DNA of 64,000 nt from Eledone cirrhosa (taxonomy: Eukaryota). Positions 1 through 64,000 of this stretch are shown piece after piece; position 1 is the stretch's first letter; the number at the start of each line of letters is the position of its first letter. Below the pieces are notes generated by a model, which saw nothing but the letters and a program-made list of their open reading frames with translations, was not told the origin of the DNA and did no database searches. The stretch covers positions 277,574,001 through 277,638,000 of the forward strand of contig OZ024740.1 in the NCBI GenBank assembly GCA_964016885.1, in the 5' to 3' direction. The translations under genes were made by a program, and so were the position numbers.

Positions 1-270
1 CCTATTAAATCTTATATCCTCAATAAGAAAATACCCAGAGAACATCAACATTTCTCCTGTAGAGTCAAAGGTGAATGCCCATTACAAGGTAAATTCAACA
101 CCAAAGCCATTGTATATGCGGCTACAGTGACAACCACCAGCAACAACCCACCAGCCACCAGCGAACGAAAATGTGGGTATGCCACAAGACAAATTCAAAA
201 CTCGTCATTACTCACATGTTGCATCTTTCCGACATCCAGAAAAAAGATTTACAACAGCTCTGGCTAGTTA
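1..270 (+). pseudogene. Frameshifted GIY-YIG endonuclease fragment of a Penelope-like element
   Basis: Manual translation gives SCRVKGECPLQGKFNTKAIVYAATVTT and, after a frameshift, VGMPQDKFKTRHYSHVASFRHPEKRFTTALASY; similar to the GIY-YIG ORF at 31295-31618. Confidence 0.8.
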
Positions 271-608
271 TAAATCCTTATATCTTCACAATTCCACACA
301 TTTTACTTCCGCATTTTCGTTCTCTACCTGATATTACATGTCACTTGCGTTTTCAACTCCAGATATATTCTGTTGTCTCTCAGCCGCTCTTATGTATGTT
401 TACTTGCGTATAATTTGTACTCATTTATTCATACGGCTGGTTTTTTAATTTATATCTATGCGTGTGAGCGTTCATGTGTGTGTATGCGTGTTTGTATATG
501 TATACTATTGCATTCGTATGTGCGCCTGTGTGTGTATATGTGTGTGTGTATGTGTTTTTTATATCTATGTTTTTTACATACTTATATATACGTGTGTATG
601 AGTGTATG

Positions 609-692
<84 letters not shown>

Positions 693-1634
693 TATATATA
701 TATATGTATCTGTTTGTATGTGTGTATATATATATGTATGGTCGCGTCCGTGCGTGTGATATATATATGTGCCTATATATATATGTGCTTCGGTGTATGT
801 ATGCGCGCCTTTGTATCTATGTACGCATGTATGTGCTTTTGTCTGTACGTATTTATATATATATTTATATATATATATGTTTGTACGTACGAACCTATGT
901 TTATTTTTTTCTATTTTTTCGAGTGTTACTTTATAATTGATAACACCTCCCTCTTACTTTCTCTTTGATTAAACATTTTTTTATTCTCATATATTTTTTC
1001 TTTTTTATATATGACACTGCTTTGACTGATACACTCCCTTCCCTGTATATATCACTCGCATGTATGTGGTTGCGAGTGTGTGTGTGTTTATACACGTGCT
1101 TTCATACTTGTGTGTACTTCATTCCTTAATACCTGAGTCTGGATGTACGGTAACTCTATTATCTTACAATTTCTTTTTCAACATATATTATATACGTATT
1201 TGTGGTCACACATACACTGATATGCTTGCCCTCATATATGTACTTACGCACACATTTTTTCACCATACACATGCATTTGTACATACACACATATGTACAA
1301 TTGTGAGTGAATATACACATTTATACGCATACCATAACTATATTTCCTTATTTTATTTTTATATATCTCTTGCATTACTTTTACTTATATATTTTTTTTT
1401 GCCCGTTAAACTTTTGCCTTTCTTGGGGAGCTTTTTCAAATATTCCACTGTTTAAAATTGCCTTGTCCGACGAACGAGTGAGGACGTTTCTTGTATTTGT
1501 CTTAATCGGGAAACCTCTGGTAATGAGGTAATTATATTGTATTGTTTATTATACATTAAATTTAGCTCTGTAACTTACATGGAGCACTCTTCACTCCTAT
1601 GACTTTTTCAATTTTCAACGGAAGCTTCAATACT

Positions 1635-1640
<6 letters not shown>
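1..1640 (+). mobile_element. 3' part of a PLE (endonuclease remnant, TG/TA-rich 3' UTR, decayed HHR at 1457-1524)
   Basis: GIY-YIG remnant, then ATTGCC..CCGACGA-stem(GAGGAC/GTCTT)-GAAA..GGTAAT; ends in (TA)n. Confidence 0.6.
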
Positions 1641-1665
<25 letters not shown>

Positions 1666-1689
1666 TTATATATATTTATATATATATTA

Positions 1690-1725
<36 letters not shown>

Positions 1726-1894
1726 CTGTGTGTGTGTGTGTGTGTATGTATATGTGTGTATATATATTATATATATATATATATGTATGTATGTATATGT
1801 ATATATATATATATGGAATATATATACATATGTATATATATATATGTATATATGTATATATGTATATATATGTATGTGTGTATATATATGTATA

Positions 1895-1925
<31 letters not shown>

Positions 1926-1926
1926 C

Positions 1927-2093
<167 letters not shown>

Positions 2094-2146
2094 GTTAATA
2101 TATATAAGTATATATGTTAATATATATATATATATATATATATATG

Positions 2147-2180
<34 letters not shown>

Positions 2181-2183
<3 letters not shown>

Positions 2184-2762
2184 AATATGAAAACATGGCG
2201 GGCTGCGTGGTTGCAAATGGGTTACATATGAATAAATTTAGTCCTTCATCAGTGATCTTCCAGCCTTCATTTGTATTTCATCGCTTTAAAGACCATATAC
2301 CTCTGGCTGGTGCGAGCAACGGCTAAAGAAAGTTGTTGGGACACCTAAATAGGGGGAACAAGCGGGACAGTAAACAAGCAAAGATGGTAATGCAACGAAA
2401 AGTGAGGAAGAAGGAGTCAAGTCCCTGAAATCGATGAACATAAGTTCTGTGAAATCGTAGACGAGAGAGAATAAAGACCACCCAACCTGGTCGAAATGTG
2501 TGTGAGGAAAGGATTTCGCACAGGTCAAACAGGATGAAGTAGGAGAGGGAGTAGCAGAGAGTGAGTGAGTGAAAGTGTGTGGAAGAGGCTAACAGAGAGA
2601 GTGACTGGCAGAGGGGGTAACAAGAAAGTGAGTGATACAGAGAAAGGGAAAGCAGTAAGAAAGAAACAGACGGGTCACAGCGGAGGAAAATATATAAGTA
2701 TATTAAAAATATGAAAACAAGGCGTGCTGCCTGGTTGCAAATGGGTTACATATGAATAAATT
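2181..2762 (-). mobile_element. Retrozyme-like non-coding element, 524-bp unit with ~58-bp terminal redundancy (locus B)
   Basis: Direct repeat 2181-2238 / 2705-2762; homologous to 19797-20857 and 26179-29237; flanked by (TA)n. Confidence 0.75.
2241..2342 (-). ncRNA. Putative reverse-order pseudoknotted hammerhead motif with K-turn (copy B)
   Basis: Minus strand: GUCC..UCGC A CCAGCC AGA GGUAU A UGGUCUU UAAA GCGA U GAA AUACA AAU GA A GGCUGG AAGAUCA CUGAUGA A GGAC. Confidence 0.65.
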
Positions 2763-2763
2763 G

Positions 2764-2795
<32 letters not shown>

Positions 2796-2834
2796 GTATA
2801 TATATGTATATATGTATGTGTGTATATATATATA

Positions 2835-3387
2835 CACGGTCGGGTCGTTGGCGACTAAACTGGCAACCCCACCAAGGTTTCTTGGTGAGGAGGGTGACTT
2901 TGGACATCCTGCAGGACTAAAAACAAAACCTGTCAAAGGGCAAAGGAGCTCTTAAGAGTCAATGGCCATCCAAAATCACCGGGAGAGATGACCCCTTAGC
3001 CTTTGTCAAGGCAGAATTCTAGGAGAAGGAAAACTCTGATATAACACCTGCAACCCTGATGGTATCCAATGATGTTGACTTGTTCTTCTTTTTGGTACAT
3101 ATCATCTTGTTTAAGAGAGTGGGACTGGCTTTGTGCAGTGCCTTTGCTCACTATAAAAGCTTCACGGCACAGGCATTGCTTTATATCTGGAGATCTCTCT
3201 GCACTTGTCGTCAGATGGTACCATGGGCCCAGCACTATGTGTCAATAATTGTCAAAAGTGTAGTGTTTGTACCAGAGTTTTCAAATCGCTGGCTGGACTA
3301 AAAAGTCACACTCGTTCAGCGCATCCGTAGGGGTTCTCCTACATGGATATAAAGTAGTGGCCGTACTCGAAAACGAGTTGGCAGCCA

Positions 3388-3390
<3 letters not shown>
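2835..3390 (+). mobile_element. Non-autonomous repeat resembling an RTE-clade 5' UTR
   Basis: 3017-3390 is the reverse complement of 44842-45215; 2835-2975 matches 57555-57690 (minus); contains CTAGGAGAAGGAAAACTCTGA. RTE assignment is from recalled resemblance only. Confidence 0.55.
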
Positions 3391-3465
<75 letters not shown>

Positions 3466-3721
3466 GGTTATGCACGTGTGCATTAATGTTTTCCAGGACA
3501 CAGTGTTATGTACCGTGTAGTGGAATCTCAGCTTACAACAGCGTGGTGCTCGACGAAATGCAGAAAAAAGGTGTATATTCCAGTTTAGCTATATTCCGGG
3601 GCGTGTATAAAGAATTAAAAAGAACAGAAAGATGTAGTAAAAGAGATTTATTCGGTTCTTACGTACGTTTCAATAGACATCAATTTGCCTAGATCTCGCT
3701 ACATCCATAATATTTTATATT

Positions 3722-3786
<65 letters not shown>

Positions 3787-3789
3787 GTT

Positions 3790-6001
<2,212 letters not shown>

Positions 6002-6027
6002 GTATGTGTGTATAAGTGTGTATGTAT

Positions 6028-6061
<34 letters not shown>

Positions 6062-6712
6062 ATATAAATATATTGTTATATTTGGGGAGGGTCATATTTG
6101 CGTAATATTGCCAGAATTAATAACAGAACACACTCACTGTTTGGTTGGTTTTCGCTTCTCGCTGTCTTTTTTATATATATATCTGCGATCTAACTTACTC
6201 GGTCCTCAATGTTGCCATTGACTGACCGGCGGTCAAAAAATAATACAGATACAATATAGACACAAACACATATATATAGTTTACATAATTTACATAAATC
6301 TTTCGTTGCACATCTGCAACATCGTCAGTGGTGTTATATTCATTGTTCCTCCTGTTGTGTTGTATGTCTACGCCATTTATTTTTGTTCAGTCTGTCTATA
6401 TATTTATTTATTTATTTGCTTGTTTGTTTATCTTATTTTATTTTGTCTTCTTTGCGCATGCGTTTGCGTGTGTGTATAGTGTTATGTGTGATATGTGACT
6501 AGTGTGTATAGTGTTGTGTCTGCTGGGTGACTAGTGTGTGTTTATGTGCTTGTGTATGTATTTATTTATCTTATTTTATTTAATTTTATTTACTTATTTA
6601 TACTTCTCTTAGGTCAGTGTTGTTTGTTTGGGTGTTGTTGTTGTTCCACTCATTCTTTCTGTTTAGCTTTGGTCTTCTAATTTCTATTTCACTGGCCTCT
6701 CTGATTTGCCTA

Positions 6713-9112
6713 GAGAAACTATTTTTCAACCCAGCTGACAAAACATATAAGATGGGTAATATCTATCCTACGAGGTTACCCTTTAATAAAAGAGTTTGCA
6801 TACCACAGCAAATAGATGACGAGACGGAGGCACAGTTCACCATAGCTAGAAATAAGATTAGACAAGTAGTAGACAGGTACACTATCAGACAGAGCAGACC
6901 AGAGGCCCAACAACTTGGGATAAAACCTGTAGAAGGCTTGGTTAGCCTCAAGCAGCGCACAAGGGATGGTGAGGTAGTGTGTCTACCCACAGATAAGTCT
7001 GGTAGGATGTCAATAGATAGCATGCCGAACTACATCGAGGCAATGCAACCCCACATCACCAACACGAGCGAAGTTGCACAACTAACACACGATGGGAGAG
7101 AAAAAATCCTCAACGCTCACATGATGATGTGGACTGACATCCTAAAGCCAAGCAGACGCACTGCCAACAACTTCCAGGCGTCTAACAATGGCATACCACC
7201 CTTGTATGGGCTCCGCAAAGACCACAAGACAGTCGACGACCCGACAACAGGACCACCAACAAGACCCGTATGCGGAGCTAATATAGCTAGCAACTACAGG
7301 ATCTCCTACTTCCTCTCAATGGTTATACGCCCCATAATCAAGATGTCCCCAGATGTATGTGAAAGTACAGAGGACCTCCTCAGCAGAATCAGTGAGTGCA
7401 ACAAAAACAGGAGCCTATCCAACTGCATAATAGGCATCATGGATGTGGTGTCACTGTACCCATCCATTAACATTGATTTTGCTGTGAAAAGACGTGTGGA
7501 GATGATCATTGAGAGTGAGGTGGAGTTCTGCGACGTCGACACAGACGAACTGGGCCTCCTACTTAGACTTACCTACGACACTGACTACCTAGACAGCCAT
7601 GACCTTAGATGTTTCTGCCCTAGTAGACCTATAAGAGGTAGACCCCCCACCATAACCTCAATGGCTAAAAAGACTCCCATAGGAAGGTGGATTGGGTGGA
7701 CCAAAGCTATACGGACCCCCCAAAACACTGATCAGGTAAGAAAAATGGTCGCACATGCAATAGGGGCTAGTATCAAAACTACCCTAAAGGGCCACATATT
7801 TAAGTTCAATGAGAAAATCTACACCCAAAATGAGGGAGCAGCCATCAGCGTCAGCATAGCTGGTGATGTTGCCAACCTTTTCATGGTATGGTGGGAAAGG
7901 AGACTTAAAGATCTCCTTAATGAAAGCTCCATAGACCTCATCATGTACTCTCGTTATGTAGACGATATCAATATAGTTATAAGAACACCCCCACTAGAGA
8001 GCACTAACAAGTTTGATTTAGAACGTAGCACGATGGAAAGCATCCAGCAGATAGCTAATTCCATACACCAGAGTATAACTGTAAATATAGACTTCCCTTC
8101 CAAACACCCTAACAATAGACTACCTGTATTAGACACAGAACTCTGGATTAACACTATAGACGAGAGAGCCCAAATTCTCCACTCACACTATGCTAAACCC
8201 ATGGCCTCCAAATACCTGATACTCAAAAACTCAGCAATGTCCAGTAGTGCTAAGTTTAATATTCTGATCGCAGATTTGGTACGAGTGATGAAGAAGGTAT
8301 CCAGCATGTGCGACCCAACAGAAATGGAAGGACACATCCAACACTTCATCAACCGCATGCAGTTCTCTGGCTACAACCAAAGAGACAGAGTCAGAGTATA
8401 CGAAGGAGCCATGGAAAAGTATAAGACCCTCATAGAACTGGACATGAAAGGAATTTGCCCACTATACAGGAGCAAATCATGGAATAGCTTAGATAGGGCT
8501 AGACATAAGATAGGGAAGGCCACATCATGGTACGACAACCAGAGATATCAGAGTGTCATGTTTGTGGACGCCACCCCTGGAGGGAAATTAGCTAACCAGT
8601 GTAGAAAGGCCCTGAGAAAGACCCACTTAAAAATAAAGGTGGTAGAAAAGCCAGGAACCACCATAAAATCCCTGATCAGCAAAACCTACCCTTTTAAGAA
8701 AACCCACTGTACCAATAGGATATGTATCATATGTAAGGTGAACCCCCGGATAAACTGTAAAACTAGAAACGTAGTCTATAGCATAAGATGTACAGAGGGT
8801 ACTTACAGAAACATGACAACAACATACATAGGTGAGACAGCTCGTAGCATAGGTGAAAGGATAGACCAACACTGGGGGGAACTAAAAGGACGAAAAAACG
8901 GGTCAGTACTATACGAACATGCTAGACAACAACATGACGGTAACATAGACAACATAGAAATTAGAATAATATCTAAACATAGGAATGACCCAGCAGATAG
9001 GCAAATCAGAGAGGCCAGTGAAATAGAAATTAGAAGACCAAAGCTAAACAGAAAGAATGAGTGGAACAACAACAACACCCAAACAAACAACACTGACCTA
9101 AGAGAAGTATAA
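6713..9112 (+). CDS. PLE reverse transcriptase + GIY-YIG endonuclease (5'-truncated, uninterrupted ~800 codons)
   Basis: PTDKSG, PPLYGLRKDHK, RPVC, MDVVSLYPSI, RYVDD, Cys-rich linker CTNRICIIC, VVY..YIGETARSIGERIDQH, REASEI..PKLN. Codons upstream of 6713 are read-through of the inverted arm. Confidence 0.93.
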   Translation, partial: EKLFFNPADKTYKMGNIYPTRLPFNKRVCIPQQIDDETEAQFTIARNKIRQVVDRYTIRQSRPEAQQLGIKPVEGLVSLKQRTRDGEVVCLPTDKSGRMSIDSMPNYIEAMQPHITNTSEVAQLTHDGREKILNAHMMMWTDILKPSRRTANNFQASNNGIPPLYGLRKDHKTVDDPTTGPPTRPVCGANIASNYRISYFLSMVIRPIIKMSPDVCESTEDLLSRISECNKNRSLSNCIIGIMDVVSLYPSINIDFAVKRRVEMIIESEVEFCDVDTDELGLLLRLTYDTDYLDSHDLRCFCPSRPIRGRPPTITSMAKKTPIGRWIGWTKAIRTPQNTDQVRKMVAHAIGASIKTTLKGHIFKFNEKIYTQNEGAAISVSIAGDVANLFMVWWERRLKDLLNESSIDLIMYSRYVDDINIVIRTPPLESTNKFDLERSTMESIQQIANSIHQSITVNIDFPSKHPNNRLPVLDTELWINTIDERAQILHSHYAKPMASKYLILKNSAMSSSAKFNILIADLVRVMKKVSSMCDPTEMEGHIQHFINRMQFSGYNQRDRVRVYEGAMEKYKTLIELDMKGICPLYRSKSWNSLDRARHKIGKATSWYDNQRYQSVMFVDATPGGKLANQCRKALRKTHLKIKVVEKPGTTIKSLISKTYPFKKTHCTNRICIICKVNPRINCKTRNVVYSIRCTEGTYRNMTTTYIGETARSIGERIDQHWGELKGRKNGSVLYEHARQQHDGNIDNIEIRIISKHRNDPADRQIREASEIEIRRPKLNRKNEWNNNNTQTNNTDLREV

Positions 9113-9376
9113 ATAAGTAAATAAAATAAAATAAAATAAGATAAATAAATACATACACAAGCACATAAACACACACTAGTCACCCAGCAGACACAACACT
9201 ATACACACTAGTCACACATCACACATAACACTATACACACACGCAAACGCATGCGCAAAGAAGACAAAATAAAATAAGATAAACAAACAAGCAAATAAAT
9301 AAATAAATATATAGACAGACTGAACAAAAAAAAATGGCGTAGACATACAACACAACAGGAGGAACAATGAATATAA

Positions 9377-9420
9377 CACCACTGACGATGTTGCAGATGT
9401 GCAACGAAAGATTTATGTAA
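9377..9420 (+). ncRNA. Minimal type I hammerhead in PLE 3' UTR (inverted twin at 6290-6333, minus)
   Basis: CA CTGACGA T GTTGCA gatg TGCAAC GAAA GATT TA TG; stem I is short. Confidence 0.7.
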
Positions 9421-9681
9421 ATTATGTAAACTATATATATGTGTTTGTGTCTATATTGTATCTGTATTATTATTTGACCGCCGGTCAGTCAATGGCAACA
9501 TTGAGGACCGAGTAAGTTAGATCGCAGATATATATATATAAAAGACAGCGAGAAGCGAAAACCAACCAAACAGTGAGTGTGTTCTGTTATTAATTCTGGC
9601 AATATTACGCAAATATGACCCTCCCCAAATATAACAATATCTGTTTCGACACACGATTTCATATAAAAAACCTCGCAAAAC

Positions 9682-9747
<66 letters not shown>

Positions 9748-9751
<4 letters not shown>

Positions 9752-9926
9752 AACCAGTAAGACCCCGACGGCTGAGCTCAAGCCGTTTCGACGGCTACAT
9801 CTGCGTCGAAACGGCTTGAGCTCAGCCATCGGTGTCTTACTGGTTCCTATTACCCACTCTACTACCGTAAGTATTGAGTACTTTGGTGCGTTATGGTCAA
9901 CCTGGTTCCTTACCACATTTCCTTCG

Positions 9927-9928
<2 letters not shown>
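9748..9928. mobile_element. Short fold-back remnant of a PLE 3' terminus
   Basis: ~46-bp arms around 9797; same terminus family as 25040-25100, 32288-32492 and 38823-38930. Confidence 0.75.
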
Positions 9929-9967
<39 letters not shown>

Positions 9968-10759
9968 CGTATTTAAGAAAGCCACAACAATGCAAAGGGA
10001 AATCTCGAGGTAGGAAGTGAAATATAGATAGGAAAAACAGGTGAAAGTGAAAGTTGAGAGAGACAAAGATGAAAACAAAACAAAGGTAGAAGGGTTACCG
10101 TAGTAGAGATTTTAATCCCAATATTTCGGGCTCACGCCCATCAACGGGGGAAAAGTTCCAAAAGGGGGGAAAACAGGCCAAGCGGAGAAAGTGTTGATGT
10201 CGTTAAGACAGGAATGCCGTTATGGGGAGAAAAATATTTAAAATTTAAACGAGGGAGAGAATGCGCGTGCGCGTGATAAGCTGTGGCAAAAGCTACTGAC
10301 CAAATGGGTTAAATCAAGAGGGTGCGTTAGCGTGTGAAAGCCTTAAGATATGTGTATGTAAATATATATGTGTGTGTGACTGTGTGTGTATAGGTGTAAG
10401 TGTGTATATGTGTGAGTGTGTGTGTGTGTGAAAGGTAGTGGGCTGTAGAAGTTGGAAATCAAAGGGTGTGAAAGGTGGTAGGTTGTAAAATATGTGTGCG
10501 TGTATAAATATAGAAGTGTGTGTGTGTAAGCGTATGGGTATACATGTGTGTGTGTAACTGTGTATGTATATGTGTGAGTGCGTTTGTGTGTGAAAGATAG
10601 TGGGCTGTAGAAGCTGGAAATCAAAGGGTGTGAAAGGTGGTAGGTTGTAAAAACATGTGTGCGTGTAAAATATAGAAGTGTGTGTGCATGCGTATGGGTA
10701 TGCATATACGTGCGTGTGTGTGAATATAACAGGCCGTAGGCTGTGAATGGTCATTATGG

Positions 10760-11338
10760 TTAAATTAGCCATGTCAGCTCATTTCTCTCGGCCCGGTTGT
10801 TAAGTGGGGGTCTGAGGTTCTTAATAACAAGTGCTTCCTTTATCCTTAAGGATCCGATGCTGCGTTCAGTCGCTAGGACTGTGACCAAGGGTCTACCCTG
10901 TGGGTTTCCGCATTTGAGGATATGTTTACGGAAGGAAGATGCGTTGGTGTTGATATGTTCCTTGATACGAACATGTAGGGGTCGGATGGTGCTACCTATG
11001 TAAAACTTGTTACATTTATCGCATTGAATCTTATATACGACATAGGTGCGTAGGCAATCTGCCCCCCGTATCGGGCAGTTGCTGAGGGAACAAGTCCTAT
11101 CTGCCTCGTAGGGTTTGTTGGAGAGGCATCTTCGCAGCGAAGGTCCTGTGTGGGCCAAATGTATGTCAAGTCCCTCCGTACGTATGGCCCTGCGGATGGC
11201 GTTCGTGGTACATTCACTCAGGTGGGGGATTTTAAAGAAGCACCTGCTAATATTAAGTTTTCTAGTGGGTGTCGGTCTACTGGGTCTGGGGTCTCTAATT
11301 CCGTTAATCAGTCGCTTGGGATAACCATTAGATCTGAG
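10760..11338 (-). pseudogene. 5'-truncated PLE ORF (thumb end + GIY-YIG), left arm
   Basis: LRSNGYPKRLI..CSLSNCPI..VVYKIQCDKCNKFYIGSTIRPLHVRIKEH..IKEALVI..PPLN. Confidence 0.9.
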
Positions 11339-11885
11339 TAACGGAATTAGAGACCCCAGACCCAGTAGACCGACACCCACTAGAAAACTTAATATTAGCA
11401 GGTGCTTCTTTAAAATCCCCCACCTGAGTGAATGTACCACGAACGCCATCCGCAGGGCCATACGTACGGAGGGACTTGACATACATTTGGCCCACACAGG
11501 ACCTTCGCTGCGAAGATGCCTCTCCAACAAACCCTACGAGGCAGATAGGACTTGTTCCCTCAGCAACTGCCCGATACGGGGGGCAGATTGCCTACGCACC
11601 TATGTCGTATATAAGATTCAATGCGATAAATGTAACAAGTTTTACATAGGTAGCACCATCCGACCCCTACATGTTCGTATCAAGGAACATATCAACACCA
11701 ACGCATCTTCCTTCCGTAAACATATCCTCAAATGCGGAAACCCACAGGGTAGACCCTTGGTCACAGTCCTAGCGACTGAACGCAGCATCGGATCCTTAAG
11801 GATAAAGGAAGCACTTGTTATTAAGAACCTCAGACCCCCACTTAACAACCGGGCCGAGAGAAATGAGCTGACATGGCTAATTTAA
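11339..11885 (+). pseudogene. 5'-truncated PLE ORF (GIY-YIG), right arm
   Basis: Same peptide as the left arm, starting at NGIRDP. Confidence 0.9.
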
Positions 11886-12722
11886 CCATAATGACCATTC
11901 ACAGCCTACGGCCTGTTATATTCACACACACGCACGTATATGCATACCCATACGCATGCACACACACTTCTATATTTTACACGCACACATGTTTTTACAA
12001 CCTACCACCTTTCACACCCTTTGATTTCCAGCTTCTACAGCCCACTATCTTTCACACACAAACGCACTCACACATATACATACACAGTTACACACACACA
12101 TGTATACCCATACGCTTACACACACACACTTCTATATTTATACACGCACACATATTTTACAACCTACCACCTTTCACACCCTTTGATTTCCAACTTCTAC
12201 AGCCCACTACCTTTCACACACACACACACTCACACATATACACACTTACACCTATACACACACAGTCACACACACATATATATTTACATACACATATCTT
12301 AAGGCTTTCACACGCTAACGCACCCTCTTGATTTAACCCATTTGGTCAGTAGCTTTTGCCACAGCTTATCACGCGCACGCGCATTCTCTCCCTCGTTTAA
12401 ATTTTAAATATTTTTCTCCCCATAACGGCATTCCTGTCTTAACGACATCAACACTTTCTCCGCTTGGCCTGTTTTCCCCCCTTTTGGAACTTTTCCCCCG
12501 TTGATGGGCGTGAGCCCGAAATATTGGGATTAAAATCTCTACTACGGTAACCCTTCTACCTTTGTTTTGTTTTCATCTTTGTCTCTCTCAACTTTCACTT
12601 TCACCTGTTTTTCCTATCTATATTTCACTTCCTACCTCGAGATTTCCCTTTGCATTGTTGTGGCTTTCTTAAATACGTATTTTTACACATTTCACAATGC
12701 TTCAAGCAAACTTTAACACCCT

Positions 12723-12782
<60 letters not shown>

Positions 12783-12789
<7 letters not shown>

Positions 12790-12960
12790 GTGAGGTTTTT
12801 TTTACAAAATGAAAAATAACCGAGGTGTCCTACACGAGTGAAAGTATAAAGAAAAAAAGATGAAATCGAAAATGCAACTGGAGTCTTATTTAAAAAAAAT
12901 ATATATATATATTTTAAAAATTAAATAAGACTCCAGTTGCATTTTCGATTTCATCTTTTT
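12783..12960. mobile_element. Short fold-back remnant of an element 3' end
   Basis: AAAAAGATGAAATCGAAAATGCAACTGGAGTCTTATTTAA followed by its reverse complement; 12783-12895 matches 34355-34470 in reverse. Confidence 0.7.
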
Positions 12961-12975
12961 TTCTCTCTCTCTCTC

Positions 12976-13062
<87 letters not shown>

Positions 13063-13146
13063 AAGGGGTGTAAAATTCCCGGGATCCATGGACGAGTTCT
13101 CTCCAGCGGTCTCTGTCCCTCATTATCGCTGCCATATCCTGCATAT

Positions 13147-13200
<54 letters not shown>

Positions 13201-13307
13201 TGTGTATGTGCATTTATGTATTTTGTATACGTCCATATATGTGTTTCTCTGTAGATGTGTTTGTATATGTGTGTATATGTGTATATTTATATGTATGTAT
13301 ATATTTG

Positions 13308-13444
<137 letters not shown>

Positions 13445-13464
13445 ATGTGTGTACGTGAATGTGT

Positions 13465-14032
13465 CTGTTGACACCTGGAATATAGCTTAAGAGAAATATG
13501 ATAATAATGATATGATAGACACCCAATATCTTGAACTGGTTTATAGAATTCTCTTGGCCTTTGTCTCTCTAAGTAGAGCTTTAAAGAATTAGCTTTTAAA
13601 GAATTTCCCTTTTCTTTAAATCCATCAACCATGACCGACCCCCAACCATCTTATAGACACCTGAAATATAGGCATTGTTAGCTTAAGAAAAACTTAAAAA
13701 TAAGGAGTGGCACACCAATCTGAACTTTTTTATTGAATTCTTTCTGCCTTTGTCGCTCTAAATATAAATTATAGCCTTAAAGAATTAGCTTTTAATGAAT
13801 TCCCTTTTCTTTCAACTAATGACCTCCACCCATCCCACTCCCAACCCTCTCCTACCACCTGAACAGATATAAATATCACAACATTTATTTTGGAAAGCCA
13901 GATTCCTGATGATTTCTAAAGAATGAAACAGTTCTAGTTCTGTAGAATCTCATCTATATTAAAACTGTTATACTCTGCTATTTATTGAGTACCTTACTTA
14001 CTGTGGTTACCTCCGATTCAACCCGGAATATC
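13465..14032 (+). mobile_element. HHR-bearing element 3' region with a diverged ~190-bp internal duplication
   Basis: GACACCTG..TTAAAGAATTAGCTTTTAA..TTCCCTTTTCTT occurs at 13470 and 13656; intact HHR follows. Confidence 0.6.
13900..13950 (+). ncRNA. Canonical type I hammerhead
   Basis: AGATTC CTGATGA T TTC taaa GAA T GAAA CAG ttctagtt CTG TA GAATCT: 6-bp stem I, full core, 4-bp stem III. Confidence 0.88.
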
Positions 14033-14033
14033 T

Positions 14034-14074
<41 letters not shown>

Positions 14075-14075
<1 letters not shown>

Positions 14076-15701
14076 TTAATAATATTATTTAAACTTATAA
14101 AATAACTATATGTAGTTATAAATAGGAAAGGTCAGTATTTTCTATTTTTTACCACCTTATTACCAGTATGAAAAATAGCTCAATATAAATACATCAGATG
14201 CCTTACAGAGCAGGAATATAAAGTTCAAAACAATCAAAACTATGTTCAATACATTTTATTACTGACAATCGTTTCTTCCAAACAGCCGTTTGGAATCATC
14301 GGAGAATTGGCAAAGTTTAAACAAATAAGTTCCTATTCCACAAAACAAGATATGTTGATATTATTTTTGCTATCAATAGTGTCATATTCAAAGAGAGTGA
14401 AGATGTTGTGGTCTGTAGCAATGAGTATAATAAAGATTATAAATGAATTATAAAAGAAGCTTACTCGCAAAGGAGGACATTAGTGGTACATAGGCATATA
14501 GACAGTAAGATTGCAGAGGTATTAAGCATATACAGAATAACATGGTAAAGAAAGCAAAGGTATTAAGTATATATAGCATAATATGGCAGAGATATCACAA
14601 AATATAGGTGTAATAGGATGAACATATTAAGCAGTCAGGAATGCATGGGTAGAATATTAGGTGAACATTGTGAAGCAACTTAGTGCAACCTTTGAGAGTG
14701 GATTAGATAAACAATTAAGTAAACAATCTAATCAGAAGTAAAGCTGTTGTGAATTACAAAAATATTATGCAGTATTAAGATATATATATCTAGGGAGATA
14801 ACTATAAATAAAACAGTTTTTATGTGAGTTTATGGTGGATCTAATGTGATAATTGTTCTGGTAATGTTTAAATGTAGATGTGTTGTGATTATAAATATAT
14901 AGGTTTCCTTTTCCATGGCATTGGTTATTTAACAAATGTTTTTAAATATATACAATTGTGGATTGTATGTTGCCCTTATTATAATCTTATTAAGGGTTAG
15001 AGATGTTCTGGAGTGATCTCTTTTTAGACAGAGGGTTAATTTTTCGAGTTGGTGTGGTTATGTCTAACGGTTTAAATTCAAGGAAGTGATTGGAGATCTT
15101 CACTAAAGGGAGCTAACTGGAAAGAGGAGGCAATTGAAGATTTATTTATGTATAACAAAAAAATATATAGTCTGGTGTTATTTGTTTATATATCCTATTA
15201 AATTCTATCTGTTGATATACATTATATTATATTATAAGTGAATCCTTATATAATGCTATTTATTTTTATATTTATTTTATTTCATATAATATCTAAAGGT
15301 CTCAGTTGTTCACTACCTACTTATATATTAATTAAATGAATAAAATATTAATAAGGAAGATATAGTTATATTAAGTGGAGGTACCTGTGTGTTTATTCAC
15401 TATAGTTATTATTGAGTATAGGATCTGAGATAAATAAAAGATAAAGGAAACTCCTTTGCGAGTGACCTTCTTTTATAATTCATTTATAATCGTTATTATG
15501 CAGACCACAACATACTCACTCACTTTGAATATGACACCATTGATAGCAACAATAATATCAACAAATCTTTATGATTCTTCTGTGGAATAGGAAGTTATTT
15601 ATGTGTTTAAACTTTGCCAATGCTCCGATGATTCCAAACGGGTGTTTGGAAGAAACGTTTGTCAGCAATAAAATGTATTGAACATAGATTGTTTTGAACT
15701 T

Positions 15702-15705
<4 letters not shown>
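14075..15705 (-). mobile_element. Old PLE-type insertion with diverged inverted arms (~14218-14475 / 15450-15705)
   Basis: Inverted similarity; one HHR per arm (14260-14306 minus, 15621-15667 plus); interior is possibly decayed coding sequence. Confidence 0.7.
15621..15667 (+). ncRNA. Type I hammerhead with CCGAUGA core variant
   Basis: TGCT CCGATGA TTCCAAAC gggt GTTTGGAA GAAA C gttt G TC AGCA. Confidence 0.7.
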
Positions 15706-15776
<71 letters not shown>

Positions 15777-15781
<5 letters not shown>

Positions 15782-15922
15782 TACAAATATTAATAAAATA
15801 GATGTTCTTTTGATCAATTAAATTTTATTATACATATTTCAGAGGTACAACAGTACGTCCTCATAAGACGAAATATAATGATACATGACATACCGTGAGA
15901 TGTTAAATGGGTAAGATTTAAT
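15777..15922 (-). mobile_element. Solo 3'-end fragment with decayed HHR
   Basis: Matches the arms of 32560-33095; core reads CTTATGA. Confidence 0.75.
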
Positions 15923-15939
15923 ATATATATATGTATATA

Positions 15940-16046
<107 letters not shown>

Positions 16047-16109
16047 GTAGAACACTGGAAGGTAATATCCGTAGTGGTAGAGCACTCAGTCCATGGGAGG
16101 ATTTAGGTA

Positions 16110-16592
16110 GAAGTGGTTACACAACAGTTAGTTCACCATACCGAGAACAATTGTTTCACCTTAGCGGATCCTCAGCTCGTAATGAACATGGTTATATGGA
16201 ACAGGAAGGACAACCGTACGAACGCGCATGCACAGAGACCGTCACTTCACACAGGCAATATTAAAAAGCGTGCGAGAGGTGTAAGGGAGATAAGTGCGAA
16301 AGTCCGAAAAGTTTATAGTTGATAAGAAATAACTACAAAGCTCCGGATTGAATCACAACAACATCCTAATTTTCTTATCAACTAGAAACTTTTCGGACTT
16401 TCGCAGTTATTTCTCTAACACCTCTCGCACGGTTTTTAGTATTGCCTGTGTGAAGTGACGGTTTCTGCGCATGCGCGTTCGTACGGTTGTCCCTCCTGTT
16501 CCGTATAACCATCTCCATTACGAGCTGAGGATCCGCTAAGGTCAAACAATTGTTCTCGGCATGGTGAACTAACTGTTGTGTAACCACTTCTA
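16110..16592. mobile_element. Fold-back element, ~218-bp diverged arms
   Basis: 16110-16328 vs 16372-16590 inverted; mirror pseudo-ORFs in the ORF track. Confidence 0.85.
16142..16179 (-). ncRNA. Minimal type I hammerhead (twin at 16521-16558 has GAAA>CAAA)
   Basis: CGAG CTGAGGA T CC gctaa GG T GAAA CAATTG TT CTCG; palindromic stem III. Confidence 0.8.
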
Positions 16593-18454
16593 TATAATAT
16601 ATATATATATAAAATAAAATAAAATAAATAAGTCAAATGTTTAAAATTTGGCTTCTTTTATTACTGCTATATATATTTCGGTGACAGCCATCTTTGACTG
16701 TGACATCTTCAGGCAGTCCGAATTAGTGTGGTAGAGACGAGTACACGTGTTGTTGGGGTGTTCAACTTTGTCAATACTCTGATATGCCCAGTTCCTGGTT
16801 GGGTTGTTATTTCACTGAGGAACTGGAATCATATGAATTTAAACAAACGATTTTTAGCGTCAAAGGACATCTTCTCCTCTCATTAGTCAGTTGTGAGAAC
16901 ATTCCCCAGTCAAAAGTTTATAGAAATTCGTTCTGAGGCAAGGCAATCTGTAGTGGTTGTTCTTGTTATTGATAAGTACATCTCACCTCTACTCTTATGT
17001 TGGTAGTGGTTAGTGGTGTTGGTGTTGGAGTCAGCTAAAAAAATGATAAAGTGGTAGAAGGAATAAGGTGGTAAAGGAACAAAATAAAATAATCAAATAA
17101 AATGTGTGTGTGTTATATCCAATCTCAATGTTAGAAAGATTTGTAAGGTCACTCCTCCCATTGGTCAGTTTTGAGAGCATTCCTCAGTCAAAAGTCTATA
17201 GAAATTCATTCTGGGGTGAGGCTCCCTGTAGTGTTTGTTTTTGCTATTGTTAAATACATCTGACCTCTACCCTTATTTTGGTAGTGGTGTTGGTGTTGTG
17301 GTCAGCCCATGTCTTGCTGCTGCTGACATTTAGAAGTATTTGTGTGTGTTTCTTCATCCATCCTGCCACCATCTCTCGAGGTGGTGGCGGGGGGAGGTAT
17401 GCCATGTATATGAAGAAATAGAAGGCAATAAATTGAAGAAAACAGAAAATAAATAATAAATAGAAAATAAATGAAAAATTAATGAAAAATGAAAAATGAA
17501 AAATGAAAAATGAAAAAAGAAAAATGAAAAATGAAAAATGAAAAATGAAAAATGAAAAATGAAAAATGAAAAATGAAAAATGAAAAATGAAAAATGAAAA
17601 ATGAAATTGAAAAGTGAAAAATAAAAATAAAGATTCAAATAAAATAAAATGTGTGTGTGCTATAACCAATCTGAAGGACAGAAAGATGTTGGATAAAGTG
17701 GTAGGAGGAACAAGATGGTAAAAGAATAAAACGAATTGAGATAATCAAATAAAATGTGTGTGTGTGTTATAATCAATCTCAACTTATATAGAAGGCAATA
17801 AAGTGAAGAAAACAGAAAACAAATGAAAAATCAAGTAAAATAAAATGTGTGTGTGTTATAAAGATGTTGGCCAAATTAGAAAGGCTGTGTCAGAATTAAT
17901 CTCTAGGCTATCATGGTGTCTGCTCAGCCTGGGTGGGTCCCTATGGCTTGAGGGGAGTTCCCAACCTATGGTGTTGTTACTGCCCATATAGCTTGAGGGG
18001 GATCTGGCATATGCAAACTATGTCTGAACGAGACCCTCGAGATACTAAGAGGTGGAAGCCGCCTGATAAACCTCAGAACCGACTTCTTCGGGACATGCCC
18101 TCAGGGCCGGGACCTTCCTCAAGCAATATGGACAGTAGCAACACACTGAGATGTGAACTCACCTTAAGCTATAGGGACTTCTCCAGAACATGTAGACACC
18201 TCTCGGCCAGACCTCCCTCAAGCTATATGGGCAGTAACAACACCATAGGTTTGGAACTCCCCTTAAGCCATAGGGACCCACCCAGGCTGAGCAGACACAC
18301 ACACACATTTATTTGATTATCTTATTTCGTTTTATTTTTTTACCATGTTGTTCCTCCTACCACTTTATCCAACATCTTTCTGACCTTGAGATTGGTTACA
18401 GCACACACATTTTATTTTATTTGAATCTTCATTTTTACTTTTCACTTTTCATTT

Positions 18455-18845
18455 TTATTTTTATTTTTCATTTTTCATTTTTCATTTTTCATTTTTCATT
18501 TTTCATTTTTCATTTTTCATTTTTCATTTTTCATTTTTCATTTTTCATTTTTCATTTTTCATTTTTCATTTTTCATTTTTCATTTTTCATTTTTCATTTT
18601 TCATTTTTCATTTTTCATTTTTCATTTTTCATTTTTCATTTTTCATTTTTCATTTTTCATTTTTCATTTTTCATTTTTCAATTTCCATTTTTCATTTTAC
18701 ATTTTTCATTTTTCATTTTTCATTTTTCATTTTTCATTTTTCATTTTTCATTTTTCATTTTTCATTTTTCATTTTTCATTTTTCATTTTTCATTTTTCAT
18801 TTTTCATTTTTCATTTTTCATTTTTCATTTTTCATTTTTCATTAA
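18455..18845 (+). repeat. 7-bp satellite (TTTTTCA)n; shorter inverted twin at 17480-17610
   Basis: Directly visible. Confidence 0.95.
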
Positions 18846-19567
18846 TTGTTCATTTATTTTCTATTTATTATTTATTTTCTGTTTTCTTCATTTTATTGCC
18901 TTCTATTTCTTCATATACATGGCAGACCCCCCCCCCGCCCCACCACCACGAGATATGTCAGCAGCAACAAGACATAGGCTGACCACAACACCAACACCAC
19001 TACCAAAATAAGGGTAGAAGTCAGATGTACTTAACAATAGCAAAAACAAACACTACAGGGAGCCTCACCCCAGAAAGAATTTCTATAGACTTTTGACTGA
19101 GGAATGCTCTCAAAACTGACCAATGGGAGGAGTGACCTTACAAATCTTTCTAACATTGAGATTGGGTATAACACACACACTTTTTATTTGATTATTTTAT
19201 TTTGTTCCTTTAACATCTTATTCCTTCTACCACTTTATCATTTTTTTTAGCTGACTCCAACACCAACACCACTAACCACTACCAACATAAGAGTAGAGGT
19301 GAGATGTACTTATCAATAACAAGAACAACCACTACAGATTGCCTTGCCACAGAACGAATTTCTATAAACTTTTGACTGGGGAATGTTCTCACAACTGACT
19401 AATGAGAGGAGAAGATGTCCTTTGACGCTAAAAATCGTTTGTTTAAATTCATATGATTCCAGTTCCTCAGTGAAATAACAACCCAACCAGGAACTGGGCA
19501 TATCAGAGTATTGACAAAGTTGAACACCCCAACAACACGTGTACTCGTCTCTACCACACTAATTCGG

Positions 19568-19622
19568 ACTGCCTGAAGATGTCACAGTCAAAGATGGCTG
19601 TCACCGAAATATATATAGCAGT
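19568..19622 (+). ncRNA. Type I hammerhead (twin at 16663-16717, minus)
   Basis: ACTGC CTGAAGA stem II (ACAGTC/GGCTGT) GAAA TATATA TA GCAGT. Confidence 0.88.
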
Positions 19623-19772
19623 AATAAACGAAGCCAAATTTTAAACATTTGACTTATTTATTTTATTTTATTTTACATTACTCCTGAGTAACCAAACCAA
19701 CCTGCGCACTTCGCCGAGTACTCCAATCTGCATACTGACGTATTGGTATACAACCAACACATACTCAAAATT

Positions 19773-19796
<24 letters not shown>

Positions 19797-19803
<7 letters not shown>

Positions 19804-20857
19804 AAGTGAGTCCTTCATCAGTGACCCTCCAACCGTCCTCGGCATTTCATCGCTTTAAGGGCCATATGCCTCAGGTTGGTGCGAACAACGGCTAAAAAAA
19901 GTCGTTGGGACACGTAAATAAAGGGGGACGCTAGAGTAACAACAAAAGGGTTTAAGCAACGGAAAGTGAGTAGAAATAGACAAGTCCCAGATCTCTATGA
20001 ATATAAACTCTGTGAAATCGTGAACAAGAGACGAAAGACCATCGAACCTGGTAGAAATGTGAGCAAGGAAAGAATTTCGCCCAAGTTTGACGGGGGGGAA
20101 AAAAGAGAGAGAGAGAGAAAGAAGAAGAAGAAGAAGAAGAAGAAGAAGAAGAAGAAGAAGAAGAAGAAGAAGAAGAAGAAGAAGAAGAAGAAGAAGAAGA
20201 AGAAGAAGAAGAAGAAGAAGAAGAAGAAGAAGATAAGGTGGTCTGGTCTACGAATTCGGTAAACGCAAGTTTTGTGAAGTCGCAGACGAAAGAGAGAGAG
20301 AAAAAAATTCCATACCAGCTCGGTCAAGACTGCGCGAGAAAAGAATTACACACAGGTCAAACTTGAAGGAGGAGGAGGAAAGAGGAGGAGGAGAGGTAGT
20401 GACAGAGAATGAGTGAGTGAAAGTTGAGGAGAGAGTAACAGAGAGGGAGACTGCTAGAAGTGGTAAAGATACAAGGAACGAAACAGACAGGCAGCATGGA
20501 AAAGTAATATGTGTAAATATGATGATAATAATGGAGCTGCGGCGTTGCAAATGGGATACATATGAAAAAGTGAGTCCTTCATCAGTGACCCTCCAACCGT
20601 CCTCGGCATTTCATCGCTTTAAGGGCCATATGCCTCAGGTTGGTGCGAACAACGGCTAAAAAAAGTCGTTGGGACACGTAAATAAAGGGGGACGCTAGAG
20701 TAACAACAAAAGGGTTTAAGCAACGGAAAGTGAGTAGAAATAGACAAGTCCCAGATCTCTATGAATATAAACTCTGTGAAATCGTGAACAAGAGACGAAA
20801 GACCATCGAACCTGGTAGAAATGTGAGCAAGGAAAGAATTTCGCCCAAGTTTGACGG
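19797..20857 (-). mobile_element. Retrozyme-like element, 764-bp unit, ~1.4 copies, with internal (AAG)n (locus C)
   Basis: ~297-bp direct repeats 19797-20093 / 20561-20857; two motif copies at 19810-19911 and 20574-20675. Confidence 0.8.
20574..20675 (-). ncRNA. Putative reverse-order pseudoknotted hammerhead motif with K-turn (copy C; identical at 19810-19911)
   Basis: GUCC CAACG..CGUUG U UCGC A CCAACC UGA GGCAU A UGGCCCU UAAA GCGA U GAA AUGCC GAG GA C GGUUGG AGGGUCA CUGAUGA A GGAC. Confidence 0.7.
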
Positions 20858-20972
20858 AAAGAATTTATATCTAGTAACATATATATACATACAAATGCAT
20901 ATCGATGCTAGCAAATATATAGGTTTTGTCTTAATAACATTGTGGTTCAATGCATGGGGTTGCAGAACAATA

Positions 20973-21729
20973 ATATAAGAGACGTAAGATAAGAAAATTA
21001 TAAAATTAACTTACTTACTAAAATATCACTTCCAACTAATTAGTTTCTGGAATGGAGTAGATACATCTTCCGAAGAAGGTGTGGAGAAACATCCCGTCAT
21101 CAGGAAAGTCAATTCTCATATAAGTTTCCAGGCAAAGCGAGGACACTGGAAGCTTATTAAAAAATAAATCAGTGAATAGGAAATAGCAAAGCGTGGACTT
21201 ACTTCCTACCCATTGAGAAAATCACTGCCTCTGTATCCGTGGCAAATTCAAAAAGAATCGAACACGTGACGTCGAGGTCAATAGGTGGAAAGTGGGTTGT
21301 TAATAAGACAGCGGCCGGATATAAATTCTTTATTATTATCTCCAAAATATTTGTCGAGCAATACTGGCCATGACTGCTACTACTGTAGTAGGCCGACCGC
21401 TGTCTTATTAACAACCCACTTTCCACCGATTGACCTCGACGTCACGTGTTCGATTCTATTTGAATTTGCCACGGACACAGAGGCAGTGATTTTCTCAATG
21501 GCTAGGAAGTAAGTCCACGCTTTGCTATTTCCTATTCACTGATTTATTTTTTAATAAGCTTCCAGTGTCCTCGCTTTGCCTGGAAACTTATATGAGAATT
21601 GACTTTCCTGATGACCGGATGTTTCTCCACACCTTCTTCGGAAGATGTATCTACTCCATTCCAGAAATTAATTAGTTGGAAGTAATATTTTAGTAAGTTA
21701 ATTTTATAATTTTCTTATCTTACGTCTCT

Positions 21730-21735
<6 letters not shown>
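20973..21735. mobile_element. Fold-back element, ~340-bp arms
   Basis: 20973-21315 vs 21396-21735 inverted. Confidence 0.88.
21028..21109 (-). ncRNA. Type I hammerhead with long stem II insert (twin at 21602-21683, plus)
   Basis: ACTTTC CTGATGA C GGGATG..CATTCC A GAAA CTAATTAG TT GGAAGT. Confidence 0.8.
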
Positions 21736-21764
<29 letters not shown>

Positions 21765-21771
<7 letters not shown>

Positions 21772-21888
21772 TAACAGATTAAAGTTTAAGCAAAGAATTG
21801 CTGCTTTCACCCTTAACGGGAGCTTCTGAAGATTCCGTAAGGGTGAAAGCAGCGATACTTTGCTTAAATTTTAATCTATTTTAATAAA
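21765..21888. mobile_element. ~120-bp hairpin made of a partial HHR plus terminus; sister at 34763-34886
   Basis: Arms ATTAAAATAACAGATTAAAGTTTAAGCAAAG..GCTTTCACCCTT; CTGAAGA..GAAA at the centre. Confidence 0.7.
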
Positions 21889-21977
21889 TATTTAGTCTAT
21901 AATTTTTATATATTTGATATATATTTTTGCTTATCGAGGCCTCTTCGGATTGAAGTCTTTACATTTATTATTATTAC

Positions 21978-22062
<85 letters not shown>

Positions 22063-22927
22063 CTTTACTGTTATATATATATATATAAAATACAATATAA
22101 TATATATGTAGAGAAAGAGTGTGCGCGTGTCAGTGAGAAAGAGAATAAAGTGTTGCATGGTCTGTAAAGTTCAGCGGAACTCTCCCTCCACTGTTGACTA
22201 AATTATATATAAACAGATTACACATATTTATGAATTTGATATAAGTAAACGTGTAAGTGTAAGTATATGTGTAAGTTTGTGTGTCTACAAGTTTGCTCTA
22301 AGTCCGCGGATATCTGATATTGCTTCTTTCCCTCGCTTTTTTATTGTGTATTGATGTATGTATGTGTGTGAACTATTAAATAAAACCCGTCTTCTTATCT
22401 TGTACATTCAAACGAAACCAATTATAGATAGTATTTTTTATTTCAATTTCATAATGAAATATACATTTTAACCAGCCATTAGGAAACCATTGATAACATT
22501 TTCCCCCCAATCTTTTTCTTTTCGTTTGTTCTTGATGAAACTTTTTTTTTTATTTTCATTCAAATTGATTTTTACCCATTCAGTTTAATTTAGTTAATAA
22601 GACACTCATTATTCTCATGAATGAAATTTCGGATCCATCTTTATTATATATTTCTTTAGATAACTTTATTATTGACTCATCTTATCGTTTAGGTTGCAAA
22701 ATTCTTGTTAGTTATTCCAGTTGGGAGTTGCATTTTATTGGAAAACTATGAACAATAATGAAAATGGAAACTTTGTCAGGTTAATATATTTACAAACCAT
22801 AGTGAAAATAATGTTCTATGACTAAACGTAGAAATGAAATGAAAATAATAAAAGATAACGGAAAGACGTACCAAAAATGTAAATCAATAAAGTCATTCAT
22901 ACATCTATATATATATATATATATATT

Positions 22928-22988
<61 letters not shown>

Positions 22989-22989
22989 T

Positions 22990-23590
22990 TCAAGTTATCA
23001 GTAATGTAGTGATCATATATCGTCACGTTAGAGATGAACAGCGTACGTGTAGGTTTGCTCAACGAGTATAAATTATATTCCGGAGAAAATGTAGAAAAGA
23101 TGAATATAAAATGAAAGTGCTTTTATAAAGGAATTTATTAGGTATTGACATATGTTTCTGTAACAGACGGAATATCTATGTATCGCTGCTTGCGTAATCA
23201 TATAATGTTAGCAAGTATTCGATAGCAAATGTACAATCAGTTGTCACTTCCTCAGAGATATTGGATAAATTAGAAAAAATCAGAAAAATCAAATTATTTA
23301 TATTAGTTGTAAGAAAGGAAGAAGAGAAGGGATAGTATATGACAGATGGCAATTCAATTTGCTTGTAAACAAGTTTATAGAAGGTTTTTAATGAGAATAC
23401 AATGAGTATATGGTTTATTTTATCTAAATAAGAATTTTTGGGAGTGCCTATTTTAATCTATATTTGATCAATTGAACAATGGACAGGGCTGGTCGTTTGG
23501 TGTAGTAGTATTAATACAGATATAAAGTGTCAAGTAAGGAAGAGAGAGATTTTCACTGCTACTGTATAACAACAATGCCGGTAGCCTGCT
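22990..23590 (-). mobile_element. Element 3' end with long-stem-II hammerhead (23143-23260)
   Basis: Minus strand: TATCT CTGAGGA A GTGACA..~75 nt..TGTTAC A GAAA CATATG TC AATA. Confidence 0.6.
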
Positions 23591-23599
23591 GGTATATGC

Positions 23600-25096
23600 A
23601 TCTGGGACCTCAAAGATAACAATATTACCTATGATCTCACTTGGAGCTTACTGTCAAGAGCCAACTCTTACACGGGAGGACGCCGTCCGTGCAATTTATG
23701 CTCGGAGGAAACTTTACAAATGTTGTTTTCGACGGACCAACTCCTAAACAAAAAAATCCAACTGGTAACTGCATGCAAACACAGATCGCGTAGGACTTAC
23801 CTCGCCCTCAAACCCCATAATGACCGGGGGGGGGGGTAGACAAGGGCTGTAACACCCCACTTGCCGACTTTGTAATGGGCAACCCCTGCTTGCAAAGGTA
23901 GACGTAAGATTTTCTTTTATATCTTTTTATAGTTTCCTCCATATTTCCTTCTTCCCCCCATCCCTTCCTAGTCCTTCCACCCCAGTCCCCCTTCTTTGTC
24001 GTCGTCCTTTTCACTTTCTCGCCCACCCCGAGGCAGCCCCTCGGTCCTTGGTAGCCTCAGTACCCCCACTCCATCCCCTATTCTATGATATGATTGGCCG
24101 ACTCCGCTTTTTATAGCAGATGTGATAAACCCCAGATACTTGCTTTCTTATCCAATGGCTGCACCATTTCCGTGCTTTCTACATTTCTTAGTGGTATCTC
24201 TGCTTTAGTTTCTCGTATATCAGTATTTATTTATTTTTTAGGGGGGGCGGGGGATTCTGAATTAATTTTCCGTATCAAATTTTTCATATATATCGTACGA
24301 GCATTTATGTAGTTTGTACTAGAATTGTTGTATCGTAGCGGCACCCTTAGAGATAGTATTAGTATTCATTTTCGGGATTCTGAATTATTATTTCGCATTA
24401 GTTTATGTGTTCCACTGGGTAATTGCTGGCCTTGTGCCTAGGGTAGAAACAATTATTTCGTAATTAGTTTCGGGACTCTGAATTATTATTTCGTGGTAGT
24501 TTCTTTAGTATTTTGCCCCCCCCCCCCACACTTGTTGACCTTTCACTGTAAGATATACTCGGTTGATTACTACTAACTCATAAAATAGTCCCACTACAAT
24601 TCCGTCCCACCTAGTAAACTTTTCTATAGTTTAGCAGTACCAGTGAGAGACTTGATGATTGTGGTTAGGGAATAGTAACCAGAAATTGTTTTTTATATTT
24701 TTAACATTCTTGGTATTCTTCTATATATTTACTCCATATTGATTTACTTATTGTTTCGACTTCCTCCCCCTCCCCCTCCCTAGTATACTTGCTTGACCTC
24801 CTGCCCTTAGGATCCAGCTGTAGTTGGCACTATCAACGCACTACTGGTTTCCTCCACTCCCTCTCCCTCTTTCTTCTACTGGCAGGTTCAGCTACCCCTT
24901 CCTTCCCCAAATTGCCATGATAGAATTATGTGTCTCAACAACAAACTTTTGACCAATCCTTGTGACAATCACTTTTACCATATACGGAATTACCCCTGAG
25001 AAGCTCGGCTATTCATATACCAGGATATAAATTTTCATTTAGTCCAGAATTAGCCGTCGAAACGCGTTGAGCTCAGCCGTCGGGGTCCTATACGTT

Positions 25097-25100
<4 letters not shown>
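23600..25100 (+). mobile_element. PLE 3' part: GIY-YIG C-terminus (23600-23850), UTR, decayed HHR (24993-25071)
   Basis: IWDLKDNNITYDLTWSLLSRANSYTGGRRPCNLCSEE..LLNKK..ACKH; CTGAGAA..CGGCTA/TAGCCG..GAAA CGCG TT. Confidence 0.8.
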
Positions 25101-25189
<89 letters not shown>

Positions 25190-25215
25190 GTATATATATG
25201 TATATATATATATAT

Positions 25216-25851
25216 ATAGGTAAATATTTATATTATATTTTTTAATTTTGATTAATTTTAATTGTATATTAATTTTGATTTATTTTGAAAAATTGGTTGA
25301 ATTTTACTTGTTCTGCTTATCTTGATATTATGTTCTGGTATATCAAATTATTACCATAGAACCACCTTAAATCATAGACACACTATATATTTCCGGGGGT
25401 ACATTGTACCCTCAGATATGTATTAACCTTTTTCAATAATCTCCATATGTAGAGATACAAATTTGTCGTTATATTTAGTTACTAAAAATCTTTTTTTAGT
25501 GGCGAGCTATAGACGGCGAGTCTACGATTTCCCGCCTTCACTATACACCAATGTATTTACGGGTCACTTTCACGACCTTTTAGACCTGTATTAGTTGGAG
25601 TGAGGTCATATATTTTGTCGTTCCTGGGGTTTTTAACCCTAGGACAGGAAAATGCTTCTCTGATGATCGTTGCTTTTCCATTAATATCCTGGTGATATTT
25701 AATGTTTTGCACCGTGAAACTGTACAGTTAGGGCCATTTGAATAGGTAAATATTTATATTATATTTTTTAATTTTGATTAATTTTAATTGTATATTAATT
25801 TTGATTTATTTTGAAAAATTGGTTGAATTTTACTTGTTCTGCTTATCTTGA
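25216..25851 (+). mobile_element. Retrozyme-like element: 526-bp unit + ~110-bp terminal redundancy, canonical HHR
   Basis: Direct repeat 25216-25325 / 25742-25851; no recognisable ORF; (TA)n flanks. Confidence 0.78.
25651..25739 (+). ncRNA. Type I hammerhead
   Basis: TTCT CTGATGA TCGTTGC..GCACCGT GAAA CTGTACAG TT AGGG; palindromic stem III. Confidence 0.8.
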
Positions 25852-25852
25852 G

Positions 25853-25959
<107 letters not shown>

Positions 25960-26093
25960 AGTAATTAGCTTACTTACTTAAATTTCACTCCATCTTTCAA
26001 TCCCCTTGCATTGAACCACGAAGTTACTAAGACAAAACCTATATATTTGCTTGCATAGGTATACATCTGTATATATATGTTGGTAGATATACT

Positions 26094-26178
<85 letters not shown>

Positions 26179-29100
26179 GGCAAATCACTGATGAGGGACT
26201 TATTTTATTACATGTTACCATGTGCTACCTGCAGTATTTTTCTCTATATTTTAATACATATATTTACCACTGCGATTCTGTGTTTTTTTCTCTCTCTCTC
26301 TTACTGTTCCCCTATTCTCTCTGTTTCTCCCCCTCTGTCTTGTCCGTTAACTCTTCCTCACACTTTCACTCACTCACTGTTTTTCTCCCTCTTCTCTTCA
26401 TTTCATCCTGCACTCACGAACGCTATTTTTTCTCGCTCTGCTCAATGGCTTTCGTTCGTGTTGGTACTATTCTCTAAGCTCTCATATATTCACCTAGCTT
26501 ATGCTAAACGAATTATTTTTGAAGCTTGTTTCTCCCCTAAGGTATGCTATATTTTCTGTTGTTCTCCTGTCTCACTCGCTTTACGCGTTTTAATTGTCCT
26601 AATAACTTATTTTGGTTATTATTGCACCGAAGTGAGATATATGATTTTTAATGCAATGAAATATCTATGATCTTCGGCAAATCACTGATGAGGGACTTAT
26701 TTTATTACATGTAACCATGTGCTACCTGCAGTATTTTTCTCTATATTTTAATACATATATTTACCACTGCGATTCTGTGTTTTTTTCTCTCTCTCTTACT
26801 GTTCCCCCATTCTCTCTGTTTCTCCCCCTCTGTCTTGTCCGTTAACTCTTCCTCACACTTTCACTCACTCACTGTTTTTCTCCCTCTTCTCTTCATTTCA
26901 TCCTGCACTCACGAACGCTATTTTTTCTCTCTCTGCTCAATGGCTTTCGTTCGTGTTGGTACTATTCTCTAAGCTCTCATATATTCACCTAGCTTATGCT
27001 AAACGAATAATTTTTGAAGCTTGTTTCTCCCCTAAGGTATGCTATATTTTCTGTTGTTCTCCTGTCTCACTCGCTTTACGCGTTTTAATTGTCCTAATAA
27101 CTTATTTTGGTTATTATTGCACCGAAGTGAGATATATGATTTTTAATGCAATGAAATATCTATGATCTTCGGCAAATCACTGATGAGGGACTTATTTTAT
27201 TACATGTTACCATGTGCTACCTGCAGTATTTTTCTCTATATTTTAATACATATATTTACCACTGCGATTCTGTGTTTTTTTCTCTCTCTCTCTTACTGTT
27301 CCCCCATTCTCTCTGTTTCTCCCCCTCTGTCTTGTCCGTTAACTCTTCCTCACACTTTCACTCACTCACTGTTTTTCTCCCTCTTCTCTTCATTTCATCC
27401 TGCACTCACGAACGCTATTTTTTCTCTCTCTGCTCAATGGCTTTCGTTCGTGTTGGTACTATTCTCTAAGCTCTCATATATTCACCTAGCTTATGCTAAA
27501 CGAATAATTTTTGAAGCTTGTTTCTCCCCTAAGGTATGCTATATTTACTGTTGTTCTCCTGTCTCACTCGCTTTACGCGTTTTAATTGTCCTAATAACTT
27601 ATTTTGGTTATTATTGCACCGAAGTGAGATATATGATTTTTAATGCAATGAAATATCTATGATCTTCGGCAAATCACTGATGAGGGACTTATTTTATTAC
27701 ATGTTACCATGTGCTACCTGCAGTATTTTTCTCTATATTTTAATACATATATTTACCACTGCGATTCTGTGTTTTTTTCTCTCTCTCTTACTGTTCCCCC
27801 ATTCTCTCTGTTTCTCCCCCTCTGTCTTGTCCGTTAACTCTTCCTCACACTTTAACTCACTCACTGTTTTTCTCCCTCTTCTCTTCATTTCATCCTGCAC
27901 TCACGAACGCTATTTTTTCTCTCTCTGCTCAATGGCTTTCGTTCGTGTTGGTACTATTCTCTAAGCTCTCATATATTCACCTAGCTTATGCTAAACGAAT
28001 AATTTTTGAAGCTTGTTTCTCCCCTAAGGTATGCTATATTTTCTGTTGTTCTCCTGTCTCACTCGCTTTACGCGTTTTAATTGTCCTAATAACTTATTTT
28101 GGTTATTATTGCACCGAAGTGAGATATATGATTTTTAATGCAATGAAATATCTATGATCTTCGGCAAATCACTGATGAGGGACTTATTTTATTACATGTT
28201 ACCATGTGCTACCTGCAGTATTTTTCTCTATATTTTAATACATATATTTACCACTGCGATTCTGTGTTTTTTTCTCTCTCTCTCTTACTGTTCCCCCATT
28301 CTCTCTGTTTCTCCCCCTCTGTCTTGTCCGTTAACTCTTCCTCACACTTTCACTCACTCACTGTTTTTCTCCCTCTTCTCTTCATTTCATCCTGCACTCA
28401 CGAACGCTATTTTTTCTCTCTCTGCTCAATGGCTTTCGTTCGTGTTGGTACTATTCTCTAAGCTCTCATATATTCACCTAGCTTATGCTAAACGAATAAT
28501 TTTTGAAGCTTGTTTCTCCCCTAAGGTATGCTATATTTACTGTTGTTCTCCTGTCTCACTCGCTTTACGCGTTTTAATTGTCCTAATAACTTATTTTGGT
28601 TATTATTGCACCGAAGTGAGATATATGATTTTTAATGCAATGAAATATCTATGATCTTCGGCAAATCACTGATGAGGGACTTATTTTATTACATGTTACC
28701 ATGTGCTACCTGCAGTATTTTTGTCTATATTTTAATACATATATTTACCACTGCGATTCTGTGTTTTTTTCTCTCTCTCTTACTGTTCCCCCATTCTCTC
28801 TGTTTCTCCCCCTCTGTCTTGTCCGTTAACTCTTCCTCACACTTTCACTCACTCACTGTTTTTCTCCCTCTTCTCTTCATTTCATCCTGCACTCAGGAAC
28901 GCTATTTTTTCTCTCTCTGCTCAATGGCTTTCGTTCGCGTTGGTACTATTCTCTAAGCTCTCATATATTCACCTAGCTTATGCTATGCTAAACGAATAAT
29001 TTTTGAAGCTTGTTTCTCCCCTAAGGTATGCTATATTTTCTGTTGTTCTCCTGTCTCACTCGCTTTACGCGTTTTAATTGTCCTAATAACTTATTTTGGT

Positions 29101-29229
29101 TATTATTGCACCGAAGTGAGATATATGATTTTTAATGCAATGAAATATCTATGATCTTCGGCAAATCACTGATGAGGGACTTATTTTATTACATGTTACC
29201 ATGTGCTACCTGCAGTATTTTTCTCTATA

Positions 29230-29237
<8 letters not shown>
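26179..29237 (+). repeat. Tandem array of ~496-bp non-coding units (~6.15 copies), retrozyme-like (locus A)
   Basis: Unit starts at 26179, 26676, 27171, 27668, 28163, 28660, 29160; units near-identical; (TA)n flanks. Confidence 0.97.
26596..26696 (+). ncRNA. Putative reverse-order pseudoknotted hammerhead motif with K-turn (copy A, first of six)
   Basis: GUCC UAAUAAC..GUUAUUA UUGC A CCGAAG UGA GAUAU A UGAUUU UUAAU GCAA U GAA AUAUC UAU GA U CUUCGG C AAAUCA CUGAUGA G GGAC. Confidence 0.7.
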
Positions 29238-29286
<49 letters not shown>

Positions 29287-29433
29287 ATTAAAATACTGGA
29301 GCGTGTTGGAGTTAAACACCCTCCTCGTATTATATAAATGACAGTAATAGGTATAGCTCAATGTAATTAAACAGAGCCGAAGAATTATGAAAATAAAACA
29401 AAGAAGCCTTCAATACATCAAAAGTCTTTATTA

Positions 29434-29471
29434 GCCAACAATGTTTCGTCCTATTAACGACTCATCAGGGC
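29434..29471 (-). ncRNA. Minimal type I hammerhead
   Basis: GCC CTGATGA GTC gttaatag GAC GAAA CATTG TT GGC. Confidence 0.85.
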
Positions 29472-31234
29472 AATTAAAACTACAAGAAGCACTATCGGCC
29501 AATACAAACCGAAAACTCCGAAGAATATGGAGTGTACATATACTAAAGTATTGGAAGATTATGGGTAAAAATATATAATAAAAATCACTAAGGAGGTGGA
29601 TAACATTTTGAACCATATTACAAATATAGTCCAAAGCAAAAAAACTAGAGCTAAACAAAGGTGGTTATATAGAACGGGAATTATAGTACTATATGTAATA
29701 CAATATAATATAATATAATATACTTGTAACAATATTAAAATTAAAATTAAAATTAAAAGTCACAATATACGTATGTATATATATACACACACGTACGCAC
29801 ATATACATATACATCAATACACATTTCCATCATTAACAGCACAAATTAAACCTTATTAAGTGTTTAAATATAAATAAGCATAATAGGAATAAAAATAAAA
29901 ATACAAAATAATACTTATATATAATATACAGTATAACATGAAGTAATGAAATGATTAAAAGTAAAACATATAATATATAATAAACTATATAATTATATAA
30001 TATATAATATAATATAATAGATAATCTCCGGTTAATTTAGACAAGCAATATAGATGTCACAATAACACTATAATAATAATATAATAATATATAATGGCAT
30101 GTAAGTTAACATATCAATTCATATAGAGTTAGAGAGCAGGTGAGAAAAAAAAAATATATTGTACAATACCAAAATCAAAATTATGATGGTACAAAAAATA
30201 TAAAGATCTTACGGAATATATAAAATATAACATATCATAATGCTGCATAAAATCATCGGTAAGTAACAAAGATCAATATTACATTTACAAAGAGTTGAAT
30301 AACAACTTCAATATAAATAATGAACATAATATAATATATAATTACTTATAATTACAAGGTTGGTGAGCAGACACATATGTGAATGAGTGAATAAGGGCCA
30401 GACAGAAAAATATTATGCACAGTAGTATTAATAAATAAATAAATAAAATCGACCGGAAATCAAAAAACAAAAACAAAAGTATTTACTTAGGTCTCACATG
30501 CAGTTATGTAAAAATTTAGGAAACAACCCGGATAAATGACTAGAAAACCCTATTTGATAAATTAATTTTGAAGATATTTAAAATACTTAATAAGGCAATA
30601 CAATATTAGCTATGGTTTAAGTAATCAAAATTCCTAAAGATTAAGATATCAACTATAAATATATATAGAAAGGAATGAAATATTCTACTATCATTTACAT
30701 AACGTTATCTAATAAACTGACTTAAGCAGAATTATGGTAGGCTAATGTGGACAGAAAAAAAGAAATGTATGGAGGATACAAAGGAGCATAAAATCATAAT
30801 CAATATACTGTATTATATAATAGAAAGGAGCATAAAAATGGGGATTAAATATAATCATAATATATTTAAAGGGGTTAGCAATAAGTTTATGTGTGCATGG
30901 GGGGGGAGGGGGGGGTTAGTTATCCAAAGAAGAATCCAAATAAAATAAAATAAAATAAAATGAAACAAAATAATATAAAATATATAATCAGATATATACT
31001 CATAAGGTGTTAATAGTGAAAATTTAATGTGTAAGATGATAGATATGGTATAATAGCCAAAAGATTATGAGAGATAGAATAAAAAGTTGTCAAAAACCAA
31101 TGATAATAATGATGATAATAATGGTGGTAAACAAAATGAACCTAAACTAAGCTAAAAAATCAGTAATGGAATATATCAGCTAATGGATACAATTTACACT
31201 ACTAGAACCTTTAGGTTTATAATAAAAGTAAGAA

Positions 31235-31957
31235 TTAGAAATAGCGTGGGGGCAAGAAGAGAATATCTCAGACTTTCTATTAAGTAAGGATTCACTAGAG
31301 AAAATTATAGTGTGTCTCAAGGATACAGAGATTACAAAATTTAGTATGTGTAGAAAGGTTAATAGAGCGTGCTACTAAACGCCAATTAAGGCTATATGGT
31401 ATATTAGCCCCCTTAAGATCCCAGATATAGTGTGCTAAAGAAGTAGAATTCTTAAACTTAACATGTTTGAAATTAGAGATATTAGAATTAAACCTAGTCT
31501 TAAAAGTGTTAGATGTAGAGCCTATATATGTTCTATTAGAGGAATTAGTTATAACTACGCAAGCATAAACGATGTTCTTAGAGAGGCAGTTACCGTTTAA
31601 AGGGCAGTTAGCACCCACTCTACAGTTACACTTCCGGGTGCTATTGATTGGCTGAAGTAGTAATGCATTACGCGTAGGATTAGTATTAGATAAGGTCTGC
31701 TCTGGTGGTAAGGCATTTGCAGATCTGTTCTGACTAGTAGTATGTAGAGAGGAGTATCCATCCCTAATTTTCCTATTGTTAGTGCTAGCTAAATGAGAAC
31801 TAATATTAGGGGTGGTAGAGAATGAGAGTTTAATAACATTTTTATTAAAAATACTATGGTATTTATGAGAAGGGGGAAATTTTTCTTTAAGATAGAAAAG
31901 AAGGACCTAGGGATATTAGTTAATACTTCCTGATTATATGGCGGGTTAAAATAAGTA
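31235..31957 (-). pseudogene. Disrupted PLE ORF (linker + GIY-YIG)
   Basis: CNCRVGANCPLNGNCLSKNIVY..YIGSTSNTFKTRF..STSLAHYIWDLK..CNLCILE, with frameshifts. Confidence 0.88.
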
Positions 31958-31999
31958 TACATAAATATATATATGTATATATGTATATATGTATATATG

Positions 32000-32203
<204 letters not shown>

Positions 32204-32287
32204 CATATATACATATATACATATATGTATGTATATATACATATATACATATATACATACATGTATGTATGTATATATATATATATA

Positions 32288-32488
32288 TAACGAAGGAAAT
32301 GTGGTAAGGAACCAGGTGGACCATAACGCACCAAAGTATCAATACTTAGGGTAGTAGAGTGGGTAATAGGAACGAGTAGGACCCCGACGGCTGAGCTCAA
32401 GCCGTTTCGACGGCTAATTCTGGACTCGAATTCAGTCCAGAATTAGCCGTCGAAACGGCTTGAGCTCAGCCGTCGGGGCCTACTCGTT

Positions 32489-32492
<4 letters not shown>
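32288..32492. mobile_element. Short fold-back remnant of a PLE terminus
   Basis: ~60-bp arms centred on GAATTC at ~32431; family of 9748 and 25040. Confidence 0.78.
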
Positions 32493-32547
<55 letters not shown>

Positions 32548-32559
32548 CTATAGATATAG

Positions 32560-33095
32560 ATATATTTATTGAAATACAAATATTCATAAAATAGATGTTC
32601 TTTTCATCAATTAAATTTTATTATACACATTTCAGAGGTACAATAGTACGTCCTCATCAGACAAAATATAATGATACATGACATACCATATGTGGAAAAT
32701 TTTTTTTTGCACAAATTACTCCCCTTTATCTCTCCCTCTCTTTAATTATTTATCGGTAACTTTCATAAACTGTAATAATATTATAACTCCAGACAGGTCT
32801 TCCTCTATAATCCTAATTTGTGGTATCCTACATTTTAAAATCACTATAACTGTTACATTAAAGCAACCTTTTCTTACTCATACCTTCTCTATTGATTCTA
32901 TATGTTTTTGCATTTTCTCGTTATTAGGGTATAAATCACTACCTCGATTAAATCTTAACCATTTAACATCTCAGGGTATGTCATGTATCATTATATTTTG
33001 TCTGATGAGGACGTACTGTTGTATCTCTGAAATATGTATAATCAAATTTAATTGAAAAGAACATCTATTTTATTAATATTTGTATTTTAATATTA
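32560..33095. mobile_element. Fold-back element with an HHR in each arm (32615-32667 minus, 32995-33047 plus)
   Basis: Minus copy: ATTTTGT CTGATGA GGACGTAC tatt GTACCTCT GAAA TGTGTA TA ATAAAAT (7-bp stem I). Confidence 0.85.
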
Positions 33096-33181
33096 ATAAC
33101 TGTGGAAAATATTTCTGTAGACTGCTTCCAATCTACTGTAAAACTAATTATTTGATGTACTCATTGAATCTTATTTAACTC

Positions 33182-33249
<68 letters not shown>

Positions 33250-33254
<5 letters not shown>

Positions 33255-33700
33255 GGCAATAAACATAAATGAACTCCAACGAAAATTAAATAGAAAACAT
33301 GAATGGAATAGCAACATCAAAACTTACAATTAAGGACAAAATGAAAACACACACACACACATAGAACAAACAAACAACCAGTAACATGTAAATAAACAAA
33401 TAAATAAACAAATATAAACACACACAGAAACCCGGATGTAACAGGATGGCGTAGGACAGAACAAAGGATAGGTACAAAAACAAAGAAAAGAATCCCCAGT
33501 CACTGAAGAGGTCACAGAATGTGTGACGAAAGAACTTTGACAATATATGAACAATCGTCTGGTTGTTGAACCAACCAGCCAACCAGAAATTTATAAATTC
33601 TTGAATGTATGAATTTAATTTATAATAATAAATTGGAGTGAAAGCAACTGGTGTGTGGGTTTCTTATTGGCAACATGACCCTCTCAAAGCATAATAATAA
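33250..33700 (+). mobile_element. PLE-type 3' UTR with minimal HHR at 33499-33541
   Basis: GTCA CTGAAGA G GTCACA gaatg TGTGAC GAAA GAAC TT TGAC; layout and terminus resemble 9120-9640. Confidence 0.8.
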
Positions 33701-33701
33701 T

Positions 33702-33876
<175 letters not shown>

Positions 33877-34061
33877 CATATACATATATATATACATACA
33901 TATATATACATATATATATATATACATATACATAAATATATATATACATATACATATATATATACATATACATATATATATACATATACATATATATATA
34001 CATACATATATATATATACATATACATATATATATATACATATATATATATAGACATATAC

Positions 34062-34107
<46 letters not shown>

Positions 34108-34147
34108 ATATATACATATATATATATGTATATATACATATATATAC

Positions 34148-34268
<121 letters not shown>

Positions 34269-34292
34269 CCACAGACCCTCCATCTCAACTCA

Positions 34293-34330
34293 CCTTTTGA
34301 AAAGCAGAAGAACTGCGAAACCGGTAAAGG
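34293..34330 (+). ncRNA. Minimal type I hammerhead with U3-A8 core (UUGAAAA)
   Basis: CCTT TTGAAAA GCAG aagaa CTGC GAAA CCGG TA AAGG. Confidence 0.7.
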
Positions 34331-34493
34331 AACCAAATAAATATATATATTTAAAAAAAAAACAAGACTTCAGTTGCATTTTCGATTTCATCTCCTTTTC
34401 TTTATACTTCCACTCGTGTAGGACACCTCGGTTATTTTTCATTTTGTAAAAAAAACCTCACTTTCTAATATATATATATATATATATACATAT

Positions 34494-34567
<74 letters not shown>

Positions 34568-34619
34568 CAATATATATATATATACATATATACATATATA
34601 TATATATACATATATATAC

Positions 34620-34677
<58 letters not shown>

Positions 34678-34907
34678 ATAATAATAAATCTGAAGACTAA
34701 AATCCAAAGAGGGCTCGATAAGGATAAATATATATCAAATATATAAGAACCGTAGAGCAAATATTTATTAAAATAACAGATTAAAGTTTAAGCAAAGAAT
34801 CGATGCTTTCACCCTTTCAGAAGATCCCGTTAAGAGTGAAAGCACCCATTCTTTGCTTAAACTTTAATCTGTTATTTTAATAAAAATATATATATATATA
34901 CATATCA

Positions 34908-34979
<72 letters not shown>

Positions 34980-34983
<4 letters not shown>

Positions 34984-37494
34984 TCAGGTTTGAGGTTCAC
35001 CACTGTATAGAGCTGGTCTATTCCGTATGGTCAATCTGACTGCAACTTGAACTATATTGTATTTCTCCTGTGTCTTGAACTCTCCATTTAATAGACAACG
35101 AATCTTGTTTGTTTATTTATATCTTTACATCTTTATTTGCTGTATTGATGCTCCTCCACGTATTCTACCTCTATACATCCATGTACTTTCTACTTCCCTT
35201 ATTCGGACTTTTACTCGCGTGTACCCTCAGGACACGTCACTGGAATATTTCCCCCTGGGAACATAAATACCGCAACCTGAACTATATTGTATTTCTCCTG
35301 TGTCTTGAACTCTACATTTACTAGACAACGACTATTGCTTGTTTATCTATATCTTCACATCTTTGTTTGCTGTATTAATGTCTTTCCACGTACTCTACCT
35401 CTATACATCCATGTACTTTTTACTCCCCTTATTCGAACTTTTACTCGCGTGCACCCTTAGCACACGACACAGGATTGCCTCCCCCCTACCCCCGGGAACA
35501 TAAATACTGCAACCTGAACTATATTGTAATTCTCCTATGTCCTGATTTCTTCATCTTACTCCAACACCACTCTTGTTGGTTTATTTACATGTTTATACCT
35601 ATATATTGATATGTTTATATATTTATACCTCTGCTGTACCAATGTGCTCTTCCACGTATTCCACTTCTATGTATCCATGTATTTCTACTCCTCACATTGG
35701 GACCTGTACCCATTAGCACGCGACACTAGAATGTCTCCTCCTGAGAACAAAAATTAAACATTACACGACTATATCCCGTACTCTACATCCCACTAGGATA
35801 AATTACAGATCTACATAATACAATTAACGTTTCTTCATAAAAGACTATTTAATTAAACCCCGCAACCCCAAACCTCATAGAAGTTATTTGAATGTTTAAT
35901 CTTCAATTTTCTGTTTGTTCAATTCTCAATCCTCTTACTCCTTAGTTTTATAATGTTATTCAGAATTCTTTCAACTTCATCCGATAGAGTTAAGCAAAAT
36001 TCTAAAGCTCCAACTTTTTGTCGGACCGTTGGGTGGGTTTTAGCGGCGGCGCGACCAGCTCCCTGGCGAACGGGCTCACCTGGAGTGCTTGGAAAAATAA
36101 ATTTCCCCTTCTTTCGGTAAATGAAAATACTCGGCGTTGCTTAATTCGCCATGGGAGCCGGGGCGCGGCCGGTGTTTTAACCGCCAAATAGTACCTTTAA
36201 ATTACAGAACAAATCGGAACTATTAGATATATCAACCTGAAACTGTTGAGCTTTAAATTTTCTAACCTCTTTAATATGGAATATTGATTATTAATTTTTT
36301 AACTTCATCCTATAAGTCTAAACATTGTAACACACTGACCCCCAATATATTCACCTCTGCGAAGATGCGAGTCCCTGTGAAAATTTTGTCGCGCCACTCC
36401 TGGCCCGACTGTGGTATGACATTAATATCGACCTTCCTTCCTCTCTCTTTCTATCTTCCTTCTTGTAGCTATCAACCATTACTCTTTTACTTCTCTAAGC
36501 AAAATTTTAAAGTTCCAACTTTCTGTCGGACTGTTGGGTGGGTTTTAATGGCGGCGCGACCAGCTCCCTGGCGAACGAGCTCACCTGGAGTGCTTGGAAA
36601 AATAAATTTCCCCTTCTTTCAGTAAATGAAAATACTCGGCGTAGCTTAATTCGCCATGGGGCCCGGGGCGCGGCCGGTGTTTTAACCGCCACATAGTACC
36701 TTTAAGTTACAGAACAAATCGGAACTATTATATAATTAAATGTTAAACTGTTGAACTTTGAATTTTCTAACCTCTTTAATATTGAATATTGATTATTAAA
36801 TTTTTTAACTTCATCCTAGAAGTCTAAACACTGTAACACACTGACTCTCAATATATTCACCTCTGCTAAGATGCGGGTCCCTGTCAAAATTTTCTCGCGC
36901 CACTCCTGGCTTGACTGTGGTCTGACATTAATATCGACCTTTCTTCCTCTTTCTTTCTATCTTCCTTCTTGTAGCCATCAACCCTTACTTTTCTACTTCT
37001 CTCTTCCCTTCCTTCTCTTCTCCCCTCCTCCTGTCTTCCTCCCGCAGACTTATCTTCCTTCCCCCTCTTGCTTGCCTATATCTGACCAGTAGTAGTTGCC
37101 TTTCTTCTTTTAGCTGACATTAACCCTGGCTTCTCTTCTTCTTTCTTCCCCCTTCTTCTCTCTCCTTCCTTTCTTTCTTTCTTTTACCTTGTGTCATGAG
37201 ATCGACGTTAACTTATGCTCCCTTCCCTTTCTGTTTTCGTTCATCTGACCGGTAGTAGCATACTATAAAATTTAGCCACGTCACTCCAGGGCGACCGGCT
37301 GAGGTTAAAGGAACAGAATAGCGGTCGCCCTCGGGTCTCGATTTTCAGCCCCATGGATTTTACCTATTAAATTCACGTATTATATTTCGAATACCTGATG
37401 ATATCACCGGATTCATACGGAACCCGGTCATTTAAATGATCATAGTATAATAAACCTTTCAAGGATTTACACAAATCCAGCCTCCTGTCATTTC

Positions 37495-37500
<6 letters not shown>
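34980..37500 (+). mobile_element. Non-coding HHR-bearing element with 3 x ~230-bp and 2 x ~505-bp internal repeats
   Basis: Repeat starts at 35040/35270/35507 and ~35990/36495; HHR at 37391-37448 (GAAA>TAAA); begins with an inverted copy of the 5793-5850 terminus. Confidence 0.7.
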
Positions 37501-37574
<74 letters not shown>

Positions 37575-37607
37575 TATAAATATACATATCAATATGTATA
37601 TATATAT

Positions 37608-37659
<52 letters not shown>

Positions 37660-37660
<1 letters not shown>

Positions 37661-38760
37661 AGGTGTTAAAGTTTGCTTTGAAGCATTGTGAAATGTGTAA
37701 AATACGTACTTAAGAAAGCCACAACAATGCAGAGGGAAATCTCGAGGTAGGAAGTGAAAGATAGATAGGAAAAACAGGTGAAAGTGAAAATTGAGAGAGA
37801 CAAAGATGAAAACAAAACAAAGGTAGAAGGGTTACCGTAGTAGAGATTTAACCCCAATATTTCGGGCTCACGCCCATCAACGGGGGAAAGTTCCAAAAGG
37901 GGGGGAACAGGCCAAGCGGAGAAAGTTGTGATGTCGTTAAGACAGGAATGCCGTTATGGGGAGAAAATTATTTAAAATTTAAACGAGGGAAAGAATGCGC
38001 GTGCGCGTGATAGGCTGTGGCAAAAGCTACTGACCAAATGGGTTAAATCAAGAGGGTGCGATAGCGTGTGAAAGCCGTAAGATATGTGTGTGTAAATATA
38101 TATGTGTGTGTAACTGTGTGTGTATAAGTGTAAGTGTGTATATGTGTGAGTGTGTGTGTGTGTGAAAGATAGTGGGCTGTAGAAGCTGGAAAGTGAATGG
38201 TCACTATGGTTAAGTTAGCCATGTCAGCTCATTTCTCATAGCCCGGTTGTTAAGTGGGGGTCTGAGGTTCTTAATAACAAGTGCTTCCTTTATCCTTAAG
38301 GATCCGATGCTGCGTTCAGTCGCTAGGACTGTGACCAAGGGTCTATCCTGTGGGTTTCCGCATTTAAGGATGTGTTTACGGAAGGAAGATGCGTTGGTGT
38401 TGATATGTTCCTTGATACGAACATGTAGGGGTCGGATGGTGCTACCTATGTAAAACTTGTTACATTTATCGCATTGAATCTTATATACGACATAGGTGCG
38501 TAGGCAATCTGCCCCCCGTATCGGGCAGTTGCTGAGGGAACACGTCCCATCTGACTCGTCGGGTTTGTTGGAGAGGCATCTTCGCAGCGAAGGTCCTGTG
38601 TGGGCTAAATGTATGTCAAGTCCCTCCGTCCGTATGGCCCTGCGGATGGCGTTCGTGGTATATTCACTCAGGTGGGGGATTTTAAAGAAGCACCTGCTAT
38701 TATTTAATTTTCTAGTGGGTGTCTGTCTATTGGGTCTGGGGTCTCTAATTCCGTTAATCG
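37660..38760 (-). mobile_element. 5'-truncated PLE, same family as 9961-12724 (GIY-YIG at 38210-38760)
   Basis: Near-identical peptide and 3' UTR; UTR lacks the internal duplication of the palindromic copy. Confidence 0.93.
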
Positions 38761-38769
38761 GAATATATA

Positions 38770-38825
<56 letters not shown>

Positions 38826-38982
38826 CGAAGGAAATGTGGTAAGGAACCAGGTGGACCATATCGCACGAAAGTACTCAATCCTTGAGGTAGTAGAGTGGGT
38901 AATAGGTAGTGAGGTAGTAGAGTGGGTAATATATATATATATATATATACATATATACATATTTATACATATATATATATAC

Positions 38983-39051
<69 letters not shown>

Positions 39052-39094
39052 TATACATATATACATATTTATACATATATATATATACATATAC

Positions 39095-39285
<191 letters not shown>

Positions 39286-39333
39286 TATATATATACACAA
39301 ACACATATATATATATATATATATATCTATATA

Positions 39334-39387
<54 letters not shown>

Positions 39388-39404
39388 TATATATATACAT
39401 ATAC

Positions 39405-39479
<75 letters not shown>

Positions 39480-39829
39480 GTGTGTGTGATGTGTGGTGTA
39501 TGTGTTTGTGTGAGTGTGTGTTTGCGTGTTTGTGTGTGTGTTTACACATTTATTCGTTTAAGTTACTGCATTACAGGCGGATGTAATAGTCTACCGCCTT
39601 CAAGAGTTTAGTTGAATATATCAGCCCCACTACTTATTTGTAAGTCTGTACATAATACATATTACTGTTTTACAAATGAACATAATATTTACTGATGCAG
39701 ACCGCCCCCACTTTTCAATCAAGGTATATTTGATTATCTCTGTATAAACATGTCATATGAAATATTCAATCTGGTGAACGTTCATCCCTCTCCCTTCCCT
39801 CCTTTCTTCTTTCTCTTTATAACTTTATT

Positions 39830-40243
39830 CATACATACATGCATACATACATACATACATACATACATACATACATACATACATACATACATACATACAT
39901 ACGTACATGCATGCATACATACATACATACATACATACATACATACATACATACATGCATACATACATACATACGTACATACATACATGCATGCATGCAT
40001 ACATACATACATACGTACATACATACATACATGCATGCATACATACATGCATGCATACATACATACATACATACATGCATACATACGTACATACATACAT
40101 GCATGCATACATACATACATACATACATACATGCATACATACATACATACATACATACATACATACATACATGCATGCATACATACATACATACATACAT
40201 ACATACATACATACATACATACATACATACATACATACATACA
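39830..40243. repeat. (TACA)n microsatellite with TGCA variants
   Basis: Directly visible. Confidence 0.95.
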
Positions 40244-40245
40244 TT

Positions 40246-40552
40246 ATGGTTGCAAACTCTGCTAAGAATATTGCTGTCACTTGTCAGATTACAGAAAATG
40301 GTGCACTTTTATGCTACAGTCAGCCACATGAACCTGTAACAGATCCTGAACAAACAATGCCTTTGATTTGAAGGTTTTTAAGTGGGGAAAGGCTTTCCAC
40401 TCGACCAATCCCACTCTTTGAGCATCGGAAACACTACCCAAAAAGGAGAAATAGTCAACATCATCAATGCTTCCGAAGCCGCAGGTATTTTTTTTTCAGA
40501 GTTTCCCTCTCCTAGAAAGGTGTTGTGACAAACACTGGGGGCCTTTCTCTCC
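40246..40552 (-). mobile_element. RTE-like non-autonomous repeat, distant relative of 44842-45215
   Basis: Shares TCTAGGAGAGGGAAACTCTGA and a GAGTTTGCAACCAT end followed by (ATGT)n. Confidence 0.45.
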
Positions 40553-40597
40553 CACATACATACATGCATACATGCATATATGCATACATACATACAT

Positions 40598-43500
40598 GAC
40601 GACAGTCAACGCGATCAGTCGCATATTTTGGCGTGGGAGACCATTTATTAAATTTAAGATGAATACTATCTCCGACAGTAATGCCACAACTACAGCCAGG
40701 TTGACTGGTTGTTCTTCTGGTTATTCTTCTAACTATACCTTCTGAAGACACTTTTTATTCGAATTTGTAGAGATATCCGACTAAATACATAATTCATTTT
40801 ACAAGGATTTGCTACAAACAGCATGGCTGAATACAACATCAACAAAAACATTAAGGAAGTACCGAAGACAAATAACAAGGAAGGTAATCAAACTTTATTC
40901 AGTTGTAGCTACAGAAGAACCCGAAATTATAAATCGCATTTCTCTTGGAGTTGCGAACTTAATAATGATTTATTTAATTGTTATGAAATGGCAAAAAAAC
41001 AATCCCTCCATTGGCTATATGAATAGAATGAAGCTACACTGGGACGAAATGCACCCAGAGCTAAATTATTTCACAGCGAAACAATTACGCCAACAAGCGA
41101 CGTTTGTTGAACGTAAAAATAAGATAAATATTATTAATTGTAAGTCCCCCACAACAAACATGGAATCAACAACACGTGCTACAGATCGCCATGCTACTAG
41201 ACTTCCTAGCAGCCAGGTCGAACAGCGCCTTGAAACAACTATGCCTGTAAGAATTTGACACCACCTATACCATCTAAGTCTACCTCGAATGCTGGGGAAA
41301 ACACTATCGTTAATAATAATTGTTTCTACGTTAGGCACAAGGCCAGCAATTACCCAGTGCATTACTGGTACTTTAATTTATCGACCCCTTAAGGATGAAA
41401 GGCAAAGTTAACCTTGGCGGGATTAATCGAAGAAATAATAATAATAATCGAATAAATGTGACACCACGTATACCATCTGAGTCTACCTCGACTGTTGTTG
41501 AAAATACTATCGATAATGATAATCAAAAGTATAAACAATTGAAAATTTCCCCCAACGAAATTTTCCAGAGAGAAATTAACTCATGTGTAAATATCTCTCT
41601 GGCTGAACGTGTTAAAATGACAATGGTGAATAAAAAACCAAATAATGAAATACTACGTGTTATTGACGAAATAGGGGATGAATATTTACGACGGATAAAA
41701 ACCCCAACATTTTGGCAAATCAACGCCTGTTTATATACCTTAGCAATGACAGTGAAGCATTATCTTGGTGATAGCAGAGATATTAACAAGAACAAAACAC
41801 CACCAAAAATACCATCATATATAACTAAAATAGAAAAAAAGAGTGCTGACCTACGAAAAAACATAGGACATGTGACAATGCTCCTTACATGCAAACAAAC
41901 ACAAAAAAACCTCACTCCTCACCAACAAAGAGTGAAAAATAAAATAGAGACGATGTTTTGTAGCAGTAGAACCAGAACTCTCCAATATAAGCTGATCACC
42001 CTCAAACAAGAATTGAGAGCTGTTAGCGAAAAACGCCGATACCCGAAGAAGGTAGATGAGAGAAAAGTGCTTAATAAAATATTCAGATGAATCCAAACAT
42101 CAGTCTATAGAGATATGAAGGGCAAAATAATAAGTGTTACTGAGGCCCCATCCCAGAAAGACATAGATTCCTTTTGGAGAAAAATATGGGATGAAAAGAA
42201 GAATTTCAACCAAGATGCAGTGTGGCTAAGAGAAATCCGAAAGAACTATTGCTCCTACACTACAACAAAAACATACGAAATAAGTGAGGGTACGTACCCT
42301 TGAGACTGTGATAGGAAAACTCCAAGATAAGAAAACACCAGGAAGAGACATGATTGTCGGCTACTGGTAGAAAAAACTAATATTCTATCGGAGGTATCTT
42401 ACTGACCTCTACCAACAAGTTCTTAAGGGAGATACACTTATACCAGAATGGTTGACATTAGCACAAACGTTACTGGTCGCCAAGAACATATCACACACTT
42501 GGCAAAAAACTACCGACCCATTGTATGCCAGAACCTGATGTATAAGATGTATACAGCCTGCCTGAACCTATTCCTCCAAGATCACTGTGAAAATAATAAC
42601 ATCATCACAGATGAACAAACAGCTGTAAAGAAAGAGGTTTGGGTATGTGCTGAACAACTCCTAATCAACAAAACTGCGATGTCGGAGGTGCGACAACTTA
42701 GGAGAAATATGACTACAGTCTGGCTGGACTACAGGAAAGCTTTCGATTCTGTTCCCCACTCTTAGATGATAGAGGCCCCCCAACTTGCTAAAGTCCCAGA
42801 CATTATTGTCAGAGCCATAGAGAGGCTGTCTTCTTCTTGGGCTACTAACCTAAGGTTAAAGTCAGTCTATTTTCACTGATAAAATAAAATATTGCAGGGG
42901 TATTTCAGGGGGACAGTCTCTCTGTGATATTATTCATCTTGTCATTAAACCCCTTGTCCTTTCTGCTCAAGAAATGTGAGGGATACATCATGGCCTCACA
43001 GGAGGACAGAAATACGAACCTAACCCATAATTTCTTTGTGGATGATCTAAAACTCTATCCCAAGAACATGGATGGGATGAAGAAAAATCTTGACCTGGTT
43101 ACAACGTTCTCTAAGGATATAGGAATGGAGTTTGGCCAAGATAAATGCTCATACATGACTGTAAAGCGGGGAAAAACAACAACCCAATCTAGCAACATTG
43201 TCATCAATGGTCTAACTATTTCACCGATATCTGATGAGGACTGCTACAGATACCTAGGGATAGATGAGAACATATCCCATAATGGTATCTGTAATAAAAA
43301 ACGCGTAACCAGGGAATACTACATCTGATTAAGAAAGATCTGGTCATCGGAACTCTCTACGCAAAACAAAACAGTGACTCACAATGTGTTTGCTGTGCCT
43401 GTCCTAACACCAACGTTTGGAATACTCAATTGGACGATAGACGAAATCCGAGCAGTTTATGTTGGAACTCGAAAAATACTGAGCAACAGCGGAAACGTCC

Positions 43501-44811
43501 ACATCAACAGTGACATAGACCGCCTTTACTTGAAACGTAAGCAGGCAGGCAGAGGCCTAACATCAGTCCAGAAAACATTTGAATGTCGTATCATATCTCT
43601 CCGACAACATCTACGAACCTCGAAGCGTAGGAGCCCGTTTCTCGAGCAAGTATATCTGCATGGAACAGATAAGATCATGAGAGTTGGGAGGGAACTCCTT
43701 GAGAATATTCCCTGTGTGATAATCAAAAACTCACACCCAGGGATGTCGCTCAGCAGTATCGCAGTGAATACATGCATGCTTATCAGCAAAAAATCATGCA
43801 TGCCTATTTTGCCAGGAAGCTCCAGAGTGAGAGTAGTATAGATAAGGAAAGTAGTGTATCTTGGACCAACAACCGCTATATTGGCTCCCACTTTGAAGGA
43901 TACACTTTTGCAATCCAGGAACAGGAGATTAGCACGAAATACCTGATTCACAAAAGAGACAGGGATGCAGGCAAAACACCTAGATGTGATAACAAGTGCA
44001 AACTCTGCAGAACATCGAGGATATCACCCATGTCATCAGCAGCTGTCCAAAGATGTCATCGCGGTACTATCTACCTATGAGGCATGATGTAGTCGCCAAA
44101 ACACTGTACAATGCAGTTCATAAAAATGTTAGTCCCGTTAATAAACACATTAAAAGCTACAACAATGTGGAAGACATCCATGTACATAATATGAAAGAGT
44201 ACTGGTGCAATGTACCACTATAAACCCCAATAAAATGCAGTCATAACAGACCAGATATTATGATATGGGACAGGGAGAAGAAAGCATGCACAGTAGTGGA
44301 AATTAGCTGCCCAGCAGACGCCAATATAATATCAAAGATTAGTGAAAAGGAGAATATTTATGCAGAACTGATGAGAAATCTGCAGATACTCCACCCTGAT
44401 TACACCTTCAGATTTATGCCTGAGATTATTGGGGCACTGGGATATGTTAGTAACTGCCTCAATACAAATGTTGAGAAGCCAGGCTTCACAGGAACAGAAA
44501 GAACACAACTAGCTAGGAAATTACAAGTACAATCCATTAATGGAACAGTAAAAATATGTGAAACATTCCAAACATTTTGCATCTAATAACTGCATATACA
44601 CATGTACAGATACAAAGCATATACACATGCACACATACAATTCAAAATATACACAACCACACATACAATAACACCCCTATCTACACATGCATACATACAT
44701 ATCTACCTAGTTGATGTTGTGTAAATTCCAATGAGAGAGTCTTGTGTCTATGTTAGAAACCGACTCTCTCTCTATTGGTAAAACTTTGTGAAATTATAAA
44801 ACCAGAAAAAC
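40598..44811 (+). mobile_element. Degenerate non-LTR retrotransposon with RT and restriction-like endonuclease (R4/Dong-like)
   Basis: NYRPIVCQNLMYK, WLDYRKAFDSVPHS, FQGDSLS, FFVDDLKLY, CKLC..HVISSC, RHD, RPDIMIWD..VEISCP; many stops and frameshifts; (CATA)n on both sides. Confidence 0.9.
41320..41428 (-). mobile_element. 5'-truncated SINE inserted in the R4-like element
   Basis: Matches 47231-47340 and 52153-52260. Confidence 0.8.
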
Positions 44812-44841
44812 ATATATACATACGTACATACATACATATAT

Positions 44842-45215
44842 GATGGCTGCCAACTCGTTTTCGAGTACGGCCGCTACTTTATATCCATGTAGGAGAAACC
44901 CTACCGATGCGCTGAACAAGTGTGACTTTTTAGTCCAGCCAGCGACTTGAAAACTCTGGTACAAACACTACACTTGTGACAATTATTGACACATAGTGCT
45001 GGGCCCATGGTACCATGTGACGACAAGTGCAGAGAGATCTCCAGATATAAAGCAATGCCTGTGCTGTGAAGCTTTTATAGTGAGCAAAGGCACTGCACAA
45101 AGCCAGTCCCACTCTCTTAACCAAGATGATATTTACCAAAAAGAAGAACAAGTCAACATCATTGGATACCATCTGGGTTGCAGGTGTTATATCAGAGTTT
45201 TCCTTCTCCTAGAAT
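44842..45215 (-). mobile_element. Copy of the 2835-3390 repeat
   Basis: High-identity reverse complement of 3017-3390. Confidence 0.85.
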
Positions 45216-45244
45216 TCATACATACATACATACTTATATACATA

Positions 45245-45540
45245 CATATACCATACAGAGTGGAAGAACGCTTTCCAAAAGCGAAACCACCAAGCACGGT
45301 GTCCCAACACAGACTAGAATTTGGATGAAGCATTGCAATCTATATACTAGCGGAAGAAATCGACGCAATAAGCTTCCGAATTGTTGAGGCGCATTTCATT
45401 AGGAAGCGAGAACCGAACCTGAACCGTCGGAGTGATCTTTATACATGGTAAAACAAGTACACCTACTTTGATGATTGATGGATTTACGAAACATGAAAGC
45501 CAGTCTCTGAAGAAGGATTTTAGATCCGAAAGCACTCATT
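45245..45540 (+). mobile_element. Decayed PLE end: GIY-YIG C-terminus plus HHR core (45507-45537)
   Basis: RVEER..STVSQH..ILAEE..RIVEAHFIRKREPNLN; CTGAAGA A GGAT tttag ATCC GAAA GCAC TC; stem I partner lost. Confidence 0.65.
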
Positions 45541-46336
45541 TTCAACTAACCCATAATAATCCAGCAAGAGGGCTCGTAGACAGTCACCGCGTACGGGTTC
45601 GCCGACTTCAGCCCCAATCCGATCATGAGATTTGTTAATCTCTTGTGACGCTAAACTCCGCCAGTTTCTGACTGCGCATTAACATGTGATATCTCTCTCC
45701 ACAAAGTTTGATCACCAGTGATGGTGTCACGATAAAAATACTGGTTTTTGCGTTATATTACAAACGCTCTCTTCCGACATGCCTTGAGCCAGCATGGAAG
45801 AGTAGGCTCATAAAATTAGCATGAAAAAGTCCCCTCAATGATTCGTTGTACAGAGGAGGCCACCTCCGGAGCCTCGAAGAGTGAACAGGAGGACACACGA
45901 GATTTGTTAATACCTTTACACTATTATCAATATCTTCAGTACATTTATGTTTAATCATATTACTTCTATAGAATTTTCCATGTAGGGTAGCTGAAGAATA
46001 CCTGATTTTTTCACAGCAACAATTTGTTCTACCTACTTCACTTAATGAGGTTTTCATCCTTGCATACATTTCAAGGCATCTCAAACAATATCTTCAGGCG
46101 TTACTCTAATGTATTTCTATTTTCCAAAGGCAATATTTGGTCGTACCTTTCTGGAAATATTTTCTTCTGCATACACAGATTGGTGCTTTTCAATCTCAAA
46201 AGATCACGCTTTCCCTTGGCGCCGCGATAGTGATTTTATATATATCTATACCCACTCTTCAAATCTATATGCACTAAGTACTCCTATGATTAATGGTCTC
46301 CTCAGTCTCAGCACCACAGACTCTCCCCCCTCTCTA

Positions 46337-46378
<42 letters not shown>

Positions 46379-46397
46379 GATACATAGATAGATAGAT

Positions 46398-46874
46398 ATG
46401 TATTGGAATTTCGTATTCCTAAATAAATACAGAATGTTTATAAATAAACATAGAAAGCCGTAGCTATGCAAAAACACTACCAACTATAGCCACCTGGTGG
46501 TGTCCAGCTGAAGGAAAGGGGACAATCGTCGATGCATTTCGAACTGAACTGGTTCTCATCAGGACGATCCCTCCCGCTCTTGCAAATGCTGGACTTTGAA
46601 AACAGGCGAGAATATATAAGGTGAACCAACTAATACAGCTTCATATGCAAAGGAGATTAATCACCTCATTTACACAGACGAGAAAACTTTATATTCTCGC
46701 CTGTTTCCAAAGTCCAGCAGTTGCAAGAGTGGTAGGGATCGCCTTGATGAGAACCAAATCAACGATTGTCCCCCTCCCTTCTGCTGGACAACAACAGGTG
46801 GCGATAGTTGCCGGTGTTTTTGCATAGCTACGGCCTTCTAAATGTTTATTTAGAAATACGAACTTCCAATACAT
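46398..46874. mobile_element. Fold-back element (arms 46398-46617 / 46690-46874)
   Basis: Diverged inverted arms. Confidence 0.85.
46525..46568 (-). ncRNA. Textbook minimal type I hammerhead
   Basis: ATCGTC CTGATGA GAAC cagttca GTTC GAAA TGCA TC GACGAT. Confidence 0.92.
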
Positions 46875-46901
46875 AACTGTATACGGCTTTGCTCGAAGCT
46901 A

Positions 46902-46986
<85 letters not shown>

Positions 46987-47230
46987 AAATGTGTGAAAGC
47001 CTTGGTACAGTGAGGTATATTTGAAAAAAATGTTAAATAATATGATTTAATTTTATAATATTATAATACCAACTCATAATATTATAAAACTAAATCAAAT
47101 TATTTAACACTACAAGTGAAGTCATTCTTTTACTTCTTTTCATATATATATATATATATATATATACATATGTCATATATATACACATATATAATAGAAA
47201 CAGCATTAAAATGGCATTTTCCATAATATA

Positions 47231-47418
47231 ATTGTTTCTACATTAGGCACAATGCCAGCAGTTACCCAGTGCATTACTGGTACTTTATTTTATCGACCCC
47301 GTAAGGATGAAAGGCAAAGTCAACCTCGGCGGGATTTGAACTGAGATCGTAAAGGGACGTAACTATGCTGGAAAGCATGGCGTCCGACCCTCTACTGATA
47401 CTGCCAATCCACCGCCCA
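47231..47418 (-). mobile_element. tRNA-derived SINE with target-site duplication
   Basis: B-box GTTCAAATCC; flanking repeat TTTTCCATAATATAAT; sister copy 52153-52340. Confidence 0.85.
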
Positions 47419-48173
47419 ATTTTCCATAATATAATGGAAGTGTATATGAAATGTATACAATATGTTTATGTATAATAAACATACAATTATCTTGCTATGA
47501 ATAATCTAAGTCGTGGTCATGCCGCAGCTATTATATGTTAAATGATATTATATGTTATTATATGTTATTTCATCTTGTTTTTACGAGGCGACAAATTCTT
47601 ATATAAGCTAGATGATTATTTTTTTCTCTACAGTCAGGCAAATAGATAACCAGGTAGGTGGATACATATGTAGATAGATTAGATAGATATAGATGTAAAT
47701 AGCTAGGTAAAAGGTAAATAGATACAGAGAAGGGGGGGTGAGAAGAAGAAGAAGAAGAAGAAGAAGAAGAAGAAGAAGAAGAAGAAGAAGAAGAAGAAGA
47801 AGAAGAAGAAGAAGAAAATACAACTTGATGCCCATATGAAGAGGAGAAATTGCACAACATTCAAAAACGATTCTATTATAACGGCAACAATTCCATAGGA
47901 ATGTAGCAGGCATATAAAAATACTTTGAAATGTTAATATGTAAGCCAACTATAAGTATCGTAAATCTCGAATTCAATGCAATGTGATTCTAAAGAAGAAT
48001 AAAACTGTCGTTGGATGTATCAGGCAAAGCAAGCAAAGAACACATCGTTGAGTGAGAAGGAAATCAGAGTAAAGAAAATTCACTCCTCTTCTGTAAATCT
48101 TTATATTTATTGTGCAAAATCAGGTCACATATAGAAATATCAAACTGTCCTTCGATAACAATTTAAACCTCAC

Positions 48174-48289
48174 CTCCATATTTGTGTATGTGTATACCAC
48201 TGACACCAGATGGCGATGTAGGGACGCTGCAGTGACATAAGGTTATCATGGTCAATTTTTAAACCAGGCGGAGTCCATCTCTCTCCAGG
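48174..48289 (-). CDS. Candidate host-gene exon (116 nt), product unknown
   Basis: TGTTCCAG acceptor downstream of a (CT)n tract, AG|GTGAGG donor, open frame PGERWTPPGLKIDHDNLMSLQRPYIAIWCQWYTHTQIW; not repeated in the window. Confidence 0.33.
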
Positions 48290-48317
48290 CTGGAACACAG
48301 TTGATTTCTTCCAGAAA

Positions 48318-48382
<65 letters not shown>

Positions 48383-49299
48383 TGTGTGTGTGTGTGTTTG
48401 TTGAAACATATACAGATGTAAAATCTATTCCTCTAGTAGACTGGCTCTTTTTTCGTTTGACCTCAAAAGAAGTTGACTTCGATGGGATTTGAATTCATAG
48501 CGCAGAGAACCCAATCGAATACCGCTAAGCATTTCATTGGGGGTTCTAATGACCCTGCCAATTCTCCGCCCCTTATGTCTATCTTATGGATGAAGGCATT
48601 ATTAATTTGTTTTCCTATGTATAAAGTTGTCAACATACCTAGTGCACAACCGGATGAGATACGGTTGGTATTATTTAAAGATAAAGAATTCTCACAAGGT
48701 GTGAATCAAAACATATTGCGATTCAAATATCAGTTTGTGAAGTCGTCTAACTGCACAATATACAAGGTCCACGATCGTTAAAAAGATATATTAATAGAAA
48801 TAAATAAATTCGAACATGTATAGTGAAGTCAATTATGTGTTAGTGCATTTCTGTGTGTTAGGGCATGTATTGTATATGCGTTAGTGCATGTATGTGTATA
48901 CATCTGTTTGTGTGTGCATGTTTATACTTATATAAATGTTTATGTATACTGATGTGCTTGCATATATCTCACATGGGTTTTTATATATTTTCTCATATGT
49001 TATTTCATTTACATTTTTACACTTTATCCTTACATTCATTCTGATACACATGTATACATGTATGTATGTGTGTATGTATGGGTATATATATGTATGTGTA
49101 CATGTGTATATATGAATGAGTATGTATGCATGTGTATTTATGCATGTGTTTGTATGTTTATGTGTATATGTATGTGTGTCCATGCATATGTATGTGTGTG
49201 TGTTTTTCAAGGCCTTCACGCAATTGTGTTCGTATGTACAATTGCGAGTGTATGTGAGCATCAATGATAGTATATATGCACATGTAAAATGAGTGATTA

Positions 49300-50502
49300 T
49301 ATGTGTGTGTGTGTGTGTGTGTGTGCGTATACTTGTGTGTCTCTGTATGTGAAGTGTGTGTGTGTGTGTATGTGTGTGTGTGCGTGTGTTTGTGTGCTTC
49401 TCTGTATGTGAAGAGTGTGTGTGTATGTCTGTGTGTGCGCGCGTGTGTTTGTGTGCTTCTCTGTATGTGAATATGTGTGTGTGTATGTCTCTGTGTGTGC
49501 GTATGTTTGTGTCCTTCTCTGTATGTGAATATGTGTGTGTGTATGTGTGTGTGTGTGCGTGTGTTTGTGTGCTTCTCTGTATGTGAAGAGTGTGTGTGTA
49601 TGTCTGTGTGTGTGCGCGTGTGTTTGTGTGCTTCTCTGTATGTGAATATGTGTGTGTGTGTGTGTGTGTGTGCGTATGTTTGTGTCCTTCTCTGTATGTG
49701 AAGTGTGTGTGTGTATGTGTATGTGTGCGTATGTTTGTGTGCTTCTCTGTATGTGAAGTGTGTGTGTGTATGTATGTGTGTGTTTGCGTATGTTTGTGTT
49801 CTTCTCTGTATGTGAAGAGTATGTGTGTGTGTGCGTGTGTTTGTGTGCTTCTCTGTATGTGAAGTGTGTGTATGTGTGTATGTGTGTGCGTATGTTTGTG
49901 TGCTTCTCTGTATGTGAAGCGTGTGTGTGTGTATGTATGTGTGTGTGTGTGCGTATGTTTGTGTGCTTCTCTGTATGTGAACAGTGTGTGTGTATGTGTG
50001 TGTGTGCGTGTGTTTGTGTGCTTCTCTGTATGTGAAGTGTGTGTATGTGTGTATGTGTGTGCGTATGTTTGTGTGATTCTCTGTATGTGAAGTGTGTGTG
50101 TGTGTGTATATGTGTGTGCGCGTATGTTTGTGTGCTTCTCTGTATGTGAAGAGTGCGTGTGTTTGTGTGCTTCTCTGTATGTGTGTGCGTATGTTTGTGT
50201 GCTTCTCTGTATGTGAAGTGTGTGTGTGTATGTGTGTGTGTGTGCGTATGTTTGTGTGCTTCTCTGTATGTGAAGAGTGCGTGTGTTTGTGTGCTTCTCT
50301 GTATGTGTGTGCGTATGTTTGTGTGCTTCTCTGTATGTGAAGCGTGTGTTTGTGTGCTTCTCTGTATGTGTGTGCGTATGTTTGTGTGCTTCTCTGTATG
50401 TGAAGTGTGTGTGTGTGCGTATGTTTGTGTGCTTCTCTGTATGTGAAGAGTGTGTGTGTATGTGTGTGTGTGCGTGTGTTTGTGTGTTTCTCTGTATGTG
50501 AA

Positions 50503-50533
<31 letters not shown>

Positions 50534-50570
50534 CGCGTGCGTATGTTTGTGTGCTTCTCTGTATGTGAAT
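49300..50570 (+). repeat. Minisatellite: core TGTTTGTGTGCTTCTCTGTATGTGAA separated by variable (TG)n
   Basis: More than 20 visible copies. Confidence 0.92.
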
Positions 50571-51059
50571 AAGTGACTATATGAGTGTGACGAAACGGAA
50601 TACAGGTAACATTTTGTGAACCTTTTGCTTGTAAAGTAATATCTATATTCTACTTATAGGTATTCTGTGTTTATTCAGTTAACGTTTGAGCTTCAAAATA
50701 GTTCGATTTTGTTAGCTAAACGCAACTTCGAAAGAAGGTGACCTCCGATGGAAATTGTTGTGGAAATCAGGTAGTGATTTCACAAGGAGCTATTGAAAAG
50801 TACTGGGCACACAAAATATCTTGCTTAAGTGTATATTTTGTCCTGAACAATTATTCGATATTACCAAGATATTACCAAGGTATTACAGAACCAAAAGATA
50901 TTACAGAACTTATAGTGTTTCATTGTAAAGGAGTCGTATCTTTCTTGATGTATACATTAATATATCTTGTTTTCTTACTGGGTATTTGTAATTCATTAGG
51001 CTTATGGAAAGGGTTGTAAAAACCTTTAGTTATTGAAGTTTTAAGAGAAGTACGCCTCG

Positions 51060-51190
51060 GGGTTGTTTGTGTCTACTGTGATGCTTAATCATAGGTTATG
51101 GAAGTTAGGTATTAAAGCTTTACGGAACTTATTTAGAGTGTTGCCATCAGAACTGTGGAATAAGACCAGGCCATCATCTCGGTATTTTCT
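51060..51190 (-). pseudogene. Decayed PLE RT fragment
   Basis: KYRDDGLVLFHSSDGNTLNKFRKALIPNFHNL*LSITVDTN (YRDDGL catalytic motif). Confidence 0.65.
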
Positions 51191-51977
51191 ATCGGCGTTG
51201 ATTATATGTATAGGTCTAGTTTTATGAAGCTGGGTGCCACGGGTGTGAATAATGATTTGTATTATCTGATCACAAATATACCTTAAACTAATACCTTAAA
51301 ATAATAACTGTTAGAGGGACTGGAAATAGGGGTTGGGGTAAATGTTCACTATGTTAATCTGTGTGTATCTAGCTAAATTTCTTTAGTTGATGTCTCTGAA
51401 TAGAATATTACAGAATATTACAGAAGTTATGGTGTTTCATTGTAAGGGAGTCGTATCATTTTTAATGTATACATTAATATATTTTCTTTTCTTACTGGGT
51501 AATTTTTATTCAGTTCTGCGAGGGCTCACTAATCTACAACTAGATGTGTTACTTATTGAAGTCACCTGATGTTGTATCAGTTTTATGAAGGCTTCGCGTT
51601 TGTAAATATTTAATTTACAAAATTTTCTATAAATATCTTATTTAATTATTCATTTAAACATCCGTAGTGAGTTAGTAAGCCGCGGCGTACTTGGAAAGCT
51701 ATCTAATATTTCTTACAATTGAGAAACCAAATCAAGAGCGAAAAACGAAAAGAAAGTGTAGAAAACAGAAAATAAAACATAAGAATAGTTCGAGAGCTAG
51801 ATAGAGGCGTACGTTTGTCGAATTTTTCGCAATAACTCATCATTGAGCATTGATATCGAACAGGTAAACCTAAATAATCTGAGACCAACGCATCGAAAGA
51901 AAAAGCGCCTAGTTAAACATCATATATGAAAAAGTTATTGAAATAGAGAAACGAATATATGTGCATGTATATAACTA

Positions 51978-52053
<76 letters not shown>

Positions 52054-52152
52054 AAGAGTGAGAGAAAGATAATACATTCATAGATGGATTAATAGACTGA
52101 TTCTGTATATTGGAGCGCTACGTTTATCTCCACAGAAACAATTGCAGAAATT

Positions 52153-52340
52153 AATTGTTTCTACTTTTGGCACAAGGCCAGCAATTATCCAGTGCATTAC
52201 TGGTACTTTATTTTATCGACCCCGTAAGGATGAAAGGCAAAGTTAACCTCGGCGGGATTTGAACTCAAACCATAAAGGGGCGTAACTCTTTGCTGCAAAG
52301 CATAGCGTCAGACCCTCTACCGATACTGCCAATCCACCGC
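52153..52340 (-). mobile_element. tRNA-derived SINE
   Basis: Sister of 47231-47418; flanking repeat GCAGAAATTAAT. Confidence 0.85.
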
Positions 52341-52461
52341 AGAAATTAATGATGGAAATTTAATAACAACCTTGGTTTTCGTTTTGCATTTATTATATAG
52401 ATGACAAATATAGTCGTATATATATATATATATACACACAGACACACACACAAACACACAG

Positions 52462-52567
<106 letters not shown>

Positions 52568-52637
52568 GTATATATATGACTGCGTGTGTGAGCATGGGAG
52601 TACTACGTTAAATGTATATATATATATATATATATAT

Positions 52638-53635
52638 AGTGAAAACTGGAACGGGAACGAAAACAGAGAGGCAGTACAAACAAATGTTTATTAGTTTCAC
52701 GCTCTTGAGAGGGGGGGGGGAGACGTTCGGGCATAACCTCTTCTTCAGGAGAAAAGTGGTTGGGAAGAGAGTTCCGAGGGTGTGTGGGGGAGTGGTGGAG
52801 AGACATTTAGAAAAAAGGGAGGAGAAACGGTGGAAGGGGTACAAATAAAAATATAAATAAAGATAAACAAGTGGTGGAAGGATGTGGGGCGTGTATGGGT
52901 GGTGGCGGGTGGAGTAGGGAGAGGGGGGGTCCGAGCGGGGAGGGATGAAGGTGGTGTTTGTGTATGTGTGTAGGTGTACGCGTGTGTATGTGTATGTGAA
53001 GCCTGAATGTGTATATGTGGGGGTACGCACGTGTGTGTTGGTGTCTATACGTGGTGTGGATGTAGGTGGCCTGGTTCGAAAAAAGATTGTGATTGTATGT
53101 CCGTGGGTAAGTTCCTAAGGTATTTCCGAGGAGTGCGATGAGGTACCGGATATTTGTTCATGTTATGGAGTGGATAGCTGGAACGATGAGCGGTGGTGTG
53201 TAATTCGTTGGTTGTGGTGGTCGGAAGTGGGGAGATGTGGGGTGCGCGTGCAACAGGAAGTGGTCAGAGAGTCAAGGCAGGATGAAGAGATAGCAGTAGA
53301 GGAGAATGACAGGTGGAGAAAGTCAGTGTGTGGTGAGGACTGTGTGTCTGTGTGTGCGCAGGTGCGGTAGACAGGGGAGGGGATGGGTAGGTGTGAAAGG
53401 TGGGGTGGGGAGGGGGTCATGTGGGGTGGGGTGTATTAGTAGAGGTGTTAGAGGGATGTGTGTATGTGAAAGGGTGTGGGTGGAGCGGGGAGAGGGAAAG
53501 GGAGAGAAAAGGTGTGGGGGTCGGTGGAGGGAGTGTAGTGTACTTGTGGGTCTTGATGAGGTGGTAGAAAGTGGGCAGTCTGCTATTTCTAGTGGTGTAG
53601 TTGAGCTTAACTTTATTCGGGAGTTGTCTTCTCCT
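52638..53635 (-). mobile_element. Inverted arm: short RT N-terminal piece fused to an unrelated CA-rich 3' end
   Basis: Minus strand RRQLPNKVKLNYTTRNSRLPTFYHLIKTHK, then non-coding sequence ending in a decayed CTGAAGA..CCCGAAC motif and (TA)n. Confidence 0.65.
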
Positions 53636-53641
53636 ACAGAT

Positions 53642-55035
53642 ATCAAGACCCACAAGAATAGCACTAAGACGCAAATAAGACCCATCGTCTCTAGCATAGA
53701 AGGACCCCTATACAAAATTTCCTGGCTTCTCTCCCAGGTCCTCAAGCCTCTACTCTCCACCTTCCCCGGGCATGTCAGTAGCTCCGACGAAGTTATACGT
53801 AGACTACACCAACTCCAGCCAGAACAACTTAAACTAAATAAATACGCTTTTAGCCTCGACGTTGTCTCCCTCTACACTACAGTCCCCGCTCACCCAGCTG
53901 TCGATTTATTGACGGACTGCGTGGTCGCAGAGAACATCCACTGCTACGGCCTCCACCCGACGGACATACACCAGCTTTTGTCCTTCACAGTAGACAACAC
54001 GTACTTCACCTTCCAACACCACACATACAGACAGACAACAGGATTACCCATGGGATCCAGCCTTTCGGGCCTGCTGGCCATCACCTACATGAACCAGCTA
54101 GAATGCCGAGCCCTCAACACCTGCCATTCCCATGCCTTCTTCACCCGATATGTAGATGACATACTCATCCTTACATCATCCCGTGAGGAGGCAGAGAAAA
54201 TATACACAACATTCTCCAGCATGGACGCCAGTATAAAGTTCAGCATGGAACACCCCGATGACCGCGGATCCCTATCCCTACTGGACTTCCAACTCAGGGT
54301 AACAGAGGAAGGCAACATCCACACCTGCTTCTATAAAAAATCCGCCAGCAGGGACCTGTTCGTACATTTCAGATCGGCCCTCCAATTCGGTGTCAAGTTC
54401 GGATACATAAAGAACGAACTGGCACGTATCAAGAACAAATGCACCGACGCCAGAGACCGAGACACACACACCACACATTTCCTGGAAGTACTCAAACTGA
54501 ACGGATACACGACATCCACCACAAACCGTGCCAGAAAGAACAGAGGACACCACACCCGAGGCACTAACACTTGCTTCCTGAAGCTCCCACACTTCAGTGA
54601 AGAAACAACAACAGCCATCCGCAGAGCCATCAGACGAGAGGGACTGGATATCCAACTGGCCCACTCGGGTCCTTCTCTGCGCGGACGGCTGGCCAAGAGA
54701 CACTCCACCAGACATGACAACTGCTGCAGACTAGCCAACTGCCCCATCAACGACACAGACCTATGCCACCAGGCTTACGTAGTATACAGACTAGAGTGTG
54801 ACAAATGCAACAACTTCTACGTAGGTAGCACCACCAGACCACTCCACATAAGAATAAAAGAACACCTCAATACTAACGCTTCCTCATTTAAGAAACACCT
54901 AGTTAAATGCAAAAACACCGATAAAAACATAACAGTTAGGATAGAAACTAAGGAAAGAAACCTCGGCAATCTTAGAATTAAGAAGCACTTATTATAGATA
55001 AAACGTATCCTCCAATCAATAATAGACTAGAGCTC
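53642..55035 (+). pseudogene. 5'-truncated PLE RT + GIY-YIG ORF (frameshift near C-terminus)
   Basis: IKTHK..IRPIVS, SLDVVSLYT, GLPMGSSLS, RYVDD, SLLD, NGY, VVY..YVGSTTRPLHIRIKEH. Confidence 0.93.
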
Positions 55036-55466
55036 AACACCCAATTTATAACCTGATAGGGCCTCTAGCCCCATATTTACACACCCCACACACACGCACG
55101 CGCACACACACACGCTTACACCTCCACTTATTCTCTCTCACACATACACACACAAAACCAGTTCTAACACCAGATAACACCTACCCCCCACTTTTACGAT
55201 TAGACCTTTCTTCCCACACTCACACACACACACCCACATACCTACACCTTCATGTATTCTCCCACACACATATACAGGCACGTATATAAAATTTAAAAAA
55301 AAAAAAAATTTAAAAAAACCTAAACAAACCCCTCTTAGAGGGAGACTACTCTTTTTCCACCTAATTTTAATTCTTTGATATTAGAGTTAGAACAGATACT
55401 CTATACTATTTCCGGTCAGCATGGCTTGGCTAGAGATTTAAGACGCTGGTTTGAAACCTTTACTTC

Positions 55467-55501
55467 CCTCTGAAGAAGAGATATTTTCTCGAAAATTAAG
55501 G
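55467..55501 (+). ncRNA. Minimal hammerhead-like motif in PLE 3' UTR
   Basis: CCT CTGAAGA A GAGA tattt TCTC GAAA AT TA AGG; stem III too short for a monomer. Confidence 0.6.
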
Positions 55502-55615
55502 ACATTTAAATAAATTCAAGGTGAAAGACAAATTCTCAACAATATCTTTTACTATTGCATTCTTTTTTCTATGTCCATACCTGCATTGTTTTGGCCTTAT
55601 TACACATATTCAAAC

Positions 55616-55688
<73 letters not shown>

Positions 55689-55783
55689 AAAGAATAGAGG
55701 TGTAACACACAATATATATATATATATAATACACATATATATATAATATATATATATATGTGTATTATATATATATATGTATG

Positions 55784-55850
<67 letters not shown>

Positions 55851-55965
55851 TTCGTTTCTGAATTTGTTTATCAACATTCTTTATCTGAAAACGTGTGTTG
55901 AAACCGATATTGTTAAACTTTGGGTGCGTGTGTTTCTTATTGGCAACATGACCCTCCCAAAGTAT

Positions 55966-56034
<69 letters not shown>

Positions 56035-56534
56035 ATATTAACAAATGGAAACTATATTTATTTCATTATACATATTTCAAGGACATCAAAGCAAATTATG
56101 GTGCGCTTTCATCAGATAAAATATAATATAGATCAATTTCATAAACAAATATTGATATACCTTTAAAGAATGCGACCATGTCGTTTGGAAGCTCCCGGAT
56201 AGTGGGGTTACTAATTTTATTATTGGTCTATTATGCAAATTAGTGTCGGAAAGGTTTAAATCCTGTACATTTAAATTAAGCCATTGGAATAGGGAAAAAA
56301 AGAAAAAGAAAAAGAAAAAGAAAGAGCAAACCCAAAGAAGGAAAACAAAAGAAAGAGAAAGAGTGAAAACCCTAAGTGAGAGAGTGTTGTATTAACGTAA
56401 TTTATGAGATGATGAAGCGAAAAAATAAATATATAGTTGAATAAATAATTTGTTGAGTGCTTTATATTAGTTATAAAAATATTTGCTTGTTGTATCCCAA
56501 CAAATTAAATATAACTTCTACATATATATATATC

Positions 56535-56880
56535 ATCATCATTCATCATTTCATTTTACGTCCGCTTTTTCCCTGCTTGCAAGGGTGGGACGGGAAGTGA
56601 TTCTGGCTTGATTTCTACAGCTGGATGCCCTTCCTAACACCAACCTCATTTACAGTGAGTGCTGGGTGCTTTTTTTCCGTGACACCTCCACGACCACTTT
56701 GTAGTGGAATGATAGGGACCCCAGTCCCTATCATCTCATTTCTACAGCTGAGTAAGCTGGAGCAATGTGAAATAAAGTGTCTTGCTCAAGAAAACAACAC
56801 ATCACCCGGTCTGAGAATTGAACTCACAACCTTTCGATTGCAAGGCCAATGCTCTAACCACTAAGCCATGTGCCTCCACA
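56535..56880 (-). mobile_element. tRNA-derived SINE (second family)
   Basis: A-box TGGCTTAGTGG, B-box GTTCAATTC, (ATG)n tail. Confidence 0.82.
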
Positions 56881-57289
56881 TGTGCCATATATATATATAT
56901 ATTTCATTAATTGCTATTGGAAATAAAGTGAATGATTTTTTTTCTTCGTGTTTCGTTATAATTAGAAGCCGATATACTGAACACAATGCATTGATTAATC
57001 ACTGACAGGTAGCTCAAAACTTCTCGATCTAGAATCTACACGTTAATATACTATTCAACGAAGGTGTCTGTACGATCAACCTACTAGACACAGCAGGAAA
57101 AATTACCTCATAATACTCTCTTAAATAAATAAAGACACTCTTGGTAAAACATTGTGGTATCTGATAACAAGAGAAAATTAAACGTGTTGGTCATGACTTG
57201 ATACTTTTCAGCGTAAATATACTCAGTAAAGGTGCTTTGTGGTAAGAGAATCTAATCTAATCTGGCCGAGTTTACACTCGTAAATAAGA

Positions 57290-57745
57290 AGAACCAGGGA
57301 CGCCCACAGGAGCATTGGATTTGATGTACTTCATATTTGTTTCGTTTGTTGAATACAACCAGGAGTTGCTTCTTCTCCTGAATGTCAATAGTTCACTTCT
57401 AACTCGAGCGGAAGCGCCTTTCCATTGTCAATTTGCATTGATCATCTGCAAAAAGCCGCATTGTTCTCAGAACCACTACACCAGTCTTTTGGTGCATGCA
57501 GCTAGAACTACTGTCACCCATTGATTTGGTAGGATTCTTTTTTTTTTTTTTTCAGATGGCTGTTGACTCTTATGAGTTCTTCGGCCCTTTGTCAGGTTAT
57601 TTTTTTTTGTCCTGCAGGATGTCCAAAATCACCCTCCTCACCAAGTAAACTTGGTTGGGTTGCCGGTTTAGTCGTCGACGACTCGACCATGTGACAGAGT
57701 GTACTGGGTTACATACTACCAGTATCACTCAAGAGTGACCTGACA
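57290..57745 (-). mobile_element. RTE-like 5' UTR-derived repeat
   Basis: 57555-57690 is homologous to 2835-2975. Confidence 0.55.
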
Positions 57746-59919
57746 TAAGAGAAATTACAACTGAATTTCAACATTGTAATCTTCCTTCATTTATTTAATT
57801 ATGCTTTCCCATCTTTTCCCCCCAGACACAAATGTAAACAAATCATGTTTTCCAATTGGTTGTTAAACAGAACTGCCAACTTGTGAAATTAGAGTGGAAA
57901 TAGGTTTGAATTCCCCCAGATACGTGAACCCTTAACGTAGTTCTCTGGGAGATTAAGCGTTACACGTGGTATGACATGGCTGGCTCCTTGAATTATATTA
58001 TATATATATATATATATATGTATATAATAATAATTTTAAACGATATATATAATAGATATATCAATTAAGAAACAAACCAAGCTTTAATACATTTGTACGT
58101 ATGTACGTACTGTATATTTAAAAATATACAGTATGTTTATGAAAACACATTTAGCAGGCGTTTCTCTATGAATTTTAAGGTGGTGACAAACGTCATATAT
58201 CAAGTTTCAGCAAAAACAGGTGGAAGTAATCGACGATGCCATAAGTGATTGTCAAGACTACATATCTCCCCGTCTTTGCTGAAGCTAATCTAAGCTAGAT
58301 TCTTATAGTATTCCGCTTGTGTTATGAGCTGTTGAAACTCATTTGCATACGGAGTGGTAACCGAACCAGCATCAGTTGGAAATGTGTATTGCTTCTCCGA
58401 AATAGCGAATGTGTATTGCTGCTCCGAATGTACGTATTGTATATTTAACAATATACGGTATGTTTATGCAAAAACATTTTGGAGGCCTTCCGCTATGAAT
58501 GTTAAGATAGTGACAACACTGTTTCATTTATACAAGGTATCTTAATATTTGTGTTTTCAACAATACTTTTGATTTTATTAATAGGATATATACGTATTAA
58601 AGTAAAGAAATAGCTATTTTATAGATAATCAATATTAATTAATAATCCGTACTCTCATGGTTTTAATATAAGCACTTTTGTTTTATTACACCTCTTCTGG
58701 TTTCTATATGTTTCGTAGATTCTAAAGCTTGCTGTTGCATTACCCATTTAAAAATTATAATCTCATTAATATTTGAATTTATATATCATTAAAAGTTAAT
58801 AATTTAATTTTTATAAAAATTATATAGAATATTTAAAGCAAATGACATTCAATAACTTTTCAAATCATTTATGATTGTTTTGAAGTTATCTAAAAAGCCT
58901 GTGTTTAGATAAATTACATGAGATTTCTGTTCTAATACCGTACTTCGACCCCTGTAAAGATAGTAATAGACCTTTCATTATGTGTTTTTTCCAAGTTGAC
59001 AAGAGGAGTGTTCTTCAAAAATCGTGAGCCCTTTGCAAACCAACTTGCATTGCTCTTTTATCGGCTCTGGCCTGTTCAAATCTATCAACTAACTCTGTGT
59101 TGTTTGTGTAACTTGTTGAGAAACTACTGTCTGTTCCTTTGCACAACAACAGTAATTTACTCTTTAAATGATGCCTGGATCTCTGCTAGAAATCTGTATG
59201 TAAAAATAGCTCTGCTGATATTTAAGAAAAGTCTATATTTGGAAAACTTTTTGTACTTTCAACTAAAACATTATCTACAGTAAGATTTATATCATCGTCA
59301 TATTCACATTACTGTGACTGCACTATGCGATTGTACACGAGAAAGCTACCTACTGTCTTGCATCTTAGTATTAACATTTTGTGTATTCATCACCGACAAA
59401 ACTGTCTAGTATGGTGCAGACTTAACACAAAAACACCTTCGACCTGGGACATATATTCCAGCCTGTTAAATTTATCGTCCACTACTTTTACTGTTTCAAA
59501 TTTAACCAAAAATACAGCAGTCTTATTCATTTTCAATGAGTATGGAAAACACTTTTCTTTTCAAAACCCTGTAAATGTTCATGGGTACTACCTTTCTCTC
59601 CTTGATTAAACAATCAAGAAAAAAACACCATTTTCAGCAATTACACATTTTTAATCTCAGTGTGATAATTAACAAGTATTCAGCTGCAGAGTGCGTCTGA
59701 AGGCAAAATGTGTGATACTGAATCCTAATTGAAATCCATTCCTTTCATATATTCTAGAAGTTCTTTTAAGCTAGAGTACATGCAAATTACACTATCTCTT
59801 TACTTCTCTCGACTCTTTCACCTCTTTTATACAATTCTATTTTTTGTGCTTAAGAACAGATTTAAAAAGGAAAAGGAATTCAGCATATCTGAACTTAGTA
59901 CTGCTAGACAAAATACTTA

Positions 59920-60255
59920 GGAAGATATTATTTCGTTTGTCAACACTCATGATCTAGACGTCGCAAATGTATTTGCCACCATTAAAGCACAATAAAGATA
60001 CCTCAATCATCAACAGTAAATGCCAACCAAAGAACCGAAAATCCATTTCACGGGAGCAATCTTCTCATCAGAAAATAATTCCAAAGTTCTCGTAAATACT
60101 TGTAGATATACCGGCTGGGGCGTATGCAGTGGCAACGGCTGTAACTATTTCGAAACTGGTTCAAAGGCGAAATTCAAAACCTGAAAATTCTTTAAAATAT
60201 TGCATAATCTGTCACGGCTGTAAAGAGAATTATATGGGTGAGTCCAGTAACTTTA
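59920..60255 (+). pseudogene. Highly decayed PLE fragment, possibly interrupted at 60256 by a mariner-like end
   Basis: IISFVNTHD and YCIICHGCKENYMGES motifs, followed by TACGAGGGTCGGTTGAA. Confidence 0.45.
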
Positions 60256-61847
60256 CGAGGGTCGGTTGAATAATTCTTACGCTGACAATGAAGGGATGAT
60301 ACTTGGGCTATTAAATATTAATTTCAACTCCTCTTATTAATAACTGCATTATTTCTTTGTATAAACTATGTTGAAGAATAAACCTCATTTAATCATTCTA
60401 TGGGAGTATCTCATCAACCTGTGGACTTTTCAGCCTATGAACCGTTCAGTCGAACGTCCTATATGTGAGCCGGTGAGAGTACACAAACCACAGGTATGAA
60501 AACATGAACTAAAGAGAATACAACGGAATAAATATTTAGCAAGAAATGGAGGAATATTTTATATAGAAATTCACTTCGACATAAACTATAACAACTCTAC
60601 ATAAAGTGATTCAAAAATACACGTAACAAACGTGCAGTCTGACTACTCTTTTAACAACTACATCTTAATCTTGGTAATCCTTTGTGATAGATGAAAATAC
60701 TGGATTCAAACTATAAACAATGAGCCTAAAGTGACGTGTTTGCGAAGCGAACTCCTTAACTACACGATCGTGTCTGCGCCTAGTTTATGTACATATATGC
60801 ATGCATATATTTTGATGATAATTTCTTTCTTTTTATATATGTATGTTGACGAACATGCATGTATATCTATGAAGTAGTAAAGACTTCCATATATATTGCT
60901 GTGTACGTGTGTGAGTATGTTTGCATGATGGTTTTATATAAGCCGACGGTTTTTCTGTATACCTCTTTCTTCTGTTGCTTACCACCTCCCGCAAAATGAA
61001 ATATAGCTAAAATTGAACATTGTCATCAAGAAAGCCAATTCTACCTCATCTTTTCTTTCCCCATTTTTCGTATTTTTCTCTAATTTACTATCGTCTTTCT
61101 TTATCTCTTTGTCTATGTAATTGTTTATCGGTTTCACATTGCTGTAATTGTCTAAGCCAATTCTGCCTTGTCTTTCCCCTCTGTCTCAAATTTCTGTCTT
61201 ACATCTTTCGTCCTTTTGTATATATAATTACTTATTGTTTAGAAGTTCTTTAATTATCTTTTATGATATATGTGTGTGTTGCAATCTATTATGCATTCTT
61301 ACTAATTATGTATCAGAGTTAATTACGTTAGATCTCTGAACATCTAACAAAATTACGTATTTCGTTAATTTAGTTAGTTCTTCGAAATTACCTACACCAA
61401 CACATACACCTCTTTTTCTATTAATTTTTATATTTTCCTTGTCTTATATTACATTCCTTCTGAATCAATGATAGAACCTCTCACGTGGTCACTTGCATTA
61501 TTGGAAATAGCAAATGAATTTCCTTTAAATCACCTCTTGCGTTCTTGAGAGAAGGAAAGGCACATTGGATGATGTAATCCCTTCCAGCAGAGACCATACT
61601 ATACTTTCTATACCCGGGATTATATTATTGTATGTGCTTTTCCTTCTGTTTAAGCTGAAAAGATATGATCTTAAGGGGATTTAGCTGCTATTTTAAAATA
61701 TCAACGGACTACACAGAAGGCTCGACATGCTGCTTGATAATGTGATGAAGAGGTTGTTTTAGATTTTACAGTTACATTTTAACTCATACTGCTCCAACAT
61801 GGCAAACGTTGACAACACACTAGTAGTAGTAGTAGTAGTAGTAGTAG

Positions 61848-63920
61848 GTGGGTTTCAGGAAAAGGACGCAGTACAACCGATCAATGCCTCCGACTCTCCC
61901 AATTCATCTCGGATGGGTTCCAGTCGTTGCAGCGCAAACGCACCCTAACCACCTTTTTCGACTTTAGCAGGGCGTACGATCGTGTCTGAAGAACCGGACT
62001 ACTGTAGAGCATGCTGAGGCTTGGTGTGCCCCTACGTTTTGTTGAATGGTTGTCGACATGGTCTGAGAACCGCACCGCGAGAGTCCGTCTTAACTCAACG
62101 ACAGGTAGGAGCAGAGTGTTAAAAGAAGGCCTTCCACAAGGGGCCGTCCTGCCTCCAATCCTCTTCACGGTCTACATAAACAGACTCCTAGATGGATTTG
62201 AAGAATCTACGCACGTCAACGCCTACGCAGATGATCTGGCGATCGTGTGTAACGGAAGGAATAAAGATGAAGTAGCCGTCCTACTACAAAAAGAGGTTGA
62301 CAAGGTAGCTGAATGGAGCAAGGAAGCTAGACAGCAGCTCAATATTAATAAATGCGAGACAGCATTTTTCTGTCTTGATGGAGCAGAGGCAAAGTGGCAG
62401 CCCAATATCGCAATAGCCGGGAAGCAACTTTCTTGCAACCCTTTCCCAAAATTCATGGGCATCACATACGATCGGCAGTTAACCTTTGGGGAACATGTCG
62501 AGAAGGTATGTCGAACTATCCAATCGAGAACGAACCTGCTAAAGACTGTAGCAGGAACGACGTGGGCCTGGAAGAAGGCGGGTCTTCGCCAAATCGACAG
62601 TGCCGTACAACGAAGCATCACAGAATATGCGGCTCCGGGGTGGACACCCTGGTTGTCTGACACCAACATCGGCAAGCTCGAAAGAGTACAACTAGACGTG
62701 GATCGAGCCATCACCTGCCAAGTCAGAACTCCCCCCCCCCCGACCGAAACTGTGCTAGCAGAATCCCAGTTACCTACGCTCTCCTCCAGATTCTCGACAT
62801 TTGCACTGCTTAAAGCTGATCACTGGGCAAACCTACCAAAGACGGACAAATGGCACAAAGTTTTCAATACCAGCTACCGAAAAAGGCTCAAAAAGACAGA
62901 CTGGAGAGGTACCCAATCCCAGCACCTGGCACGACTACATCTTATCCCTTCGAGACCCCTACCAAAGAACCCAGAACCTCCCCTATGGCTACCGCACCCT
63001 CCATACATGTAATCTACACCAATACCCCAAAGTCCCAAAACGCAAACCAACAACTGACGGCAGCCTTAGACACCATATCAACCCTCGCCCCGTCAGATGT
63101 TCAAATCTACACCGATGGGTCTACAAAAGAAGGTACTACTGATGGCAGAGATGGTATGGTCATCATGAAAGATGGTGCGCTTGTCCACGAGTGGCATACA
63201 GCAACAGGTGCTAGAAGTAGCTCCTTTCACTCAGAAAAAGCTGCGCTGAGAGAAGCCATCCACTGGTTACAAACCAATAACGCAAAATGGACTTCGGCGA
63301 CCATCATCTGCGACTGTAAATCTCTAGTTCAGGCAGTCGACAACTCTGCCCCCAAAGATTCCACTATAACAGAACTCCAGGCAGCAGTTAACAACCTCGG
63401 AGAAAATAAAAACCTAACTGTTGTATGGGTCCCTGGTCACTGTAATCTATAAGGGAATGAACTAGCAGACAAACTCGCAAAGCAGGGCTCCTCACTTCCA
63501 CAACCTAACACCCCTGCTGACCATGCCACGAGACAAGTTCTCAACAAAAGTGAGTGTAGACCAGCACCCTTCACCCACGTGAAGAAAACCTTCAGAAAAC
63601 CGCCGGACGAGAGAGTCGAAAAGAGAGTCGAAGGCTGATCTCACCCACCTTATCTGCTTCAGAAGTGGGCACCTTCCAGCACTTCGCAGGTGGCAGCTAC
63701 TGACTGACAAATGTGAAGACAGCACTTGCAGACTCTGCGGTGAAGAGAAGGAGGAGTCTGAACACCTCTGGCTACGATCCCCTGCATTGGCGATCGAGTG
63801 ATACCATCACCAACTCGGTACATCCTTAGAGGAATTAGTCCGTCTCCCAGTCGCATCTCTAGCGCTTCTGAAGAGGATCCTCAGGCGCCTGAGGTGAATC
63901 AACAACAACAACACAACAGC
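61848..63920 (+). mobile_element. 5'-truncated non-LTR retrotransposon with RT + RNase H (I superfamily, possibly Ingi-like)
   Basis: FFDFSRAYDRV, GLPQGAVLPP, YADD; RNase H QIYTDGS..E..D..WVPGH..GNELAD; CRLC..H finger; (CAA)n tail; stops and frameshifts. Confidence 0.9.
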
Positions 63921-64000
63921 AGCAGCAACATCTGTTTTGAAACAACTTGCAATAGTAACAGTAACAATATGGGTGAGGGTAAATAGTGCAGAGGCGTGTC

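Follow-up and report, generated by a model that had tools for sequence, protein, structure and literature searches.

The window analysed here, a stretch of 64,000 nucleotides from Eledone cirrhosa (contig OZ024740.1, positions 277,574,001 to 277,638,000), contains three loci of an abundant non-coding repeat. We consider it best explained, with a probability of about 0.6 on sequence grounds, as a ribozyme repeat of the block order S-G-C which a Penelope-like reverse transcriptase, acting in trans, inserts into (TA)n. The family of reverse-order hammerheads is real and conserved, and is probably catalytic.

Locus B is a non-coding element on the minus strand (2180..2762), inserted in (TA)n and flanked by TA arrays at 1635-2179 and 2764-2834. 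It consists of one unit of 524 bp and a 58-bp terminal repeat, the 5′ copy of which (2705..2762, minus strand) is identical to 2181-2238 at 55 of 58 positions and marks the 5′-truncation point of the locus. Locus A (26179..29244, plus strand) belongs to a related subfamily with the same motif and comprises 6.2 tandem units of 495-500 bp, while locus C (19792..20857, minus strand), of a third subfamily, comprises 1.4 units of 764 bp and carries the motif twice. Loci A and B can be aligned throughout the unit (64% identity), and unit lengths in the family range from 445 to 764 bp.

Read 5′ to 3′ on the minus strand, the motif of locus B begins with one strand of a closing helix, P0 (GUCC, 2339..2342), which pairs with GGAC at 2244-2241, followed by the hairpin arm of a four-way junction (2317..2338) and by the 5′ strand of stem II (UCGC, 2315-2312), which lies upstream of the cleavage block and pairs with GCGA at 2284-2281. 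The non-bulge strand of a kink-turn-like motif and its helix (2301..2310, pairing with 2260-2272) leads into block S (2289..2300), which holds a strand of stem III, the cleavage triplet with U16.1 (2297) and A17 (2296), and a strand of stem I; the cut is predicted between 2296 and 2295. After a 4-nt linker, block G (2273..2284) contributes the second strand of stem II, U2280, GAAA (2279-2276) and the second strand of stem III. The bulge strand of the kink-turn-like motif (2260..2272) has a 3-nt bulge (2271-2269) and GA (2268-2267), and its helix (CCAGCC 2310-2305 with GGCUGG 2265-2260) runs straight into stem I. Block C (2241..2259) supplies the second strand of stem I, CUGAUGA (2252-2246), A2245 and the 3′ strand of P0. 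The 3′ tail (2180..2240), in which the two 3′ end sites of the family lie, follows. Stem I pairs UGGUCUU (2295-2289) with AAGAUCA (2259-2253) and stem III pairs GUAU (2300-2297) with AUAC (2276-2273).

Every helix and motif that a preliminary description had listed for 2342-2241 is present; P0 and the hairpin at 2338-2317 are two additional elements. The terminal mismatch of stem III which it recorded is also there (G2301-A2272), as a deviation peculiar to this copy: G-C is the majority in nine of the ten subfamilies, and also the majority letter in the contigs of one sample, the kind of which is unrecorded. Locus B has six differences among its 73 duplicated sites and two pair-breaking letters (at 2272 and 2334) that are absent from the majority, from which we surmise that part of its variation is decay. 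The pair G2307-C2263 looks like a two-step compensation in progress, judging from its own subfamily, where the position is A-C in 35 of 57 copies, A-U in 18 and G-C in two.

Kink-turns are characterized by a 3-nt bulge followed by tandem G-A and A-G pairs between two helices. At the level of sequence, and with the GA of the bulge strand forming part of the search pattern, the full consensus is found in six of the ten subfamilies; three have U for G at 2n, and one has a plain bulge. The A at 2302 is found in all nine subfamilies other than F. In subfamily F (L176, L190, L198 and related loci), Watson-Crick pairs take the place of the tandem G-A pairs and only the plain 3-nt bulge is left, so that this subfamily offers a natural control for what the kink does.

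A 12-nt motif of the family matches the window 10 times, where 0.37 matches are expected. In the 3.0-Gb genome a core-spacing pattern containing only GAAA, GA and CTGATGA, the matches of which count motifs rather than insertions, was found 14,416 times with a leading T (11 times for the reversed control), while a leading C gave 1,718 matches (five for the control). For closer study we used a non-random sample of first-listed matches, mainly from one contig (C1), and top similarity matches. This gave 205 loci, 270 motif matches and 166 unique untruncated copies, of which 161 were kept after five junction or deletion copies were dropped; they fall into 10 subfamilies with at least three members each. 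Rarer and more diverged motif subfamilies were also seen (L034, L185, L189, L197, L074, L128, L140:2190-2300), the members of which are too few or too decayed for alignment. A metagenome scan with the family pattern gave no matches, and in Rfam the window has no match at the gathering score, sub-threshold matches occurring only near locus B.

The insertions carry the marks of Penelope-like elements, for which a one-sided "tail" and inverted truncated copies are described (PMC8557442). Of the 99 mapped 3′ ends, 81 adjoin TA. Among 98 pattern-selected arms of at least 100 nt, 89 end at one of two fixed sites, which lie +65-73 (32 arms) and +100-130 (57 arms) from the predicted cut; locus B stops at the distal one. 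In 22 of 24 insertions with two inverted arms, one arm ends at the proximal site and the other at the distal site. The microsatellite target, 5′ truncation, inverted arms and a tail at one end only are all found, and we regard insertion of the Penelope type as very probable. The 99 mapped arms span 0.09 to 2.45 units and 31 of 98 are one unit or longer; their 5′ ends are scattered without a clear pile-up at the predicted cut, approximately eight of 98 falling within 6 nt of it, after removal of two split-alignment artefacts, and six more at +7 to +15. The layout of one unit plus about 58 nt, which the preliminary description had read as expected from reverse transcription of a circular or tandem RNA, is thus present at locus B, but it is no signature of the family, the fixed features of which are the two 3′ end sites; given the varied arm lengths, the 58-nt excess is simply where the locus B copy was truncated.

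In 84 of the 98 arms the sequence crosses the predicted cut upstream, so the template is not a cut linear monomer; it would be either a circle or an uncleaved precursor. We lean slightly toward the circle. In this scheme multi-unit transcripts would be cut once per unit, 3′ of position 17, and the monomers would be ligated into circles; a Penelope-like enzyme would nick (TA)n and prime reverse transcription at one of the two internal sites, and synthesis would then continue across the rejoined cut site to varying extents. Reverse transcription that starts internally has been reported (PMC11167929), and the pattern of ends fits it. Locus B, having a single ribozyme, would be unable to release a monomer; it probably represents a dead end.

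The best-surviving alternative retains the same ribozyme and the Penelope-type insertion but makes the template a linear, uncleaved multi-unit or read-through transcript, cleavage being slow or protein-gated and serving a different step, for example the release of the RNA from host transcripts. For a Poseidon element in vitro, uncleaved RNA is reported as the dominant template and the hammerhead as protein-assisted (PMC11167929), and the SGC ribozymes published so far cleave slowly. Arms that cover two cut sites number only 15 of 98. No A-to-G editing marks common to the duplicated parts are evident in subfamily B (four of 43 shared changes). At locus A the units alternate between 497 and 495 bp, units 1, 3 and 5 having a common 2-bp insertion and units 3 and 5 a common substitution; the alternation, which a single monomer circle leaves unexplained, suggests a dimer template or a later duplication of two units. 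The Poseidon result, the alternating units and the absent editing marks keep this alternative alive. Against it stand the 31 arms of one unit or longer and the arrays of up to 6.2 near-identical units, which linear copying from sources mostly shorter than a unit would keep poorly, as well as the report that related animal retrozymes form circles (PMC7229834). On balance we consider a linear template unlikely, though not negligible.

With the retrozymes without LTRs described from metazoans (Cervera and de la Peña 2020, PMC7229834; Li, Clavereau and Pollet 2026, 10.64898/2026.07.22.740005) the family shares dispersed tandem units that are non-coding and each carry a ribozyme, and a proposed Penelope-like origin, and its unit lengths lie inside the range of 51-972 reported there. 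Retrozymes are, however, defined by a type I hammerhead and have been shown to form circles, whereas the ribozyme here is of another type and its circles are only proposed.

The repeat has the complete hammerhead core, with stems I and III flanking it: CUGANGA, GAAA, the A15.1-U16.1 pair and a residue other than G at position 17. In all 151 copies outside subfamily F, U16.1 is present and position 17 is A or C, never G, even though block S lay outside the search patterns. Where loci were chosen by similarity over the whole element, 45 of 52 motif copies have an intact core. A descriptor of block S passes 82 of 116 genome matches, compared with four of 74 matches in viral contigs, which looked like chance and served as the control (80 of 120 loci used). 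The block order S-G-C sets the motif apart from type I hammerheads. Instead of the direct stem II formed by the strands after A9 and before G12, of which at most one pair is left (A2245-U2280), the strand that follows CUGAUGA and the one that precedes GAAA have separate upstream partners, and a hairpin between these partners completes a four-way junction. In subfamily F this junction has no unpaired bases. Published hammerheads all have a direct stem II, and the lack of one counts against our explanation. In our model, stem III, the kink-turn and the 6-bp helix would form a hairpin whose loop contains blocks S and G, stems I and II would arise where the flanks pair back into that loop, and the kink would return the far end of stem III to stem I; the four-way junction of core, P0, hairpin and stem II would stand for the ordinary stem II. 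From this model, RNA of the repeat is predicted with good confidence to self-cleave as a hammerhead with its parts in scrambled order.

Hammerhead blocks S, G and C were defined by Eckert et al. in 2023 (PMC10085705), who describe permuted hammerheads from environmental sequence; that paper reports none in any known organism's genome, apart from one GCS candidate. Its type SGC (HRIMA-1 and an SGC variant) cleaves in vitro at 0.007-0.19 per minute. Our family is like type SGC in its block order, full core, pseudoknotted stems I and III and a short linker joining stem I to stem II (4 nt in our family, typically 3 in theirs). Unlike in type SGC, stem II does not pair blocks G and C directly and no extra helix encloses block C; the junction is made with upstream strands, and stem III runs through the kink-turn-like motif into stem I. 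The word "kink" is absent from the main text of that paper. Because the wiring departs from the published stem II we treat the motif as SGC-like in its working, rather than as a plain SGC member. The block order is thus already published; the wiring and the genomic setting are new, type SGC having been found in no genome of a known organism, according to the same account, whereas this family has thousands of copies in an animal. Our literature search, mostly of open papers, found no description of permuted hammerheads in animal repeats or in Naiads, a group of Penelope-like elements.

The fold might have been kept as a protein-binding or packaging element, for instance as a kink-turn RNP or as the site that the reverse transcriptase recognizes, that no longer cleaves. 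The kink-turn has box C/D-like words, 2252-2296 gives a C/D snoRNA match, albeit a weak one that falls far short of the family threshold (E 1.2), stem II is rewired, and most arms read through the cut site. We nevertheless find this improbable, as all positions of the catalytic core, including U16.1 and the non-G at 17, have been kept while the stems turned over, and subfamily F keeps its core without a kink-turn. Still less probable is an ordinary hammerhead assembled between tandem units or between two molecules, in which the reversed order would be only apparent. Small hammerheads associated with Penelope-like elements are said, in the title of a work cited in PMC10085705, to cleave as dimers, but the cyclic order S-G-C stays non-canonical under repetition, in no subfamily that we have seen does the strand following CUGAUGA pair with the one preceding GAAA, and all partners covary within 102 nt of a single unit.

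The preliminary description had presented locus B as independent covariation relative to locus A. Since the two are homologous over the whole unit, they provide one phylogenetic contrast rather than independent evidence. Among 33 proposed pairs, 17 are unchanged between them, nine have changed on both sides and still pair, one has changed on one side and pairs, four are unpaired in one of the two loci, and two are gaps, caused by an aligned stretch of locus A that ended two bases early. A larger alignment had been proposed as a check. Here the outcome differs between single pairs and the whole structure. In a per-pair test resembling R-scape (G-test with APC, tree-based null, 60 replicates) on the 161 copies of this one genome, no single pair was significant (best E 1.15, effective n about 16), in a sample at which the test has little power and in which the sequence-only aligner misaligned subfamily F. 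The structure as a whole covaries clearly. In a set of 23 copies, made up of loci A, B and C and of those two members of each subfamily that lie closest to its majority, 89.9% of 720 cells are paired compared with 30-47% for slid controls, and 19 of the 33 pairs show two-sided change. On the subfamily tree, double changes on the same branch that stay canonical number 11-15. Shuffling the partners among those columns which likewise pair in subfamily B gives a null mean of 2.3-3.4, and none of 3000 nulls reaches the observed minimum. Pair-breaking events fall below the null only when subfamily F is excluded. Relative to locus B, all 21 distinct double changes are canonical, where 9.3 are expected.

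Broken down by helix, the paired cells and the pairs with two-sided change are 88% and five of seven for stem I, 90% and two of five for stem III, 98.9% and two of four for stem II, 94.5% and five of six for the kink-turn helix, and 90% and four of seven for the hairpin arm. Subfamilies D and F have different sequences at P0, which still pair. Because the structure was drawn after loci A-C had been seen, subfamilies D, G and F constitute the cleanest tests; in D and G, which are absent from the window, the double changes are canonical in eight of eight cases each. The individual helices are weak and nested folding fails to recover the structure: in a nested minimum-energy model locus B folds no better than shuffled sequences do (z 0.07), pseudoknots being outside that model. 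We are highly confident that the fold is under selection. That the pairings are due to chance and the covariation to shared ancestry among subfamilies is already largely refuted and can scarcely be credited: no single pair is significant, only about ten subfamilies are at hand and the structure was drawn on three of the loci, but the tree-aware test of the whole structure, the held-out subfamilies and the slid controls all contradict it, as do the Naiads of several phyla, in which this layout is combined with stem sequences that are unrelated.

Naiads (Craig et al. 2021, PMC8557442) target (TA)n and are described as lacking canonical hammerheads, some giving "core" or "half core" matches. In the supplementary consensus file of that paper we searched for the four CUGANGA words, covering places 25-58 of 62, 3-15 of 23, 3-15 of 25 and 3-27 of 43, together with part 24 and six entry boundaries; the comparison was made by eye, is qualitative, and misses words broken across lines. 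Within this coverage a reverse-order hammerhead could be parsed at the 3′ end of at least 17 of 54 Naiad entries, from six phyla. Nine entries have the order S-G-C and the same four-way junction (one Clytia, three Acropora, Morbakka-2, Pomphorhynchus, one crustacean and two Octopus), two have S-G-C with a less clear junction (Beroe and Euprymna), and six have C-S-G with a direct stem II (four named as nematode and two nematode by position in the file). Five viewed 3′ ends, three of them marked incomplete, lack the motif (Crassostrea, Octopus minor, Didymodactylos, Thalassophryne and Morbakka-1). In the nematode entries a helix encloses block C, as far as can be seen by eye; type CSG has so far been backed by only two metagenomic sequences in the account of Eckert et al. 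(PMC10085705). Judged by eye, the stem sequences in the Naiad entries covered are unrelated between phyla, and they constitute the strongest, if qualitative, covariation evidence.

The family resembles the Naiads of that paper in its (TA)n targeting, partial tandems, inverted truncated arms and one-sided tail, and the two Octopus entries share its spacing from GAAA to CUGAUGA, its kink-turn-like motif and its junction. Naiads differ in encoding an endonuclease and a reverse transcriptase, whereas the family is non-coding, and the tail is about 50 nt here against 30-40 nt there. The likely ancestor of the motif is, in our view, a Naiad 3′ end. The Naiad lineage itself appears dead in this genome: a search with Naiad reverse transcriptase gave 90 matches, all broken remnants with no open frame above 233 codons, none of 23 remnants, all old and broken, has the motif downstream in sense orientation, the exact motif of the octopus Naiads is absent from the genome, and of the other Naiad searches two were empty and one gave three remnants. 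Pfam has no family for the Naiad piece. In one case the repeat is inserted antisense in the flank of a Naiad remnant.

A candidate for the helper is an intact and very young Penelope-like family in the window, with an 842-codon open frame at 6584-9112 (plus strand), for which Pfam has no family. A first look at the genome gave 44,515 candidates, and all 57 scored matches are 99-100% identical; the open frames reach about 1,200 codons and there is a C-terminal endonuclease-like region. No common sequence is detectable between the tails of locus B or the family and the Penelope-like elements of the window. Minimal hammerheads in canonical order lie at 9382 (plus strand) and 6328 (minus strand), on the two inverted arms of this element, and eight further hammerhead-like cores in canonical order (29468, 32660, 33002, 33503, 45507, 46562, 55470 and 56115) are in part probably the ends of other Penelope-like elements or retrozymes. 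Other Penelope-like fragments (10314-12720, 31295-31906, 38210-38962 and 53300-54997) include an inverted two-armed insertion, pieces resembling an endonuclease, and a frame of 565 codons that matches RVT_1 and GIY-YIG. Broken LINE-like reverse-transcriptase frames are found at 40785-44586 and 62008-63452.

A broader reading, which we offer tentatively and hold to be less likely than its opposite, is that reverse-order hammerheads are the ancestral 3′-end ribozyme of the Naiad clade, in the S-G-C four-way form in cnidarians, an acanthocephalan, a crustacean and cephalopods and in the C-S-G form in nematodes. The present family would then be a circular-RNA parasite that has retained a kink-turn form of this ribozyme, has outlived its Naiad parent and now rides on another Penelope-like enzyme, its cleavage possibly switched on by a host protein that binds kink-turns. 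Cleavage by the motif, if true, would explain why Naiads seemed to be without the ribozyme borne by other Penelope-like elements, since the standard descriptors assume the canonical order. The kink-turn would be a natural answer to a point left open by Eckert et al., namely how the far end of stem III is linked to the side of stems I and II. Under the same condition of cleavage, hammerheads that are permuted in a non-circular manner would be abundant in animal genomes, and in a wiring hitherto undescribed.

What the first reader, a model, noticed from the sequence alone, without database searches (positions are those of the whole stretch)
26627..26677. Conserved kink-turn extending stem III of the motif
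Seen: canonical helix, 3-nt bulge, tandem GA/AG, one non-canonical pair and a 6-bp helix in all loci (A: CCGAAG-U-GA / UAU-GA-U-CUUCGG; B: CCAGCC-A-GA / AAU-GA-A-GGCUGG; C: CCAACC-U-GA / GAG-GA-C-GGUUGG). Established: this is the K-turn consensus; K-turns bend RNA sharply and bind L7Ae-family proteins (15.5K/Snu13, eL30, SBP2). Inference: the kink folds stem III back toward stems I/II, and a host protein might tune cleavage or stabilise the RNA.
Basis: partly seen in the sequence, partly recalled or inferred. Interest (0 to 1): 0.72.

Follow-up and report, generated by a model that had tools for sequence, protein, structure and literature searches.

The report
Kink-turn hinge in scrambled hammerhead ribozyme
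A mobile repeat present in many thousands of copies in this animal genome carries the parts of a predicted self-cutting RNA in a scrambled order, together with the sequence pattern of a sharp RNA bend (a kink-turn) that likely acts as the hinge letting the scrambled parts meet.

Summary
The kink-turn pattern is real. Hammerhead stem III is its canonical helix, followed by a 3-nt bulge, G·A pairs, a 3b·3n pair and a 6-bp helix. It sits in a hammerhead with blocks in site–GAAA–CUGAUGA order (type SGC), in a 495-nt tandem Penelope/Naiad-like repeat: 16,032 matches to a k-turn-blind pattern, plus 2,971 to a divergent-subfamily pattern. All six helices covary. G1b, A2b and A1n are near-invariant (141, 142, 139 of 145), but 2n is G in 105 and U in 38, with at least 4 switches on a tree. 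That is a Kt-23-like non-standard k-turn. No amplified subfamily lacks the arm (39 scattered deletions). Best reading: a structural hinge returning stem III to stems I/II (0.7). L7Ae/15.5K tuning is untested and the sequence signs are mixed. In 11 published Naiad 3′ ends read by eye, 2 use a k-turn and the rest use other bends or almost none. Cleavage is not shown. Seven literature searches found no such motif, but this scan noted the same fold before, in this genome and others.

The parts
26179..29244 (+). Tandem array A, 6.2 units of 495 nt, 98% matches, between (TA)n tracts; no real coding frame (only a low-complexity 171-203 aa frame)
26596..26599 (+). 5' strand of helix Pa; pairs with 26693-26696 after CUGAUGA
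   Evidence: helix 1: 3 of 4 pairs with two-sided change
26600..26621 (+). Side hairpin (7 bp, 8-nt loop) in the junction that replaces stem II
   Evidence: helix 2; MFE
26622..26625 (+). 5' strand of helix Pc; pairs with 26653-26656 just before GAAA (pseudoknot)
   Evidence: helix 3
26627..26632 (+). K-turn non-canonical (return) helix, 5' strand
   Evidence: helix 4: 5 of 6 pairs with two-sided change
26633..26635 (+). K-turn non-bulged strand: U3n, G2n, A1n
26636..26641 (+). Stem III 5' strand (= k-turn canonical helix), U16.1 at 26640, A17 at 26641; predicted cut between 26641 and 26642
   Evidence: analogy to the hammerhead consensus; helix 5; U16.1 in 142 of 145
26642..26647 (+). Stem I 5' strand (pseudoknot with 26679-26684)
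   Evidence: helix 6: 6 of 6 pairs with two-sided change
26653..26661 (+). Pc 3' strand, position 11.1, and catalytic GAAA (26658-26661)
26662..26677 (+). Stem III 3' strand (26662-65), k-turn loop L1-L3 (26666-68), G1b-A2b (26669-70), U3b (26671), return helix 3' strand (26672-77)
26679..26696 (+). Stem I 3' strand (26679-84), CUGAUGA (26685-91), 10.1 (26692), Pa 3' strand (26693-96)
20593..20643 (-). K-turn arm of subfamily C, copy 1 (3b·3n = C·U)
19829..19879 (-). K-turn arm of subfamily C, copy 2
2260..2310 (-). K-turn arm of subfamily B (3b·3n = A·A; -1 pair mismatched)

Best explanation
The element matches the kink-turn consensus on the far end of hammerhead stem III and likely works as a structural hinge in a non-circularly permuted (site-GAAA-CUGAUGA) hammerhead that is predicted to cut the repeat's RNA into unit-length pieces. 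Shown by sequence and covariation: in this strand order the far end of stem III continues through the k-turn into a 6-bp helix whose two strands join stem I and the stem-II-like helix Pc by one nucleotide each. Inferred: stems I and II lie on the opposite side of the core from the end of stem III, so the duplex must turn back, and the roughly 50-degree k-turn supplies the turn. The closed cage of helices would in turn stabilise the kink, as in the SAM-I riboswitch, which would explain why 2n can drift to U. Inferred: cutting after A17 (26641) processes tandem transcripts of this non-autonomous, (TA)n-targeting Penelope/Naiad-like repeat.
For: Covariation on 35 representatives (mean identity 67%): 26 of 33 pairs change on both sides against 18.0 in shuffles (0 of 500) and 7-16 in slid controls; the return helix 5 of 6 and stem III 3 of 5. 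The k-turn letters that make the cross-strand bonds are as fixed as the core: G1b 141, A2b 142, A1n 139, -1b·-1n C-G 132, L2 purine 144 of 145, while the return helix varies freely. Genome-wide in the main subfamilies, 11,639 of 12,236 matches keep all four G/A letters (95.1%) and 11,639 of 12,126 keep catalytic GAAA (96.0%). Only 39 matches have a shortened arm, all heterogeneous deletions, against 16,032 with it. Crude axis model: 23-30 A between the ends at 50 degrees, 64-67 A if straight. The 2n G/U variation (at least 4 changes) is the substitution seen in natural Kt-23 (PMC5061560; PMC2790904), and tertiary contacts rescue 2n-altered k-turns. Read by eye, distant Naiad 3' ends keep the topology but swap the bend: k-turn in Obim and Ovul; 7-nt bulge in Amil, Aacu, Anas; plain 3-nt bulge in Plae, three-way junction in Naiad-3_Chem, 5'-strand bulge in Naiad-2_Movir; multiway junction in Bfor.
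Against: No cleavage, probing or structure data exist. Copies were filtered for helix pairing (145 of 194 kept), which inflates the percent paired, and all share ancestry, so conservation partly reflects descent. The 95.1% figure excludes the 2n=U subfamilies by its anchor. One Naiad record near part 19 of the supplement (header not seen) reads as a near-straight 15-bp stem with a single-base bulge, so a sharp kink is not obligatory in every relative. The core is not canonical: 10.1·11.1 pairs in only 24 of 35 representatives and stem II is replaced by a junction. Nested folding gives weak z-scores for single motifs (-1.8 to +0.3). The genomic footprint of cutting is confounded by TA microhomology. 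The geometric model is back-of-envelope.
Confidence: 0.7

Rival explanations
1. The k-turn is mainly a binding site for a host L7Ae-family protein (15.5K/Snu13, eL30), and binding is needed to fold the ribozyme or protect the RNA, so cleavage is protein-gated.
For: L3 is U in 113 of 145 and L2 is a purine in 144 of 145. 20 of 145 motifs have G2n with U·U at 3b·3n and G-C at 4b·4n, a combination with very impaired ion-induced folding even when -1b·-1n is C-G (PMC5689011). U·U at 3b·3n (71 of 145) is the box C/D state. All 16 Kt-7 variants tested fold with L7Ae.
Against: -1b·-1n is C-G in 132 of 145, the self-folding state. 53 of 145 have ion-folding 3b·3n pairs and only 9 of 145 are Watson-Crick or G·U. 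G2n, contacted by L7Ae N33, is U in 38 of 145. 9 of 11 Naiad records read by eye lack a standard k-turn at this place. No binding data.
Confidence: 0.18
2. The arm is a hinge that chooses between a folded-back monomer and a head-to-tail swapped dimer: two straight stem III/return-helix duplexes from neighbouring tandem units could supply each other's stem I, Pc and CUGAUGA strands.
For: The motif is a duplex with complementary arms at both ends, the units are tandem, and one Naiad record has a near-straight arm. Dimeric cleavage by Penelope hammerheads is reported (Lunse 2017: title seen in a reference list; content recalled).
Against: A conserved k-turn favours folding in cis. Many loci hold a single motif. 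Nothing was tested.
Confidence: 0.08
3. The GA letters are conserved only by common descent of a young repeat and have no structural role.
For: Copies within a subfamily are 95-100% identical, and per-copy decay of the GA letters equals that of other positions, as expected for neutral copies after insertion.
Against: Between subfamilies (41-92% identity) the flanking helices turn over with compensation while G1b, A2b and A1n stay fixed. The oldest group seen keeps both GA dinucleotides in the copies read by eye (its pattern required the bulged-strand GA), and octopus Naiads have them at the same place.
Confidence: 0.04

Closest known systems
Standard and non-standard simple k-turns (Kt-7, box C/D, U4, SAM-I; Kt-23), Huang & Lilley 2016 PMC5061560 (parts 1-4 of 6 read)
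   Same: Canonical helix, 3-nt bulge, G1b·A1n, A2b·2n, 3b·3n pair, non-canonical helix; -1b·-1n mostly C-G; 2n is G or, as in Kt-23, U.
   Different: Neither arm ends in a loop docking on a receptor; both arms are built into a closed ribozyme cage. One family spans Kt-7-like, box C/D-like and Kt-23-like sequence types.
Type-SGC hammerhead ribozymes (HRIMA-1 and variants), Eckert et al. 2023 PMC10085705 (parts 1, 3, 4, 5 of 8 read; main text and supplement word-searched)
   Same: Block order site-GAAA-CUGAUGA; short linker from the stem I 5' strand to the strand before GAAA; full catalytic letters. The authors flag that the far end of stem III must reach a distant site, which is the problem this k-turn would solve.
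   Different: Theirs came from sequence collections with none in genomes of known organisms, have a normal two-strand stem II plus an 'I' helix, and the words 'kink' and 'k-turn' do not occur in the main text or held supplement. Here stem II is split into two helices with an upstream strand and a hairpin, and the motif is genomic and in more than 16,000 copies.
Naiad Penelope-like elements, Craig et al. 2021 PMC8557442 (passages; supplement part 1 and word searches)
   Same: (TA)n targeting, tandem and inverted insertions, short 3' tail. Octopus Naiad 3' ends read by eye show the same fold with a standard k-turn and a near-identical hairpin loop.
   Different: The paper reports no canonical hammerhead, only 'HHR_core' or 'half_core' notes. 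The repeat here is non-coding, and no autonomous partner was found in the loci examined.
Metazoan non-LTR retrozymes (bioRxiv 10.64898/2026.07.22.740005, part 1 of 5 read; PMC7229834 search listing only)
   Same: Non-coding tandem repeats with one hammerhead per unit, proposed to be mobilised by Penelope-like elements.
   Different: They carry type I hammerheads; a type I descriptor would miss this motif, and Rfam finds nothing here.

Membership tests
Simple k-turn | Watson-Crick canonical helix 5' of a 3-nt bulge | tested here: met
   Stem III, 93% of cells paired, 3 of 5 pairs compensatory (rows pre-filtered for pairing); -1b·-1n C-G in 132 of 145
Simple k-turn | G1b·A1n pair | tested here: met
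   G1b 141, A1n 139 of 145; G1b 187 of 194 unfiltered
Standard k-turn | A2b·G2n pair in all members | tested here: not met
   Met at 26634/26670 and in 105 of 145; 2n is U in 38 of 145, so those subfamilies are non-standard, Kt-23 type
Simple k-turn | Non-canonical helix continuing after 3b·3n | tested here: met
   6 bp, 5 of 6 pairs with two-sided change
Simple k-turn | Kinked 3D geometry with A-minor hydrogen bonds | not testable with these tools
   Needs FRET, gel or a structure; only a crude distance estimate was made
Box C/D (L7Ae-dependent) k-turn | Conserved U·U at 3b·3n with G-C at 4b·4n | tested here: not met
   20 of 145 have the combination; the copy at 26627 has U·U with C-G
Box C/D (L7Ae-dependent) k-turn | Binds 15.5K/L7Ae | not testable with these tools
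   No RNA-protein assay or model was run
Hammerhead ribozyme | CUGAnGA, GAAA, U16.1-H17 and stems I and III | tested here: met
   (CUGAnGA and GAAA were part of most search patterns; GAAA tested free)
Hammerhead ribozyme | Stem II formed directly between the strand after CUGAnGA and the strand before GAAA | tested here: not met
   At most one pair (10.1·11.1, 24 of 35); each strand instead pairs with upstream sequence
Hammerhead ribozyme | Site-specific self-cleavage after H17 | tested here: inconclusive
   Only an indirect genomic footprint, confounded by microhomology
Type-SGC permutation | 5'-to-3' block order site, GAAA, CUGAnGA | tested here: met
   26640-41, 26658-61, 26685-91; definition
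Naiad non-autonomous derivative | (TA)n targeting and tandem/inverted insertions | tested here: met
Naiad non-autonomous derivative | Shared 3' end with an autonomous Naiad in the same genome | tested here: inconclusive
   No Naiad-type RT frame seen upstream in the loci; likeness to published octopus Naiad ends read by eye

The most novel reading that the evidence does not exclude
A natural small self-cleaving ribozyme built as a closed cage by a kink-turn, in which subfamilies of one animal retroelement have tuned the hinge between self-folding (Kt-7 or Kt-23 type) and 15.5K/Snu13-dependent (box C/D type) versions, making a host snoRNP protein an on-switch for retroelement RNA processing.
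Probability: 0.18. Interest if true: 0.88.

Novelty: new variant of a known kind. Interest (0 to 1): 0.66.

Why it matters
It offers a concrete answer to a question Eckert et al. left open: how the far end of stem III reaches stems I/II in a non-circularly permuted hammerhead. It places that permutation in an animal genome at high copy number, in the element class reported to lack hammerheads. The subfamilies form a natural allelic series at 2n, 3b·3n and 4b·4n, so the k-turn folding rules can be read out directly as cleavage rate. If L7Ae/15.5K changes that rate, it is a natural protein-switched ribozyme.

Tried and rejected
Rfam gathering search of the window: 0 matches. Pattern scans of viral contigs (83 stretches) and metagenome contigs (100 stretches): 0 of 184 matches had the full set of helices (best 13 of 19 points), so all are chance. 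The look-up of sequencing runs: no RNA holder listed. Run X3 (kind not on record) has one 489-nt contig covering the unit from 26643 round to 26636, flanking the predicted cut, but on a second subfamily it gave only five short scattered contigs; not used as evidence. Head-to-head inversion junctions (198 matches, 100 listed) are scattered and follow short palindromes; there is no clean peak at the cut. Search for an autonomous partner: tblastn with three window proteins gave only unrelated flanking hits, RT-motif scan of the loci of 1.5 kb or more found none, and none of 30 older-subfamily loci had a Naiad-type frame upstream by eye (one had a canonical C-terminal GIY-YIG Penelope frame separated from a truncated motif by (TA)n). 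A snoRNA or twister/HDV reading was dropped: no Rfam hit, and covariation fits the hammerhead helices. Nested RNAfold cannot represent the pseudoknots and was not decisive. Bivalve, ostracod and some cnidarian Naiad ends seen could not be parsed into this fold by eye and are not counted among the 11. Complex prediction and the protein tools were not used, since there is no protein and RNA cannot be the partner.

Full report
OBSERVATION. The finding lies in a 495-nt tandem array of 6.2 units at 26179-29244 between (TA)n tracts. At 26627-26677 the sequence has a 6-bp helix, a U·U pair, G-A on the non-bulged strand, a 5-bp canonical helix, a UAU bulge and G-A on the bulged strand. This matches the k-turn definition in Huang & Lilley (PMC5061560). 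The same arrangement is in six A units, two C copies and one B copy; B has a mismatch at the pair next to the bulge. A strict scan gives 8 hits against 0.65 in 20 shuffles. Rfam finds nothing in the window.

WHAT IT BELONGS TO. The canonical helix is hammerhead stem III. From 5' to 3' the motif reads: Pa strand, hairpin, Pc strand, return helix, k-turn non-bulged strand, stem III, U16.1-A17 (predicted cut 26641/26642), stem I strand, linker, Pc partner, GAAA, stem III, bulge, GA, return helix, stem I partner, CUGAUGA, Pa partner. The block order site-GAAA-CUGAUGA is type SGC in Eckert et al. 2023 (PMC10085705), who validated such ribozymes, found none of this type in genomes of known organisms, and noted that the far end of stem III must connect to a distant site. 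Unlike theirs, stem II here is split: the strands after CUGAUGA and before GAAA each pair with upstream sequence, and 10.1·11.1 pairs in 24 of 35 representatives. 'Split core' is wording from earlier finding e1-8807323.

FAMILY. A pattern that ignores the k-turn matches 16,032 places in the 3.0-Gb genome, reversed control 0. A pattern for divergent stem I sequences matches 2,971 more, control 1, and a third matches 282, control 11. I fetched loci for the first 100 matches and about 90 divergent places. This gave 194 distinct motifs, of which 145 passed a helix-pairing filter that did not use the GA letters; the 49 dropped looked mostly 5'-truncated or carried indels. On 35 cluster representatives 26 of 33 pairs change on both sides, against 18.0 in shuffles (0 of 500) and 7-16 in slid controls. 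The filter inflates the percent paired and relatedness inflates cell counts.

K-TURN CONSERVATION. In the main subfamilies 11,639 of 12,236 matches keep all four G/A letters and 11,639 of 12,126 keep the catalytic GAAA; this anchor excludes the divergent subfamilies. Over the 145 motifs: G1b 141, A2b 142, A1n 139, G2n 105, U2n 38, -1b·-1n C-G 132, L2 purine 144, L3 U 113. On a tree built without the 2n column, starred branches force at least 4 changes between G and U (110 columns, so resolution is limited). Only 39 matches have a shortened arm, all different small deletions, so no armless version has amplified.

MECHANISM. Shown: the return helix joins stem I and Pc through one nucleotide each. 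From established hammerhead structure (stems II and III coaxial) and a crude axis model, the ends are 23-30 A apart at a 50-degree angle and 64-67 A if straight. Inferred: the k-turn is the hinge that closes the fold, and the closed fold stabilises the kink, as tertiary contacts do for a 2n-altered SAM-I k-turn. Published Naiad consensus ends (Craig et al. 2021, PMC8557442, File S5; read by eye in search passages, not all 54 records) keep the same topology in 11 records I could parse. Obim and Ovul have a standard k-turn at the same place. Amil, Aacu and Anas have a 7-nt bulge and Bfor a multiway junction. Plae has a 3-nt bulge without G·A pairs, Naiad-3_Chem a three-way junction and Naiad-2_Movir a bulge on the other strand; Esco apparently has the same other-strand bulge. 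This argues that a bend, not a protein site, is the conserved need. Against it, one record near part 19 (header not seen) has a near-straight arm, which keeps a swapped-dimer route open.

PROTEIN. By the Lilley rules (PMC4382518 part 1; PMC5689011 results part and discussion) the signs are mixed. 53 of 145 have ion-folding 3b·3n pairs, 71 have U·U, 9 have Watson-Crick or G·U pairs and 12 have others. 20 have the U·U plus G-C combination that folds poorly without L7Ae. The copy at 26627 has C-G at -1, U·U at 3 and C-G at 4, an intermediate that leans to self-folding. Binding in the cell is plausible because L7Ae proteins bind most k-turns, but a requirement is not supported.

CUTTING. Not shown. 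Copies truncated just 5' of stem I number 183; by eye about half of the 100 listed begin at or within one base of the predicted cut. In an upstream control of 243 matches, about half of the 100 listed are true truncations spread over 9 positions, so the excess is roughly 3- to 4-fold per position. However, joins to (TA)n concentrate both at the cut-site TATAT (32 of 100 listed) and at the TTAA linker (about 23 of 100), so microhomology confounds this. Inversion junctions show no clean peak.

ELEMENT. Arrays end 10-80 nt after the motif in (TA)n, with tandem and inverted copies, as described for Naiads, which were reported to lack canonical hammerheads. No autonomous partner was found in the loci examined. 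No relatives were found among 184 viral and metagenome pattern matches.

NOVELTY. Searches returned no paper describing a k-turn in a natural hammerhead or an SGC hammerhead in an animal; 'type-SGC' returned only Eckert 2023. I judged most of these from listings, and subscription papers are not covered. This scan's earlier notes describe the same fold in this genome and others and link it to Naiad and HERO elements; my SGC and hinge reading was recorded before seeing them, I checked the Naiad link in part, and did not check HERO. What this report adds is the position-by-position test of the k-turn, the recurrent 2n=U switch, the absence of armless subfamilies, and the swap of bend type across Naiads. 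Verdict: new variant of a known kind, interest 0.66.

Noticed in passing
window 25960-26096 (+) and 20860-21010 (-); L008, L049: A ~100-nt leader, 84-89% alike, lies upstream of arrays A and C and in two other loci; part of it also occurs inverted. Role unknown.
   Followed up: partly
L068, L084, L107 and about half of the 100 places listed: A subfamily has one extra U on the non-bulged strand between the return helix and G2n.
   Followed up: no
G000 places listed: About 8 of 100 listed copies have 1-2 nt deletions at or next to the predicted cut, and several have internal deletions ending there; could be scars of imprecise rejoining.
   Followed up: no
run X3 laid on window 26560-26760: One 489-nt contig covers almost exactly one unit, from 26643 round to 26636, with both ends beside the predicted cut; the run kind is not on record.
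   Followed up: partly
window 6584-9112 (+), flanked by CUGACGA at 9382 (+) and 6328 (-): 842-aa Penelope-like frame with RT and C-terminal GIY-YIG (motifs recognised from recall), with what looks like an ordinary hammerhead core in inverted terminal copies.
   Followed up: no
window 53300-54997 (+), 10760-11885, 38210-38962 (-), 31295-31906 (-): Further Penelope-like RT/GIY-YIG fragments.
   Followed up: no
window 40785-44500 (+) and 62008-63452 (+): Broken non-LTR retrotransposon frames, HERO/R4-like and RT-RNase H by recall.
   Followed up: no
L428-L457: An old, decayed group with a different Pc helix and stem I keeps both GA dinucleotides in several copies read by eye.
   Followed up: partly
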